In this document: one piece after another, positions 1 through 15,856 of the stretch | How positions within the stretch are numbered: position 1 is the stretch's first letter | Layout of the letters: each line of letters begins with the position of its first letter | Virus genome (UHGV): UHGV-0214057 | DNA length: 15,856 bases | Direction: 5' to 3' (one strand) | From: a virus | Notes under the pieces: generated by a model | What the model saw: the letters and a program-made list of their open reading frames with translations, nothing else | The model's database searches: none | What the model was told of the DNA's origin: nothing | Program-made: the position numbers and the translations under genes

Positions 1-139
1 AGTAATACTCCGGGTTGCTGGTGGTGCTGATAACTGCGCCTTCTCCATCCGACGGCTTCACCACCACAGGTGTGGTGACATCACCTTCCGCCGCAATGGC
101 CTGCATCAGGGTATAAGGCCAGATGGTGGAAAGAACCAT
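1..139 (-). CDS. Partial ORF (N-terminus in window, continues past left edge) with a DUF1737-like motif; function unknown
   Basis: Minus-strand ATG at 139..137; my translation reads MVLSTIWPYTLMQAIAAEGDVTTPVVVKPSDGEGAVISTTSNPEYY with no stop to the window edge. The PYTLMQA-A-EGD motif matches the N-domain of the adjacent + strand esterase (PYTLMQAVAIEGD, nt 265-303). Not in the ORF track because it is truncated. Confidence 0.3.
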   Translation of the reverse strand, partial: MVLSTIWPYTLMQAIAAEGDVTTPVVVKPSDGEGAVISTTSNPEYY

Positions 140-1991
140 GGCATTTAAACACTATGATGTTGTCAGGGCGGCGTCGCCGTCAGACCTTGCGGAAAAGCTG
201 ACACACAAACTGAAAGAGGGCTGGCAGCCATATGGCGGACCGGTTGCCATTACGCCGTACACACTGATGCAGGCGGTGGCTATTGAAGGAGATCCACAGG
301 TCGGCCCTTCATCTGAGCCGGACTGGTTCTACGTGGTTGTGCTTGCCGGACAGTCCAACGGCATGGCCTACGGTGAAGGGCTTCCGTTACCGGATTCTTA
401 CGATGCTCCGGATCCGCGCATTAAACAGCTGGCGCGCCGCAGCACGGTAACTCCGGGTGGAGAGAGTTGTACGTATAACGACATCATCCCGGCTGACCAC
501 TGTCTGCATGATGTGCAGGATATGAGTACGCTGAATCATCCGAAGGCAGACCTGAGCAAAGGGCAGTACGGCTGTGTCGGCCAGGGCTTACATATTGCCA
601 AAAAACTGCTCCCGTATATCCCGAATAACGCGGGGATCCTGCTGGTACCATGCTGTCGTGGTGGTTCGGCATTCACCCAGGGCGCGGAGGGGACATTCAG
701 TGCGGACGCGGGGGCCAGCCAGGATTCGGCACGCTGGGGTGTGGGTAAACCGCTATATCAGGACCTGATTGCGCGCACTAAAGCTGCATTACAGAAGAAC
801 CCGAAAAATGTGTTGCTGGCGGTGTGCTGGATGCAGGGCGAATTTGACATGAGCGCTGCCACCTACGCACAGCAACCGGACCTGTTCACGGCCATGCTGA
901 AGCAGTTCCGTACTGACCTTTCCGGATTTAACGCGCAGTGCCATGGCGGCAGTGCTGCAGTTGTACCGTGGATTTGTGGTGACACGACGTATTACTGGAA
1001 AAATACATACGCTACCCAGTACGACACCGTGTACGGAGGGTATAAAAACAGGGAGAGTGAGGGCGTTTATTTTGTGCCCTTCATGACAGACGGTAACGGC
1101 GTCAATACCGCCACTAACGCACCGGCAGAAGATCCGGATATTCCGGCATCAGGATATTACGGTGCGGCATCGAGAACGAATGGAAACCAGGTATCATCAA
1201 ACCGCCCGACACATTTCAGTTCATGGGCGCGCAGGAGCATTATTCCGGATCGTATGGCAACCGCTATTCTGAACGCAGCCGGGCGCACCTCAGCCTTCAT
1301 CAGTGGTAAGGCACCGGAAATCAAACCCTCGCCCGGCGTCGACACGCCATCGGGGCCGTCTGAAGATGCATCCGTACGCACAATCTCCCTGTTGCCGACA
1401 GCCGGAGATGCTGCTGCGCAGGGCTGGAGCATTAAGAATGGCGGAATTCAGTTGTCAGATGGTGTATTTAAGATCACCAAGCAGAGCAATAAAGCCTGGT
1501 CCCTGACGCGCCCGGTGGATGACGCAGTCTCCCTGCTGACACGGGGTGGCAGACTGAGCTGTAAGTTTCGACTGTCAGGCGCACTGACCAACAACCAGTT
1601 CGGTCTGGGAATTTATCTGTATACCGATGTAGCGTTACCTGACGTCGTGGCGATGACCGGGACTGGTAACCCGTTCCTGATGTCGTTCTTCACCCAGACC
1701 ACAGACGGCAAACTGAATCTGATGCATCACAAGAAAGCCGGAAACACAAAGTTGGGCGAGTTCGGGAATTACAGTAACGACTGGCAGACGCTGGAGCTGG
1801 TGTTCACCGCCGGCAGTGCCACGGTTACTCCGAAACTGAATGGAGTGGCTGGCCCGGCATTCCAGGTCATAAAAGACAGTCTGACAGTGGGACTAAATGC
1901 ACTGACGCTGACGGATATTACCAAAAATGCAACGTATGGCGTTGAGATAGAAAGTCTGGTGCTGGAGATAAATGCACCGGTATCATCATAA
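123..1991 (+). CDS. nanS-p: Prophage sialate O-acetylesterase, NanS-p-like (DUF1737-like N-domain, SGNH/SASA esterase domain, C-terminal beta-rich domain)
   Basis: 622-aa ORF. The GQSNG block (VVVLAGQSNGMAYGEG) is typical of the SGNH/SASA esterase family; the N-terminus MAFKHYDVV...PYTLMQA resembles the DUF1737 domain; position immediately upstream of a 933W-type holin matches Stx-phage architecture (established knowledge). Start may be ATG 138 rather than 123. Confidence 0.75.
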   Translation: MVERTMAFKHYDVVRAASPSDLAEKLTHKLKEGWQPYGGPVAITPYTLMQAVAIEGDPQVGPSSEPDWFYVVVLAGQSNGMAYGEGLPLPDSYDAPDPRIKQLARRSTVTPGGESCTYNDIIPADHCLHDVQDMSTLNHPKADLSKGQYGCVGQGLHIAKKLLPYIPNNAGILLVPCCRGGSAFTQGAEGTFSADAGASQDSARWGVGKPLYQDLIARTKAALQKNPKNVLLAVCWMQGEFDMSAATYAQQPDLFTAMLKQFRTDLSGFNAQCHGGSAAVVPWICGDTTYYWKNTYATQYDTVYGGYKNRESEGVYFVPFMTDGNGVNTATNAPAEDPDIPASGYYGAASRTNGNQVSSNRPTHFSSWARRSIIPDRMATAILNAAGRTSAFISGKAPEIKPSPGVDTPSGPSEDASVRTISLLPTAGDAAAQGWSIKNGGIQLSDGVFKITKQSNKAWSLTRPVDDAVSLLTRGGRLSCKFRLSGALTNNQFGLGIYLYTDVALPDVVAMTGTGNPFLMSFFTQTTDGKLNLMHHKKAGNTKLGEFGNYSNDWQTLELVFTAGSATVTPKLNGVAGPAFQVIKDSLTVGLNALTLTDITKNATYGVEIESLVLEINAPVSS

Positions 1992-2075
1992 AAAGTGAGC
2001 CAGTCAAATGGAAGGTATCGTTAAACTCACCGGTAGTGTCAGTGGGTCGTCTGAGATGCCTGCATGAGTTATCAG

Positions 2076-2107
2076 AGCCATCAGTACTTAACTGGTGGCT
2101 TTTTTTA
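2076..2107 (+). terminator. Rho-independent terminator-like hairpin between esterase and holin
   Basis: AGCCATCAG (2076-2084), 7-nt loop, CTGGTGGCT (2092-2100), then TTTTTTT (2101-2107). Confidence 0.45.
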
Positions 2108-2141
2108 TTGTTGTCAGCTTCCGGATAACGGGAGACGGGGT

Positions 2142-2357
2142 ATGTACCAGATGGAAAAAATCACAACAGGTGTGTCATACACCACGTCAGCGGTGGGAAC
2201 GGGCTACTGGTTCCTGCAGTTGCTGGACAGGGTTTCCCCGTCTCAGTGGGCGGCAATAGGCGTGCTGGGGAGTCTGCTGTTTGGGCTGCTGACGTACCTG
2301 ACTAACCTGTATTTCAAAATCAAAGAGGACCGGCGTAAGGCGGCGCGGGGAGAGTAA
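2142..2357 (+). CDS. S: Class II holin (pinholin), 933W/21 S-type, 71 aa
   Basis: [71 protein letters not shown] closely matches the Stx-phage S holin as I recall it. Dual-start motif Met1/Met4, two TM segments, charged C-tail; GGAGACGGGG ribosome-binding site upstream of ATG 2142. The track ORF from 2064 is an in-frame upstream extension. Confidence 0.85.
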
Positions 2358-2358
2358 A

Positions 2359-3252
2359 GTGATGAATAAAAAATATGAACTGGTTGTTAAGGGGATAAAT
2401 AATTACGGGGGTAAGGTTACTGTTACTGTGAAGCCGGAAGGTGACGGGCAAGCGTCGCTGTTGTTGCCAGATGTGGCGATTAGTCTTGACCGTACTGAAG
2501 GTGCCACGCTGGAGTTTTACGAAGCTGAGGCGAAAAAGCAGGCGAAGCAGTTTTTCATGGATGTTGCTGCTGGGTTATGTGAATGGAACGAACCGTTGCC
2601 GGAAAAGCGCCCCGTAATTTTAGAGGCGCAGGATGTGTTGATAACCTACAAAGGAAAGCTACCGGGAAGAATTACTTGTTCTCTGAAGATGCCGCCGTCA
2701 ACACTGCGGTCAGAAAAAGATGATGTTGAATCACGTATTGAAAAACTGGAGAGCTACGTCGTTGAGCTGAATAAGAAATGGTCGATATTGGTGCCTTCTG
2801 GCGATGAAAAGCAGTTTGCTGCGTTTGACGATTATTGTCGGAAAGTGATGAGCAGAAATCTCGCAGAGTGTTTCAGTATTCATAATGATAATTTCAGTGA
2901 GCTGGAATGGGAGTGTAACCGGCCATCCTTTGTTGTATCCGGTGATGCTGGGAAAATAACCATCTCAGAAAATGGGAAAGTAACACCTCCATCGCACCAG
3001 CACAGTGAGGGGCTCATTGAATTTGCCATTGATTACCTGAAGAACAATAAAAAGCAGGGGCTGATGAAGCGCGTTGGCCGTTGCATGGGATATCTTCAGG
3101 TAGCCGCTGAGATTGAAGCGCTGGCCAGTGGTGCTGATAAGGATGCAATTGTGCGGGAGGCTCTTCTTCGTGATTTTAATACTCCACCCTTTAAAAAAGT
3201 GCCGGCTTACTGGCTTCATCCGGGGCTGACTTATCTTAAAGTGCGTATTTAG
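2359..3252 (+). CDS. Hypothetical protein, 297 aa, no recognisable domain; moron between holin and endolysin
   Basis: Uninterrupted ORF beginning GTG 2359 / ATG 2362, 2-5 nt after the holin stop (TAA 2355-2357), with GGAGAG upstream: looks translationally coupled. Visibly more AT-rich than flanking genes. No TM segment or signal peptide evident. Confidence 0.65.
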   Translation: MMNKKYELVVKGINNYGGKVTVTVKPEGDGQASLLLPDVAISLDRTEGATLEFYEAEAKKQAKQFFMDVAAGLCEWNEPLPEKRPVILEAQDVLITYKGKLPGRITCSLKMPPSTLRSEKDDVESRIEKLESYVVELNKKWSILVPSGDEKQFAAFDDYCRKVMSRNLAECFSIHNDNFSELEWECNRPSFVVSGDAGKITISENGKVTPPSHQHSEGLIEFAIDYLKNNKKQGLMKRVGRCMGYLQVAAEIEALASGADKDAIVREALLRDFNTPPFKKVPAYWLHPGLTYLKVRI

Positions 3253-3288
3253 TGGGCCAGGGACAGCGGCTGAATATTTAATATATCC

Positions 3289-3822
3289 ATGAACACCAAA
3301 ATCAAATACGGCCTGTCGGCTGCCGTTCTGGCGCTGATTGCCGCTGGTGCGCCTGCGCCTGACATTCTCGACCAGTTTCTGGATGAAAAGGAAGGCAACC
3401 ACACCACAGCATACCGTGATGGTGCAGGTATCTGGACCATCTGCCGTGGTGCCATCATGGTGGATGGCAAACCTGTCGTTCCGGGCATGAAGTTGTCGAA
3501 GGAAAAATGCGACCAGGTTAACGCCATTGAGCGTGATAAAGCGCTGGCGTGGGTGGAGAAAAACATCAGAGTGCCGCTGACCGAACCCCAGAAAGCGGGG
3601 ATCGCGTCATTCTGTCCGTACAACATTGGTCCCGGTAAGTGTTTCCCGTCGACGTTTTACAGACGAATTAATGCTGGTGATCGAAAAGGTGCCTGCGAAG
3701 CGATTCGCTGGTGGATTAAGGACGGTGGCAGAGACTGCCGTATTCGTTCAAACAACTGTTACGGTCAGGTATCCCGTCGTGACCAGGAGAGCGCGCTGGC
3801 GTGCTGGGGTATCGACAGATAA
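3289..3822 (+). CDS. R: SAR endolysin (T4-lysozyme-like / GH24 family, signal-arrest-release N-terminus)
   Basis: 177 aa; N-terminal weakly hydrophobic Gly/Ala-rich SAR segment (YGLSAAVLALIAAGAPAP) followed by the E-D-T catalytic region (EGNHTTAYRDGAGIWTICRG); near-identical to the Stx-phage R as I recall it. Confidence 0.85.
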   Translation: MNTKIKYGLSAAVLALIAAGAPAPDILDQFLDEKEGNHTTAYRDGAGIWTICRGAIMVDGKPVVPGMKLSKEKCDQVNAIERDKALAWVEKNIRVPLTEPQKAGIASFCPYNIGPGKCFPSTFYRRINAGDRKGACEAIRWWIKDGGRDCRIRSNNCYGQVSRRDQESALACWGIDR

Positions 3823-3911
3823 GCAGAATATTTTGCTGAAAAATGAGGAATGGCCACGCGGGCGGATAACACGAAATCCTGCGAACTGGCGAAACGTAAG
3901 TGAATAAAAGT

Positions 3912-3951
3912 AAAAACCCCGTTTGTTGGCACCAAGCGAGGTTTTGTGTTT
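3912..3951 (+). terminator. Hairpin followed by a U-rich tract after R (possible terminator or RNA structure)
   Basis: AAAAACCCCG ... CGAGGTTTT stem with inner TTGG/CCAA pairing, followed by GTGTTTCT. A-rich on the 5' side, so it could act in both directions. Confidence 0.3.
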
Positions 3952-3979
3952 CTGACCTTGAGTAAGGCAAGGGAGAACA

Positions 3980-4161
3980 TGGCGAAGTGTAAACGAATTC
4001 TGTTGAGGTTGACTATGAAAAATGACCTTGAACTGAAAGCGCCTGTAACTGATGACATCAGCAGAGCACTGGCTTTTGCCATTAAGTGGGTGGCGGTCGG
4101 TGTTGCTGTGTCCCCGATGCTGTATGGGCTGGCAAAACTGGTCATTGCGTTGAAATCGTGA
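3980..4161 (+). CDS. Small protein (about 60 aa) with a C-terminal hydrophobic segment; function unknown
   Basis: Strong ribosome-binding site AAGGGAGAAC 5 nt before ATG 3980. Product [60 protein letters not shown] has a tail-anchor-like TM segment. Alternative start ATG 4014. Confidence 0.45.
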
Positions 4162-4175
4162 AGGGAGGATTAAGC

Positions 4176-4307
4176 ATGTCAGACAAACTCATAACGCTGG
4201 CGAAGATCCTCTGTGTAATTGTCGGCATTTCATTTTCACTAATGCTGGTTGCTCTTTTTCTTTCCATGGCCTGGATGATGTTGTCTTCGTCGGGGTTGCT
4301 GGGGTGA
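4176..4307 (+). CDS. Small single-pass membrane protein (43 aa); function unknown
   Basis: Ribosome-binding site AAGGGAGGA 6 nt before ATG 4176. Product [43 protein letters not shown] has one central TM segment. Stop TGA 4305-4307 overlaps the Rz GTG start (GTGA). Confidence 0.45.
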
Positions 4308-4777
4308 ACATAAACCGAATGCTTTCCGCGTTTATCGTTATTCTGCTGGTGGCCTGTGGTGCGCTGTGGATGGCAACAGACCATTACCGTGATAACGCGA
4401 TTACCTACAAAGCGCAGCGCGATAACAAAGCCAGTGAACTGAAGCTGGCGAACGCAACCATTACTGATATGCAGGTGCGCCAGCGCGATGTTGCTGCGCT
4501 CGATGCAAAATACTCGAGGGAATTAGCCGATGCGAGAGCTGAAAATGAAACTCTTCGCGCTGACGTTGCCGCTGGTCGTAAGCGCCTGCGGATCAACGCC
4601 ACCTGTCCAGGCTCCGTGCGTGAAGCCCCCACCACCTCCGGCGTGGATAATGCAACCGGCCCCCAACTGGCAGACACCGTTACACGGGATTATTTCACCC
4701 TCAGAGAGCGGCTGATGACGATGCAGAAGCAACTGGAAGGGGCACAGGACTATATCCGCACTCAGTGCCTGAAATAA
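4304..4777 (+). CDS. Rz: i-spanin Rz (inner-membrane spanin subunit)
   Basis: N-terminal TM segment, then [15 protein letters not shown]...[11 protein letters not shown]...[19 protein letters not shown], strongly similar to lambda Rz. Start is GTG 4304 or ATG 4319. Confidence 0.8.
4530..4715 (+). CDS. Rz1: o-spanin Rz1 (outer-membrane lipoprotein) embedded in the +1 frame of Rz
   Basis: [17 protein letters not shown] lipobox (cleavage before Cys), followed by the proline-rich [30 protein letters not shown], which matches lambda Rz1. Lies entirely inside Rz, as in lambda. Start is ATG 4530 or 4545. Confidence 0.75.
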
Positions 4778-5127
4778 GTTTTGTTGATGCGCCGTATCGT
4801 CGCTGTATTCCCTCATTAACAGAGACCGCAGCCCGACAGGGAGACTCCTCTGCGCGAGTGTGCGGGGATAATCAAAAACGATACACACCGGGGTTTACCG
4901 CGTTAACGGAGCGCGGCGTTGTCCCCTCATAGTCGCCTGTCCGGTGCGATGGTGGAAGAAGCCGGATGTTTATCACTATTAATTGATGACACAGAAATGG
5001 ATTCATTGAATTTCAGCACGTTTTTGTATTCGTGTTATTGAACATCTGTTTATTTTACTTTTAACATATTGATAATAAAAAGAGCTGTAAATCTTTAGAT
5101 GAGTCGATTTTGTCCGGGGAAGTTCAA

Positions 5128-5268
5128 ATGGATTTTATGCTGACGGTTTCTGGTGTGGTTATCCTGTCCATTGCTTATACTGCAGATAAATATGGCTGCC
5201 ATTTGTTATCACGTATTGGCGCTTATTGTTCGTTGATGCTGATTTTCTCGTCGCTTTTTTTTGAGTAA
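5128..5268 (+). CDS. Possible small hydrophobic peptide (46 aa) in an AT-rich island
   Basis: ATG 5128 preceded by GGGGA (8-nt spacing). Product MDFMLTVSGVVILSIAYTADKYGCHLLSRIGAYCSLMLIFSSLFFE. Below the 60-aa cut-off of the ORF track; coding status uncertain. Confidence 0.2.
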   Translation: MDFMLTVSGVVILSIAYTADKYGCHLLSRIGAYCSLMLIFSSLFFE

Positions 5269-5400
5269 GTTATATTAATTATAACAAATAATTTTCTGTG
5301 TTATTTTTTCAGGCTATCCCGTCAGAGGGGAAGCCTGTACTGCCGGGGAGCGAATGGAAAACTGATGTGTCCGGTAACTGCGTGTTCTGTGAACACCATG

Positions 5401-5586
5401 TTACTTAATTATGTAATTCATACCCGAACTCTCTGTTGACAGCCTTCTTCTGCAGGCTTCAATAACCCACGCTGAAAAGTTTCCTGAACCTTTCAGATCA
5501 AGAGCGATGTTAATTTGTTCAATCATCTGGTTTGGAAATCGGATGTTGCGGGTTGTTGTTCTGCGGGTTCTGTTCTTTGATGACAT
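5401..5586 (-). CDS. Small ribbon-helix-helix-like DNA-binding protein (DUF3950 / YlcI-like), 61 aa
   Basis: MSSKNRTRRTTTRNIRFPNQMIEQINIALDLKGSGNFSAWVIEACRRRL: basic N-tail, a short beta-strand motif (RNIRF) and two helices. Resembles the small ylcI-type genes found just upstream of the terminase small subunit in E. coli lambdoid prophages (from memory). GGGGA ribosome-binding site upstream on the minus strand. Confidence 0.5.
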   Translation of the reverse strand: MSSKNRTRRTTTRNIRFPNQMIEQINIALDLKGSGNFSAWVIEACRRRLSTESSGMNYIIK

Positions 5587-5639
5587 AATGTTTCCCCATA
5601 TTCAGTGTTGCTGATTTGTATTATCTGAAGTTGCTTTTA

Positions 5640-5975
5640 CGTTAATTTGACGCAGATCAATTAATACGATACCTGCGTCATAATTGATTATTTCTCGTGG
5701 TTTGATGGCGTACACACATGTTGTGATAAACCTTATATAGATGATAATCATTATCATTTCGTGGGTCCTTTCCGGCGATCCGACCGGTTACGGGGCGGCG
5801 ACCTCGCGGGTTTTCGCTATTTATGAAAATTTTCCGGGGAAAATCATGTCGGTACTTCTCGAACATAACTATTTGTTTTTTCTAATATCGAATCCGTAAA
5901 AGGTCCGACATGAAAACGCCTAAAAAAGTCATTTTCGGGCACTTTCATGTCGGCCCCTGTATTTATTGTGAGACT
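5640..5975 (+). other. cos: cos site: cosQ-proximal conserved sequence, cosN (12-nt cohesive end GGGCGGCGACCT at 5793-5804) and cosB
   Basis: 5762-5840 (GGGTCCTTTCCGGCGATCCGACCGGTTACGGGGCGGCGACCTCGCGGGTTTTCGCTATTTATGAAAATTTTCCGG) is near-identical to the joined right and left ends of phage lambda as I recall them. Nu1 starts 189 nt after the first cosN base (191 in lambda). Confidence 0.8.
5845..5953 (+). repeat. cosB R-element candidates: three copies of the octamer CATGTCGG (5845-5852 direct, 5905-5912 inverted, 5946-5953 direct)
   Basis: Direct / inverted / direct arrangement with an A/T-rich spacer between the first and second copy mirrors the lambda R3-I1-R2-R1 layout, but the repeat sequence is not lambda's. 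Confidence 0.5.
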
Positions 5976-5980
5976 GTTTC

Positions 5981-6500
5981 ATGAAGGTTAATAAAAAGAA
6001 ACTTGCCGAAATTTTCAACGTGGATCCGCGAACGATTGAACGCTGGCAGTCTCAGGGACTCCCTTGCGTCTCCGGAGGTGGTAAGGGCGTTGAATCTGTA
6101 TTTGATACCGCCATGGCAATTCAGTGGTATGCGCAGAGGGAAGCTGATATCGAAAATGAAAAACTCCGTAAAGAGGTTGAGGATTACAGGGCTGCCAGTG
6201 AGGCAGATCTCCAGCCTGGGACTATTGAGTACGAACGCCATCGACTTACGCGTGCGCAGGCCGACGCACAGGAGCTGAAGAATGCCAGAGACTCCGCAGA
6301 GGTGGTGGAAACCGCATTCTGTACTTTCGTGCTGTCACGGATCGCAGGTGAAATTGCCAGTATTCTTGACGGGATCCCTCTCTCGGTACAGCGGCGTTTT
6401 CCGGAACTGGAAAACCGACATGTTGATTTCCTGAAACGGGATATCATCAAAGCCATGAACAAAGCAGCCGCGCTGGATGAACTGATACCGGGGTTGCTGA

Positions 6501-6526
<26 letters not shown>
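5981..6526 (+). CDS. nu1: Terminase small subunit
   Basis: 181 aa. The C-terminal roughly 110 residues ([58 protein letters not shown]...) are essentially identical to lambda gpNu1 as recalled. The N-terminal DNA-binding domain ([28 protein letters not shown]...) is divergent and, I believe, phage-21-like. Confidence 0.9.
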
Positions 6527-10207
<3,681 letters not shown>

Positions 10208-10227
<20 letters not shown>

Positions 10228-11527
10228 TCTCCCGCATATTGCCAGTATGGCCTTTAATGAGCCGCTGATGCTTGAACCCGCCTATGCGCGGGTTTTCTTT
10301 TGTGCGCTTGCAGGCCAGCTTGGGATCAGCCGCCTGACGGATGCGGTGTCCGGTGACAGCCTGACTGCCCAGGAGGCACCCGCGGCGCTGGCATTATCCG
10401 GTGATGATGACGGACCACGACAGGCCCGCAGTTATCAGGTCATGAACGGCATCGCCGTGCTGCCGGTTTCCGGCACGCTGGTCAGCCGGACGCGGGCGCT
10501 ACAGCCGTATTCGGGGATGACCGGTTACAACGGCATTATCGCCCGTCTGCAACAGGCTGCCAGCGATCCGATGGTGGACGGCATTCTGCTCGATATGGAC
10601 ACGCCAGGCGGAATGGTGGCGGGAGCATTTGACTGTGCTGACATCATCGCCCGTGTGCGAGACATAAAACCGGTATGGGCGCTGGCCAACGACATGAACT
10701 GCAGTGCAGGTCAGCTGCTTGCCAGCGCCGCCTCCCGGCGTCTGGTCACGCAGACCGCCCGGACAGGCTCCATCGGCGTCATGATGGCTCACAGCAATTA
10801 CGGTGCTGCGCTGGAGAAACAGGGCGTGGAAATCACGCTGATTTACAGCGGCAGCCATAAGGTGGATGGCAATCCCTACAGCCATCTTCCGGATGACGTC
10901 CGGGAGACACTGCAGTCCCGGATGGACGCAACCCGCCAGATGTTTGCGCAGAAGGTGTCGGCATATACCGGCCTGTCCGTGCAGGCTGTGCTGGATACCG
11001 AGGCTGCAGTGTACAGCGGTCAGGAGGCCATTGATGCCGGACTGGCTGATGAACTTGTTAACAGTACCGATGCGATCACCGTTATGCGTGATGCACTGGA
11101 TGCACGTAAATCCCGTCTCTCAGGAGGGCGAATGACCAAAGAGACTCAATCAACAACTGTTTCAGCCACTGCTTCGCAGGCTGACGTTACTGACGTGGTG
11201 CCAGCGACGGAGGGCGAGAACGCCAGCGCGGCGCAGCCGGACGTGAACGCGCAGATCACCGCAGCGGTTGCGGCAGAAAACAGCCGCATTATGGGGATCC
11301 TCAACTGTGAGGAGGCTCACGGACGCGAAGAACAGGCACGCGTGCTGGCAGAAACCCCCGGTATGACCGTGGAAACGGCCCGCCGCATTCTGGCAGCTGC
11401 ACCACAGAGTGCACAGGCGCGCAGTGACACTGCGCTGGATCGTCTGATGCAGGGGGCACCGGCACCGCTGGCTGCAGGTAACCCGGCATCTGATGCCGTT
11501 AACGATTTGCTGAACACACCAGTGTAA
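10208..11527 (+). CDS. C: Head maturation protease / scaffold fusion protein C (ClpP/SppA-like)
   Basis: Homology to lambda gpC begins at GTG 10208 (VTAELRNLPHIASMAFNEPLMLEPAYARVFF...); 439 codons as in lambda. The track ORF from 10094 is an in-frame upstream extension that overlaps B. Confidence 0.9.
10922..11527 (+). CDS. nu3: Scaffolding protein Nu3 (in-frame internal start within C)
   Basis: Internal ATG at 10922 in the C frame, 201 codons to the shared stop, matching the lambda C/Nu3 nested arrangement (established knowledge). Not verifiable from sequence alone. Confidence 0.65.
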   Translation: MDATRQMFAQKVSAYTGLSVQAVLDTEAAVYSGQEAIDAGLADELVNSTDAITVMRDALDARKSRLSGGRMTKETQSTTVSATASQADVTDVVPATEGENASAAQPDVNAQITAAVAAENSRIMGILNCEEAHGREEQARVLAETPGMTVETARRILAAAPQSAQARSDTALDRLMQGAPAPLAAGNPASDAVNDLLNTPV

Positions 11528-11536
11528 GGGATGTTT

Positions 11537-11869
11537 ATGACGAGCAAAGAAACCTTTACCCATTACCAGCCGCTGGGCAACAGTGACCCGGCTCATACCG
11601 CAACTGCGCCCGGCGGATTGAGTGCGAAAGCGCCTGCAATGACCCCGCTGATGCTGGACACCTCCACCCGTAAGCTGGTTGCGTGGGATGGCACCACCGA
11701 CGGTGCTGCCGTTGGCATTCTTGCGGTTGCTGCTGACCAGACCAGCACCACGCTGACGTTCTACAAGTCCGGCACGTTCCGTTATGAGGATGTACTCTGG
11801 CCGGAGGCTGCCAGCGACGAGACGAAAAAACGGACCGCGTTTGCCGGAACGGCAATCAGCATCGTTTAA
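11537..11869 (+). CDS. D: Head decoration protein D
   Basis: 110 aa from ATG 11537 ([27 protein letters not shown]...), matching lambda gpD. AAGGG ribosome-binding site at 6-nt spacing; the ATG at 11531 is too close to the site to be the start. Confidence 0.9.
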
Positions 11870-11889
11870 CCTTACCCTTCATCACTAAA

Positions 11890-11912
11890 GGCCGCCTGTG
11901 CGGCTTTTTTTT
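11890..11912 (+). terminator. GC-rich hairpin plus T8 tract between D and E (terminator-like attenuator)
   Basis: GGCCGC-CTGT-GCGGC followed by TTTTTTTT. The same structure is present between D and E in lambda and would be read through by Q-modified polymerase. Confidence 0.4.
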
Positions 11913-11925
11913 ACGGGATTTTTTT

Positions 11926-12951
11926 ATGTCGATGTACACAACCGCCCAGCTGCTGGCGGCAAATGAGCAGAAATTTAAGTTTGATCCGCTGTTTCTGCGT
12001 CTCTTTTTCCGTGAGAGCTATCCCTTCACCACGGAGAAAGTCTATCTCTCACAAATTCCGGGACTGGTAAACATGGCGCTGTACGTTTCGCCGATTGTTT
12101 CCGGTGAGGTTATCCGTTCCCGTGGCGGCTCCACCTCTGAATTTACGCCGGGATATGTCAAGCCGAAGCATGAGGTGAATCCGCAGATGACCCTGCGTCG
12201 CCTGCCGGATGAAGATCCGCAGAATCTGGCGGACCCGGCTTACCGCCGCCGTCGCATCATCATGCAGAACATGCGTGACGAAGAGCTGGCCATTGCCCAG
12301 GTCGAAGAGATGCAGGCAGTTTCTGCCGTGCTTAAGGGCAAATACACCATGACCGGTGAAGCCTTTGATCCGGTTGAGGTGGATATGGGCCGCAGTGCGG
12401 CGAACAACATCACACAGTCCGGCGGCACGGAGTGGAGCAAGCGTGACAAGTCCACGTATGACCCGACCGACGATATCGAAGCCTACGCGCTGAACGCCAG
12501 CGGCGTGGTGAATATCATTGTGTTTGACCCGAAAGGCTGGGCGCTGTTCCGTTCCTTCAAAGCCGTCAGGGAGAAGCTGGATACCCGTCGCGGCTCTCAT
12601 TCCGAACTGGAGACAGCGGTAAAAGACCTGGGCAAAGCGGTGTCTTATAAGGGAATGTATGGCGATGTGGCCATCGTCGTGTATTCCGGACAGTACGTGG
12701 AAAACGGCGTCAAAAAGAACTTCCTGCCGGACAACACGATGGTGCTGGGTAACACTCATGCACGCGGTCTGCGCACCTATGGCTGCATTCAGGATGCGGA
12801 TGCACAGCGCGAAGGCATTAACGCCTCTGCCCGTTACCCGAAAAACTGGGTGACCACCGGCGATCCGGCGCGTGAGTTCACCATGATTCAGTCAGCACCG
12901 CTGATGCTGCTGGCTGACCCTGATGAGTTCGTTTCCGTACAACTGGCGTAA
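11926..12951 (+). CDS. E: Major capsid protein E
   Basis: 341 aa, near-identical to lambda gpE as I recall it (MSMYTTAQLLAANEQKFKFDPLFLRLFFRESYPF...). Confidence 0.95.
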   Translation: MSMYTTAQLLAANEQKFKFDPLFLRLFFRESYPFTTEKVYLSQIPGLVNMALYVSPIVSGEVIRSRGGSTSEFTPGYVKPKHEVNPQMTLRRLPDEDPQNLADPAYRRRRIIMQNMRDEELAIAQVEEMQAVSAVLKGKYTMTGEAFDPVEVDMGRSAANNITQSGGTEWSKRDKSTYDPTDDIEAYALNASGVVNIIVFDPKGWALFRSFKAVREKLDTRRGSHSELETAVKDLGKAVSYKGMYGDVAIVVYSGQYVENGVKKNFLPDNTMVLGNTHARGLRTYGCIQDADAQREGINASARYPKNWVTTGDPAREFTMIQSAPLMLLADPDEFVSVQLA

Positions 12952-12954
12952 TCG

Positions 12955-12977
12955 TGGCCCTTCGGGGCCATTTTCTC
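12955..12977 (+). terminator. Hairpin with UUCG tetraloop followed by a T-rich tract between E and FI
   Basis: TGGCCC-TTCG-GGGCCA followed by TTTTCTCTCT; conserved in lambda; probably an RNA stability or attenuator element. Confidence 0.35.
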
Positions 12978-12992
12978 TCTGTGGAGGAGTTC

Positions 12993-13379
12993 ATGACGAA
13001 AGATGAACTGATTGCCCGTCTTCAGGAGCTGGGTGAGCAACTGAACCGTGATGTCAGCCTGACGGGAACGAAAGAAGAACTGGCGCTCCGTGTGGCAGAG
13101 CTGGAAGAGGAGCTTGATGACACTGCCGATCAGGATACCCCTATCAGCCCGGAAAATGCGCTGACCGGACATGAAAATGAGGTTGTATCAGCGCAGCCGG
13201 ATACCGTGACTGATACGGCTGATCTGGTCACGGTTGTGGCACTGGTGACGCTGCATACTGATGCACTTCACGCCACGCGGGATGACACTGTGGCATTTGT
13301 GCTGCCGGGAACGGCGTTCCGTGTCTCTGCCGGTGTGGCAGCCGAAATGACAGAACGCGGCCTGGCCAGAATGCAATAA
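12993..13379 (+). CDS. FI: DNA-packaging protein FI
   Basis: Homology to lambda gpFI starts at ATG 12993 (MTKDELIARL...), preceded by GGAGGAG. The track start at 12954 is an upstream extension. Confidence 0.85.
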   Translation: MTKDELIARLQELGEQLNRDVSLTGTKEELALRVAELEEELDDTADQDTPISPENALTGHENEVVSAQPDTVTDTADLVTVVALVTLHTDALHATRDDTVAFVLPGTAFRVSAGVAAEMTERGLARMQ

Positions 13380-13390
13380 CGGGAGGCGCT

Positions 13391-13744
13391 GTGGCTGATT
13401 TCGATAACCTGTTCGATGCTGCCATTGCCCGCGCCGATGAAACGATACGCGGGTACATGGGAACGTCAGCCACCATGACATCCGGTGAGCAGTCCGGCGC
13501 AGTAATACGTGGTGTTTTTGATGACCCTGAAAATATCAGCTATGCCGGACAGGGCGTGCGCGTTGAAGGCTCCAGCCCGTCCCTGTTTGTCCGGACTGAT
13601 GATGTGCGGCAACTGCGGCGTGGAGACACGCTGACCATCGGTGAGGAAAACTTCTGGATAGACCGGGTTTCGCCGGATGATGGTGGAAGCTGTCATCTCT
13701 GGCTCAACCGTGGGCAACCACCCGCTGTTAACCGGCGACGATAA
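13391..13744 (+). CDS. FII: Head-tail connector protein FII
   Basis: 117 aa, MADFDNLFDAAIARADETIRGYMGTSAT..., matching lambda gpFII. Confidence 0.9.
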   Translation: MADFDNLFDAAIARADETIRGYMGTSATMTSGEQSGAVIRGVFDDPENISYAGQGVRVEGSSPSLFVRTDDVRQLRRGDTLTIGEENFWIDRVSPDDGGSCHLWLNRGQPPAVNRRR

Positions 13745-13759
13745 ACGCAGGGTGAAATT

Positions 13760-14335
13760 ATGGCGATAAAAGGGCTTGATCAGGCGATTGATAATCTGAG
13801 CCGGGTTCGTAAAAACGCCATTCCGGCGGCTTCAGCAATGACGATTAACCGCGTGGCCACAACGGCGATTAATCAGTCTTCGTCACAGGTTGCCCGGGAA
13901 ACCAGGGTGAGACGGAAACTGGTAAAGGAACGGTCCAGACTGAAACGGGCGACGGTCAGAAATCCGAATGCCAGAATTATCGTTAACCGCGGTGATCTCC
14001 CTGTGATTAAGCTGGGGATCAGAATGCTGGGACGTCGTCCGAACAGCATACTCAAAGCCGGTCAGCATCGTTATCAGCGGGCATTTATCCAGCGATTAAA
14101 TAATGGGCGCTGGCATGTTATGCAACGTCTTCCCCAGGCCAGATATGAGGAGGGCAATGACGACAAGGGAAGGAAAAAGCGTAATCGCCTTCCCATTCAG
14201 GTGGTGAAAATCCCGATGGCGGCCCCACTGAAACAGGCATTTGATGAGAATGTTGACCGTATCCGGCGTGAACGCCTGCCTAAAGAACTGGCATACGCGC
14301 TGAAACAACAACTGAGGATTGCGATAAAACGATGA
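13760..14335 (+). CDS. Z: Tail completion protein Z
   Basis: 191 aa; N- and C-terminal thirds match lambda gpZ (MAIKG...VARETRVRRKLVKER...RRERLPKEL...), central part divergent. Confidence 0.85.
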   Translation: MAIKGLDQAIDNLSRVRKNAIPAASAMTINRVATTAINQSSSQVARETRVRRKLVKERSRLKRATVRNPNARIIVNRGDLPVIKLGIRMLGRRPNSILKAGQHRYQRAFIQRLNNGRWHVMQRLPQARYEEGNDDKGRKKRNRLPIQVVKIPMAAPLKQAFDENVDRIRRERLPKELAYALKQQLRIAIKR

Positions 14336-14727
14336 AACACACTGACATTCGTGCCGCAGTGCTGGATGCACTCGAGCAGCATGAACACGGGGCGACGCTG
14401 TTTGATGGTCGCCCCGTTGTTTTTGACGAAGAGGATTTTCCTGCGATCGCGGTTTATCTGACGGATGCAGAGTATACCGGTGAAGAGCTGGATGCAGATA
14501 CCTGGCGGGCCACGCTGCATATTGAGGTGTTTTTACCGGCACAGGTACCGGATTCAGAGCTTGATCAGTGGATGGAAAGCCGGATTTACCCGGCGATGAC
14601 TGCGATCCCGGCACTGGCAGGACTGATTACCACGATGGTTACGCAGGGCTATGAGTATCGTCGTGATGACGATATGGCGTTATGGAGCTCTGCGGATCTG
14701 ACTTATTCCATTACATACGAGATGTGA
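14332..14727 (+). CDS. U: Tail terminator protein U
   Basis: 131 aa, [44 protein letters not shown]..., matching lambda gpU; ATGA overlap with Z. Confidence 0.9.
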
Positions 14728-14734
14728 GGACGAT

Positions 14735-15481
14735 ATGGCAACACCAAATCCCCTTGAGCCGGTAAAAGGTGCCGGTACCACTCTGTGGGTTTACAACGGC
14801 AAGGGTGATGCTTATGCAAACCCGTTGTCAGACGATGACTGGCAGCGACTGGCTAAGGTGAAGGATCTGACGCCGGGCGAGATGACGGCAGAATCCTACG
14901 ATGATAACTACCTGGATGATGAAGACGCGGACTGGACCGCGACCGGGCAGGGACAGAAATCTGCAGGTGATACCAGTTTTACGCTGGCCTGGAAACCGGG
15001 AGAGGAAGGCCAGAAAGGGCTTATAGGCTGGTTTGAAAGCGGCGATGTCCGGGCCTATAAAATCCGTTTTCCGAATGGCACGGTGGATGTGTTTCGTGGC
15101 TGGGTCAGCAGTATCGGTAAGGCCGTGACGGGGAAAGAAGTGATCACCCGCACGGTGAAAGTCACTAACGTGGGTAAACCTTCTGTAGCGGAAGAACGCA
15201 GCAAAATTACGCCGGTCACTGCGATTAAGGTAACGCCGACAGGTACGGTTGAAAAAGGGAAAACAACCACCCTGACCGTTACTGTGGAACCGGAAAATGC
15301 AACGGATAAGACATTCAGGGCGATTTCCGCCGATCCATCAAAAGCCACCATTAGCGTGAAAGATATGACGATTACTGTGACGGGGGTTAAGGATGGAAAA
15401 GTCAGCATCCCTGTGATTTCCGGTAATGGTCAGTTTGCTGCGGTGGCTGAAATTACCGTTAATAATGTGCCGGGTGGCTAA
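14735..15481 (+). CDS. V: Major tail tube protein V with C-terminal Ig-like domain
   Basis: 248 aa, strong match to lambda gpV ([12 protein letters not shown]...[23 protein letters not shown]...) with the C-terminal Big_2-like region. Confidence 0.9.
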
Positions 15482-15499
15482 AGAGCTGAGAGATAAGCG

Positions 15500-15856
15500 A
15501 TGTTCCTGAAAACAGAACAATTTGAATATAACGGTGTATCCGTCACGCTTTCTGAGCTGTCTGCGCTGCAGCGTATTGAGCATCTTGCCCTCCTGAAACG
15601 GCGGGCAGAAGAGGCTGAAGCCAGCGGCAACCTGCAGGTGAGTGTGGAAGATCTTGTCAGAACCGGCGCGTTTCTGGTGGCGATGTCCCTGTGGCATAAC
15701 CATCCACAGAAAACGCAGTCACCGTCAATGAATGAGGCCGTGATGAAGCGCCGTCGAAGACTTTCCCGCAGAAAAATCATCATCAGTCAGCGTGTTATTT
15801 TTCGCCACTTCAGTAATATCAGTATCCGGACGAACAGCTTCGATCATCCCGGACAG
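15500..15856 (+). CDS. G: Tail assembly chaperone G: the first 81 codons are lambda-G-like; beyond about 15743 the frame stays open but loses homology (gene probably disrupted)
   Basis: My translation from ATG 15500: MFLKTEQFEYNGVSVTLSELSALQRIEHLALLKRRAEEAEASGNLQVSVEDLVRTGAFLVAMSLWHNHPQKTQSPSMNEAV matches lambda gpG residues 1-81; the continuation MKRRRRLSRRKIII... does not. Absent from the ORF track because there is no stop in the window. Confidence 0.55.
   Translation, partial: MFLKTEQFEYNGVSVTLSELSALQRIEHLALLKRRAEEAEASGNLQVSVEDLVRTGAFLVAMSLWHNHPQKTQSPSMNEAVMKRRRRLSRRKIIISQRVIFRHFSNISIRTNSFDHPGQ
15725..15856 (-). CDS. C-terminal fragment of a G-like tail assembly chaperone on the minus strand, including the G-T frameshift slippery heptamer
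   Basis: Reverse-complement translation from the window edge reads LSGMIEAVRPDTDITEVAKNNTLTDDDFSAGKSSTALHHGLIH*. The LSGM and SAGK-ST blocks align with the lambda gpG C-terminus (...RLSGMYEFVVNNAPEQTEDAGPAEPVSAGKCSTVS). Minus-strand GGGAAAG (complement of 15761-15767) is the conserved slippery site. Confidence 0.4.
   Translation of the reverse strand: MSGMIEAVRPDTDITEVAKNNTLTDDDFSAGKSSTALHHGLIH

What the first reader, a model, noticed from the sequence alone, without database searches (positions are those of the whole stretch)
1..303. Left edge: minus-strand ORF with a DUF1737-like motif abuts the esterase start head-to-head
The minus-strand ORF starting at 139 and running off the left edge encodes WPYTLMQAIAAEGD, a diverged copy of the PYTLMQAVAIEGD motif in the N-domain of the + strand esterase (nt 265-303). 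The two start codons overlap in the palindrome CCATGG (136-141). This leaves almost no room for divergent promoters. Together with the right-edge junction in G, it suggests the 15.6-kb block is bounded on both sides by inverted, related sequence, so one rearrangement may explain both.
Basis: partly seen in the sequence, partly recalled or inferred. Interest (0 to 1): 0.5.

Follow-up and report, generated by a model that had tools for sequence, protein, structure and literature searches.

The report
Chimeric antisense ORF at fold-back junction
The "gene" at the left edge is not a gene: it is a 119-base, flipped scrap of a second copy of a common prophage esterase gene, butted against the start of the intact esterase, and the window's right end has a matching flipped scrap, which most likely comes from sequencing or assembly.

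Summary
The minus strand from 139 to the left edge is open and encodes WPYTLMQAIAAEGD. CCATGG sits at 136-141.

The ORF is a junction product, not a gene. Bases 1-119 are 100% identical to the antisense of nt 117-235 (codons 40-78) of a different nanS-p esterase allele, called "B" here, as in E. coli ATCC 25922. At 119|120 this fragment is joined bluntly to position -18 of the intact esterase. The ATG and the codons MVLSTI are the antisense of the esterase leader. In intact prophages with this leader that frame stops after six codons (MVLSTI*).

The right end mirrors this. gpG runs in sense for nt 1-249, then at 15748|15749 continues as antisense gpG nt 426-319.

Both junctions lie inside 100% B-type sequence, while most of the interior matches a different prophage (A type, as in AR_0372). 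Neither junction occurs in 5,426 complete E. coli genomes, or in the phage, plasmid, viral, GTDB or JGI collections.

A single inversion cannot give this topology, because the flanks would be swapped. Two strand switches can. I favour a technical origin (fold-back chimeras at the ends of a short contig built from mixed prophage templates, about 0.55) over an in vivo inverted-triplication-type event (about 0.3). Low interest.

The parts
1..119 (-). Inverted 119-nt fragment of a second nanS-p-type esterase allele ('B'): nt 117-235 of the gene, codons 40-78. This covers the end of the DUF1737 domain and the linker.
   Evidence: Exact reverse-complement identity to ATCC 25922 L001 3001-3119, which lies inside its esterase CDS starting at locus 3235 on the minus strand.
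119..120 (.). Left breakpoint. It is blunt, with no shared bases. Antisense B nt 117 is joined to position -18 of the esterase leader.
   Evidence: Three-way alignment. Allele B would continue GTGATGG; the native upstream is ...TTTTT before CAGATGG. No complete E. coli genome matches across it.
120..137 (+). Native 5' leader and ribosome-binding region of the esterase (-18 to -1), of the B / MINF_9A type.
   Evidence: Identical to ATCC 25922 and MINF_9A leaders. It differs from the leader (..GGGAGGATTC) found in all loci that encode the identical esterase protein.
2..139 (-). Junction-created chimeric ORF of 46 codons, open at the window edge. MVLSTI is the antisense of the leader, W is a junction codon, and the rest is B codons 40-78.
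   Evidence: No Pfam domain. No promoter-like site in 1-600. This exact peptide is absent from a 15-billion-protein collection.
136..141 (.). CCATGG, the natural start context of this esterase leader type. It places an antisense ATG there in every such prophage.
138..1991 (+). Intact nanS-p-type sialate O-acetylesterase gene, 617 aa, with DUF1737, SASA and DUF6645 domains ('A' allele).
   Evidence: Pfam E-values 1.2e-15, 2.4e-12 and 2.2e-19. The exact protein is indexed in 176 blocks of the public contig collection. RefSeq annotates the same start.
137..172 (+). 36-nt stretch identical in the A and B alleles. The switch from B-type leader to A-type esterase lies inside it.
   Evidence: Perfect-match runs: ATCC 25922 (B) up to 172; AR_0372 and L004 (A) from 137.
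80..293 (.). Imperfect inverted repeat (arms 80-126 and 247-293, 47 nt, 70% complementary). It is formed by the homologous PYTLMQA-coding segments of the two alleles.
   Evidence: The DNA fold of 1-380 is not unusual (z = -1.1).
15500..15748 (+). Tail assembly chaperone gene gpG, nt 1-249, in sense. This is the end of the collinear block.
   Evidence: 15253-15748 is 100% identical to the ATCC 25922 prophage.
15748..15749 (.). Right breakpoint. It is blunt, with no shared bases. G nt 249 in sense is joined to G nt 426 in antisense.
   Evidence: No complete E. coli genome matches across it.
15749..15856 (-). Inverted 108-nt fragment of gpG (nt 319-426).
   Evidence: 100% identical over the whole 108 nt, on the opposite strand, in strains such as SK1144; 1,036 records are >=99% identical. 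ATCC 25922 aligns at 100% over 15751-15856.

Best explanation
SHOWN.
- The left-edge minus-strand ORF is a chimeric reading frame created by a breakpoint. It is not a gene.
- Bases 1-119 are a flipped internal piece (nt 117-235, codons 40-78) of a second, B-type nanS-p esterase allele.
- At 119|120 this piece is joined bluntly to position -18 of an intact esterase gene.
- The apparent start codon and first six codons are simply the antisense of that gene's ribosome-binding and start region (aaCCATGGca). In intact prophages with this leader that frame ends at a TGA after MVLSTI.
- The right end carries the same kind of strand-switch junction inside gpG: sense nt 1-249, then antisense nt 426-319.
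- Each junction is embedded in 100% B-type sequence on both sides. Most of the interior of the block is of another prophage type (A).

INFERRED.
- The two junctions are most likely technical. Fold-back ('inverted with intervening deletion') chimeric molecules or reads derived from a B-type prophage were incorporated at the two ends of a short contig.
- That contig is itself a path through sequence shared by more than one lambdoid prophage or strain. The left arm reaches the A-type esterase only through a 36-53-nt stretch that A and B share.

On this reading nothing 'works' here: no divergent promoter problem, no small DUF1737 protein and no invertible block exists in the organism.
For: Structural part:
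- Exact identity of rc(1-119) to nt 117-235 of the ATCC 25922 esterase.
- Native B N-terminus MAFKHYDV...ITPYTLMQAIAAEGDVTT....
- The antisense frame in intact prophages reads MVLSTI then stop.
- No Pfam domain in the 46-aa product and no promoter-like site.
- Breakpoints are pinned to single phosphodiester bonds, with no shared bases.

Uniqueness:
- Neither junction occurs in 5,426 complete E. coli genomes.
- Neither occurs in phages (only the left junction, window 1-700, was queried), plasmids (only the left junction, window 1-400, was queried), IMG/VR, GTDB representatives or JGI metagenomes.
- The junction peptides are absent from 15 billion proteins.

Technical-origin part:
- Both junctions lie only 119 and 108 nt from the two ends of the sequence, about one short-read length. 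The two arms are unequal.
- Both junctions are 'inverted with a 134-177-nt skip', the dominant class of in vitro chimera (over 85% of MDA chimeras, PMC1855051).
- The left arm is not a copy of the block's own esterase (70 of 126 aligned columns), so it needs a second template.
- Both sides of both junctions are 100% ATCC 25922-type, while 137-2293 and 5787-15131 are AR_0372-type.
- The leader + esterase combination at 120-700 is seen in no complete genome.
- The exact tail-tube (V) protein is absent from 15 billion proteins.
- These last points fit a contig threaded through several related templates.
Against: - No reads, coverage or assembly metadata are available, so the technical origin is inferred, not shown.
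- Standard de Bruijn assemblers normally clip low-coverage tips and stop at branches. For the arms to be merged into the contig, the true continuations at -19 and at G nt 250 must have been missing or out-competed at both ends.
- About 70% of MDA chimeras show 2-21 nt of complementarity at the junction (PMC1855051). Both junctions here show none.
- The A/B mosaic could be natural, because lambdoid prophages are notoriously mosaic.
- I do not know that the window is a whole contig.
Confidence: 0.55

Rival explanations
1. A genuine in vivo complex rearrangement. Two inverted template switches (replication or break-induced-replication type) produced an inverted middle copy of the late region. This is an inverted triplication, also called tandem inversion duplication or DUP-TRP/INV-DUP. 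The window would be the middle copy plus about 110 nt of each flanking, oppositely oriented copy. Co-resident A- and B-type prophages would serve as templates, or would later exchange segments by homologous recombination.
For: - The polarity of both junctions is exactly that of an inverted triplication. In ATCC 25922 coordinates the window reads L011[22931-23049](+), then rc(~6404-23183), then L011[6229-6334](+).
- The block size (15.6 kb) falls within the 5.2-42.6 kb range of inverted segments with two novel junctions described in E. coli Lac amplification (PMC3161906).
- The 134- and 177-nt offsets would act as spacers that stabilise the resulting inverted repeats.
- A real junction followed by repeated sequence would also make a short-read contig stop soon after it.
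- Many strains carry both alleles, for example O104:H4 2009EL-2071 and strain 266917_2.
Against: - The flanking copy must equal the middle copy. The left arm (B) matches the block's own nt 117-235 (A) at only 70 of 126 aligned columns, so extra events are needed: a switch between different prophages, or later gene conversions.
- Reported E. coli junctions have 3-30 bp of microhomology (PMC3161906). Here there is none.
- With a de Bruijn assembler, real junctions entering repeats should give two arms of equal length (about k). The arms are 119 and 108 nt.
- It has never been seen in any other genome.
Confidence: 0.3
2. Two independent in vivo events. Three prophage remnants lie side by side in alternating orientation (B reversed, A forward, a third reversed). 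Two separate deletions (or inversions) fused esterase to esterase on the left and G to G on the right.
For: - A deletion between divergently oriented neighbouring prophages would give an antisense-esterase | sense-esterase junction. A deletion between convergent ones would give sense-G | antisense-G (inference).
- Blunt junctions fit illegitimate recombination.
Against: - It requires three adjacent prophages in alternating orientation.
- It requires two random deletions, each ending in the same gene on both sides within about 135-177 nt of mirror positions. That is a very unlikely coincidence without a palindrome-centred mechanism.
- No such arrangement appears among 5,426 complete genomes.
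Confidence: 0.07
3. One reading: one simple inversion of the 15.6-kb block within a prophage explains both edges.
For: Both edges do carry inverted, related sequence.
Against: A simple inversion swaps the flanks. The left flank would then be antisense distal G/T sequence and the right flank antisense esterase-upstream sequence. The window has esterase-derived sequence on the left and G-derived sequence on the right, each next to its own gene. Homologous recombination between inverted prophages would preserve gene collinearity and could not give head-to-head fusions.
Confidence: 0.03
4. The minus-strand ORF is a real, divergently transcribed gene for a small DUF1737-like protein whose start overlaps the esterase start.
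For: The frame is open for 46 codons to the window edge, with an ATG in CCATGG.
Against: - It begins at codon 40 of a homologue whose DUF1737 domain spans residues 3-49, so the domain is missing.
- Its first seven codons are antisense leader plus a junction codon.
- There is no promoter-like site.
- The same antisense ATG gives a 6-codon ORF in intact prophages.
- The peptide is absent from 15 billion proteins.
Confidence: 0.01

Closest known systems
NanS-p prophage sialate O-acetylesterases (933W / phi24B gp84 type; DUF1737 + SASA + C-terminal lectin-like DUF6645)
   Same: - The plus-strand gene 138-1991 has all three Pfam domains.
- It sits in the usual place upstream of the holin and lysis genes.
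- The left arm is a piece of another allele of the same family. Allelic diversity of the N-terminal domain and linker is documented (PMC10462455).
A 2026 preprint assigns that domain as the capsid-binding decoration domain of phi24B gp84, with a Tyr 'tooth' in this loop (bioRxiv 10.64898/2026.04.10.717836).
   Different: - The left-edge copy is only 39 codons (40-78), inverted and promoterless, and is fused to antisense leader. It is a fragment, not a family member that could fold or function.
- No stx genes are in the window.
Inverted triplication / tandem inversion duplication (two inverted template switches) in E. coli and Salmonella Lac amplification; DUP-TRP/INV-DUP in humans
   Same: Two novel junctions in cis with opposite strand switches bound an inverted segment of 5-43 kb (PMC3161906; PMC11293582). 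The polarity and size here match.
   Different: - Those junctions have 3-30 bp of microhomology, and all copies are identical.
- Here both junctions are blunt, and the left flank is a different allele from the block.
- Copy number cannot be assessed.
In vitro fold-back / inverted chimeras (phi29 MDA, end-repair hairpin artefacts) carried into assemblies
   Same: The signature is 'inverted sequence with an intervening deletion' between nearby sites on the same template, which makes up over 85% of MDA chimeras (PMC1855051). Here the skips are 134 nt (left) and 177 nt (right), each within 100% B-type sequence. Both sit about one read length from the sequence ends.
   Different: About 70% of such chimeras show 2-21 nt of priming complementarity; none is present here. 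The library method of the source is unknown.
Hairpin telomeres of linear plasmid-prophages (N15 / PY54 type)
   Same: Reading around a hairpin end also produces sequence followed by its reverse complement at a contig end.
   Different: A hairpin telomere gives a perfect palindrome with no skip at a telRL site. Here the arms are offset by 134-177 nt, lie inside coding genes, and on the left differ from the adjacent sequence. The block is an ordinary lambda-type late region.

Membership tests
NanS-p / DUF1737-SASA esterase (plus-strand gene 138-1991) | N-terminal DUF1737, central SASA (SGNH-type) esterase domain and C-terminal DUF6645 domain | tested here: met
   Pfam hits above the curated cut-offs: DUF1737 residues 3-49 (57.6 bits), SASA 66-262 (47.4 bits), DUF6645 467-577 (70.1 bits).
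NanS-p / DUF1737-SASA esterase (plus-strand gene 138-1991) | Location in the late operon of a lambdoid prophage, upstream of the holin and endolysin genes | tested here: met
   A holin (PF04971) ORF at 2064-2357 and a lysozyme gene at 3289-3822 follow it. The order is the same in MINF_9A and AR_0372.
DUF1737-domain protein (minus-strand ORF 139-2) | A recognisable DUF1737 domain (about 50 residues) | tested here: not met
   hmmscan finds no family at E<=1. By alignment to allele B, only residues 40-49 of the domain are present.
DUF1737-domain protein (minus-strand ORF 139-2) | Own translational start and promoter | tested here: not met
   The ATG and MVLSTI are the antisense of the esterase leader, and this frame is closed by TGA in intact prophages. 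There are 0 promoter-like sites in 1-600.
Simple inversion of a chromosomal segment | Each flank is the sequence that originally adjoined the other end of the segment | tested here: not met
   The left flank is esterase-derived and the right flank is gpG-derived, so each flank is next to its own gene.
Inverted triplication / tandem inversion duplication | Two strand-switch junctions in cis with the polarity +copy | -copy | +copy | tested here: met
   Window = L011[22931-23049](+) | rc(~L011 6404-23183) | L011[6229-6334](+).
Inverted triplication / tandem inversion duplication | Flanking copies identical to the inverted middle copy | tested here: not met
   rc(1-119) matches the block's own nt 117-235 (254-372) at 70 of 126 aligned columns. 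The right side cannot be tested, because the block lacks G nt 319-426.
Inverted triplication / tandem inversion duplication | Microhomology at the junctions (3-30 bp in E. coli, PMC3161906) | tested here: not met
   Both junctions are blunt.
Inverted triplication / tandem inversion duplication | About three-fold copy number of the segment | not testable with these tools
   No reads or depth information are available.
Fold-back chimeric read / contig-end artefact | Inverted join between nearby sites of one template, with an intervening deletion | tested here: met
   Left: B nt 117 joined to B nt -18 (134-nt skip). Right: G nt 249 joined to G nt 426 (177-nt skip). Both sides are 100% ATCC 25922-type.
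Fold-back chimeric read / contig-end artefact | Junction supported by few reads, with the normal continuation present in the read set | not testable with these tools
   The source sample was not found in any searchable collection.
Hairpin telomere (N15-type) | Perfect terminal palindrome at a tel site | tested here: not met
   The arms are offset by 134-177 nt. The best inverted repeat at the left edge is 47 nt at 70%.

The most novel reading that the evidence does not exclude
The two junctions are real. In that case a natural E. coli isolate carries a 15.6-kb inverted middle copy of a lambdoid late region. It would have been made by two blunt, homology-free strand switches that used two co-resident prophages (A- and B-type) as templates. 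That would be a wild-type example of the inverted-triplication (TID, MMBIR-like) rearrangements so far described mainly under laboratory selection, and it would show prophage paralogues serving as switch templates.
Probability: 0.3. Interest if true: 0.4.

Novelty: not a real feature. Interest (0 to 1): 0.13.

Why it matters
Mostly as a caution. An open antisense frame carrying a conserved motif and an overlapping start looks like a divergent gene pair, but it is a breakpoint product.

If the sequence is a contig, about 110 nt at each end should be trimmed before annotation, prophage typing or counting of nanS-p copies. The A/B mosaic interior should not be taken as a natural recombinant without read support.

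If the junctions were verified in reads, the locus would be a modestly interesting natural example of double template switching between paralogous prophages. It would also mark the block as a transcriptionally orphaned, defective late region, cut off from its Q-dependent late promoter.

Tried and rejected
1. Finding the source. Exact junction 39-41-mers were scanned in IMG/VR, the GTDB representative genomes and the JGI metagenomes, all with zero hits. The junction-spanning peptides, and the esterase read from the upstream ATG at 123, are absent from the 15-billion-protein collection. The exact esterase is too common to lead to the source. The exact V protein is not on record either. The origin, reads and assembler therefore remain unknown.

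2. Natural occurrence of the junction k-mers elsewhere in E. coli, which could let a small-k graph join the pieces without chimeric reads. 41-nt junction-centred blastn searches found no place covering 80% or more.

3. Microhomology. I looked for priming complementarity at both junctions. There is only an offset 5-nt GATGG on the left (with a 2-nt terminal mismatch) and an offset GAAG on the right. Neither lies at the join. Rejected as mechanistic evidence.

4. Cruciform or structured element at the left edge. The DNA fold of 1-380 gives z = -1.1, which is unremarkable.

5. Divergent promoters. None was found.

6. Hairpin-telomere and invertase-type explanations. Rejected on anatomy.

7. A 15,643-bp E. 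coli 'plasmid' (NZ_CP148543.1), similar in size to the block. It turned out to be an unrelated early-region prophage fragment.

8. The 297-aa ORF after the holin looked like a fusion. It is a full-length member of phrog_1085.
Full report
**What the window is.** The window is the late region of a lambda-type E. coli prophage.
- It starts with a nanS-p-type esterase gene (138-1991; DUF1737 + SASA + DUF6645).
- A P21-type holin ORF, a phrog_1085 protein and a lysozyme gene follow.
- By ORF position and collinearity with the annotated MINF_9A and AR_0372 prophages, the rest is Rz, terminase small and large subunits, portal, S49 protease, decoration protein, major capsid protein, head-tail and tail proteins, and the first 249 nt of the tail chaperone gene gpG.
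- Positions 120/137-15748 are collinear with prophages in hundreds of complete E. coli genomes. AR_0372 matches at 98.2% from 137, and MINF_9A matches from 120 to 15748.

**Checking the observation.**
- The minus-strand frame from 139 to the left edge is open and reads MVLSTIWPYTLMQAIAAEGDVTTPVVVKPSDGEGAVISTTSNPEYY.
- The esterase has PYTLMQAVAIEGD at 265-303.
- CCATGG is at 136-141.
- The two motif-coding segments form a 47-nt, 70%-complementary inverted repeat.

**What the left arm is.** Bases 1-126 hit 802 of 5,426 complete E. coli genomes, always inside an esterase gene and on its antisense strand.
- In ATCC 25922 the match lies 117-235 nt into the gene.
- rc(1-119) is exactly nt 117-235 of that allele, which I call B.
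- The native B protein begins MAFKHYDVVRAASPSDLAKRLTQKLKEGWQPFGSPVAITPYTLMQAIAAEGDVTTPVVVKPSDGEGAVISTTSNPEYYFVVALAGQSNG....
- B is 72% identical to the window's own esterase over the N-terminus and has a 14-residue longer linker.
- The arm therefore encodes B residues 40-78, which are the last ten residues of the DUF1737 domain plus the linker.
- Pfam sees no domain in the 46-aa product.
- The motif is conserved because it ends the DUF1737 domain. A 2026 preprint identifies that domain as the capsid-binding decoration domain of phi24B gp84 (bioRxiv 10.64898/2026.04.10.717836). Allelic diversity of this region is documented in PMC10462455.

**The left junction.** A three-way alignment pins the breakpoint to 119|120.
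- To the left the window follows antisense B. B would continue GTGATGGCC.
- To the right the window follows the native esterase leader from -18 (CAGATGGTGGAAAGAACC-ATG). In intact prophages this leader is preceded by an AT-rich spacer ending ...CATTTTT (29% GC).
- No base is shared at the join.
- In intact prophages with this leader, the antisense ATG inside CCATGG opens ATG GTT CTT TCC ACC ATC TGA, which reads MVLSTI-stop.
- In the window the TGA is replaced by TGG and the frame happens to continue in B's reading frame.
- The 'overlapping start codons' are thus a property of the esterase's own start context. The long antisense ORF is an accident of the breakpoint.
- There is no promoter-like site in 1-600 and nothing unusual in the DNA fold.

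**The right junction.** gpG runs in sense from 15500 to 15748 (nt 1-249).
- From 15749 to the end, the window is the reverse complement of gpG nt 426-319. This piece is 100% identical, on the opposite strand, in strains such as SK1144, and 1,036 records are 99% or more identical.
- This junction is also blunt.

**Topology.** A simple inversion would exchange the flanks. Here each flank derives from the gene it abuts, so a single inversion is excluded.
- In the coordinates of the ATCC 25922 prophage, the window reads [22931-23049](+) | rc[~6404-23183] | [6229-6334](+).
- This is the polarity expected for the inverted middle copy of an inverted triplication made by two strand switches.
- That class is known in E. 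coli: 5.2-42.6 kb segments, two novel junctions, microhomology of 3-30 bp (PMC3161906; human counterpart in PMC11293582).
- Two defining expectations fail. The junctions have no microhomology. The left flank is not a copy of the block: rc(1-119) matches the block's own nt 117-235 at only 70 of 126 aligned columns.

**A further mosaic clue.** All loci that encode the identical 617-aa esterase carry a different leader (..GGGAGGATTC-ATG). This is why 100%-identical genomes match only from 137.
- The window's leader 120-136 is the B type.
- Perfect-match runs against ATCC 25922 (B type): 1-172, most of 2116-4656, 15253-15748, and 15751-15856 of the right arm.
- Perfect-match runs against AR_0372 (A type): 137-1886, 1982-2285, and almost all of 5787-15131.
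- Both junctions therefore lie in sequence that is 100% B-type on both sides. Each is a local fold-back on a B-type template, with skips of 134 and 177 nt.
- The switch to the A-type esterase occurs inside a 36-nt stretch (137-172) that A and B share.
- No complete genome has the 120-700 combination at 100%.
- The exact tail-tube protein is absent from a 15-billion-protein collection, although its DNA is 99.6% identical to known alleles.

**Uniqueness.** Neither junction is found in any of the following.
- 5,426 complete E. coli genomes.
- INPHARED phages and PLSDB plasmids; only the left junction was queried in these two collections.
- IMG/VR, GTDB representative genomes, or JGI metagenomes.
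- The junction peptides are not on record.
- The source could not be identified.

**Interpretation.** The structural conclusion is firm. The ORF is a breakpoint chimera of antisense leader plus codons 40-78 of a second esterase allele. It is not a gene, and the two window ends carry matching strand-switch junctions. The origin of the junctions is inferred.

I favour a technical origin (about 0.55), for these reasons:
- Both junctions sit 119 and 108 nt from the two ends of the sequence, about one short-read length. The arms are unequal, whereas real junctions entering repeats would give de Bruijn contigs two arms of length about k.
- 'Inverted with a short intervening deletion on one template' is the signature class of in vitro chimeras (PMC1855051).
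- The left arm needs a second template and connects to the A esterase only through a short shared stretch.
- The interior alternates between two prophage types in combinations not seen elsewhere, as expected for a contig threaded through mixed prophage or strain templates.

Against the technical origin:
- Assemblers usually clip such tips and stop at branches.
- Most MDA chimeras show some priming complementarity.
- Natural lambdoid mosaicism could explain the A/B pattern.
- I cannot show that the window is a whole contig.

The main rival (about 0.3) is a genuine double template switch involving co-resident A- and B-type prophages. Many strains carry both alleles. Two independent deletions between alternately oriented prophage remnants (about 0.07), a simple inversion (about 0.03) and a real divergent gene (about 0.01) are unlikely or refuted.

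**Verdict.** The block is indeed flanked by inverted related sequence, but there is no divergent gene pair and no single inversion. Interest is low unless reads prove that the junctions exist in the organism.

Noticed in passing
window 120-172 versus 137 onward: The esterase gene is itself a novel combination. It has a B / MINF_9A-type leader (CAGATGGTGGAAAGAAC) on an esterase that is otherwise 100% identical to alleles which always carry a different leader (..GGGAGGATTC). The switch lies in a 36-nt stretch shared by both alleles, and no complete E. coli genome has 120-700 at 100%.
   Followed up: partly
window 1-15856 (segments 137-2293, 2116-4656, 5787-15131, 15253-15748): The block alternates between near-perfect identity to the AR_0372 prophage and near-perfect identity to the ATCC 25922 prophage (pattern B|A|B|..|A|B). 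This is either natural lambdoid mosaicism or a contig threaded through two co-resident or co-sampled prophages.
   Followed up: partly
window 14735-15481: The exact 248-aa major tail (V-type) protein is absent from a 15-billion-protein collection, although the gene is 99.6% identical in DNA to alleles in complete genomes. The neighbouring proteins (portal, capsid, U, Z) are all on record.
   Followed up: partly
window 2359-3252: A 297-aa ORF after the holin has a DUF1327 (YdfR-like) N-terminus and about 196 extra residues. It looked like a fusion but is a full-length match to phrog_1085 (296/296). In ATCC 25922 the same region is annotated as a truncated YdfR pseudogene plus about 590 unannotated bases, so that RefSeq annotation may be missing a real long variant.
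   Followed up: partly
window 15500-15856 (+) and 15728-15856 (-): The right junction also creates chimeric frames. gpG reads through the join without a stop to the window end (...NEAVMK|RRRRLSRRKIII...). On the minus strand, the C-terminal G fragment (LSGMIEAV...GKSSTA) is fused to LHHGLIH-stop. The antisense arm contains the G-T frameshift slippery site GGGAAAG.
   Followed up: no
window 123-140: An in-frame ATG at 123 (MVERT-MAFK...) lies 15 nt upstream of the annotated esterase start at 138. The 622-aa version is not in the protein collection, and RefSeq uses the start equivalent to 138.
   Followed up: partly
window 5897-5961: A 30-nt, 77%-complementary inverted repeat with a 5-nt spacer lies just upstream of the small terminase gene (5981). 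This is presumably part of the cos / terminase-binding region. One arm recurs at 7196-7213 at 94% complementarity.
   Followed up: no
L012 (NZ_CP148543.1, 15,643 bp): A deposited 'complete circular plasmid' of E. coli Z1322PEC0161 is just a lambdoid prophage early / Q-region fragment (P, paa, hokD, rusA, methyltransferase, holin) with no plasmid functions annotated. It is probably an assembly by-product.
   Followed up: no

What the first reader, a model, noticed from the sequence alone, without database searches (positions are those of the whole stretch)
2359..3252. Unknown 297-aa gene between pinholin S and SAR endolysin R, apparently translationally coupled to the holin
In lambda, 21 and 933W-type lysis cassettes as I know them, R follows S directly. 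Here a 894-nt ORF begins 2-5 nt after the holin stop, ends 36 nt before R, and is visibly more AT-rich than its neighbours, the signature of a horizontally acquired moron. It has no TM segment, no signal peptide and no motif I can assign. Its position means it would be made with the late lysis genes and released at lysis, like Stx toxin, so a lysis-released effector or toxin, a lysis-timing regulator or an abortive-infection or anti-defence factor are all plausible. A small ORF (ydfR-type) between holin and lysozyme is known in E. coli cryptic prophages, but not one of this size or sequence to my knowledge.
Basis: partly seen in the sequence, partly recalled or inferred. Interest (0 to 1): 0.75.

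Follow-up and report, generated by a model that had tools for sequence, protein, structure and literature searches.

The report
Long-form YdfR (DUF1327) prophage late gene
The "unknown" gene between the holin and the endolysin is a real, intact, long version of the common E. coli prophage gene ydfR, a family that is already catalogued and normally sits at this spot, so it is ordinary in identity although its function is still unknown.

Summary
The true start is ATG 2362, giving 296 aa. It begins 4 nt after the holin stop and ends 36 nt before R. It is soluble and AT-richer than its neighbours (GC3 0.47 against 0.60-0.71).

It is not an unknown insertion. Residues 2-101 are a DUF1327/YdfR domain (Pfam E=2e-39). 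The whole protein matches phrog_1085 end to end (E=5e-188). NCBI names its homologues "YdfR family protein". Full-length copies occur in 496 of 5,426 complete E. coli genomes, and the N-domain occurs in 3,154.

It has two modules. One is the YdfR N-domain, 46% identical to K-12 YdfR, which was reported in 2026 to bind the RNase E catalytic domain and to co-purify RNA. The other is an undescribed C-terminal module (dN/dS 0.15-0.37) that is confined to Escherichia and Salmonella prophages. In many relatives this module is paired with a convergent ~104-aa gene that the window lacks.

Structure and profile searches gave no functional match. My best guess, at low confidence, is a late-expressed cytoplasmic adaptor acting on host RNase E or RNA. 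A lysis-timing role is the main rival. The family is already catalogued, and interest is modest.

The parts
2362..3252 (+). Long-form ydfR-family gene (296 codons plus TAG stop)
   Evidence: ORF list. phrog_1085 matched 1-296/296, E=5e-188. 100% identical DNA in E. coli SCU-176 and intact ORFs in all five E. coli loci checked. dN/dS 0.34-0.65.
2347..2361 (+). Holin-ydfR junction: SD-like GGGGAGAG (2347-2354) inside the holin 3' end, holin stop TAA (2355-2357), 4-nt spacer (2358-2361)
   Evidence: Sequence. GGAGAG and the 4-nt spacing are invariant in the window, BP-4795, K-12 Qin and the O25b locus.
2362..2586 (+). N-terminal DUF1327 (YdfR) domain, aa 1-75: three beta strands plus a long helix, acidic (pI 5.0)
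   Evidence: Pfam PF07041 E=1.9e-39. AF2 pLDDT 66-86. 46% identical to K-12 YdfR over aa 1-74, the segment reported sufficient for binding RNase E/G (PMC13232886). dN/dS is about 0.9-1.25 for aa 10-40 and 0.17-0.25 for aa 41-75 against the common allele.
2587..2721 (+). Conserved linker, aa 76-120, predicted disordered
   Evidence: pLDDT 26-38 in both models, yet conserved among E. coli forms. The short 112-114-aa YdfRs of Stx phages break off inside it at about codon 111.
2722..2913 (+). Variable helical-hairpin or coiled-coil middle, aa 121-184
2914..3171 (+). Folded part of the conserved C-terminal module, aa 185-270: three short strands plus three helices, basic (module pI 9.4), motif H..II..AI..L...GRCMG(Y/L)LQVAAEIEA
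   Evidence: AF2 pLDDT 72-90. H214, G239, G243, L245, Q246, A249 and I251 are invariant across 62 Escherichia and Salmonella sequences. dN/dS 0.15-0.37. No Pfam family. Only 37 cluster representatives among 1.84 billion proteins.
3172..3249 (+). Highly conserved but predicted-disordered C-terminal tail, aa 271-296 (DF(D/N)xPPFK..P..W..PG..YLK.RI)
   Evidence: P276 and K278 are invariant. D271, F272, P275, F277, P281, W284, P287, G288, Y291, L292 and R295 are at least 90% conserved. pLDDT 33-50. By inference this is a candidate partner-binding peptide.
3253..3288 (.). 36-nt spacer before R; in relatives this slot holds a convergent ~104-aa partner gene (orf6-like, phrog_1853)
   Evidence: Alignment with phage 86, L014 and L003. 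L003 retains the last ~7 codons of the partner, which indicates a ~390-bp deletion. tblastn finds no partner in the window.
2142..2357 (+). S21-type class II holin (71 aa, dual start M1/M4), context gene
   Evidence: PF04971 E=1.8e-32, phrog_9876 and phrog_20 'holin'. 100% identical protein in many Stx phages. The 97-aa ORF from 2064 in the ORF list is an over-extension.
3289..3822 (+). Phage lysozyme R with SAR-like N-terminus, context gene
   Evidence: PF00959 E=2.4e-24, phrog_7 'endolysin'. Annotated rrrQ or lysozyme in relatives.

Best explanation
Shown: this is an intact, selected, long-form member of the YdfR (DUF1327) family. That family is the habitual occupant of the slot between the S21-type holin and the R21-type endolysin in E. 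coli lambdoid prophages. It is a soluble ~33-kDa protein with no promoter-like site of its own, so it is probably made only from the Q-dependent late transcript, probably coupled to holin translation. It consists of an acidic DUF1327 N-domain, a disordered conserved linker, a variable helical middle, and a basic, strongly conserved C-terminal module that ends in a conserved disordered peptide. Inferred mechanism: it acts inside the infected cell during the late phase as a modular adaptor. The N-domain docks on the catalytic N-terminal half of host RNase E (and RNase G), on RNA, or on both, as reported for K-12 YdfR residues 1-72. The helical middle oligomerises the protein. The C-module and tail engage a second ligand, which could be RNA, a host factor, or, in relatives that carry it, the convergent orf6-like partner. 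The net effect would be to modulate RNA decay, for example by protecting the long late transcript or redirecting RNase E. It would not act in membrane lysis itself. The identity part is about 0.95 certain. The mechanism part is a low-confidence best guess.
For: Identity: Pfam DUF1327 at 134 bits; phrog_1085 end to end; 'YdfR family protein' names and 496 of 5,426 genomes with full-length copies; the same position in K-12 Qin (essQ-ydfR-rrrQ), BP-4795, phage 86 and O104:H4. A real gene: intact ORFs and dN/dS well below 1 in the C-module and in the N-domain helix. Late and cytoplasmic: no + strand promoter-like site, invariant SD and 4-nt spacer, no TM segment. Mechanism: 46% identity to K-12 YdfR over exactly the region (aa 1-72) sufficient for two-hybrid interaction with Rne and Rng; co-purification of Rne(1-598) with Strep-YdfR; DNase-resistant nucleic acid in YdfR eluates (PMC13232886; identity). 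The two-module architecture is conserved down to ~30% identity in Salmonella. The C-module is basic with a conserved disordered tail typical of a binding peptide. In Salmonella the homologue lies upstream of unrelated holin families, which argues for a general late-phase role rather than a holin-specific one.
Against: The RNase E link rests on one study of a 46%-identical truncated paralogue. In that study ydfR overexpression changed few transcripts and did not affect growth, and the authors could not exclude a contaminating RNA binder. Nothing was tested on the long form. No fold or profile match supports RNA binding. About three quarters of phage records with this holin lack any YdfR-like gene, so the function is dispensable. 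The two modules also occur separately at the same junction (N-only in L013, BP-4795 and K-12; C-only in L014), so they need not act together.
Confidence: 0.35

Rival explanations
1. Soluble lysis-timing modulator. The protein binds the cytoplasmic, highly basic C-terminal tail of the S21 pinholin, or the pre-release SAR endolysin, and tunes when the membrane is depolarised. This would be analogous in logic to T4 RIII, a cytoplasmic cofactor of holin inhibition (the analogy is from my own knowledge).
For: In every E. coli locus inspected the gene starts 3-4 nt after an S21-type holin, with an invariant SD inside the holin's end. Even the C-only 213-aa form keeps this abutment. The N-domain is acidic (pI 5.0) and the holin tail is basic ([13 protein letters not shown]). 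The K-12 ydfR deletion mutant appears in the hit lists of an envelope-permeability screen (PMC3879167 supplements).
Against: Salmonella homologues sit upstream of HP1-type or Phage_holin_3_1 holins and are separated from them by an opposite-strand gene. 328 of 434 phage records with this holin lack the gene. The envelope phenotype of the K-12 deletion could be a polar effect on rrrQ (my inference). ydfR overexpression gives no growth defect.
Confidence: 0.2
2. Cargo released at lysis, a toxin or effector acting outside the bacterium, as the first reader proposed by analogy with Stx.
For: The gene has accessory-gene-like base composition. It lies in the late region that also carries Stx, the NanS-p esterase (123-1991) and, in Salmonella locus L010, a pertussis-like ArtA toxin gene.
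Against: No similarity to any toxin or effector family in Pfam or NCBIfam and no fold hit. No signal peptide. The gene is common in commensal and non-STEC genomes, including a healthy-carrier isolate with an identical copy. Its paralogue binds a cytoplasmic bacterial enzyme.
Confidence: 0.05
3. Phage-phage conflict factor, meaning superinfection exclusion, abortive infection or anti-defence. The variable N-domain patch would reflect an arms race.
For: aa 10-40 show dN/dS of about 0.9-1.25 between alleles, against about 0.2 in the adjacent helix. The junction is a hot spot where modules are swapped and small opposite-strand genes vary, a pattern often seen at defence or accessory-gene islands (my own knowledge).
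Against: No PADLOC hit (best E=0.049 at 9.9 bits). No promoter of its own, so it is not expected to be expressed in the lysogen. Almost no ydfR reads were seen in K-12 under standard growth. Late expression is the wrong time for anti-defence. The dN/dS estimate rests on 31 codons and could reflect a recombination patch.
Confidence: 0.1
4. Functionless remnant: an ORF that persists by chance in a decaying prophage, as the RefSeq 'pseudogene' labels imply.
For: PGAP (NCBI's annotation pipeline) labels the first 112 codons 'incomplete, missing C-terminus' in four genomes and the first 75 codons in a fifth. Shorter truncated derivatives exist, such as K-12 and BP-4795.
Against: All long forms checked are uninterrupted ORFs. 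C-module dN/dS is 0.15-0.37 and Salmonella pairs give 0.24-0.29. The architecture is conserved between genera at ~30% identity. Clusters of 962, 648 and 584 member sequences exist for the 296-, 329- and 268-aa forms.
Confidence: 0.03

Closest known systems
E. coli K-12 YdfR (b1555, Qin prophage; Pfam DUF1327/PF07041)
   Same: Homologous N-domain (46% identity over aa 1-74). Identical genomic slot, essQ(holin)-ydfR-rrrQ(lysozyme), with the same SD and 4-nt spacer. Function formally unknown.
   Different: K-12 YdfR is 103 aa. Its homology stops at about codon 74, so it lacks the linker, the helical middle and the C-terminal module. It looks like a truncated derivative. RNase E binding was shown for it, not for the long form.
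phrog_1085 / NCBI 'YdfR family protein' (296-aa class)
   Same: End-to-end match (1-296/296, E=5e-188). 97-100% identical sequences are already in public databases.
   Different: None in sequence. The family carries no functional annotation, and RefSeq often annotates only the first 112 codons, as a pseudogene.
Stx2-converting phage 86 orf5 (268 aa) plus orf6; the same pair occurs in E. coli O104:H4 2011C-3493
   Same: Same junction, same N-domain, linker and C-module. The surrounding region is ~97% identical to the window.
   Different: The middle segment differs. A convergent 104-aa gene (orf6, phrog_1853) follows orf5. The window has only a 36-nt spacer there.
RapZ, an RNase E adaptor protein of E. 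coli (functional analogy only)
   Same: RapZ binds the RNase E catalytic domain and an RNA. K-12 YdfR fell into the same interaction class as RapZ in the two-hybrid study (PMC13232886).
   Different: No sequence or fold similarity was found. No target RNA is known, and no effect on RNase E activity has been shown.
T4 RIII, a soluble cytoplasmic lysis-inhibition cofactor (functional analogy for the rival; from my own knowledge)
   Same: A small soluble protein encoded by a phage that could act on the cytoplasmic part of a holin.
   Different: No homology. RIII is not encoded inside the lysis cassette. No lysis phenotype is known for YdfR proteins.

Membership tests
YdfR family / Pfam DUF1327 (PF07041) | Match to the family HMM above the curated gathering score | tested here: met
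   134.2 bits against a cut-off of 25, E=1.9e-39, aa 2-101 on profile positions 1-88 of 93.
YdfR family / Pfam DUF1327 (PF07041) | Location directly downstream of an S21-type (class II) holin and upstream of the phage lysozyme | tested here: met
   Window: holin 2142-2357, gene 2362-3252, R 3289-3822. The order is the same in K-12 Qin, BP-4795, phage 86, O104:H4 and others.
YdfR family / Pfam DUF1327 (PF07041) | Small single-domain protein of about 100-115 aa, as in K-12 and Stx-phage YdfR | tested here: not met
   296 aa with a linker, a helical middle and a C-terminal module in addition. This is the long architectural class of the family.
YdfR family / Pfam DUF1327 (PF07041) | Binding to the RNase E N-terminal catalytic half, or to RNA (reported for K-12 YdfR) | not testable with these tools
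   Only 46% identity over the mapped interaction region; the literature source is PMC13232886.
phrog_1085 (phage protein family, unknown function) | Full-length match to the family profile | tested here: met
   aa 2-297 of the GTG-start translation (297 aa) on profile positions 1-296 of 296, E=5.3e-188. Salmonella homologues also hit it (E about 1e-28).
C-module plus orf6-like convergent gene pair (seen in phage 86, O104:H4, L014, Salmonella L008, L017, L018) | A ~104-aa phrog_1853 gene tail-to-tail immediately 3' of the C-module gene | tested here: not met
   No tblastn hit in the window. There is only a 36-nt spacer. A deletion scar is visible in the related L003.
Holins, antiholins and spanins (membrane lysis proteins) | At least one transmembrane segment, a SAR domain or a lipobox | tested here: not met
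   Maximum 19-residue Kyte-Doolittle mean 0.75. No holin or spanin family hits.
Known phage-borne toxins and effectors (Stx, ArtA or pertussis-like, CDT, T3SS effectors) | Profile or fold match to a toxin or effector family, or a secretion signal | tested here: not met
Known anti-phage defence systems (PADLOC-DB) | Match to a defence-system protein model | tested here: not met
   Best hit PbeC, E=0.049 at 9.9 bits, not significant.

The most novel reading that the evidence does not exclude
The conserved C-terminal module, with its co-diverging convergent ~104-aa partner in many relatives, could be an undescribed two-gene late-operon module of enterobacterial lambdoid prophages. Fused to the RNase E-docking DUF1327 domain, it would make the long YdfR a phage-encoded adaptor that reprogrammes host RNase E in the minutes before lysis. 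That would be a new class of temperate-phage RNA-decay modulator hiding inside the lysis cassette, largely unannotated in RefSeq.
Probability: 0.12. Interest if true: 0.6.

Novelty: already known. Interest (0 to 1): 0.3.

Why it matters
The finding as stated, a novel unknown gene at the S-R junction, reduces to a common and already catalogued family. It should not be ranked as a discovery. Three points keep some value. First, the long forms are real selected genes that PGAP reduces to a truncated 'pseudogene' (the first 112 codons in four of the five inspected, 75 in the fifth). In most of the records listed for the C-module search, nothing is annotated over a conserved module that is present in 787 complete E. 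coli genomes, including relatives of the O104:H4 outbreak strain. Second, the short K-12 YdfR now under experimental study looks like a truncated remnant, so its newly reported RNase E and RNA binding would be better examined in the full-length protein. Third, the holin-endolysin junction is a recombination hot spot that carries separable modules and a conserved convergent partner gene. This gives a concrete and testable entry point to an uncharacterised late function of Stx-type and other lambdoid prophages.

Tried and rejected
- **NCBIfam and PADLOC scans:** only insignificant hits.
- **PDB sequence search with a family profile:** only coiled-coil noise, E at least 0.6.
- **AlphaFold2 models:** two models, mean pLDDT 54 and 61. 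Only the two end modules are modelled usefully.
- **Internal duplication of the N and C modules** (both are three strands followed by helices): rejected, hhalign probability 0.2%.
- **Exhaustive HMM search with the C-module:** only 37 cluster representatives, all the same narrow family, with no informative fusions.
- **Pfam on Salmonella homologues and on the opposite-strand partners:** nothing. PHROGs gave only 'unknown function' families.
- **Promoter scans:** no own promoter for the gene, and none convincing for the partner in phage 86.
- **Literature:** nothing on DUF1327 function beyond PMC13232886, and no paper on the long form. The cited envelope-screen hit for ydfR appears only in supplementary lists, with no follow-up.
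- **Pseudogene reading suggested by RefSeq:** rejected on ORF integrity and dN/dS.

Full report
**Observation.** The ORF is present as described at 2359..3252 on the + strand. The ATG at 2362 is the real start. Every homologue begins MNKK/MKKK/MTQ-YEL at that codon, and the GTG three bases upstream is not conserved (GCG in BP-4795). The product is therefore 296 aa. The holin stop (TAA, 2355-2357) is followed by a 4-nt spacer. The GGAGAG at 2349-2354 and the spacer length are invariant in the window, BP-4795, the K-12 Qin prophage and an O25b prophage. That fits coupled or re-initiated translation, although nothing here proves coupling. The stop TAG at 3250-3252 lies 36 nt before the R start at 3289. 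The gene has GC 0.462 and GC3 0.465. There is no hydrophobic stretch (maximum 19-residue Kyte-Doolittle mean 0.75). The neighbours are an S21-type holin (PF04971, E=1.8e-32; real start 2142 with a dual-start MYQMEK, so the 97-aa ORF in the list is an over-extension), a phage lysozyme with a Gly/Ala-rich SAR-like N-terminus, an Rz/Rz1 spanin pair, and upstream a NanS-p-type SASA esterase.

**What it is.** Residues 2-101 match Pfam DUF1327 at 134 bits against a cut-off of 25. The whole protein matches PHROG family phrog_1085 from first to last position (E=5e-188). Public databases hold a 97%-identical cluster of 962 member sequences, and sources name the homologues 'YdfR family protein'. A 100%-identical copy lies in a prophage of E. 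coli SCU-176, a commensal isolate. Of 5,426 complete E. coli genomes, 496 carry at least 80% of the gene, 787 carry the C-terminal module and 3,154 carry the N-domain. Among phage records, 434 encode this holin type and 106 encode a YdfR-like protein, mostly a short 112-114-aa form in Stx1, Stx2c and some Stx2a phages. In every locus I inspected the gene directly follows the holin. The window's lysis region is about 97% identical to a prophage of the O104:H4 outbreak strains, which carry the 268-aa variant.

**It is a real gene.** All five E. coli long-form loci examined have uninterrupted ORFs. Pairwise dN/dS is 0.34-0.65 for the whole gene, 0.15-0.37 for the C-terminal module and 0.24-0.29 between Salmonella homologues. 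RefSeq's PGAP nevertheless annotates only a truncated stretch of the long forms as an 'incomplete, missing C-terminus' pseudogene: the first 112 codons in four genomes and the first 75 in a fifth. In most of the rows listed for the C-module search, nothing is annotated over the match. This is an annotation artefact and not evidence of decay.

**Anatomy.** Alignments and two AlphaFold2 models (mean pLDDT only 54 and 61) agree on four parts.
- aa 1-75: an acidic DUF1327 domain of three strands and a long helix (pLDDT 66-86).
- aa 76-120: a conserved linker that is predicted disordered.
- aa 121-184: a low-confidence helical hairpin. All the length variation of the family (268, 287, 296, 305 and 329-333 aa) maps here.
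- aa 185-296: a basic module (pI 9.4) of three short strands and three helices (pLDDT 72-90), followed by a 26-residue tail, DF(D/N)xPPFK..P..W..PG..YLK.RI. The tail is among the most conserved stretches of the protein yet is predicted disordered. That is the usual signature of a peptide that folds on a partner (my inference).

There is no sign that the N and C modules are duplicates (hhalign probability 0.2%).

**Evolutionary context.** An exhaustive profile search with the C-module found only 37 cluster representatives among 1.84 billion proteins. The more distant ones, mostly Salmonella enterica 'hypothetical proteins' of 250-320 aa, keep the same N-plus-C architecture at about 30% identity and also hit phrog_1085. 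In Salmonella prophages the gene still lies in the Q-dependent late region. There, however, it sits upstream of HP1-type or Phage_holin_3_1 holins, next to other accessory genes such as KilA-N, DUF4406 and, in one locus, a pertussis-like toxin subunit. The conserved feature is therefore a late-operon accessory position, and abutment to the S21 holin is not conserved outside E. coli.

In E. coli the modules also occur alone at the same junction. N-only forms break off at different points: about codon 74 in K-12 and about codon 111 in BP-4795 and an O25b prophage. A C-only 213-aa form starts 3 nt after the holin. The different break points inside a conserved reading frame suggest that the short YdfRs are truncated derivatives of the long form (my inference).

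**A conserved partner the window lacks.** In Stx2 phage 86 (orf6), O104:H4, the C-only locus L014, Salmonella L008 and the two most divergent metagenomic loci (L017, L018), a convergent ~104-aa gene follows the C-module gene immediately. It belongs to phrog_1853, has no Pfam family, and has diverged in step with the C-module (23-68% identity). The window has only the 36-nt spacer there. The related 329-aa locus L003 still holds the last ~7 codons of the partner before jumping to the sequence upstream of R, which is a clean ~390-bp deletion. The C-module remains under purifying selection in partner-less forms (dN/dS 0.15-0.19), so the partner is not obligatory. Other loci hold unrelated small opposite-strand ORFs in the same slot.

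The only experimental lead is a 2026 study (PMC13232886). [quoted passage not shown] Rne(1-598) co-purified with Strep-YdfR, and the eluate carried DNase-resistant nucleic acid. Overexpression, however, changed few transcripts and did not affect growth, and the authors could not exclude a contaminant as the RNA binder. The window's aa 1-74 are 46% identical to that segment. The K-12 deletion mutant also appears in the supplementary hit lists of an envelope-permeability screen (PMC3879167). That result could be a polar effect on the downstream lysozyme gene (my inference).

**Best explanation and rivals.** I am about 95% confident of the identity: a long-form YdfR-family late gene, real, soluble, with no promoter-like site of its own on the + strand. 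For mechanism I commit, at about 0.35, to a late-phase cytoplasmic adaptor. Its N-domain would dock on RNase E/G or RNA, and its C-module and tail would bind a second ligand, so that the protein modulates RNA decay and takes no part in membrane lysis.

- **Soluble lysis-timing modulator (0.2).** This is supported by the invariant abutment to S21 holins and the acidic N-domain facing a basic holin tail. It is weakened by the Salmonella contexts and by the gene's absence from about three quarters of phage records with this holin.
- **Phage-conflict role (0.1).** It has only circumstantial support. aa 10-40 show dN/dS of about 0.9-1.25 between alleles against about 0.2 in the neighbouring helix, but this rests on 31 codons and could be a recombination patch.
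- **Lysis-released toxin or effector (0.05).** There is no supporting match, and the gene is common in commensals.
- **Functionless remnant (0.03).** The selection data contradict it.

**Verdict.** The family and this exact sequence class are already catalogued, so novelty is 'already known' and interest is modest (0.3). The residual value lies in four things: the systematic mis-annotation of the long forms, the undescribed C-terminal module and its conserved partner gene, the indication that K-12 YdfR is a truncated remnant, and a testable link to RNase E.

Noticed in passing
L002 4179-4493 (-); L015 3542-3856 (-); L014 2859-3215 (-); L008 4832-5149 (-); L017 436-759 (-); L018 585-902 (-); corresponding slot in the window 3253-3288: A ~104-aa gene (orf6 of Stx2 phage 86; phrog_1853, no Pfam) lies tail-to-tail right after C-module genes in E. 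coli, Salmonella and divergent metagenomic loci. It co-diverges with them (23-68% identity). It is absent from the window, and L003 shows a ~390-bp deletion scar that keeps its last ~7 codons.
   Followed up: yes
L001 9004-9339; L003 2502-2837; L004 2504-2839; L005 2502-2726; L015 2726-3061 (window equivalent 2362-3252): RefSeq (PGAP) annotates only a truncated stretch of the intact long-form genes as a pseudogene 'missing C-terminus': the first 112 codons in four genomes and the first 75 in L005. In most rows listed for the C-module search, which found the module in 787 of 5,426 complete E. coli genomes, nothing is annotated over the match.
   Followed up: yes
window 2389-2481 (aa 10-40 of the protein): There is a cluster of amino-acid replacements in strands 2-3 and their loop (window YGGKVTVTVKPEGDGQAS against the common YPDKITVTVALEIGGYPS). 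dN/dS is about 0.9-1.25, against about 0.2 in the adjacent helix. This could be positive selection or a recombination patch, and only 31 codons are involved.
   Followed up: partly
window 2074-2102 (+), also L002 3075-3103: A strong terminator-like hairpin (12 pairs followed by a T-run) sits between the esterase gene and the true holin start, inside the over-extended 97-aa holin ORF. It is conserved in Stx2 phage 86 and is presumably read through by Q-modified polymerase.
   Followed up: no
window 3946-4161 (+) and 4086-4307 (+): There are two small ORFs between R and Rz. One is a 71-aa ORF matching phrog_1115 (unknown function). The other is an overlapping ORF whose C-terminal 43 aa ([35 protein letters not shown]...) form a hydrophobic, membrane-like segment. 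Relatives annotate two short hypothetical proteins here (L001 10621-10803 and 10818-10949).
   Followed up: no
window about 4800-5980: The stretch between Rz and the small terminase gene is the most AT-rich part of the window (GC 0.36-0.41). It carries a minus-strand 61-aa ORF (5401-5586) in the position where relatives annotate a YlcI/YnfO family protein. It looks more like a horizontally acquired accessory region than the gene in question does.
   Followed up: no
L010 2210-3019 (Salmonella enterica subsp. diarizonae contig): A pertussis-toxin-S1-like (ArtA-type) gene lies in the same late accessory region about 1 kb upstream of the YdfR-like gene. The family therefore shares its neighbourhood with true lysis-released toxins in some prophages.
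   Followed up: no
window 3172-3195 (aa 271-278, DFNTPPFK; family consensus DFDNPPFK): From memory only, the conserved acidic-Pro-Phe motif resembles the C-terminal tip of E. coli SSB (DFDDDIPF), a hub peptide for genome-maintenance proteins. Here the motif is internal and not at a free C-terminus, and nothing was tested. It is a lead and carries no evidential weight.
   Followed up: no
L019 963-1532 (+): In one divergent locus the YdfR-like gene is followed by a same-strand 189-aa protein with hydrophobic segments, not an opposite-strand ORF, and then by an S21-type holin. This is yet another occupant of the variable slot.
   Followed up: no

Follow-up and report, generated by a model that had tools for sequence, protein, structure and literature searches.

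Two predicted small membrane-protein genes, with a hairpin upstream, between the SAR endolysin and spanin genes of an Escherichia coli prophage

Introduction

The timing of lysis sets the burst size of a phage, and in Stx phages it also sets the amount of Shiga toxin that is released. The textbook cassette of holin, endolysin and spanin is proving incomplete, as demonstrated by the releasin of Mu, Lcc6 of LambdaSo and HokW. The HokW-SokW system of the Stx2 prophage Sp5 assists lysis and doubles the release of phage (PMC8621323). Lcc6, a 65-aa transmembrane (TM) protein of the Shewanella phage LambdaSo, is required at the pinholin step (bioRxiv 10.1101/2024.01.23.576932). In this study, we consider two small-ORF genes, ORF1 and ORF2, which lie between the SAR endolysin gene R and the spanin genes Rz/Rz1 of an E. 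coli prophage and are preceded by a hairpin. The sequence analysed is a stretch of 15,856 nucleotides (virus genome UHGV-0214057), and this whole stretch is referred to as the window. Both ORFs are widely conserved yet without prior study; PGAP labels them 'hypothetical', PHROG lists them under 'unknown function', and our search of the published literature found no paper on either of them.

Results

The upstream boundary of the interval is the gene of the SAR-type endolysin R (3289..3822, plus strand), which matches PF00959 (E = 2.4e-24) and is described by PGAP as an rrrQ-like lysozyme. Its N-terminus, MNTKIKYGLSAAVLALIAAGAP, is of the SAR type and weakly hydrophobic. The downstream boundary is the i-spanin gene Rz (4304..4777, plus strand; PF03245, E = 1e-47), in which Rz1 is embedded at 4530-4715 (PF06085, E = 4e-20). 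There are two candidate starts for Rz, GTG 4304 and the PGAP start ATG 4319. The former gives the longest frame, and its product opens with MNINR..., which resembles the MNR... start of the homologues. The spacer 3′ of R (3823..3912, plus strand) is conserved and common to many Stx phages whatever gene comes next; approximately 200 Stx-phage records match positions 3823-3977 of the window (query bases 1-155) at 86-90% identity, and the cargo downstream varies. At least 80% of the interval is present in approximately 990 of 5,426 complete E. coli genomes, and its G+C content is 0.47 compared with 0.54 in the surroundings. In DLP12 and Qin, the lambdoid remnants of E. coli K-12, R and Rz overlap and nothing lies between them, which bears out the statement of a first-pass annotation of this DNA that lambda has nothing here. 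The same annotation placed a larger antirepressor-like gene at this position in 933W-type phages. That gene is indeed present, and an ORF2 homologue, which the annotation did not mention, lies between ant and Rz in these phages. Rearrangements, truncations and fusions are frequent within the interval, and the last slot before Rz can hold various unrelated small TM ORFs. Because short ORFs are common in this region (47 ORFs with 20 aa or more within 3.1 kb), the presence of an ORF alone proves nothing. The small-protein sets from ribosome profiling of K-12 were also considered and are uninformative because the K-12 prophages do not carry the insert between R and Rz.

ORF1 (3979..4161, plus strand) is predicted to encode a 60-aa tail-anchored inner-membrane protein. 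The Shine-Dalgarno sequence of Met1, AAGGGAG (3969..3975, plus strand), is located 3 nt before ATG 3979. A second in-frame start, ATG 4015 (Met13), is preceded at a spacing of 5 nt by GAGGT (4005-4009; whole signal 4005..4017, plus strand) and would give a 48-aa product. In 11 of 11 diverse alleles, GAGG or GGAGG precedes the internal Met by 5-6 nt, despite the differing residues encoded there (RLT, EAN, EVN, RLS), and 48-aa database entries indicate that many gene callers choose this Met. Because the internal Met has its own Shine-Dalgarno sequence, two isoforms of 60 and 48 aa are expected. The 37 N-terminal residues are basic (8 K/R) and are followed by one TM segment with 4 residues beyond it. 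The protein can be divided into a basic leader (residues 1-12), a conserved cytoplasmic motif (MKNxLExxAPVT) and a C-terminal TM helix at about 38-56, and an AF2 model (pLDDT 78) places one helix at 2-19 and, after a break, another at 23-59. An amphipathic N-terminal helix was considered and rejected, the hydrophobic moment being no higher than that of shuffled sequences.

Comparison of ORF1 with its Salmonella copies yielded pN/pS values of 0.26-0.29 (Fisher p 4e-5 to 2e-7), and the differences are distributed over the three codon positions as 11:4:20. The PGAP entry is WP_074161156.1, and full-length matches were obtained to PHROGs 1115 (E = 5.7e-41), 4493 (E = 1.2e-26) and 3246 (E = 5.1e-19), all of unknown function. 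A HMMER profile of ORF1 retrieved only 16 small relatives from 1.84 billion representative proteins, none of them a holin. Protein matches come from E. coli, E. marmotae, Shigella and Salmonella. A scan of species-representative genomes gave 45 pattern matches, none of which was confirmed by tblastn; therefore, the taxonomic spread of ORF1 rests on the protein matches and on metagenome contigs. In the Salmonella and GER2 alleles, the AAGGGAG sequence serves an upstream ORF (uORF) of 8 codons, the TGA of which shares bases with the ORF1 start codon GTG, and in the window allele a deletion of approximately 26 nt joins the Shine-Dalgarno sequence of the uORF to ORF1.

ORF2 (4176..4307, plus strand) is predicted to encode a 43-aa single-pass membrane protein with a very hydrophobic segment at residues 11-29, taken as its approximate TM segment, and an uncharged C-terminal tail. 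Its Shine-Dalgarno sequence, AAGGGAGGA (4161..4169, plus strand), lies 6 nt before ATG 4176 and overlaps the stop codon of ORF1. All 178 copies in the loci examined have 43 codons and a TGA stop. The Rz start lies within approximately 15 nt of ORF2 in approximately 165 of these copies, whereas the next ORF is a truncated ORF1 in 5 and a different ORF in 4. The pN/pS ratio is 0.37 against L189 (p 2e-4) and 0.50 against phi24B (p 0.05). The PGAP entry is WP_001280932.1, and PHROG 4906, of unknown function, is matched over the full length (E = 2.1e-23). Full-length ORF2 was found in 276 phage records, mainly of Stx phages, in which it is usually unannotated; it is a protein of the lambdoid phages of E. 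coli and Shigella, especially the Stx phages. The TGA stop at 4305-4307 overlaps the Rz start GTG 4304. Because the stop abuts or overlaps the Rz start, ORF2 is expected to be co-transcribed with the spanin gene, and it is probably translationally coupled to Rz. ORF2 does not have the insulation features of the ORF1 cassette, that is, the hairpin, the minus-strand site, the uORF and the internal Shine-Dalgarno sequence, and a role can be suggested for it from its position. Kinship of ORF2 with the 'WKF...RWW' mini-peptides, which at other loci come after ORF1, or with ORF1 itself, was rejected (hhalign probabilities of 0.5% and 4%, respectively).

Several claims of the first-pass annotation can be judged at this point. 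Its coordinates for ORF2 (4176-4307, plus strand) are correct, but its start for ORF1 (3980) is shifted by one base from the true ATG at 3979. Strong ribosome-binding sites were found where it had placed them, before both ORFs. The overlap of ORF2 with the Rz start is conditional because Rz has two candidate starts; it exists for GTG 4304 and disappears for ATG 4319. Both products agree with its description as small and hydrophobic, ORF1 being tail-anchored by its C-terminal TM segment and ORF2 having a single segment. It had also made its reading depend on conservation of the frames in related phages, and such conservation was observed, with pN/pS below 1 for both ORFs and a constant length of ORF2 (178 of 178 copies at 43 codons). 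Purifying selection acts on the amino acids of both ORFs and covers invariant residues of the TM segment. On this sequence evidence, namely purifying selection, constant length, PGAP calls and PHROG families, we consider ORF1 and ORF2 to be genuine conserved genes of small membrane proteins.

The hairpin that had been noticed between R and ORF1 is located at 3913..3945 and is terminator-like, with an A-run on its 5′ side and a T-run on its 3′ side that give it a bidirectional shape. It forms the 5′ boundary of the ORF1 cassette, and the sequence 3′ of it is GTGTTTCTG. A G>A mismatch leaves the hairpin of the window weak (-12 kcal/mol, z -1.0). Its homologues are strong in L015, L008 and L011 (-23.5 to -24.9 kcal/mol, with z from -3.5 to -4.2), and that of L013 reaches -19.6 kcal/mol (z -2.5). 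A hairpin accompanies ORF1 in every context examined. A 45-nt segment with a dG of -15 or lower is present in 48 of 54 distinct ORF1 upstream regions, and compensatory double changes were found in 5 of 10 stem pairs. The R-Rz interval did not match any RNA family of Rfam at the gathering or E-value thresholds.

A promoter-like site lies on the minus strand within codons 3-13 of ORF1 (3986..4015), with the -35 element TAGTCA (4015..4010), an 18-nt spacing and the -10 element TACACT (3991..3986). With a score of 8/12, the window allele (Cys4, TGT) has the weakest form of this site. A promoter tool flagged the homologous site in L101 and L015 (10/12 each) and in L008 and L013 (9/12 each), and our own scan scored it at 9-10/12 in 30 of 34 distinct combinations of region and upstream sequence. 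The site is also present in the relatives that were found by protein search, L223-L225, and was read by eye in L226; L222, in which the Tyr codon is TAC, does not have it. It occupies the same position in approximately 11 of 12 lineages, with the hairpin 60-100 nt downstream, although this conservation is not independent of that of the protein because the Lys-Tyr-Lys and Leu-Thr-Met residues largely dictate the site. Codon choice alone is estimated to have a chance of approximately 1/3 of producing this site. Where the -35 element has changed, the site is kept or improved (TGGACA in GER2; TTGGCC and TTTACC at a 16-nt spacing). From its geometry, we infer a hypothetical cis-antisense RNA of approximately 75 nt (3905..3979, minus strand), which would run from this promoter over the ORF1 start and Shine-Dalgarno sequence to the hairpin. 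A consensus scan of six alleles, those of the window, L008, L013, L015, L100 and L101, found no sigma-70-like promoter on the plus strand between the hairpin and ORF1. The recurrence of an opposite-strand site aimed at the hairpin suggests antisense silencing of the kind known for type I toxins. The published prophage sRNAs AsxR/AgvB and Pas were considered as counterparts and rejected because they are located at PR′ or esterase-holin sites rather than between R and Rz.

Comparison among phages indicates that ORF1 is not specific to lysis and belongs to a mobile cassette at late-operon junctions of lambdoid and P2-like phages. The order within the cassette is constant (hairpin, start and basic 12-residue leader, internal Met with its Shine-Dalgarno sequence, cytoplasmic motif, C-terminal TM helix). 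The remote members were gathered by DNA pattern scans, a procedure biased to copies that keep the conserved 5′ codons. The commonest site is between endolysin and spanin, where the cassette is found beside at least four types of endolysin (SAR lysozyme, GH19, 'RNNNPGNIRWG'-type and PG_binding_1); a GH108 endolysin is nearby in L189, and three different holin families accompany ORF1. Approximately half of the contexts are outside lysis cassettes: after tail-fibre assembly genes, at the V/W baseplate junction of P2-like phages and at the junction of major tail and chaperone genes. Tandem arrays occur in L222, L223 and L224. The cassettes were found only in phage late operons and in sense orientation, which suggests dependence on late transcription. 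A terminator is located downstream of ORF1 in L013 and L168, which are copies in tail contexts, and there is none between the ORFs of the window and Rz.

Searches for known families gave little. Pfam has no family for ORF1 at E up to 1, and for ORF2 only DUF3930 at E = 0.08, which is below the cutoff. Relatives of the two ORFs were absent from NCBIfam and PDB, and neither ORF matches a PADLOC model at E up to 1. No profile match was obtained for either ORF to Hok/Gef (PF01848), to YebO/gp15 or to the pinholin family PF04971, the last of which requires two TM domains whereas each ORF has a single TM segment. The releasin domain DUF2730 was not matched either, and the TM segment of ORF1 is C-terminal rather than N-terminal. 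In size, ORF1 resembles type I toxins, which have approximately 60 aa or less and a TM helix (60/48 aa, TM 38-56); however, the consensus scan of six alleles found no promoter of its own. The idea that the TM segment of ORF1 is a homologue of pinholin TMD2, prompted by the chimera P0110 and by a pairwise BLASTP match (7/16 identities, E = 0.004), was rejected because of the missing Pfam match, the lack of holins among the profile matches, the opposite predicted topology and the presence of ORF1 beside other classes of holin.

Discussion

Among the options that the first-pass annotation had offered, a membrane toxin expressed late is, we infer, the best fit to the anatomy of the locus. The ORF1 mini-cassette looks as if it were designed to prevent a toxic peptide from being made before the phage kills its host. 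We tentatively propose, with somewhat less than even confidence, that both ORFs encode late-expressed, membrane-active accessory lysis peptides and that ORF1 is silenced in the lysogen. ORF1 and ORF2 would be carried between endolysin and spanins in the late, Q-antiterminated lysis transcript, and the signs of a late-operon passenger are present, namely the absence of a plus-strand promoter and the tight Shine-Dalgarno and stop-start packing with Rz. In the lysogen, the upstream terminator and an opposite-strand RNA of approximately 75-100 nt over the ORF1 ribosome-binding site would silence ORF1, as in type I toxin genes. Upon induction, terminator-resistant late transcription would permit both peptides to be made; they may then insert N-in/C-out in the inner membrane, weaken the membrane or the proton-motive force, and advance or secure the triggering of the pinholin and the SAR endolysin's release, as accessory rather than essential factors. 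Several observations count against this proposal: conserved residues largely dictate the minus-strand site, which L222 lacks and which is weakest in the window, where the hairpin is weakened too; no toxin promoter was found; the insulation features are missing from ORF2; and approximately half of the ORF1 contexts lie outside lysis cassettes. In addition, a strong terminator placed within a baseplate operon of the P2-like type sits uneasily with expression of the genes that follow. A bolder form, which we regard as unlikely, is that the hairpin-leader-peptide units of the ORF1 type constitute a new and widespread type-I-toxin-like family, each pairing a dual-start tail-anchored toxin with a cis-antisense RNA of approximately 75-100 nt that ends at a bidirectional terminator. 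Such units would have spread into late operons in lambdoid and P2-like phages, sometimes as tandem arrays, and would serve as holin-independent membrane 'fuses' that set or secure lysis timing, and ORF2 would be a spanin-coupled partner in Stx phages.

Other explanations must be weighed against the accessory lysis peptides. The one that we would place next, although it is rather unlikely, is that the ORFs are lysogenic-conversion morons, one or both peptides being made in the lysogen and acting in the inner membrane to block the entry of superinfecting DNA or otherwise to help the host. In its favour are the insertion of genes for small inner-membrane proteins where relatives have the flanking genes side by side, which is extra DNA in the moron sense of Juhala et al. 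(2000), the G+C content below that of the surroundings and the occurrence of ORF1 cassettes at places typical of morons (at the tail-fibre end and among the tail genes), and HK97 gp15 is a precedent (PMC3594210). However, the promoter and downstream terminator that a moron in this sense has of its own are missing from the window. No plus-strand promoter was found from hairpin to ORF1 in six alleles, the terminator-like hairpin is upstream, the promoter-like site opposes ORF1, ORF2 is packed against Rz with no space for its own signals, and neither YebO/gp15 nor any PADLOC model was matched. More doubtful is a type I toxin-antitoxin module of purely selfish or defensive nature, in which ORF1 and its antisense RNA would serve addiction or abortive infection with no role in the lysis of their own phage and ORF2 would be unrelated cargo. 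Its anatomy would be identical to that of our preferred explanation, and the mobility and tandem arrays of the cassette (L222, L223, L224) would suit it well. Nevertheless, true type I toxins are normally transcribed from a promoter of their own and none was found here, there is no PADLOC match, and the confinement of sense-oriented cassettes to phage late operons suggests that they depend on late transcription.

We consider it improbable that the peptides are partners of specific lysis proteins, such as an antiholin or co-holin for a P21-type pinholin, a releasin-like helper of the SAR endolysin, or a protein that chaperones or inhibits the TM domain of Rz. The location in the cassette, the probable coupling of ORF2 to Rz, the preference for the endolysin-spanin junction in unrelated phages, the weak resemblance between the TM segment of ORF1 and TMD2 and the precedents of Mu gp25 (PMC9239132) and Lcc6 argue for such partnership. 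Against it, ORF1 accompanies three holin families, is found with at least four types of endolysin and resides in tail and baseplate operons as well, its predicted topology is opposite to that of TMD2, and there are neither holins among its profile matches in 1.84 billion proteins nor matches to DUF2730 or the holin families of Pfam. Least probable of all is that the ORFs are functionless passengers, that is, translated spacers that hold ribosomes on the mRNA and deliver them to the Rz start after an insertion of cargo had split R from Rz. The stop-start coupling that joins nearly all ORF2 copies to Rz, the frequent rearrangement, truncation and fusion of the interval and the filling of the final slot before Rz by unrelated small TM ORFs are consistent with this view, but purifying selection at the amino-acid level, including invariant TM residues, and the conserved sequence of ORF1 relatives even where Rz is not downstream are not.

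Should the peptides adjust lysis or kill cells by themselves, they would matter for toxin release, for prophage induction and for the annotation of small proteins; hundreds of Stx-phage genomes, phi24B and its relatives among them, carry ORF2 next to Rz without annotation. If they have no measurable effect, the interval would illustrate cleanly how a recombination hot spot gathers small membrane ORFs.

Among the systems described so far, the hok/mok/sok-type loci, in particular hokW-sokW of Sp5, resemble this locus in having a small hydrophobic inner-membrane peptide in a Stx-type prophage, and also in the proposed help to phage-induced lysis. The leader ORF of hok/mok, whose stop overlaps the toxin start, has a parallel in the Salmonella and GER2 alleles of ORF1, and the short antisense RNA of hok/sok over the region of the ribosome-binding site, ending at a terminator, has a candidate counterpart at ORF1. 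However, ORF1 has no sequence relation to Hok (no Pfam match), no toxin promoter was found for it, the TM helix is N-terminal in Hok and C-terminal in ORF1, and hok loci are separate loci whereas ORF1 is inside a late operon. HK97 gp15 is likewise a small inner-membrane gene among lambdoid late genes, and in L168 the ORF1 cassette is at the equivalent tail site (PMC3594210). It differs in being expressed from the prophage and in having a promoter of its own and a terminator downstream, whereas at ORF1 the hairpin is upstream and no plus-strand promoter was found. P2 lysA occupies the same slot between endolysin and spanin as ORF1. Together with the Mu gp25 releasin (DUF2730; PMC9239132) and the antiholins S21-71, T4 RI and P1 LydB, LysA is one of the membrane proteins encoded in or beside lysis cassettes that tune the timing of lysis rather than execute it, and the dual in-frame starts of ORF1 are reminiscent of holin/antiholin pairs. 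However, there is no sequence or domain match to these proteins, ORF1 is not tied to a single type of holin or endolysin, and the charge-gating logic of S107/S21-71 is inapplicable because the extra N-terminal residues of ORF1 lie at a distance from the TM helix. Lcc6 combines an N-terminal TM segment with a cytoplasmic tail, is encoded near int/xis and is essential for lysis; judged by the 16 profile relatives of ORF1 alone, none of which is Lcc6-like, there is no sign of kinship. The likeness is instead that of a TM protein of approximately 60-65 aa in a lambda-like phage with a pinholin and a SAR endolysin, and Lcc6 thereby provides the example of an additional and unsuspected factor at the holin step.

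Gene order around the R-Rz interval

The window corresponds to the late region of an E. coli lambdoid prophage. From left to right, it contains: a SASA-family esterase gene (123-1991); a P21-type class II holin gene (ORF 2064-2357, PF04971), with its likely start at the MYQM motif at 2142; a DUF1327/YdfR-family gene encoding 297 aa with an N-terminal DUF1327 domain (2359-3252), placed between holin and endolysin; the lysozyme gene R (3289-3822, PF00959), with a SAR-like N-terminus; and, after a gap of approximately 480 bp, Rz (4304 or 4319 to 4777, PF03245) with the embedded Rz1 (4530-4715, PF06085). The terminase and head genes follow.

Several features of the flanks are recorded here. The DUF1327 gene is approximately three times as long as K-12 YdfR and aligns with PHROG 1085 from end to end (E 5e-188); in strain SCU-176, which is 100% identical at 2359-3252, PGAP calls only a truncated pseudogene. 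A strong terminator-like hairpin (2074-2108, GAGCCATCAG...CTGGTGGC plus T7, -19 kcal/mol), which has no Rfam match, separates the esterase gene from the holin gene; PasA and PasC, two prophage sRNAs, are located at this position in a 2026 preprint. The 17-codon mini-ORF MATRADNTKSCELAKRK (3851-3904) in the conserved spacer after R has no convincing Shine-Dalgarno (SD) site and is probably not a gene; in one relative (P0001), its stop is lost and the frame continues into ORF1. An AT-rich stretch 3′ of Rz (4980-5300), at the position of bor in lambda, contains a hydrophobic 52-aa ORF (5110-5268) without a PHROG match. Because colinearity with SCU-176 extends only from approximately 2100 to 4900, the cargo 3′ of Rz differs among otherwise identical lysis regions.

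Two conserved membrane-protein genes between R and Rz

The first-pass annotation placed two small ORFs between R and Rz, and this observation was confirmed; both are real and very common genes. ORF1 (60 aa, plus strand) occupies 3979-4161; the proposed stop at 4161 is correct, but the proposed start at 3980 is not, because the ATG lies at 3979 and the frame from 3980 contains six stop codons. The near-consensus SD site described for ORF1, AAGGGAG, ends 3 nt short of this ATG, and a second in-frame ATG (Met13, 4015) is preceded at 5 nt by GAGGT. ORF2 (43 aa, plus strand) lies at 4176-4307, as had been stated, and its SD site, AAGGGAGGA, is 6 nt upstream and overlaps the ORF1 stop codon. The suggested overlap of ORF2 with the start of Rz depends on which start is used: the ORF2 stop overlaps GTG 4304, but not ATG 4319, at which PGAP places the start in an identical E. 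coli sequence. This start is ambiguous; Rz read from GTG 4304 begins MNINR..., similar to the MNR... N-termini of Rz homologues, and ATG 4319 leaves no positive charge ahead of the TM segment. Both products are hydrophobic, and they had been described as tail-anchored and single-pass: ORF1 comprises a basic N-terminal part of 37 residues, one TM segment and 4 final residues, and residues 11-29 of ORF2 form a very hydrophobic segment. AlphaFold2 predicts for ORF1 a helix at 2-19, a break at APV and a helix at 23-59 (mean pLDDT 78).

Because short ORFs are common by chance in this region, gene status was judged by comparison, and the purifying-type pN/pS values together with the fixed length of ORF2 across the compared copies identify ORF1 and ORF2 as two conserved small membrane-protein genes. 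Between ORF1 and its Salmonella copies, there are 19-23.5 synonymous and 16-18.5 non-synonymous differences (pN/pS 0.26-0.29; Fisher p 4e-5 and 2e-7), distributed 11:4:20 over the codon positions, and the two other frames of this stretch give no comparable codon-position signal. The leader codons are also coding, since the remote copy at locus L100 has three synonymous and two conservative changes there and the 3-nt insertion in the GER2 allele is in-frame. Comparison of ORF2 with its most diverged copy gives a pN/pS of 0.37 (p 2e-4), and comparison with phage phi24B gives 0.50 (p 0.05); its length is exactly 43 codons in all 178 copies at the loci examined.

The interval is present in 2,121 of 5,426 complete E. 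coli genomes, and at least 80% of it in 990 of those. Both genes are already in the databases as hypothetical proteins, which is the PGAP label for each; all source names are 'hypothetical', 'membrane' or 'transmembrane protein'. ORF1 matches PHROG families 1115/4493/3246 and ORF2 matches 4906, all without an assigned function; neither has a match in Pfam, NCBIfam, PADLOC or PDB, and literature searches on the two ORFs found no paper.

ORF1 as a mobile cassette

A strong hairpin, flanked by a 5′ A-run and a 3′ T-run, lies ahead of every ORF1 copy; the hairpin that had been reported between R and the ORFs is located at 3913-3945. In relatives it reaches -20 to -25 kcal/mol (z -2.5 to -4.2), 48 of 54 distinct upstream regions pass a threshold of -15 kcal/mol, and compensatory double changes occur at five of ten stem pairs. 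In the window, one mismatch weakens it to -12 kcal/mol. A search of six alleles between hairpin and ORF1 found no sigma-70-like plus-strand promoter. A consensus scan identified a minus-strand promoter-like site within ORF1 codons 3-13, at the same place across alleles and directed at the hairpin (TAGTCA-18-TATAAT in L101, TAGTCA-18-TATACT in L008, TGGACA-18-TATACT in GER2 and TTGGCC-16-TATACT in L013). In our scan, this site scores 9-10/12 in 30 of 34 distinct combinations of region and upstream sequence and 8/12 in the remaining four, all of the window type, so that the window allele has both the poorest match and the weakened hairpin. The site is also present in L223-L225, relatives found by protein similarity alone, and, read by eye, in L226; it is absent from L222, in which the Tyr codon is TAC. 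The putative transcript would begin near the ORF1 start codon, span the SD site and stop at the hairpin, with a size of ~75 nt in the window and ~100 nt in Salmonella. The site is mostly forced by the conserved Lys-Tyr-Lys and Leu-Thr-Met, and by our estimate, it would arise from codon choice alone in approximately one case in three.

In the Salmonella and GER2 alleles, an 8-codon uORF lies 5′ of ORF1, and its TGA overlaps the ORF1 GTG start. It encodes MCREVCSL or MGREVLSL behind a strong SD site (L008 2978-3003; also L010, L011 and L015). A deletion of approximately 26 nt has removed the uORF from the window's E. coli allele, so that the former uORF SD site serves ORF1 directly. Ahead of the internal Met, GAGG or GGAGG is found at 5-6 nt in 11 of 11 diverse alleles; because it is kept despite differing encoded residues, the internal start looks real, and two ORF1 isoforms are likely.

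Salmonella homologues of ORF1 sit at the endolysin-Rz junction irrespective of the lysis gene types, namely before Rz and behind an HP1-type holin and lysozyme, a P21 holin, lysozyme and antirepressor, or a lambda-S-type holin and GH19 endolysin. Other copies adjoin an 'RNNNPGNIRWG'-type endolysin, lie between a PG_binding_1 endolysin and spanin-like genes in a P2-like myovirus, or follow a GH108 endolysin with two small genes intervening (L189). Copies are also found 3′ of tail-fibre assembly genes, between spike and gpW-like baseplate genes in P2-like phages, and between major-tail and chaperone genes. Searched with a HMMER profile, 1.84 billion representative proteins yielded just 16 relatives, all of 20-87 aa and none of them a holin. 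The family retains the leader x-Y-K-R-I-L-x-R-L-T, the invariant internal Met, the motif MKNGLExDAPVTxEI and the TM helix, and its C-terminus varies (…ALKS, …AIRWW, …VAMK). ORF1 is a mobile cassette with hairpin, leader, dual starts and tail anchor; what is new is that this cassette is apparently self-insulated and not a fixed component of the lysis cassette.

Coupling of ORF2 to Rz in Stx phages

Full-length ORF2 homologues (65-100% identity, tblastn) occur in 276 phage records, mostly of Stx1- and Stx2-converting phages, in which the gene is usually unannotated. The earlier statement that 933W-type phages carry an antirepressor-like gene at this site is right: phi24B and P27 have the gene order S, R, truncated antirepressor (ant), ORF2 homologue, Rz/Rz1 and bor, with the ant stop overlapped by the ORF2 start and the ORF2 stop 8 nt before the Rz ATG. 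The 933W-type phages carry ORF2 as well. In ~165 of the 178 copies, the Rz start comes immediately after ORF2; a truncated ORF1 comes next in five and a different ORF in four. ORF2 is tightly coupled to Rz and is newly recognised here as an overlooked gene of Stx phages.

Tandem cassettes and rearrangements

Some phages have two ORF1-type cassettes in tandem. A second hairpin and small tail-anchored ORF lie behind the first in L222 (~500-740) and L223/L224 (~2700-2960). The second ORF of L222, with leader VDFKPLVKF, internal Met, MKDGIE and C-terminal AIRWW, is clearly an ORF1 paralogue; that of L223/L224 resembles the mini-ORF before Rz in CP-1639 only loosely, at the N-terminus (VINFS...). 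In other phages, an unrelated 'WKF…RWW' TM peptide of 28-32 aa lies 3′ of ORF1. These peptides (…WKFLLIW…(I/L)RWW) form a separate family (L100 3153-3239; L101 729-827; L016 2660-2797; L003 2906-3001), whose members lie behind ORF1-like genes in tail contexts and ahead of Rz in CP-1639, PhiR5_1 and phi-O153; they are unrelated to ORF2 by hhalign. A small lipoprotein-like gene (M(T/K)RKHWTHR…LVPFFLV(S/G)C; L165 4343-4618 and, on the reverse strand, L189 5715-5912) comes after ORF1 or the ORF1-ORF2 unit in two otherwise different phages and may belong to a larger mobile unit.

The R-Rz interval is a recombination hot spot. Its products include chimeric or frameshifted proteins (P0110, from a 554-nt ENA contig, and P0081-P0091), in which the holin N-terminus is fused to the ORF1 C-terminus or the ORF2 N-terminus passes via another frame into the ORF1 C-terminus; in PhiR5_1-type phages, an N-terminally truncated ORF1 is located after ORF2.

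Possible functions

We tentatively suggest that ORF1 and ORF2 may encode late-expressed, membrane-active accessory lysis peptides, a reading about which we retain somewhat more doubt than confidence; for ORF2, the role is suggested by position alone. An upstream terminator combined with an opposing promoter would be a suitable design for silencing a harmful gene up to the onset of terminator-resistant late transcription. Weak points of this proposal are the absence of a toxin promoter, the codon-forced nature of the promoter-like site, the poor match and weakened hairpin of the window allele, and the awkward position of a strong terminator within a baseplate operon. A prophage-expressed exclusion function, of which HK97 gp15 is an example (PMC3594210), would agree with the moron-like mobility of the cassette, but it fits neither the absent forward promoter nor the upstream hairpin. 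The ORFs could instead belong to a purely selfish toxin-antitoxin module, for which the same anatomy would be expected. We disfavour a specific partner of the pinholin, SAR endolysin or Rz because the neighbours are too varied, and a translated spacer because the amino-acid sequence is under selection.

Neither ORF qualified as a member of the Hok, P21 holin, releasin (DUF2730), YebO/gp15 or PADLOC families, and the features of type I toxin-antitoxin loci and of classical morons are each present in part. The silencing logic proposed for ORF1, a terminator with an opposing promoter, is the same as that of type I toxin-antitoxin loci. HokW-SokW of prophage Sp5 (PMC8621323) and Lcc6 of LambdaSo (bioRxiv 10.1101/2024.01.23.576932) are examples of lysis-assisting small membrane peptides, and these precedents, together with the proposed silencing anatomy, lead us to favour the accessory lysis-peptide reading.

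What the first reader, a model, noticed from the sequence alone, without database searches (positions are those of the whole stretch)
5793..6200. Terminase specificity swap: lambda cosN and terminase C-domain with a non-lambda cosB and Nu1 DNA-binding domain
cosQ, cosN and the first 45 nt after cosN are lambda-like, but cosB has three copies of CATGTCGG arranged direct, inverted, direct in place of the lambda R3/R2/R1 sequences. Correspondingly the first roughly 60 residues of Nu1 (the winged-helix DNA-binding domain) differ from lambda and look phage-21-like, while the rest of Nu1 and all of gpA are lambda-like. This is a natural counterpart of the lambda/21 hybrid terminases made in the laboratory and shows where mosaic exchange occurred.
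Basis: partly seen in the sequence, partly recalled or inferred. Interest (0 to 1): 0.45.

Follow-up and report, generated by a model that had tools for sequence, protein, structure and literature searches.

The report
Phage-21-type cosB in lambda-type terminase
This is the DNA-packaging start site of a lambda-like E. coli prophage whose recognition sites and matching small-terminase DNA-binding domain are of the phage-21 type, while the rest of the packaging and head genes are lambda-type; it is a real mosaic but a common and already understood one.

Summary
cosQ (5763-5769) and cosN (5793-5804) are present. Bases +1 to +45 are 100% lambda. CATGTCGG occurs direct, inverted, direct at 5845, 5905 and 5946, at the positions annotated as R3, R2 and R1 in phage 21.

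From 5838 to about 6193 the window is 86.5% identical to phage 21 and 57.7% to lambda. From 6202 to about 13690 it is 95-100% lambda. The small terminase (Nu1/TerS) therefore has a 21-family part over residues 1 to about 73. Its recognition helix is identical to that of 21, including the specificity residues E20 and S24. Residues 75-181 are lambda-type, and gpA is 98% lambda.

The donor was a relative of 21, not 21 itself. The right junction lies at codons 72-74, not about 60. The left junction cannot be placed precisely, because +1 to +45 is conserved in all lambdoid phages compared.

The arrangement is not rare. The same right junction (at least 95% identity) is in 550 records of complete E. 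coli genomes, the exact protein is on at least 1000 contigs, and an isolated phage (IdasGreatGrand) carries the segment from cosQ onward at 99% identity. Laboratory lambda-21 hy51 is the functional precedent. Interest is low.

The parts
5763..5769 (+). cosQ heptamer GGGTCCT (site for termination of packaging)
   Evidence: Identical in window, lambda, 21 and DLP12. It lies 23 nt before cosN, as in the annotated cosQ of OL657228.
5793..5804 (+). cosN: the 12-nt cohesive-end sequence GGGCGGCGACCT, nicked by gpA
   Evidence: Identical to the first 12 nt of lambda and phage 21 virion DNA.
5793..5837 (+). Conserved cosN-to-I2 block (+1 to +45), lambda-type. It contains the stretch matching the I2 IHF site annotated in M81255 (+30 to +44)
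   Evidence: 100% identical to lambda and DLP12, 91% to 21, 97.8% to PhiR5_1. All 4 lambda-versus-21 sites are lambda-type.
5836..5838 (.). Apparent left junction: last lambda-type site at +44, first 21-type site at +46. The true crossover could lie anywhere in or left of the conserved block
   Evidence: PhiR5_1 shows that these sites vary within the 21 family.
5842..5857 (+). cosB R3 (AATCATGTCGGTACTT; core CATGTCGG at 5845-5852), the proposed critical TerS binding site. Base pairs 56 and 59 are G, as in R3 of 21
   Evidence: Same position as R3 (50-65) of OL657228, with one difference from 21 (A instead of G at +54). The roles of bp 56 and 59 are from PMC4669245.
5866..5878 (-). cosB I1, IHF-site-like sequence AAACAAATAGTTA
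   Evidence: One mismatch to WATCAANNNNTTR. Same position as I1 (74-86) in OL657228. Consensus matches across the whole window are not above chance (7 found, 10 expected), so the assignment rests on position and homology.
5900..5915 (-). cosB R2, inverted (core CATGTCGG on the minus strand at 5905-5912)
   Evidence: Corresponds to R2 (107-122) of 21, shifted by a 1-nt insertion in the window.
5943..5959 (+). cosB R1 (core CATGTCGG at 5946-5953)
   Evidence: Corresponds to R1 (150-166) of 21.
5981..6526 (+). Nu1/TerS gene, 181 aa, chimeric. Codons 1 to about 73 are 21-family (winged helix-turn-helix DNA-binding domain and start of the linker). Codons 75-181 are lambda-type (oligomerisation and gpA-binding parts)
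   Evidence: Pfam Phage_Nu1 E = 6.9e-91. Alignments. PDB matches 6hn7 (lambda TerS 1-98) and 7lwr (a chain identical to 21 gp1 residues 1-54).
6194..6201 (+). Right junction inside Nu1 (codons 72-74, GCCAGTGA)
   Evidence: 21-family-like through 6199 when compared with PhiR5_1, and lambda-like from 6202.
6501..8426 (+). gpA/TerL gene, 641 aa, GTG start, lambda-type
   Evidence: 631/641 identical to lambda gpA and 67% to 21 gp2.

Best explanation
The region is the cos packaging site and terminase genes of a lambda-like E. coli prophage. A block of about 360 bp, comprising cosB (R3-I1-R2-R1) and the first 73 or so codons of the small terminase, is of the phage-21 family. It sits in an otherwise lambda-type context: the conserved cosQ and a lambda-type cosN/+1 to +45 block, the rest of Nu1, gpA, and head genes W to FII.

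Inferred mechanism, taken from the lambda and 21 systems. Dimers of the 21-type winged helix-turn-helix domain bind the CATGTCGG-containing R sites, with R3 and R2 brought together by an IHF bend at I1. The lambda-type C-terminus of the same protein holds lambda-type gpA, which nicks cosN and packages the DNA into lambda-type proheads. Packaging specificity should therefore be 21-type and not lambda-type.

Inferred origin. Homologous recombination between a phage with lambda-type head genes and a relative of phage 21. One crossover fell in or left of the conserved cosN/I2 block. The other fell in the conserved Nu1 linker (IENEKLR...DLQPG).

What is shown here: the sequence pattern, the junctions, the prevalence, and intact reading frames for Nu1 and gpA. 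What is inferred: DNA binding, 21-type specificity, and the recombination history.
For: Segment identities are 100% lambda for 5793-5837; 57.7% lambda and 86.5% 21 for 5838-6185; and 95.8% lambda and 57.7% 21 for 6196-6526. Lambda/21 informative-site counts are 4/0, 19/115 and 128/5. Head genes are 95-100% lambda up to about 13690.

The R sites and I1 lie at the positions annotated in 21. The recognition helix is identical to that of 21, with E20 and S24, and R3 has G at bp 56 and 59; these are the contacts reported to separate lambda and 21 specificity.

Evidence that the arrangement works: the lambda-21 hy51 laboratory hybrid is viable, and the isolated phage IdasGreatGrand carries the same cos-Nu1 region at 99% identity and the head genes at about 83-100% per 100-nt window.

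Evidence that recombination near cos is plausible: in lambda x DLP12 crosses, 10 of 19 junctions fell immediately next to cos, and recombinants that had replaced nu1 were active (PMC3945230).
Against: No binding or packaging experiment was done on this sequence. The window differs from 21 at R3 bp 54 (A instead of G) and at three wing residues (G32, G34, V37, against K, S, I in 21), which could shift affinity or specificity.

The direction and number of exchange events cannot be read from the sequences. The 21-like block is itself heterogeneous: about 92% identical to 21 in 5981-6100, but by eye closer to PhiR5_1 than to 21 in roughly 6140-6199.

The prophage as a whole may or may not be inducible. 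Only the Nu1 and gpA reading frames were checked here.
Confidence: 0.88

Rival explanations
1. Third specificity. The cosB/DNA-binding-domain block belongs to the 21 family by descent but recognises a different site, so these phages neither package 21 DNA nor are packaged by 21 terminase.
For: The block is only 86.5% identical to 21. All three R cores are CATGTCGG, whereas R3 of 21 is CGTGTCGG. The wing reads SGGGKGVES against SKGSKGIES in 21. A further relative, PhiR5_1, has diverged R cores (CATGTCAG, GATGTCG, CATGTCGT) and a changed helix (RTIDRWQTQGL), so the family does drift.
Against: The recognition helix (residues 17-27) is identical to that of 21, including E20 and S24. R3 bp 56 and 59 are the 21-type G. 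In 21 itself, R2 and R1 already carry CATGTCGG, so the 21 protein must accept that core.
Confidence: 0.08
2. No exchange. The block diverged in place from a lambda-type ancestor through co-evolution of cosB and the DNA-binding domain, and only resembles 21 by convergence.
For: TerS and cosB must co-vary, and lambda and 21 are thought to share a common ancestor (PMC4669245).
Against: Identity to lambda drops from 100% to about 52-58% within 2 nt at 5836-5838 and returns to about 96% within about 10 nt at 6194-6202. The block matches 21 at 115 of 134 informative sites, including synonymous and non-coding positions. This is a mosaic signature, not gradual divergence.
Confidence: 0.02
3. Inert relic. 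The chimera is a dead recombination product in a defective prophage and does not function in packaging.
For: Many E. coli lambdoid prophages are defective. The DLP12 cos-nohD region is such a remnant.
Against: The Nu1 (181 aa) and gpA (641 aa) reading frames are intact, and ORFs corresponding to W, B, C, D, E, FI, FII, Z, U and V are present. The same cos-Nu1 sequence occurs in an isolated phage. It is conserved at 95% identity or more in hundreds of genomes.
Confidence: 0.05

Closest known systems
Phage 21 cos and gp1 (TerS-21); records OL657228, M81255, X02501
   Same: Same cosB layout R3-I1-R2(inverted)-R1 at the same distances from cosN. Same R core (C[A/G]TGTCGG). Identical recognition helix. 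The DNA-binding domain (residues 1-70) is 87% identical.
   Different: In 21 the whole of gp1 (182 aa) and gp2 (642 aa) are 21-type. Here everything beyond codon 73 or so is lambda-type (gpA 98% lambda, 67% 21). R3 has A instead of G at bp 54. Three wing residues differ. +1 to +45 is lambda-type at the 4 sites that differ.
Laboratory hybrid lambda-21 hy51 (chimeric TerS; Feiss laboratory)
   Same: cosB of 21 type and a small subunit whose N-terminal part is 21-type and whose C-terminal part is from Nu1, working with lambda gpA; viable, with 21 packaging specificity (PMC4669245, PMC9026076).
   Different: hy51 is described as carrying a left-end segment of about 600 bp from 21 and the 5' half of gene 1. 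The natural 21-type block here starts at +46 and ends at +409 (codon 73 or so), and +1 to +45 is lambda-type. The exact hy51 junction was not available to me.
Phage lambda cos and Nu1, and the E. coli K-12 DLP12 cos-nohD region
   Same: Same cosQ, cosN and +1 to +45. Nu1 residues 75-181, gpA and the head genes are nearly identical.
   Different: In lambda and DLP12 the sequence at the R3, R2 and R1 positions is CGTTTCC-like rather than CATGTCGG, and the recognition helix is RTIQNWQEQGM. The window is 52-62% identical to them across 5838-6185.
Escherichia phage IdasGreatGrand (PP925829) and E. coli prophages such as that in strain SF-088
   Same: The same chimeric cos-Nu1 region at 99-100% identity. 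IdasGreatGrand also carries gpA and the head genes at about 83-100% identity per 100-nt window.
   Different: In IdasGreatGrand the sequence upstream of cosQ is unrelated to the window. SF-088 is annotated with a different gene set upstream. No complete E. coli genome matches the whole 15.9-kb window; the best hits are 98.2% identity over 88% of it and 95.2% over 94%.

Membership tests
Lambda-like cos site with complex cosB (cosQ-cosN-R3-I1-R2-R1) | 12-nt cohesive-end sequence at cosN and the cosQ heptamer about 23 nt upstream | tested here: met
   GGGCGGCGACCT at 5793-5804 and GGGTCCT at 5763-5769; identical to lambda and 21.
Lambda-like cos site with complex cosB (cosQ-cosN-R3-I1-R2-R1) | Three R repeats, with R2 inverted relative to R3 and R1, between cosN and the TerS start codon | tested here: met
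   CATGTCGG at 5845(+), 5905(-) and 5946(+). Extended repeats of 14-30 nt were also found.
Lambda-like cos site with complex cosB (cosQ-cosN-R3-I1-R2-R1) | IHF site I1 between R3 and R2 | tested here: inconclusive
   A one-mismatch consensus match at 5866-5878, at the homologous position (+74 to +86). Consensus matches are not enriched over chance in the window, and binding was not tested.
Phage 21 packaging specificity | TerS recognition-helix residues 20 and 24 of 21 type (E20, S24, against Q20, E24 in lambda) | tested here: met
   The helix [11 protein letters not shown] is identical to that of 21 gp1. The roles of residues 20 and 24 are from PMC4669245.
Phage 21 packaging specificity | R3 bp 56 and bp 59 of 21 type (G and G, against T and C in lambda) | tested here: met
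   Window +56 is G and +59 is G. Their roles are from PMC4669245.
Phage 21 packaging specificity | DNA is packaged by 21-specific terminase and not by lambda-specific terminase | not testable with these tools
   Needs a helper-packaging or in vitro cos-cleavage assay.
Phage_Nu1 small terminase family (Pfam PF07471) | Full-length match above the Pfam gathering score | tested here: met
   E = 6.9e-91, 302.6 bits against a cut-off of 30; profile positions 1-164 of 164 matched.
Chimeric TerS of the lambda-21 hy51 type | 21-type DNA-binding N-terminus joined to a lambda-type TerL-binding C-terminus, paired with lambda-type TerL | tested here: met
   Residues 1-70 are 87% 21 and 60% lambda. Residues 77-181 are 98% lambda and 49% 21. 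gpA is 98% lambda.
Chimeric TerS of the lambda-21 hy51 type | Same crossover position as the laboratory hybrid | not tested
   The hy51 sequence was not retrieved. The papers describe a 21 segment of about 600 bp and the 5' half of gene 1, which suggests a later junction than codon 73 or so.

The most novel reading that the evidence does not exclude
The cosB plus TerS DNA-binding-domain block behaves as a recurrently exchanged specificity cassette among enterobacterial lambdoid prophages. Its junctions are channelled into a few conserved stretches (cosN/I2, [23 protein letters not shown]). It may be maintained at intermediate frequency because a different packaging specificity limits cross-packaging, or piracy by co-resident prophages and PICIs.

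Recurrent exchange has some support. The same DNA-binding domain is joined to at least three C-terminal types, and other DNA-binding domains are joined to lambda-type C-termini at a different junction, near residue 102. The chimeric type and the authentic 21 type are about equally common (550 and 584 records). The selective reason is untested.
Probability: 0.3. Interest if true: 0.35.

Novelty: already known. Interest (0 to 1): 0.12.

Why it matters
It matters little as a discovery. Lambda and 21 packaging specificities, their R sites and recognition-helix contacts, and the viability of a chimeric TerS are established. This exact sequence is already in hundreds of E. coli genomes and in one isolated phage.

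Its modest value is as a clean natural example. The specificity-determining part of a cos-type terminase system can move as a unit of about 360 bp. The result also gives a practical annotation rule: for lambda-like prophages, predict packaging specificity from cosB and TerS residues 1 to about 70, not from overall terminase similarity.

Tried and rejected
- **DLP12 cos-nohD (E. coli K-12) as a donor or closer relative.** It is lambda-type throughout (95-100% to lambda across cosB and Nu1), so it is not the source. The roughly 85% matches to nohD come from the lambda-type half of the query.
- **Other sequenced phages with 21-type cosB (Lambda_4C10, ev017, PhiR57_1).** Their annotated TerS and TerL genes are 549 and 1929 nt, the same lengths as in phage 21, so they were taken to be fully 21-type and not chimeras. 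Their TerS C-terminal parts and TerL were not compared by sequence. In the phage collection only IdasGreatGrand matched across the chimeric query (93% coverage at 99.2%).
- **PhiR5_1 as donor.** By eye it is closer than 21 only in about 6140-6199, and it is far more distant across cosB (58%), so it is not the donor either.
- **Promoter and terminator scan of 4700-6600.** Nothing above chance.
- **tRNA scan.** None found.
- **Literature search for an explicit description of this natural chimera.** None found in the searchable library, and the phage name IdasGreatGrand gave no paper. Sippy et al. 2015 (Virology), the paper most likely to cover it, is not in the library.
- **Fourth CATGTCGG (6415-6422, minus strand) as an accessory R site.** It lies in the lambda-type part and is present in lambda and DLP12 too, so it did not arrive with the swap and is most simply chance.
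- **Structure prediction.** Not run. Solved structures of the lambda and 21 DNA-binding domains already match at E = 1e-23 to 1e-42.

Full report
**What is in the sequence**

The window is the late region of a lambda-like E. coli prophage. Upstream of the finding lie a NanS-p-like esterase (123-1991), a phage-21-type holin, a DUF1327 protein, a lysozyme, an Rz spanin and a YlcI-like gene.

cosQ (GGGTCCT) is at 5763-5769. The 12-nt cohesive-end sequence GGGCGGCGACCT is at 5793-5804. Nu1/TerS is 5981-6526 (181 aa; Pfam Phage_Nu1, E = 6.9e-91). gpA/TerL is 6501-8426 (641 aa, GTG start). ORFs corresponding to W, B, C/Nu3, D, E, FI, FII, Z, U and V follow.

**Check of the observation**

CATGTCGG occurs at 5845(+), 5905(-) and 5946(+). 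The whole window has four copies against 0.68 expected, and only 1 of 200 shuffles reached four.

Measured from cosN, these are +53, +113 and +154. In phage 21 the corresponding motifs are at +53 (CGTGTCGG), +112 and +153 (both CATGTCGG). They fall inside the features annotated as R3 (50-65), R2 (107-122, opposite orientation) and R1 (150-166) in OL657228. The repeats extend beyond the 8-mer, with arms of 14 to 30 nt.

A one-mismatch IHF-consensus match (5866-5878, minus strand) lies at +74 to +86, the annotated I1 position of 21. Consensus matches are not enriched in the window overall, so this assignment rests on homology.

**The mosaic pattern**

A four-way alignment and segment identities give the following.

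| Window segment | Identity to lambda | Identity to phage 21 |
|---|---|---|
| 5793-5837 | 100% | 91% |
| 5838-6185 | 57.7% | 86.5% |
| 6196-6526 | 95.8% | 57.7% |

At sites where lambda and 21 differ, the window matches lambda/21 as follows.

| Window segment | Lambda-type sites | 21-type sites |
|---|---|---|
| 5793-5837 | 4 | 0 |
| 5838-6193 | 19 | 115 |
| 6202-6526 | 128 | 5 |

Fisher p is 7e-48 for the middle segment against the right one.

Lambda-likeness continues at 95-100% through gpA and the head genes to about 13690. After that, the tail genes fall to about 75% identity with both phages. The stretch upstream of cosN (about 5440-5792) is also lambda/DLP12-like.

The apparent left junction is between +44 and +46 (5836-5838). 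However, +1 to +45 is nearly invariant among all these phages, and another member of the 21 family (PhiR5_1) has lambda-type bases at three of the four diagnostic sites. The true crossover may therefore lie anywhere in or left of this block.

The right junction is better defined. Compared with PhiR5_1, 21-family sequence runs through 6199, and lambda sequence starts at 6202. This places the junction at codons 72-74.

**Proteins**

TerS residues 1-70 are 87% identical to 21 gp1 and 60% to lambda Nu1. Residues 77-181 are 98% lambda and 49% 21.

The recognition helix ([11 protein letters not shown]) is identical to that of 21, including E20 and S24. R3 has G at bp 56 and bp 59. These residues and base pairs are the ones reported to underlie lambda-versus-21 discrimination, with each phage packaging its own DNA more than 1000-fold better than the other's (PMC4669245).

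The wing (SGGGKGVES) differs from 21 (SKGSKGIES) at three positions, and R3 differs at bp 54.

Solved structures exist for lambda TerS 1-98 (6hn7), lambda Nu1 1-68 (1j9i), and a 54-residue chain identical to 21 gp1 residues 1-54 (7lwr).

gpA is 631/641 identical to lambda and 67% to 21 gp2. Most of its differences cluster at residues 8-21.

**How it most likely works**

Established knowledge of lambda terminase (PMC9026076) supplies the mechanism:
- IHF bends the DNA at I1, bringing R3 and R2 together.
- The C-terminal part of TerS binds TerL.
- TerL nicks cosN and translocates the DNA.

Here the DNA-recognition half is 21-type. The TerL-binding half, TerL itself and the head genes are lambda-type. 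This is the design of the viable laboratory hybrid lambda-21 hy51. I infer 21-type packaging specificity. This was not tested.

Three things support function. The Nu1 and gpA reading frames are intact. The isolated phage IdasGreatGrand carries the same cos-Nu1 region at 99% identity. The segment is conserved across hundreds of genomes.

**Origin**

The sharp junctions exclude divergence in place. Homologous recombination in conserved stretches is the simplest account.

In lambda x DLP12 crosses, 10 of 19 junctions fell immediately next to cos, and recombinants that had replaced nu1 were active (PMC3945230).

The donor was a relative of 21 rather than 21 itself. Identity to 21 is 86.5% overall, about 92% in 5981-6100, and the block looks closer to PhiR5_1 than to 21 in about 6140-6199.

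**How common it is**

- A 571-nt query spanning both junctions is covered at 80% or more in 1191 of 5426 complete E. coli genomes.
- A 201-nt query centred on the right junction matches at 95% identity or more in 550 records.
- The homologous stretch of authentic phage 21 matches at 95% or more in 584 records. The chimeric and fully 21-type forms are therefore about equally frequent.
- Lambda-type nohD-like copies are several-fold more numerous than either (about 3,700 records matched at 80-90% identity).
- The exact 181-aa protein is recorded on at least 1000 contigs, the limit of the counter.
- Two genomes (SF-088 and S4) match the 571 nt at 100%.
- No complete genome matches the whole 15.9-kb window. 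The best hits are 98.2% identity over 88% of it and 95.2% over 94%.

**Other natural chimeras**

Among homologues found in the large protein database, the window-type DNA-binding domain is also joined to at least two non-lambda C-terminal types (P0125, P0134). Different DNA-binding domains are joined to lambda-type C-termini at a junction near residue 102 (P0018). TerS is therefore recurrently mosaic, and this window is one common outcome.

**Comparison and novelty**

The locus works like the phage 21 cosB/gp1 recognition system joined to lambda terminase. It meets the sequence-level criteria for a complex lambda-like cos, for 21-type specificity determinants and for the Nu1 family. Functional specificity could not be tested.

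The concept, the determinants, the laboratory precedent and the sequence itself are already in the literature and databases. I found no paper that explicitly describes this natural chimera in the searchable library, but that is a gap in description, not in understanding.

**Verdict**

The feature is ordinary and of low interest.

Noticed in passing
window 6415-6428 (minus strand): A fourth CATGTCGG (6415-6422) lies inside the lambda-type 3' part of Nu1, about +623 from cosN and inverted. It overlaps a one-mismatch IHF-consensus match (AATCAACATGTCG). The same bases are present in lambda and DLP12, so it did not arrive with the swap. In this chimera it nonetheless creates an extra R-like site, loosely reminiscent of the rR2 site inside gene 1 of phage N15.
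   Followed up: partly
window ~13690-15856: There is a second mosaic boundary at the FII/Z junction. Head genes are 95-100% identical to lambda up to about 13690. Z, U and V are then only about 60-85% identical to lambda, 21 and IdasGreatGrand alike.
   Followed up: partly
window 6520-6565 (gpA residues 8-21): A small divergent patch at the Nu1/A overlap and the gpA N-terminus accounts for 6 of the 10 differences from lambda gpA. This 100-nt window is 86% identical to lambda, against 98-100% on either side. IdasGreatGrand shares the patch.
   Followed up: no
window 6068-6095 (TerS residues 30-38): The wing of the DNA-binding domain reads SGGGKGVES. It is intermediate between 21 (SKGSKGIES) and lambda (RGGGKGNEV) and matches PhiR5_1 at GGGKGVE. 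Three lambda-type bases (6074, 6075, 6080) sit inside the otherwise 21-type block.
   Followed up: partly
window 2359-3252: A 297-aa protein sits between the holin and the lysozyme. It has DUF1327 only at residues 2-101. The counterpart in strain SF-088 is a 114-aa YdfR-family protein. The full length matches phrog_1085, of unknown function.
   Followed up: partly
window 123-1991: A 622-aa protein with DUF1737, SASA (sialate O-acetylesterase) and DUF6645 domains lies just upstream of the lysis genes. From my own knowledge, this domain combination is that of the NanS-p-type esterases found in Stx-phage-like late regions.
   Followed up: no
window 13093-13292 (FI gene): Identity to lambda dips locally to 84-90% inside the otherwise 93-100% head region.
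   Followed up: no
proteins P0018, P0125, P0134 (found): Other natural TerS chimeras exist. The window-type DNA-binding domain is joined to two non-lambda C-terminal types. A different DNA-binding domain (helix RTITGWQSQGL) is joined to a lambda-type C-terminus with the junction near residue 102.
   Followed up: partly
L004 (IdasGreatGrand) upstream of its cosQ, compared with window 5193-5762: The isolated phage shares the window sequence from cosQ rightwards, but is unrelated immediately to the left of cosQ. That is a further mosaic junction right at cosQ.
   Followed up: no

What the first reader, a model, noticed from the sequence alone, without database searches (positions are those of the whole stretch)
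15725..15856. Abrupt junction inside tail gene G: lambda-like 5' part followed by the reverse complement of a G-like 3' end
Forward gene G matches lambda gpG for 81 codons (to about 15742) and then loses homology. From about 15751 to the window edge it is the minus strand that encodes a convincing gpG C-terminus (LSGM..., SAGK-ST) and carries the GGGAAAG slippery heptamer used for the G-T programmed -1 frameshift. Head-to-tail reading is therefore impossible: either an inversion or rearrangement breakpoint lies at about 15743-15750, or two lambdoid segments in opposite orientation are joined here (including the possibility of an assembly chimera). If real, G/GT chaperone production and hence tail assembly would be disrupted, making this a defective prophage.
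Basis: partly seen in the sequence, partly recalled or inferred. Interest (0 to 1): 0.6.

Follow-up and report, generated by a model that had tools for sequence, protein, structure and literature searches.

The report
Inverted scrap glued onto contig end
The strand flip inside tail gene G is really in the sequence, but the same kind of short flipped piece sits at the other end of the window too, so it is most likely a sequencing or assembly artefact at the ends of a contig and not a broken prophage.

Summary
Window 15500-15748 is codons 1-83 of a lambdoid prophage gpG. It is 100% identical to the E. coli CFT073 allele. Window 15749-15856 is the exact reverse complement of codons 142 back to 107 of that same allele (108/108), and GGGAAAG lies on the minus strand at 15761-15767. 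The junction is blunt, with 0 nt of microhomology and no flanking inverted repeats.

No complete E. coli genome (0 of 5426), phage record or searched public contig contains the junction.

The other end of the window has the same defect. Window 1-119 is the reverse complement of nt 235-117 of a sialate-esterase allele, joined bluntly to position -18 of the esterase gene. The 15.6 kb between the two junctions is an intact late operon, collinear with reference prophages.

Both flipped pieces are about one read long (108 and 119 nt) and come from 134-177 nt away. Both have the geometry of two inward-facing mates written end to end, or of a fold-back chimeric fragment. The left end also switches allele inside a 36-nt identical stretch, and the right end stops next to a known G polymorphism. 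Both fit a small-k de Bruijn contig.

Verdict: a contig-end artefact (about 0.78). A genuine 177-bp inversion or fold-back duplication cannot be excluded without the reads.

The parts
15500..15748 (+). 5' part of tail assembly chaperone gene G, codons 1-83, in normal context after V
   Evidence: 100% identical to CFT073 gpG nt 1-249. Pfam PF06894 matches residues 1-83 only. 430 E. coli records match at 99% or more.
15748..15749 (.). Right junction: blunt strand switch between G nt 249 and the complement of G nt 426
   Evidence: Base-by-base extension stops exactly here on both sides, with 0 nt of microhomology. No inverted repeat lies at either breakpoint in the reference gene. The junction 40-mer is absent from viral, genome and metagenome contigs.
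15749..15856 (-). Reverse complement of G codons 107-142 (nt 319-426), running to the window edge
   Evidence: 108/108 identical to CFT073 gpG on the opposite strand. E = 2e-48 against phage records. The window stops at nt 319, directly beside nt 318, which is polymorphic between the CFT073-type and ATCC 25922-type alleles.
15761..15767 (-). GGGAAAG slippery heptamer of the G-T -1 frameshift, present on the minus strand only
   Evidence: Pattern search. It corresponds to nt 408-414 of reference G.
1..119 (-). Left terminal piece: reverse complement of nt 117-235 of an ATCC 25922-type prophage sialate-esterase (SASA/DUF6645) allele
   Evidence: Identical over window 1-119 to the ATCC 25922 allele on the opposite strand. 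It differs from the window's own copy of that region at 254-372 (47 nt at about 70%, then unalignable).
119..120 (.). Left junction: blunt strand switch between the complement of esterase nt 117 and position -18 upstream of the esterase ATG
   Evidence: No complete E. coli genome covers window 1-420 in one place. The junction 41-mer is absent from viral, metagenome and genome contigs.
120..172 (+). 53-nt stretch identical to the ATCC 25922-type allele (-18 to +35). Its last 36 nt (137-172) are also identical to the natural allele of the window's esterase gene, so the allele switch lies inside it.
   Evidence: Exact shared run 120-172. All 7 fetched public contigs carrying the identical 1854-nt esterase gene have a different upstream sequence and match the window only from 137.
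138..1991 (+). Intact prophage sialate O-acetylesterase-like gene (DUF1737 + SASA + DUF6645), first gene of the collinear interior
   Evidence: Pfam domains. 1854/1854 nt identical to genes on 7 public contigs.

Best explanation
The window is most likely a whole short-read contig from an E. coli lambdoid prophage late region, running from the esterase gene to tail gene G. Each of its two ends carries a spurious read-length extension.

At each end a piece of 108 or 119 nt, taken from the opposite strand 134-177 nt away in the same gene, is joined bluntly to the true sequence. This is the geometry produced in two ways. One is that the 3' end of a read is followed directly by the 5' start of its inward-facing mate, that is, mates written end to end. 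The implied fragments are about 250-330 nt for 100-150-nt reads. The other is a fold-back (inverted) chimeric library fragment.

A de Bruijn assembler with a small k then attached these junction k-mers where the true path becomes ambiguous. Several lambdoid prophages in one sample share these genes, so ambiguity is expected there.

What is shown:
- The exact coordinates, the orientation and the blunt ends of both junctions.
- Their absence from public genomes and contigs.
- The collinear interior.
- The allele switch inside a 36-nt identical stretch.

What is inferred:
- That the window edges are contig ends.
- That the junctions arose in vitro or in silico.
- Which of the two artefact routes produced them.

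On this reading the prophage's real G-T region is ordinary, and nothing is implied about tail assembly.
For: 1. Both ends carry the same anomaly, 108 nt and 119 nt from the window edges. The 15.6 kb between them shows no other orientation switch against three reference prophages.
2. Both pieces come from within 177 and 134 nt of their junction on the opposite strand. Adjacent artefact chimeric fragments are reported to join partners 50-200 bp apart (PMC8458033). More than 85% of MDA chimeras are inverted with an intervening deletion (PMC1855051).
3. Both junctions are blunt and both have inward-facing read-pair geometry. This last point is my inference from the coordinates.
4. Neither junction occurs in 5426 complete E. 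coli genomes, 50,697 phage records or the viral, metagenome and genome contig collections.
5. Both halves of G are 100% identical to an intact allele, and the major late-gene ORFs have normal lengths. There is therefore no sign of decay.
6. The left inverted piece and the 17 nt after it belong to a different esterase allele than the body. The switch lies inside a 36-nt identical stretch, as expected from a k<=36 de Bruijn graph.
7. The right edge of the window lies directly beside a site that differs between two common G alleles (nt 318). This looks like a graph branch point.
Against: - The source contig and its reads were not found, so it is not proven that the window edges are contig ends.
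- Polymerase-driven fold-back artefacts usually show a few nt of microhomology (over 70% of MDA junctions; short reverse-complementary regions). Both junctions here have none. That favours mate concatenation or ligation, for which I have no direct evidence.
- A strict unitig would not run through the branch points this model needs, so some assembler heuristic has to be assumed.
- The two right-hand breakpoints both fall on codon boundaries (chance 1/9), and the model does not explain this.
Confidence: 0.78

Rival explanations
1. A genuine, very recent rearrangement of G in the source DNA. It would be either a simple inversion of exactly codons 84-142 (177 bp) or a fold-back inverted duplication with a 177-bp spacer. 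It would have arisen by homology-independent strand switching or break-and-rejoin. G would keep its length but lose its C-terminal half and the plus-strand slippery site, so no G-T fusion would be made and tails would not assemble.
For: The window sequence equals the prefix of the simple-inversion model exactly. That model gives an open 143-codon ORF ending at the normal stop and has no GGGAAAG on the plus strand. Both sides come from the same allele. Nothing in the window itself contradicts this reading.
Against: - It does not explain why an equivalent blunt inverted junction lies 119 nt from the other window edge.
- The junction is not seen in any of 5426 genomes or in any searched collection.
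- There are no inverted repeats and no microhomology to mediate the event.
- There is no sequence decay.
Confidence: 0.12
2. Two different lambdoid prophage segments lie in opposite orientation in a real genome and are joined by illegitimate deletion or inversion. P1 G codons 1-83 would converge on another prophage's G, and likewise another prophage's esterase gene would diverge from P1's at the left end.
For: - The left inverted piece belongs to a different allele than the body.
- E. coli genomes often carry several such prophages: a median of 2 and up to 14 places match the G region per genome.
- Some complete genomes hold both esterase alleles, for example FDAARGOS_401.
Against: It needs two independent illegitimate events. 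Each would have to join homologous genes within 134-177 nt of the homologous position, and each would have to lie about 110 nt from a window edge. Random illegitimate joins would not land so close to the homologous position. The resulting alternating-orientation late regions are not seen in any complete genome.
Confidence: 0.05
3. A programmed invertible segment (a Gin/Hin/Pin-type switch) that turns G-T production on and off.
For: Only the fact that a segment appears inverted, with in-frame boundaries.
Against: - There are no inverted-repeat crossover sites at the breakpoints.
- The window's major ORFs correspond to ordinary late genes by size, order and the annotation of the reference prophages. 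Only six were scanned against Pfam, and none is an invertase.
- The inverted orientation is absent from 5426 genomes, although the allele is common.
- The second anomaly at the left end is unrelated to G.
Confidence: 0.01

Closest known systems
Artefact chimeric reads or fragments joining nearby opposite-strand sequence (strand-split or fold-back artefacts of library preparation; inverted chimeras of multiple displacement amplification)
   Same: The orientation is inverted. The partner lies 134-177 nt away in the same locus, within the 50-200 bp range reported for adjacent artefact fragments (PMC8458033). The form is 'inverted with intervening deletion', which is the predominant MDA chimera type (PMC1855051). 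Sonication and enzymatic libraries give chimeric reads with cis- and trans-inverted repeat sequence (PMC10908179).
   Different: Those mechanisms prime on a short reverse-complementary stretch, so they normally leave 2-21 nt of microhomology. Both junctions here have none.
Two mates of an inward-facing read pair written one after the other (for example spots stored or dumped unsplit) and then used for k-mer assembly
   Same: The join is blunt, between the 3' end of one read and the 5' start of a read on the opposite strand. The implied fragment lengths are about 250-330 nt. The terminal pieces are no longer than a read. This is my inference from the coordinates. That unsplit spots are written joined is my own knowledge and was not tested.
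   Different: There is no evidence about how this window's reads were handled. The one pipeline I checked (Logan, PMC12424806) streams reads with fasterq-dump and discards k-mers seen only once. The junction would therefore need at least two supporting spots.
Lambda G / G-T tail assembly chaperone with programmed -1 frameshift
   Same: The forward ORF is a bona fide gpG N-terminal domain. The inverted piece carries the family's GGGAAAG slippery site and the SAGK motif of the prophage allele.
   Different: In the window the two halves are on opposite strands, so the family's architecture is not present as written. In 430 near-identical genome copies it is intact.
Tandem inversion duplication (snap-back duplication described in Salmonella by Roth and colleagues; from my own knowledge)
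   Same: A segment is bounded on one side by a convergent inverted junction and on the other by a divergent one.
   Different: The left inverted piece is a different allele from the body. A duplication of the segment itself cannot give that.

Membership tests
Lambda-type G/G-T tail assembly chaperone locus | N-terminal TAC domain (Pfam PF06894) downstream of the major tail gene V | tested here: met
   PF06894 E = 4e-36 over residues 1-83. V lies immediately upstream at 14735-15481.
Lambda-type G/G-T tail assembly chaperone locus | Contiguous full-length G on one strand, with the slippery heptamer GGGAAAG near its 3' end on the coding strand | tested here: not met
   The Pfam match stops at profile position 83 of 126. 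The heptamer is on the minus strand only, at 15761-15767.
Lambda-type G/G-T tail assembly chaperone locus | T reading frame following G in the -1 frame | not testable with these tools
   The window ends at 15856, before any T sequence, and the source contig was not found.
Site-specific invertible segment (Gin/Hin/Pin type) | Inverted-repeat crossover sites at both ends of the segment | tested here: not met
   There is no inverted repeat at reference positions 3349/3350 and 3526/3527, and 0 nt of microhomology.
Site-specific invertible segment (Gin/Hin/Pin type) | Both orientations occur among related genomes | tested here: not met
   0 of 5426 complete E. coli genomes and 0 phage records carry the inverted arrangement.
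Fold-back / strand-split chimeric artefact | The two parts map to opposite strands of the same locus, tens to a few hundred nt apart | tested here: met
   177 nt at the right junction and 134 nt at the left.
Fold-back / strand-split chimeric artefact | A short reverse-complementary (microhomology) stretch shared by both alignments at the junction | tested here: not met
   0 nt at the right junction. 0 nt at the left against the available alleles, although a 5-nt GATGG match lies 2 nt away.
Fold-back / strand-split chimeric artefact | Junction supported by few or duplicate reads, while the normal junction is well supported | not testable with these tools
   No reads are available.
Read-pair concatenation artefact | The 3' end of one read abuts the 5' start of an opposite-strand read, facing inwards, at a typical insert distance, with a blunt join | tested here: met
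   The coordinates of both junctions fit. The implied fragments are G nt (249-L+1)..426 and esterase -18..(117+L-1), that is about 250-330 nt for L = 100-150.
Tandem inversion duplication | The inverted copies at both ends are copies of the segment itself | tested here: not met
   The left piece is an ATCC 25922-type allele. The body's own copy of that region is only about 70% similar over 47 nt and then unalignable.

The most novel reading that the evidence does not exclude
The junction is real in the source DNA. An otherwise intact, recently active lambdoid prophage would then carry a homology-independent inversion of exactly codons 84-142 of G, or a fold-back inverted duplication centred there. 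This removes the G-T frameshift site from the coding strand. It would be a natural G/G-T null created by a strand-switch event in a phage late operon.
Probability: 0.1. Interest if true: 0.3.

Novelty: not a real feature. Interest (0 to 1): 0.06.

Why it matters
The main value is as a caution. A strand flip within about one read length of a sequence edge should be checked against the other edge, and against reference alleles, before it is read as biology. Useful warning signs are a blunt junction and a partner that lies a library-insert distance away. Here the apparent 'defective prophage' disappears, and the prophage late region is an ordinary, intact-looking lambdoid module. If the junction were real, it would be a single-strain loss-of-function rearrangement of limited general interest.

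Tried and rejected
- **Finding the source contig.** Exact junction 40- and 41-mers found nothing in viral, genome and metagenome contigs. Exact look-ups of the chimeric forward ORF, the chimeric minus-strand ORF and the V protein also found nothing. I therefore could not see what lies beyond 15856.
- **Inverted repeats or microhomology at the G breakpoints.** None was found at the breakpoints. Two imperfect 10-nt pairs lie 26-45 nt inside them and are not in register.
- **A natural esterase allele with an inverted arrangement.** The HS13-1-type allele, whose match begins near nt 127, simply has a divergent 5' region with a 9-nt indel. Rejected.
- **Tandem inversion duplication of the whole 15.6-kb segment.** Rejected because the left inverted piece is a different allele.
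- **A codon-aware or synthetic origin.** I first thought all four breakpoints were codon-aligned. On recount only the two G breakpoints are (chance 1/9). The left esterase breakpoint falls inside codon 39. No weight is given to this.
- **Hairpin-telomere or nanopore-type fold-back.** These predict a perfect palindrome with no spacer, which does not fit the 134- and 177-nt offsets.
- **Logan-style origin.** The paper confirms k = 31 and the removal of singleton k-mers, but it streams reads through fasterq-dump. The origin of the window stays unknown.
- **Repeated canonical k-mers in the window.** None was found for k = 21-55. This fits a de Bruijn contig but is uninformative for 16 kb of unique sequence.

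Full report
**What is in the sequence.** Gene G starts at ATG 15500, immediately after a lambda-V-like major tail gene at 14735-15481. Against the E. coli CFT073 prophage, fetched as L001, the window is identical without interruption from 15133 to 15748. Position 15748 is the third base of G codon 83. The next base, 15749, is the complement of the third base of codon 142. From there to the last base of the window (15856) the sequence is the exact reverse complement of G nt 426 down to 319, with 108/108 identity. The same inverted match appears in phage records at E = 2e-48.

The minus-strand translation is LSGMIEAVRPDTDITEVAKNNTLTDDDFSAGKSST followed by read-through into antisense G. GGGAAAG lies on the minus strand at 15761-15767 and nowhere on the plus strand of this region. 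Pfam's gpG family (PF06894) matches the forward ORF over residues 1-83 and profile positions 1-83 of 126. The intact CFT073 protein matches profile positions 1-119.

There is one caveat. The minus-strand peptide is not significantly similar to lambda gpG itself. It is identified only by its exact DNA match to the prophage allele, whose C-terminal tail differs from lambda's.

**Anatomy of the junction.** The join is blunt. Neither alignment can be extended by a single base across it, so there is no microhomology. The reference gene has no inverted repeat at either breakpoint. If only codons 84-142 were inverted, the window would be the exact prefix of that model. The model gives an open 143-codon ORF that ends at the normal stop but lacks the slippery site on its coding strand. 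The same 108 nt are equally the start of a fold-back, that is G up to nt 249 followed by the reverse complement of everything up to nt 426. The two models diverge 69 nt beyond the window edge, so the window alone cannot separate them.

**Is it seen elsewhere?** No.
- The 5' part of G with its V flank occurs at 99% identity or more in 430 complete E. coli records. None of 5426 genomes has one place covering the junction.
- No phage record covers the junction either.
- A 40-mer across the junction is absent from the viral, species-representative genome and metagenome contig collections.
- The chimeric ORFs on both strands are not on record in the gene-position index.

**The other end of the window has the same defect.** Whole-window searches start matching only at about 120-138, and no genome covers window 1-420 in one place. 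Window 1-119 is the exact reverse complement of nt 235 down to 117 of a prophage sialate-esterase gene (SASA/DUF6645) of the ATCC 25922 type. Window 120 onwards is position -18 upstream of the esterase ATG (138), reading forwards. This junction is also blunt and is also absent from every collection.

Between the two junctions, BLAST against three reference prophages shows only collinear matches. The major ORFs have the normal sizes for esterase, lysozyme, Rz, Nu1, terminase, portal, protease, D, E, FI, FII, Z, U and V. The only two orientation switches in 15.9 kb therefore lie 119 and 108 nt from the two edges. If the window had been cut at random from a real chromosome, this coincidence would be very unlikely. 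If the window is a contig, it is the expected place for spurious extensions.

**Further signs of assembly.**
- The left inverted piece is not a copy of the window's own esterase gene. The corresponding region at 254-372 is about 70% similar over 47 nt and then unalignable.
- The 53 nt after the junction (120-172) are identical to the ATCC 25922-type allele.
- The window's esterase gene is 1854/1854 identical to genes on seven fetched public contigs. The index lists the exact protein in 176 blocks of the collection, and the 24 with the longest contigs were read. All seven fetched contigs have a different upstream sequence and match the window only from 137.
- The left end therefore reads as an ATCC-type chimera (1-172) that merges into the body's allele inside a 36-nt identical stretch (137-172). 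A de Bruijn graph with k<=36 does exactly this. Natural recombination there is also possible, because alleles with this upstream sequence and a similar 5' region exist (locus).
- At the right edge, the window stops at G nt 319. The ATCC 25922-type G allele differs from the CFT073 type at nt 282, 316, 318 and 425. The edge therefore sits directly beside a known polymorphic site, as a graph path ending at a branch would. I rate this as modest support, with a chance of a few per cent.

**Mechanism.** Both junctions have the same geometry. The 3' end of a stretch on one strand is followed by the 5' start of a stretch on the other strand, and the two face inwards. The implied fragments are G nt (249-L+1)..426 and esterase -18..(117+L-1). 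That is about 250-330 nt for reads of 100-150 nt.

This is what results when the two mates of an ordinary pair are written end to end. It is also the form of a fold-back chimeric fragment. Such artefacts are well described:
- Adjacent artefact chimeric fragments join partners 50-200 bp apart (PMC8458033).
- Sonication and enzymatic libraries give chimeric reads with inverted repeat sequence (PMC10908179).
- More than 85% of MDA chimeras are inverted with an intervening deletion (PMC1855051).

The polymerase-primed routes usually leave 2-21 nt of microhomology, which is missing here. Within the artefact class I therefore lean towards mate concatenation or ligation, but I cannot test this. I checked one large small-k pipeline. 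Logan uses k = 31, drops k-mers seen only once and streams reads with fasterq-dump. The origin of the window remains unknown.

**Rivals.**
- A genuine recent inversion or fold-back duplication in G fits the right end by itself. It leaves the left end and the edge positions unexplained.
- Two prophages joined tail to tail and head to head would need two independent illegitimate events. Each would have to fall within 180 nt of the homologous position.
- A tandem inversion duplication is excluded by the allele difference at the left end.
- A programmed invertible switch is excluded. It lacks crossover repeats, no invertase is apparent among the window's late genes, and no second orientation occurs in 5426 genomes.

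**Verdict.** The interpretation as a defective prophage is not supported. The best explanation is a pair of contig-end chimeric extensions (about 0.78). Reads or a long read across V-G-T would settle the question. Interest is low.

Noticed in passing
window 1-172: The left edge of the window carries a second blunt strand switch. Window 1-119 is the reverse complement of nt 117-235 of an ATCC 25922-type esterase allele and is joined to position -18 of the esterase gene. This became the main argument for an artefact.
   Followed up: yes
window 120-172: The 17 nt upstream of the esterase ATG (120-136) are of the ATCC 25922/MINF_9A type. All seven fetched public contigs with the identical 1854-nt esterase gene have a different upstream sequence. 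The allele switch lies inside a 36-nt identical stretch (137-172). This could be k-mer-level assembly mixing or natural recombination.
   Followed up: partly
window 15856 (G nt 319): The window ends directly beside G nt 318. This is one of four sites (282, 316, 318, 425) that distinguish the CFT073-type and ATCC 25922-type gpG alleles. That is where an assembly-graph branch would lie if both alleles were in the sample.
   Followed up: partly
window 14735-15481: The exact 248-aa major tail protein V of this window is not on record in the gene-position index. Its DNA is a patchwork relative to the CFT073, ATCC 25922 and MINF_9A alleles: 100% CFT073-like from 15133, and closer to MINF_9A before about 15132. 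This could be natural mosaicism or allele mixing by the assembler.
   Followed up: partly
window 2359-3252: This 297-aa ORF has a GTG start, and only its first ~100 residues match DUF1327 (YdfR family). Related prophages have a 114-aa DUF1327 protein here. ATCC 25922, which is 99% identical over window 2094-4906, annotates a truncated YdfR pseudogene. It may be a fusion or an insertion in the lysis cassette.
   Followed up: no
window 5897-5961: A 30-nt imperfect inverted repeat (77% complementary, 5-nt spacer) lies just upstream of the Nu1 terminase small-subunit gene (5981-6526). It is presumably part of the cos/terminase-binding region. The window therefore spans cos, so it comes from a prophage or a concatemer and not from a packaged genome.
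   Followed up: no
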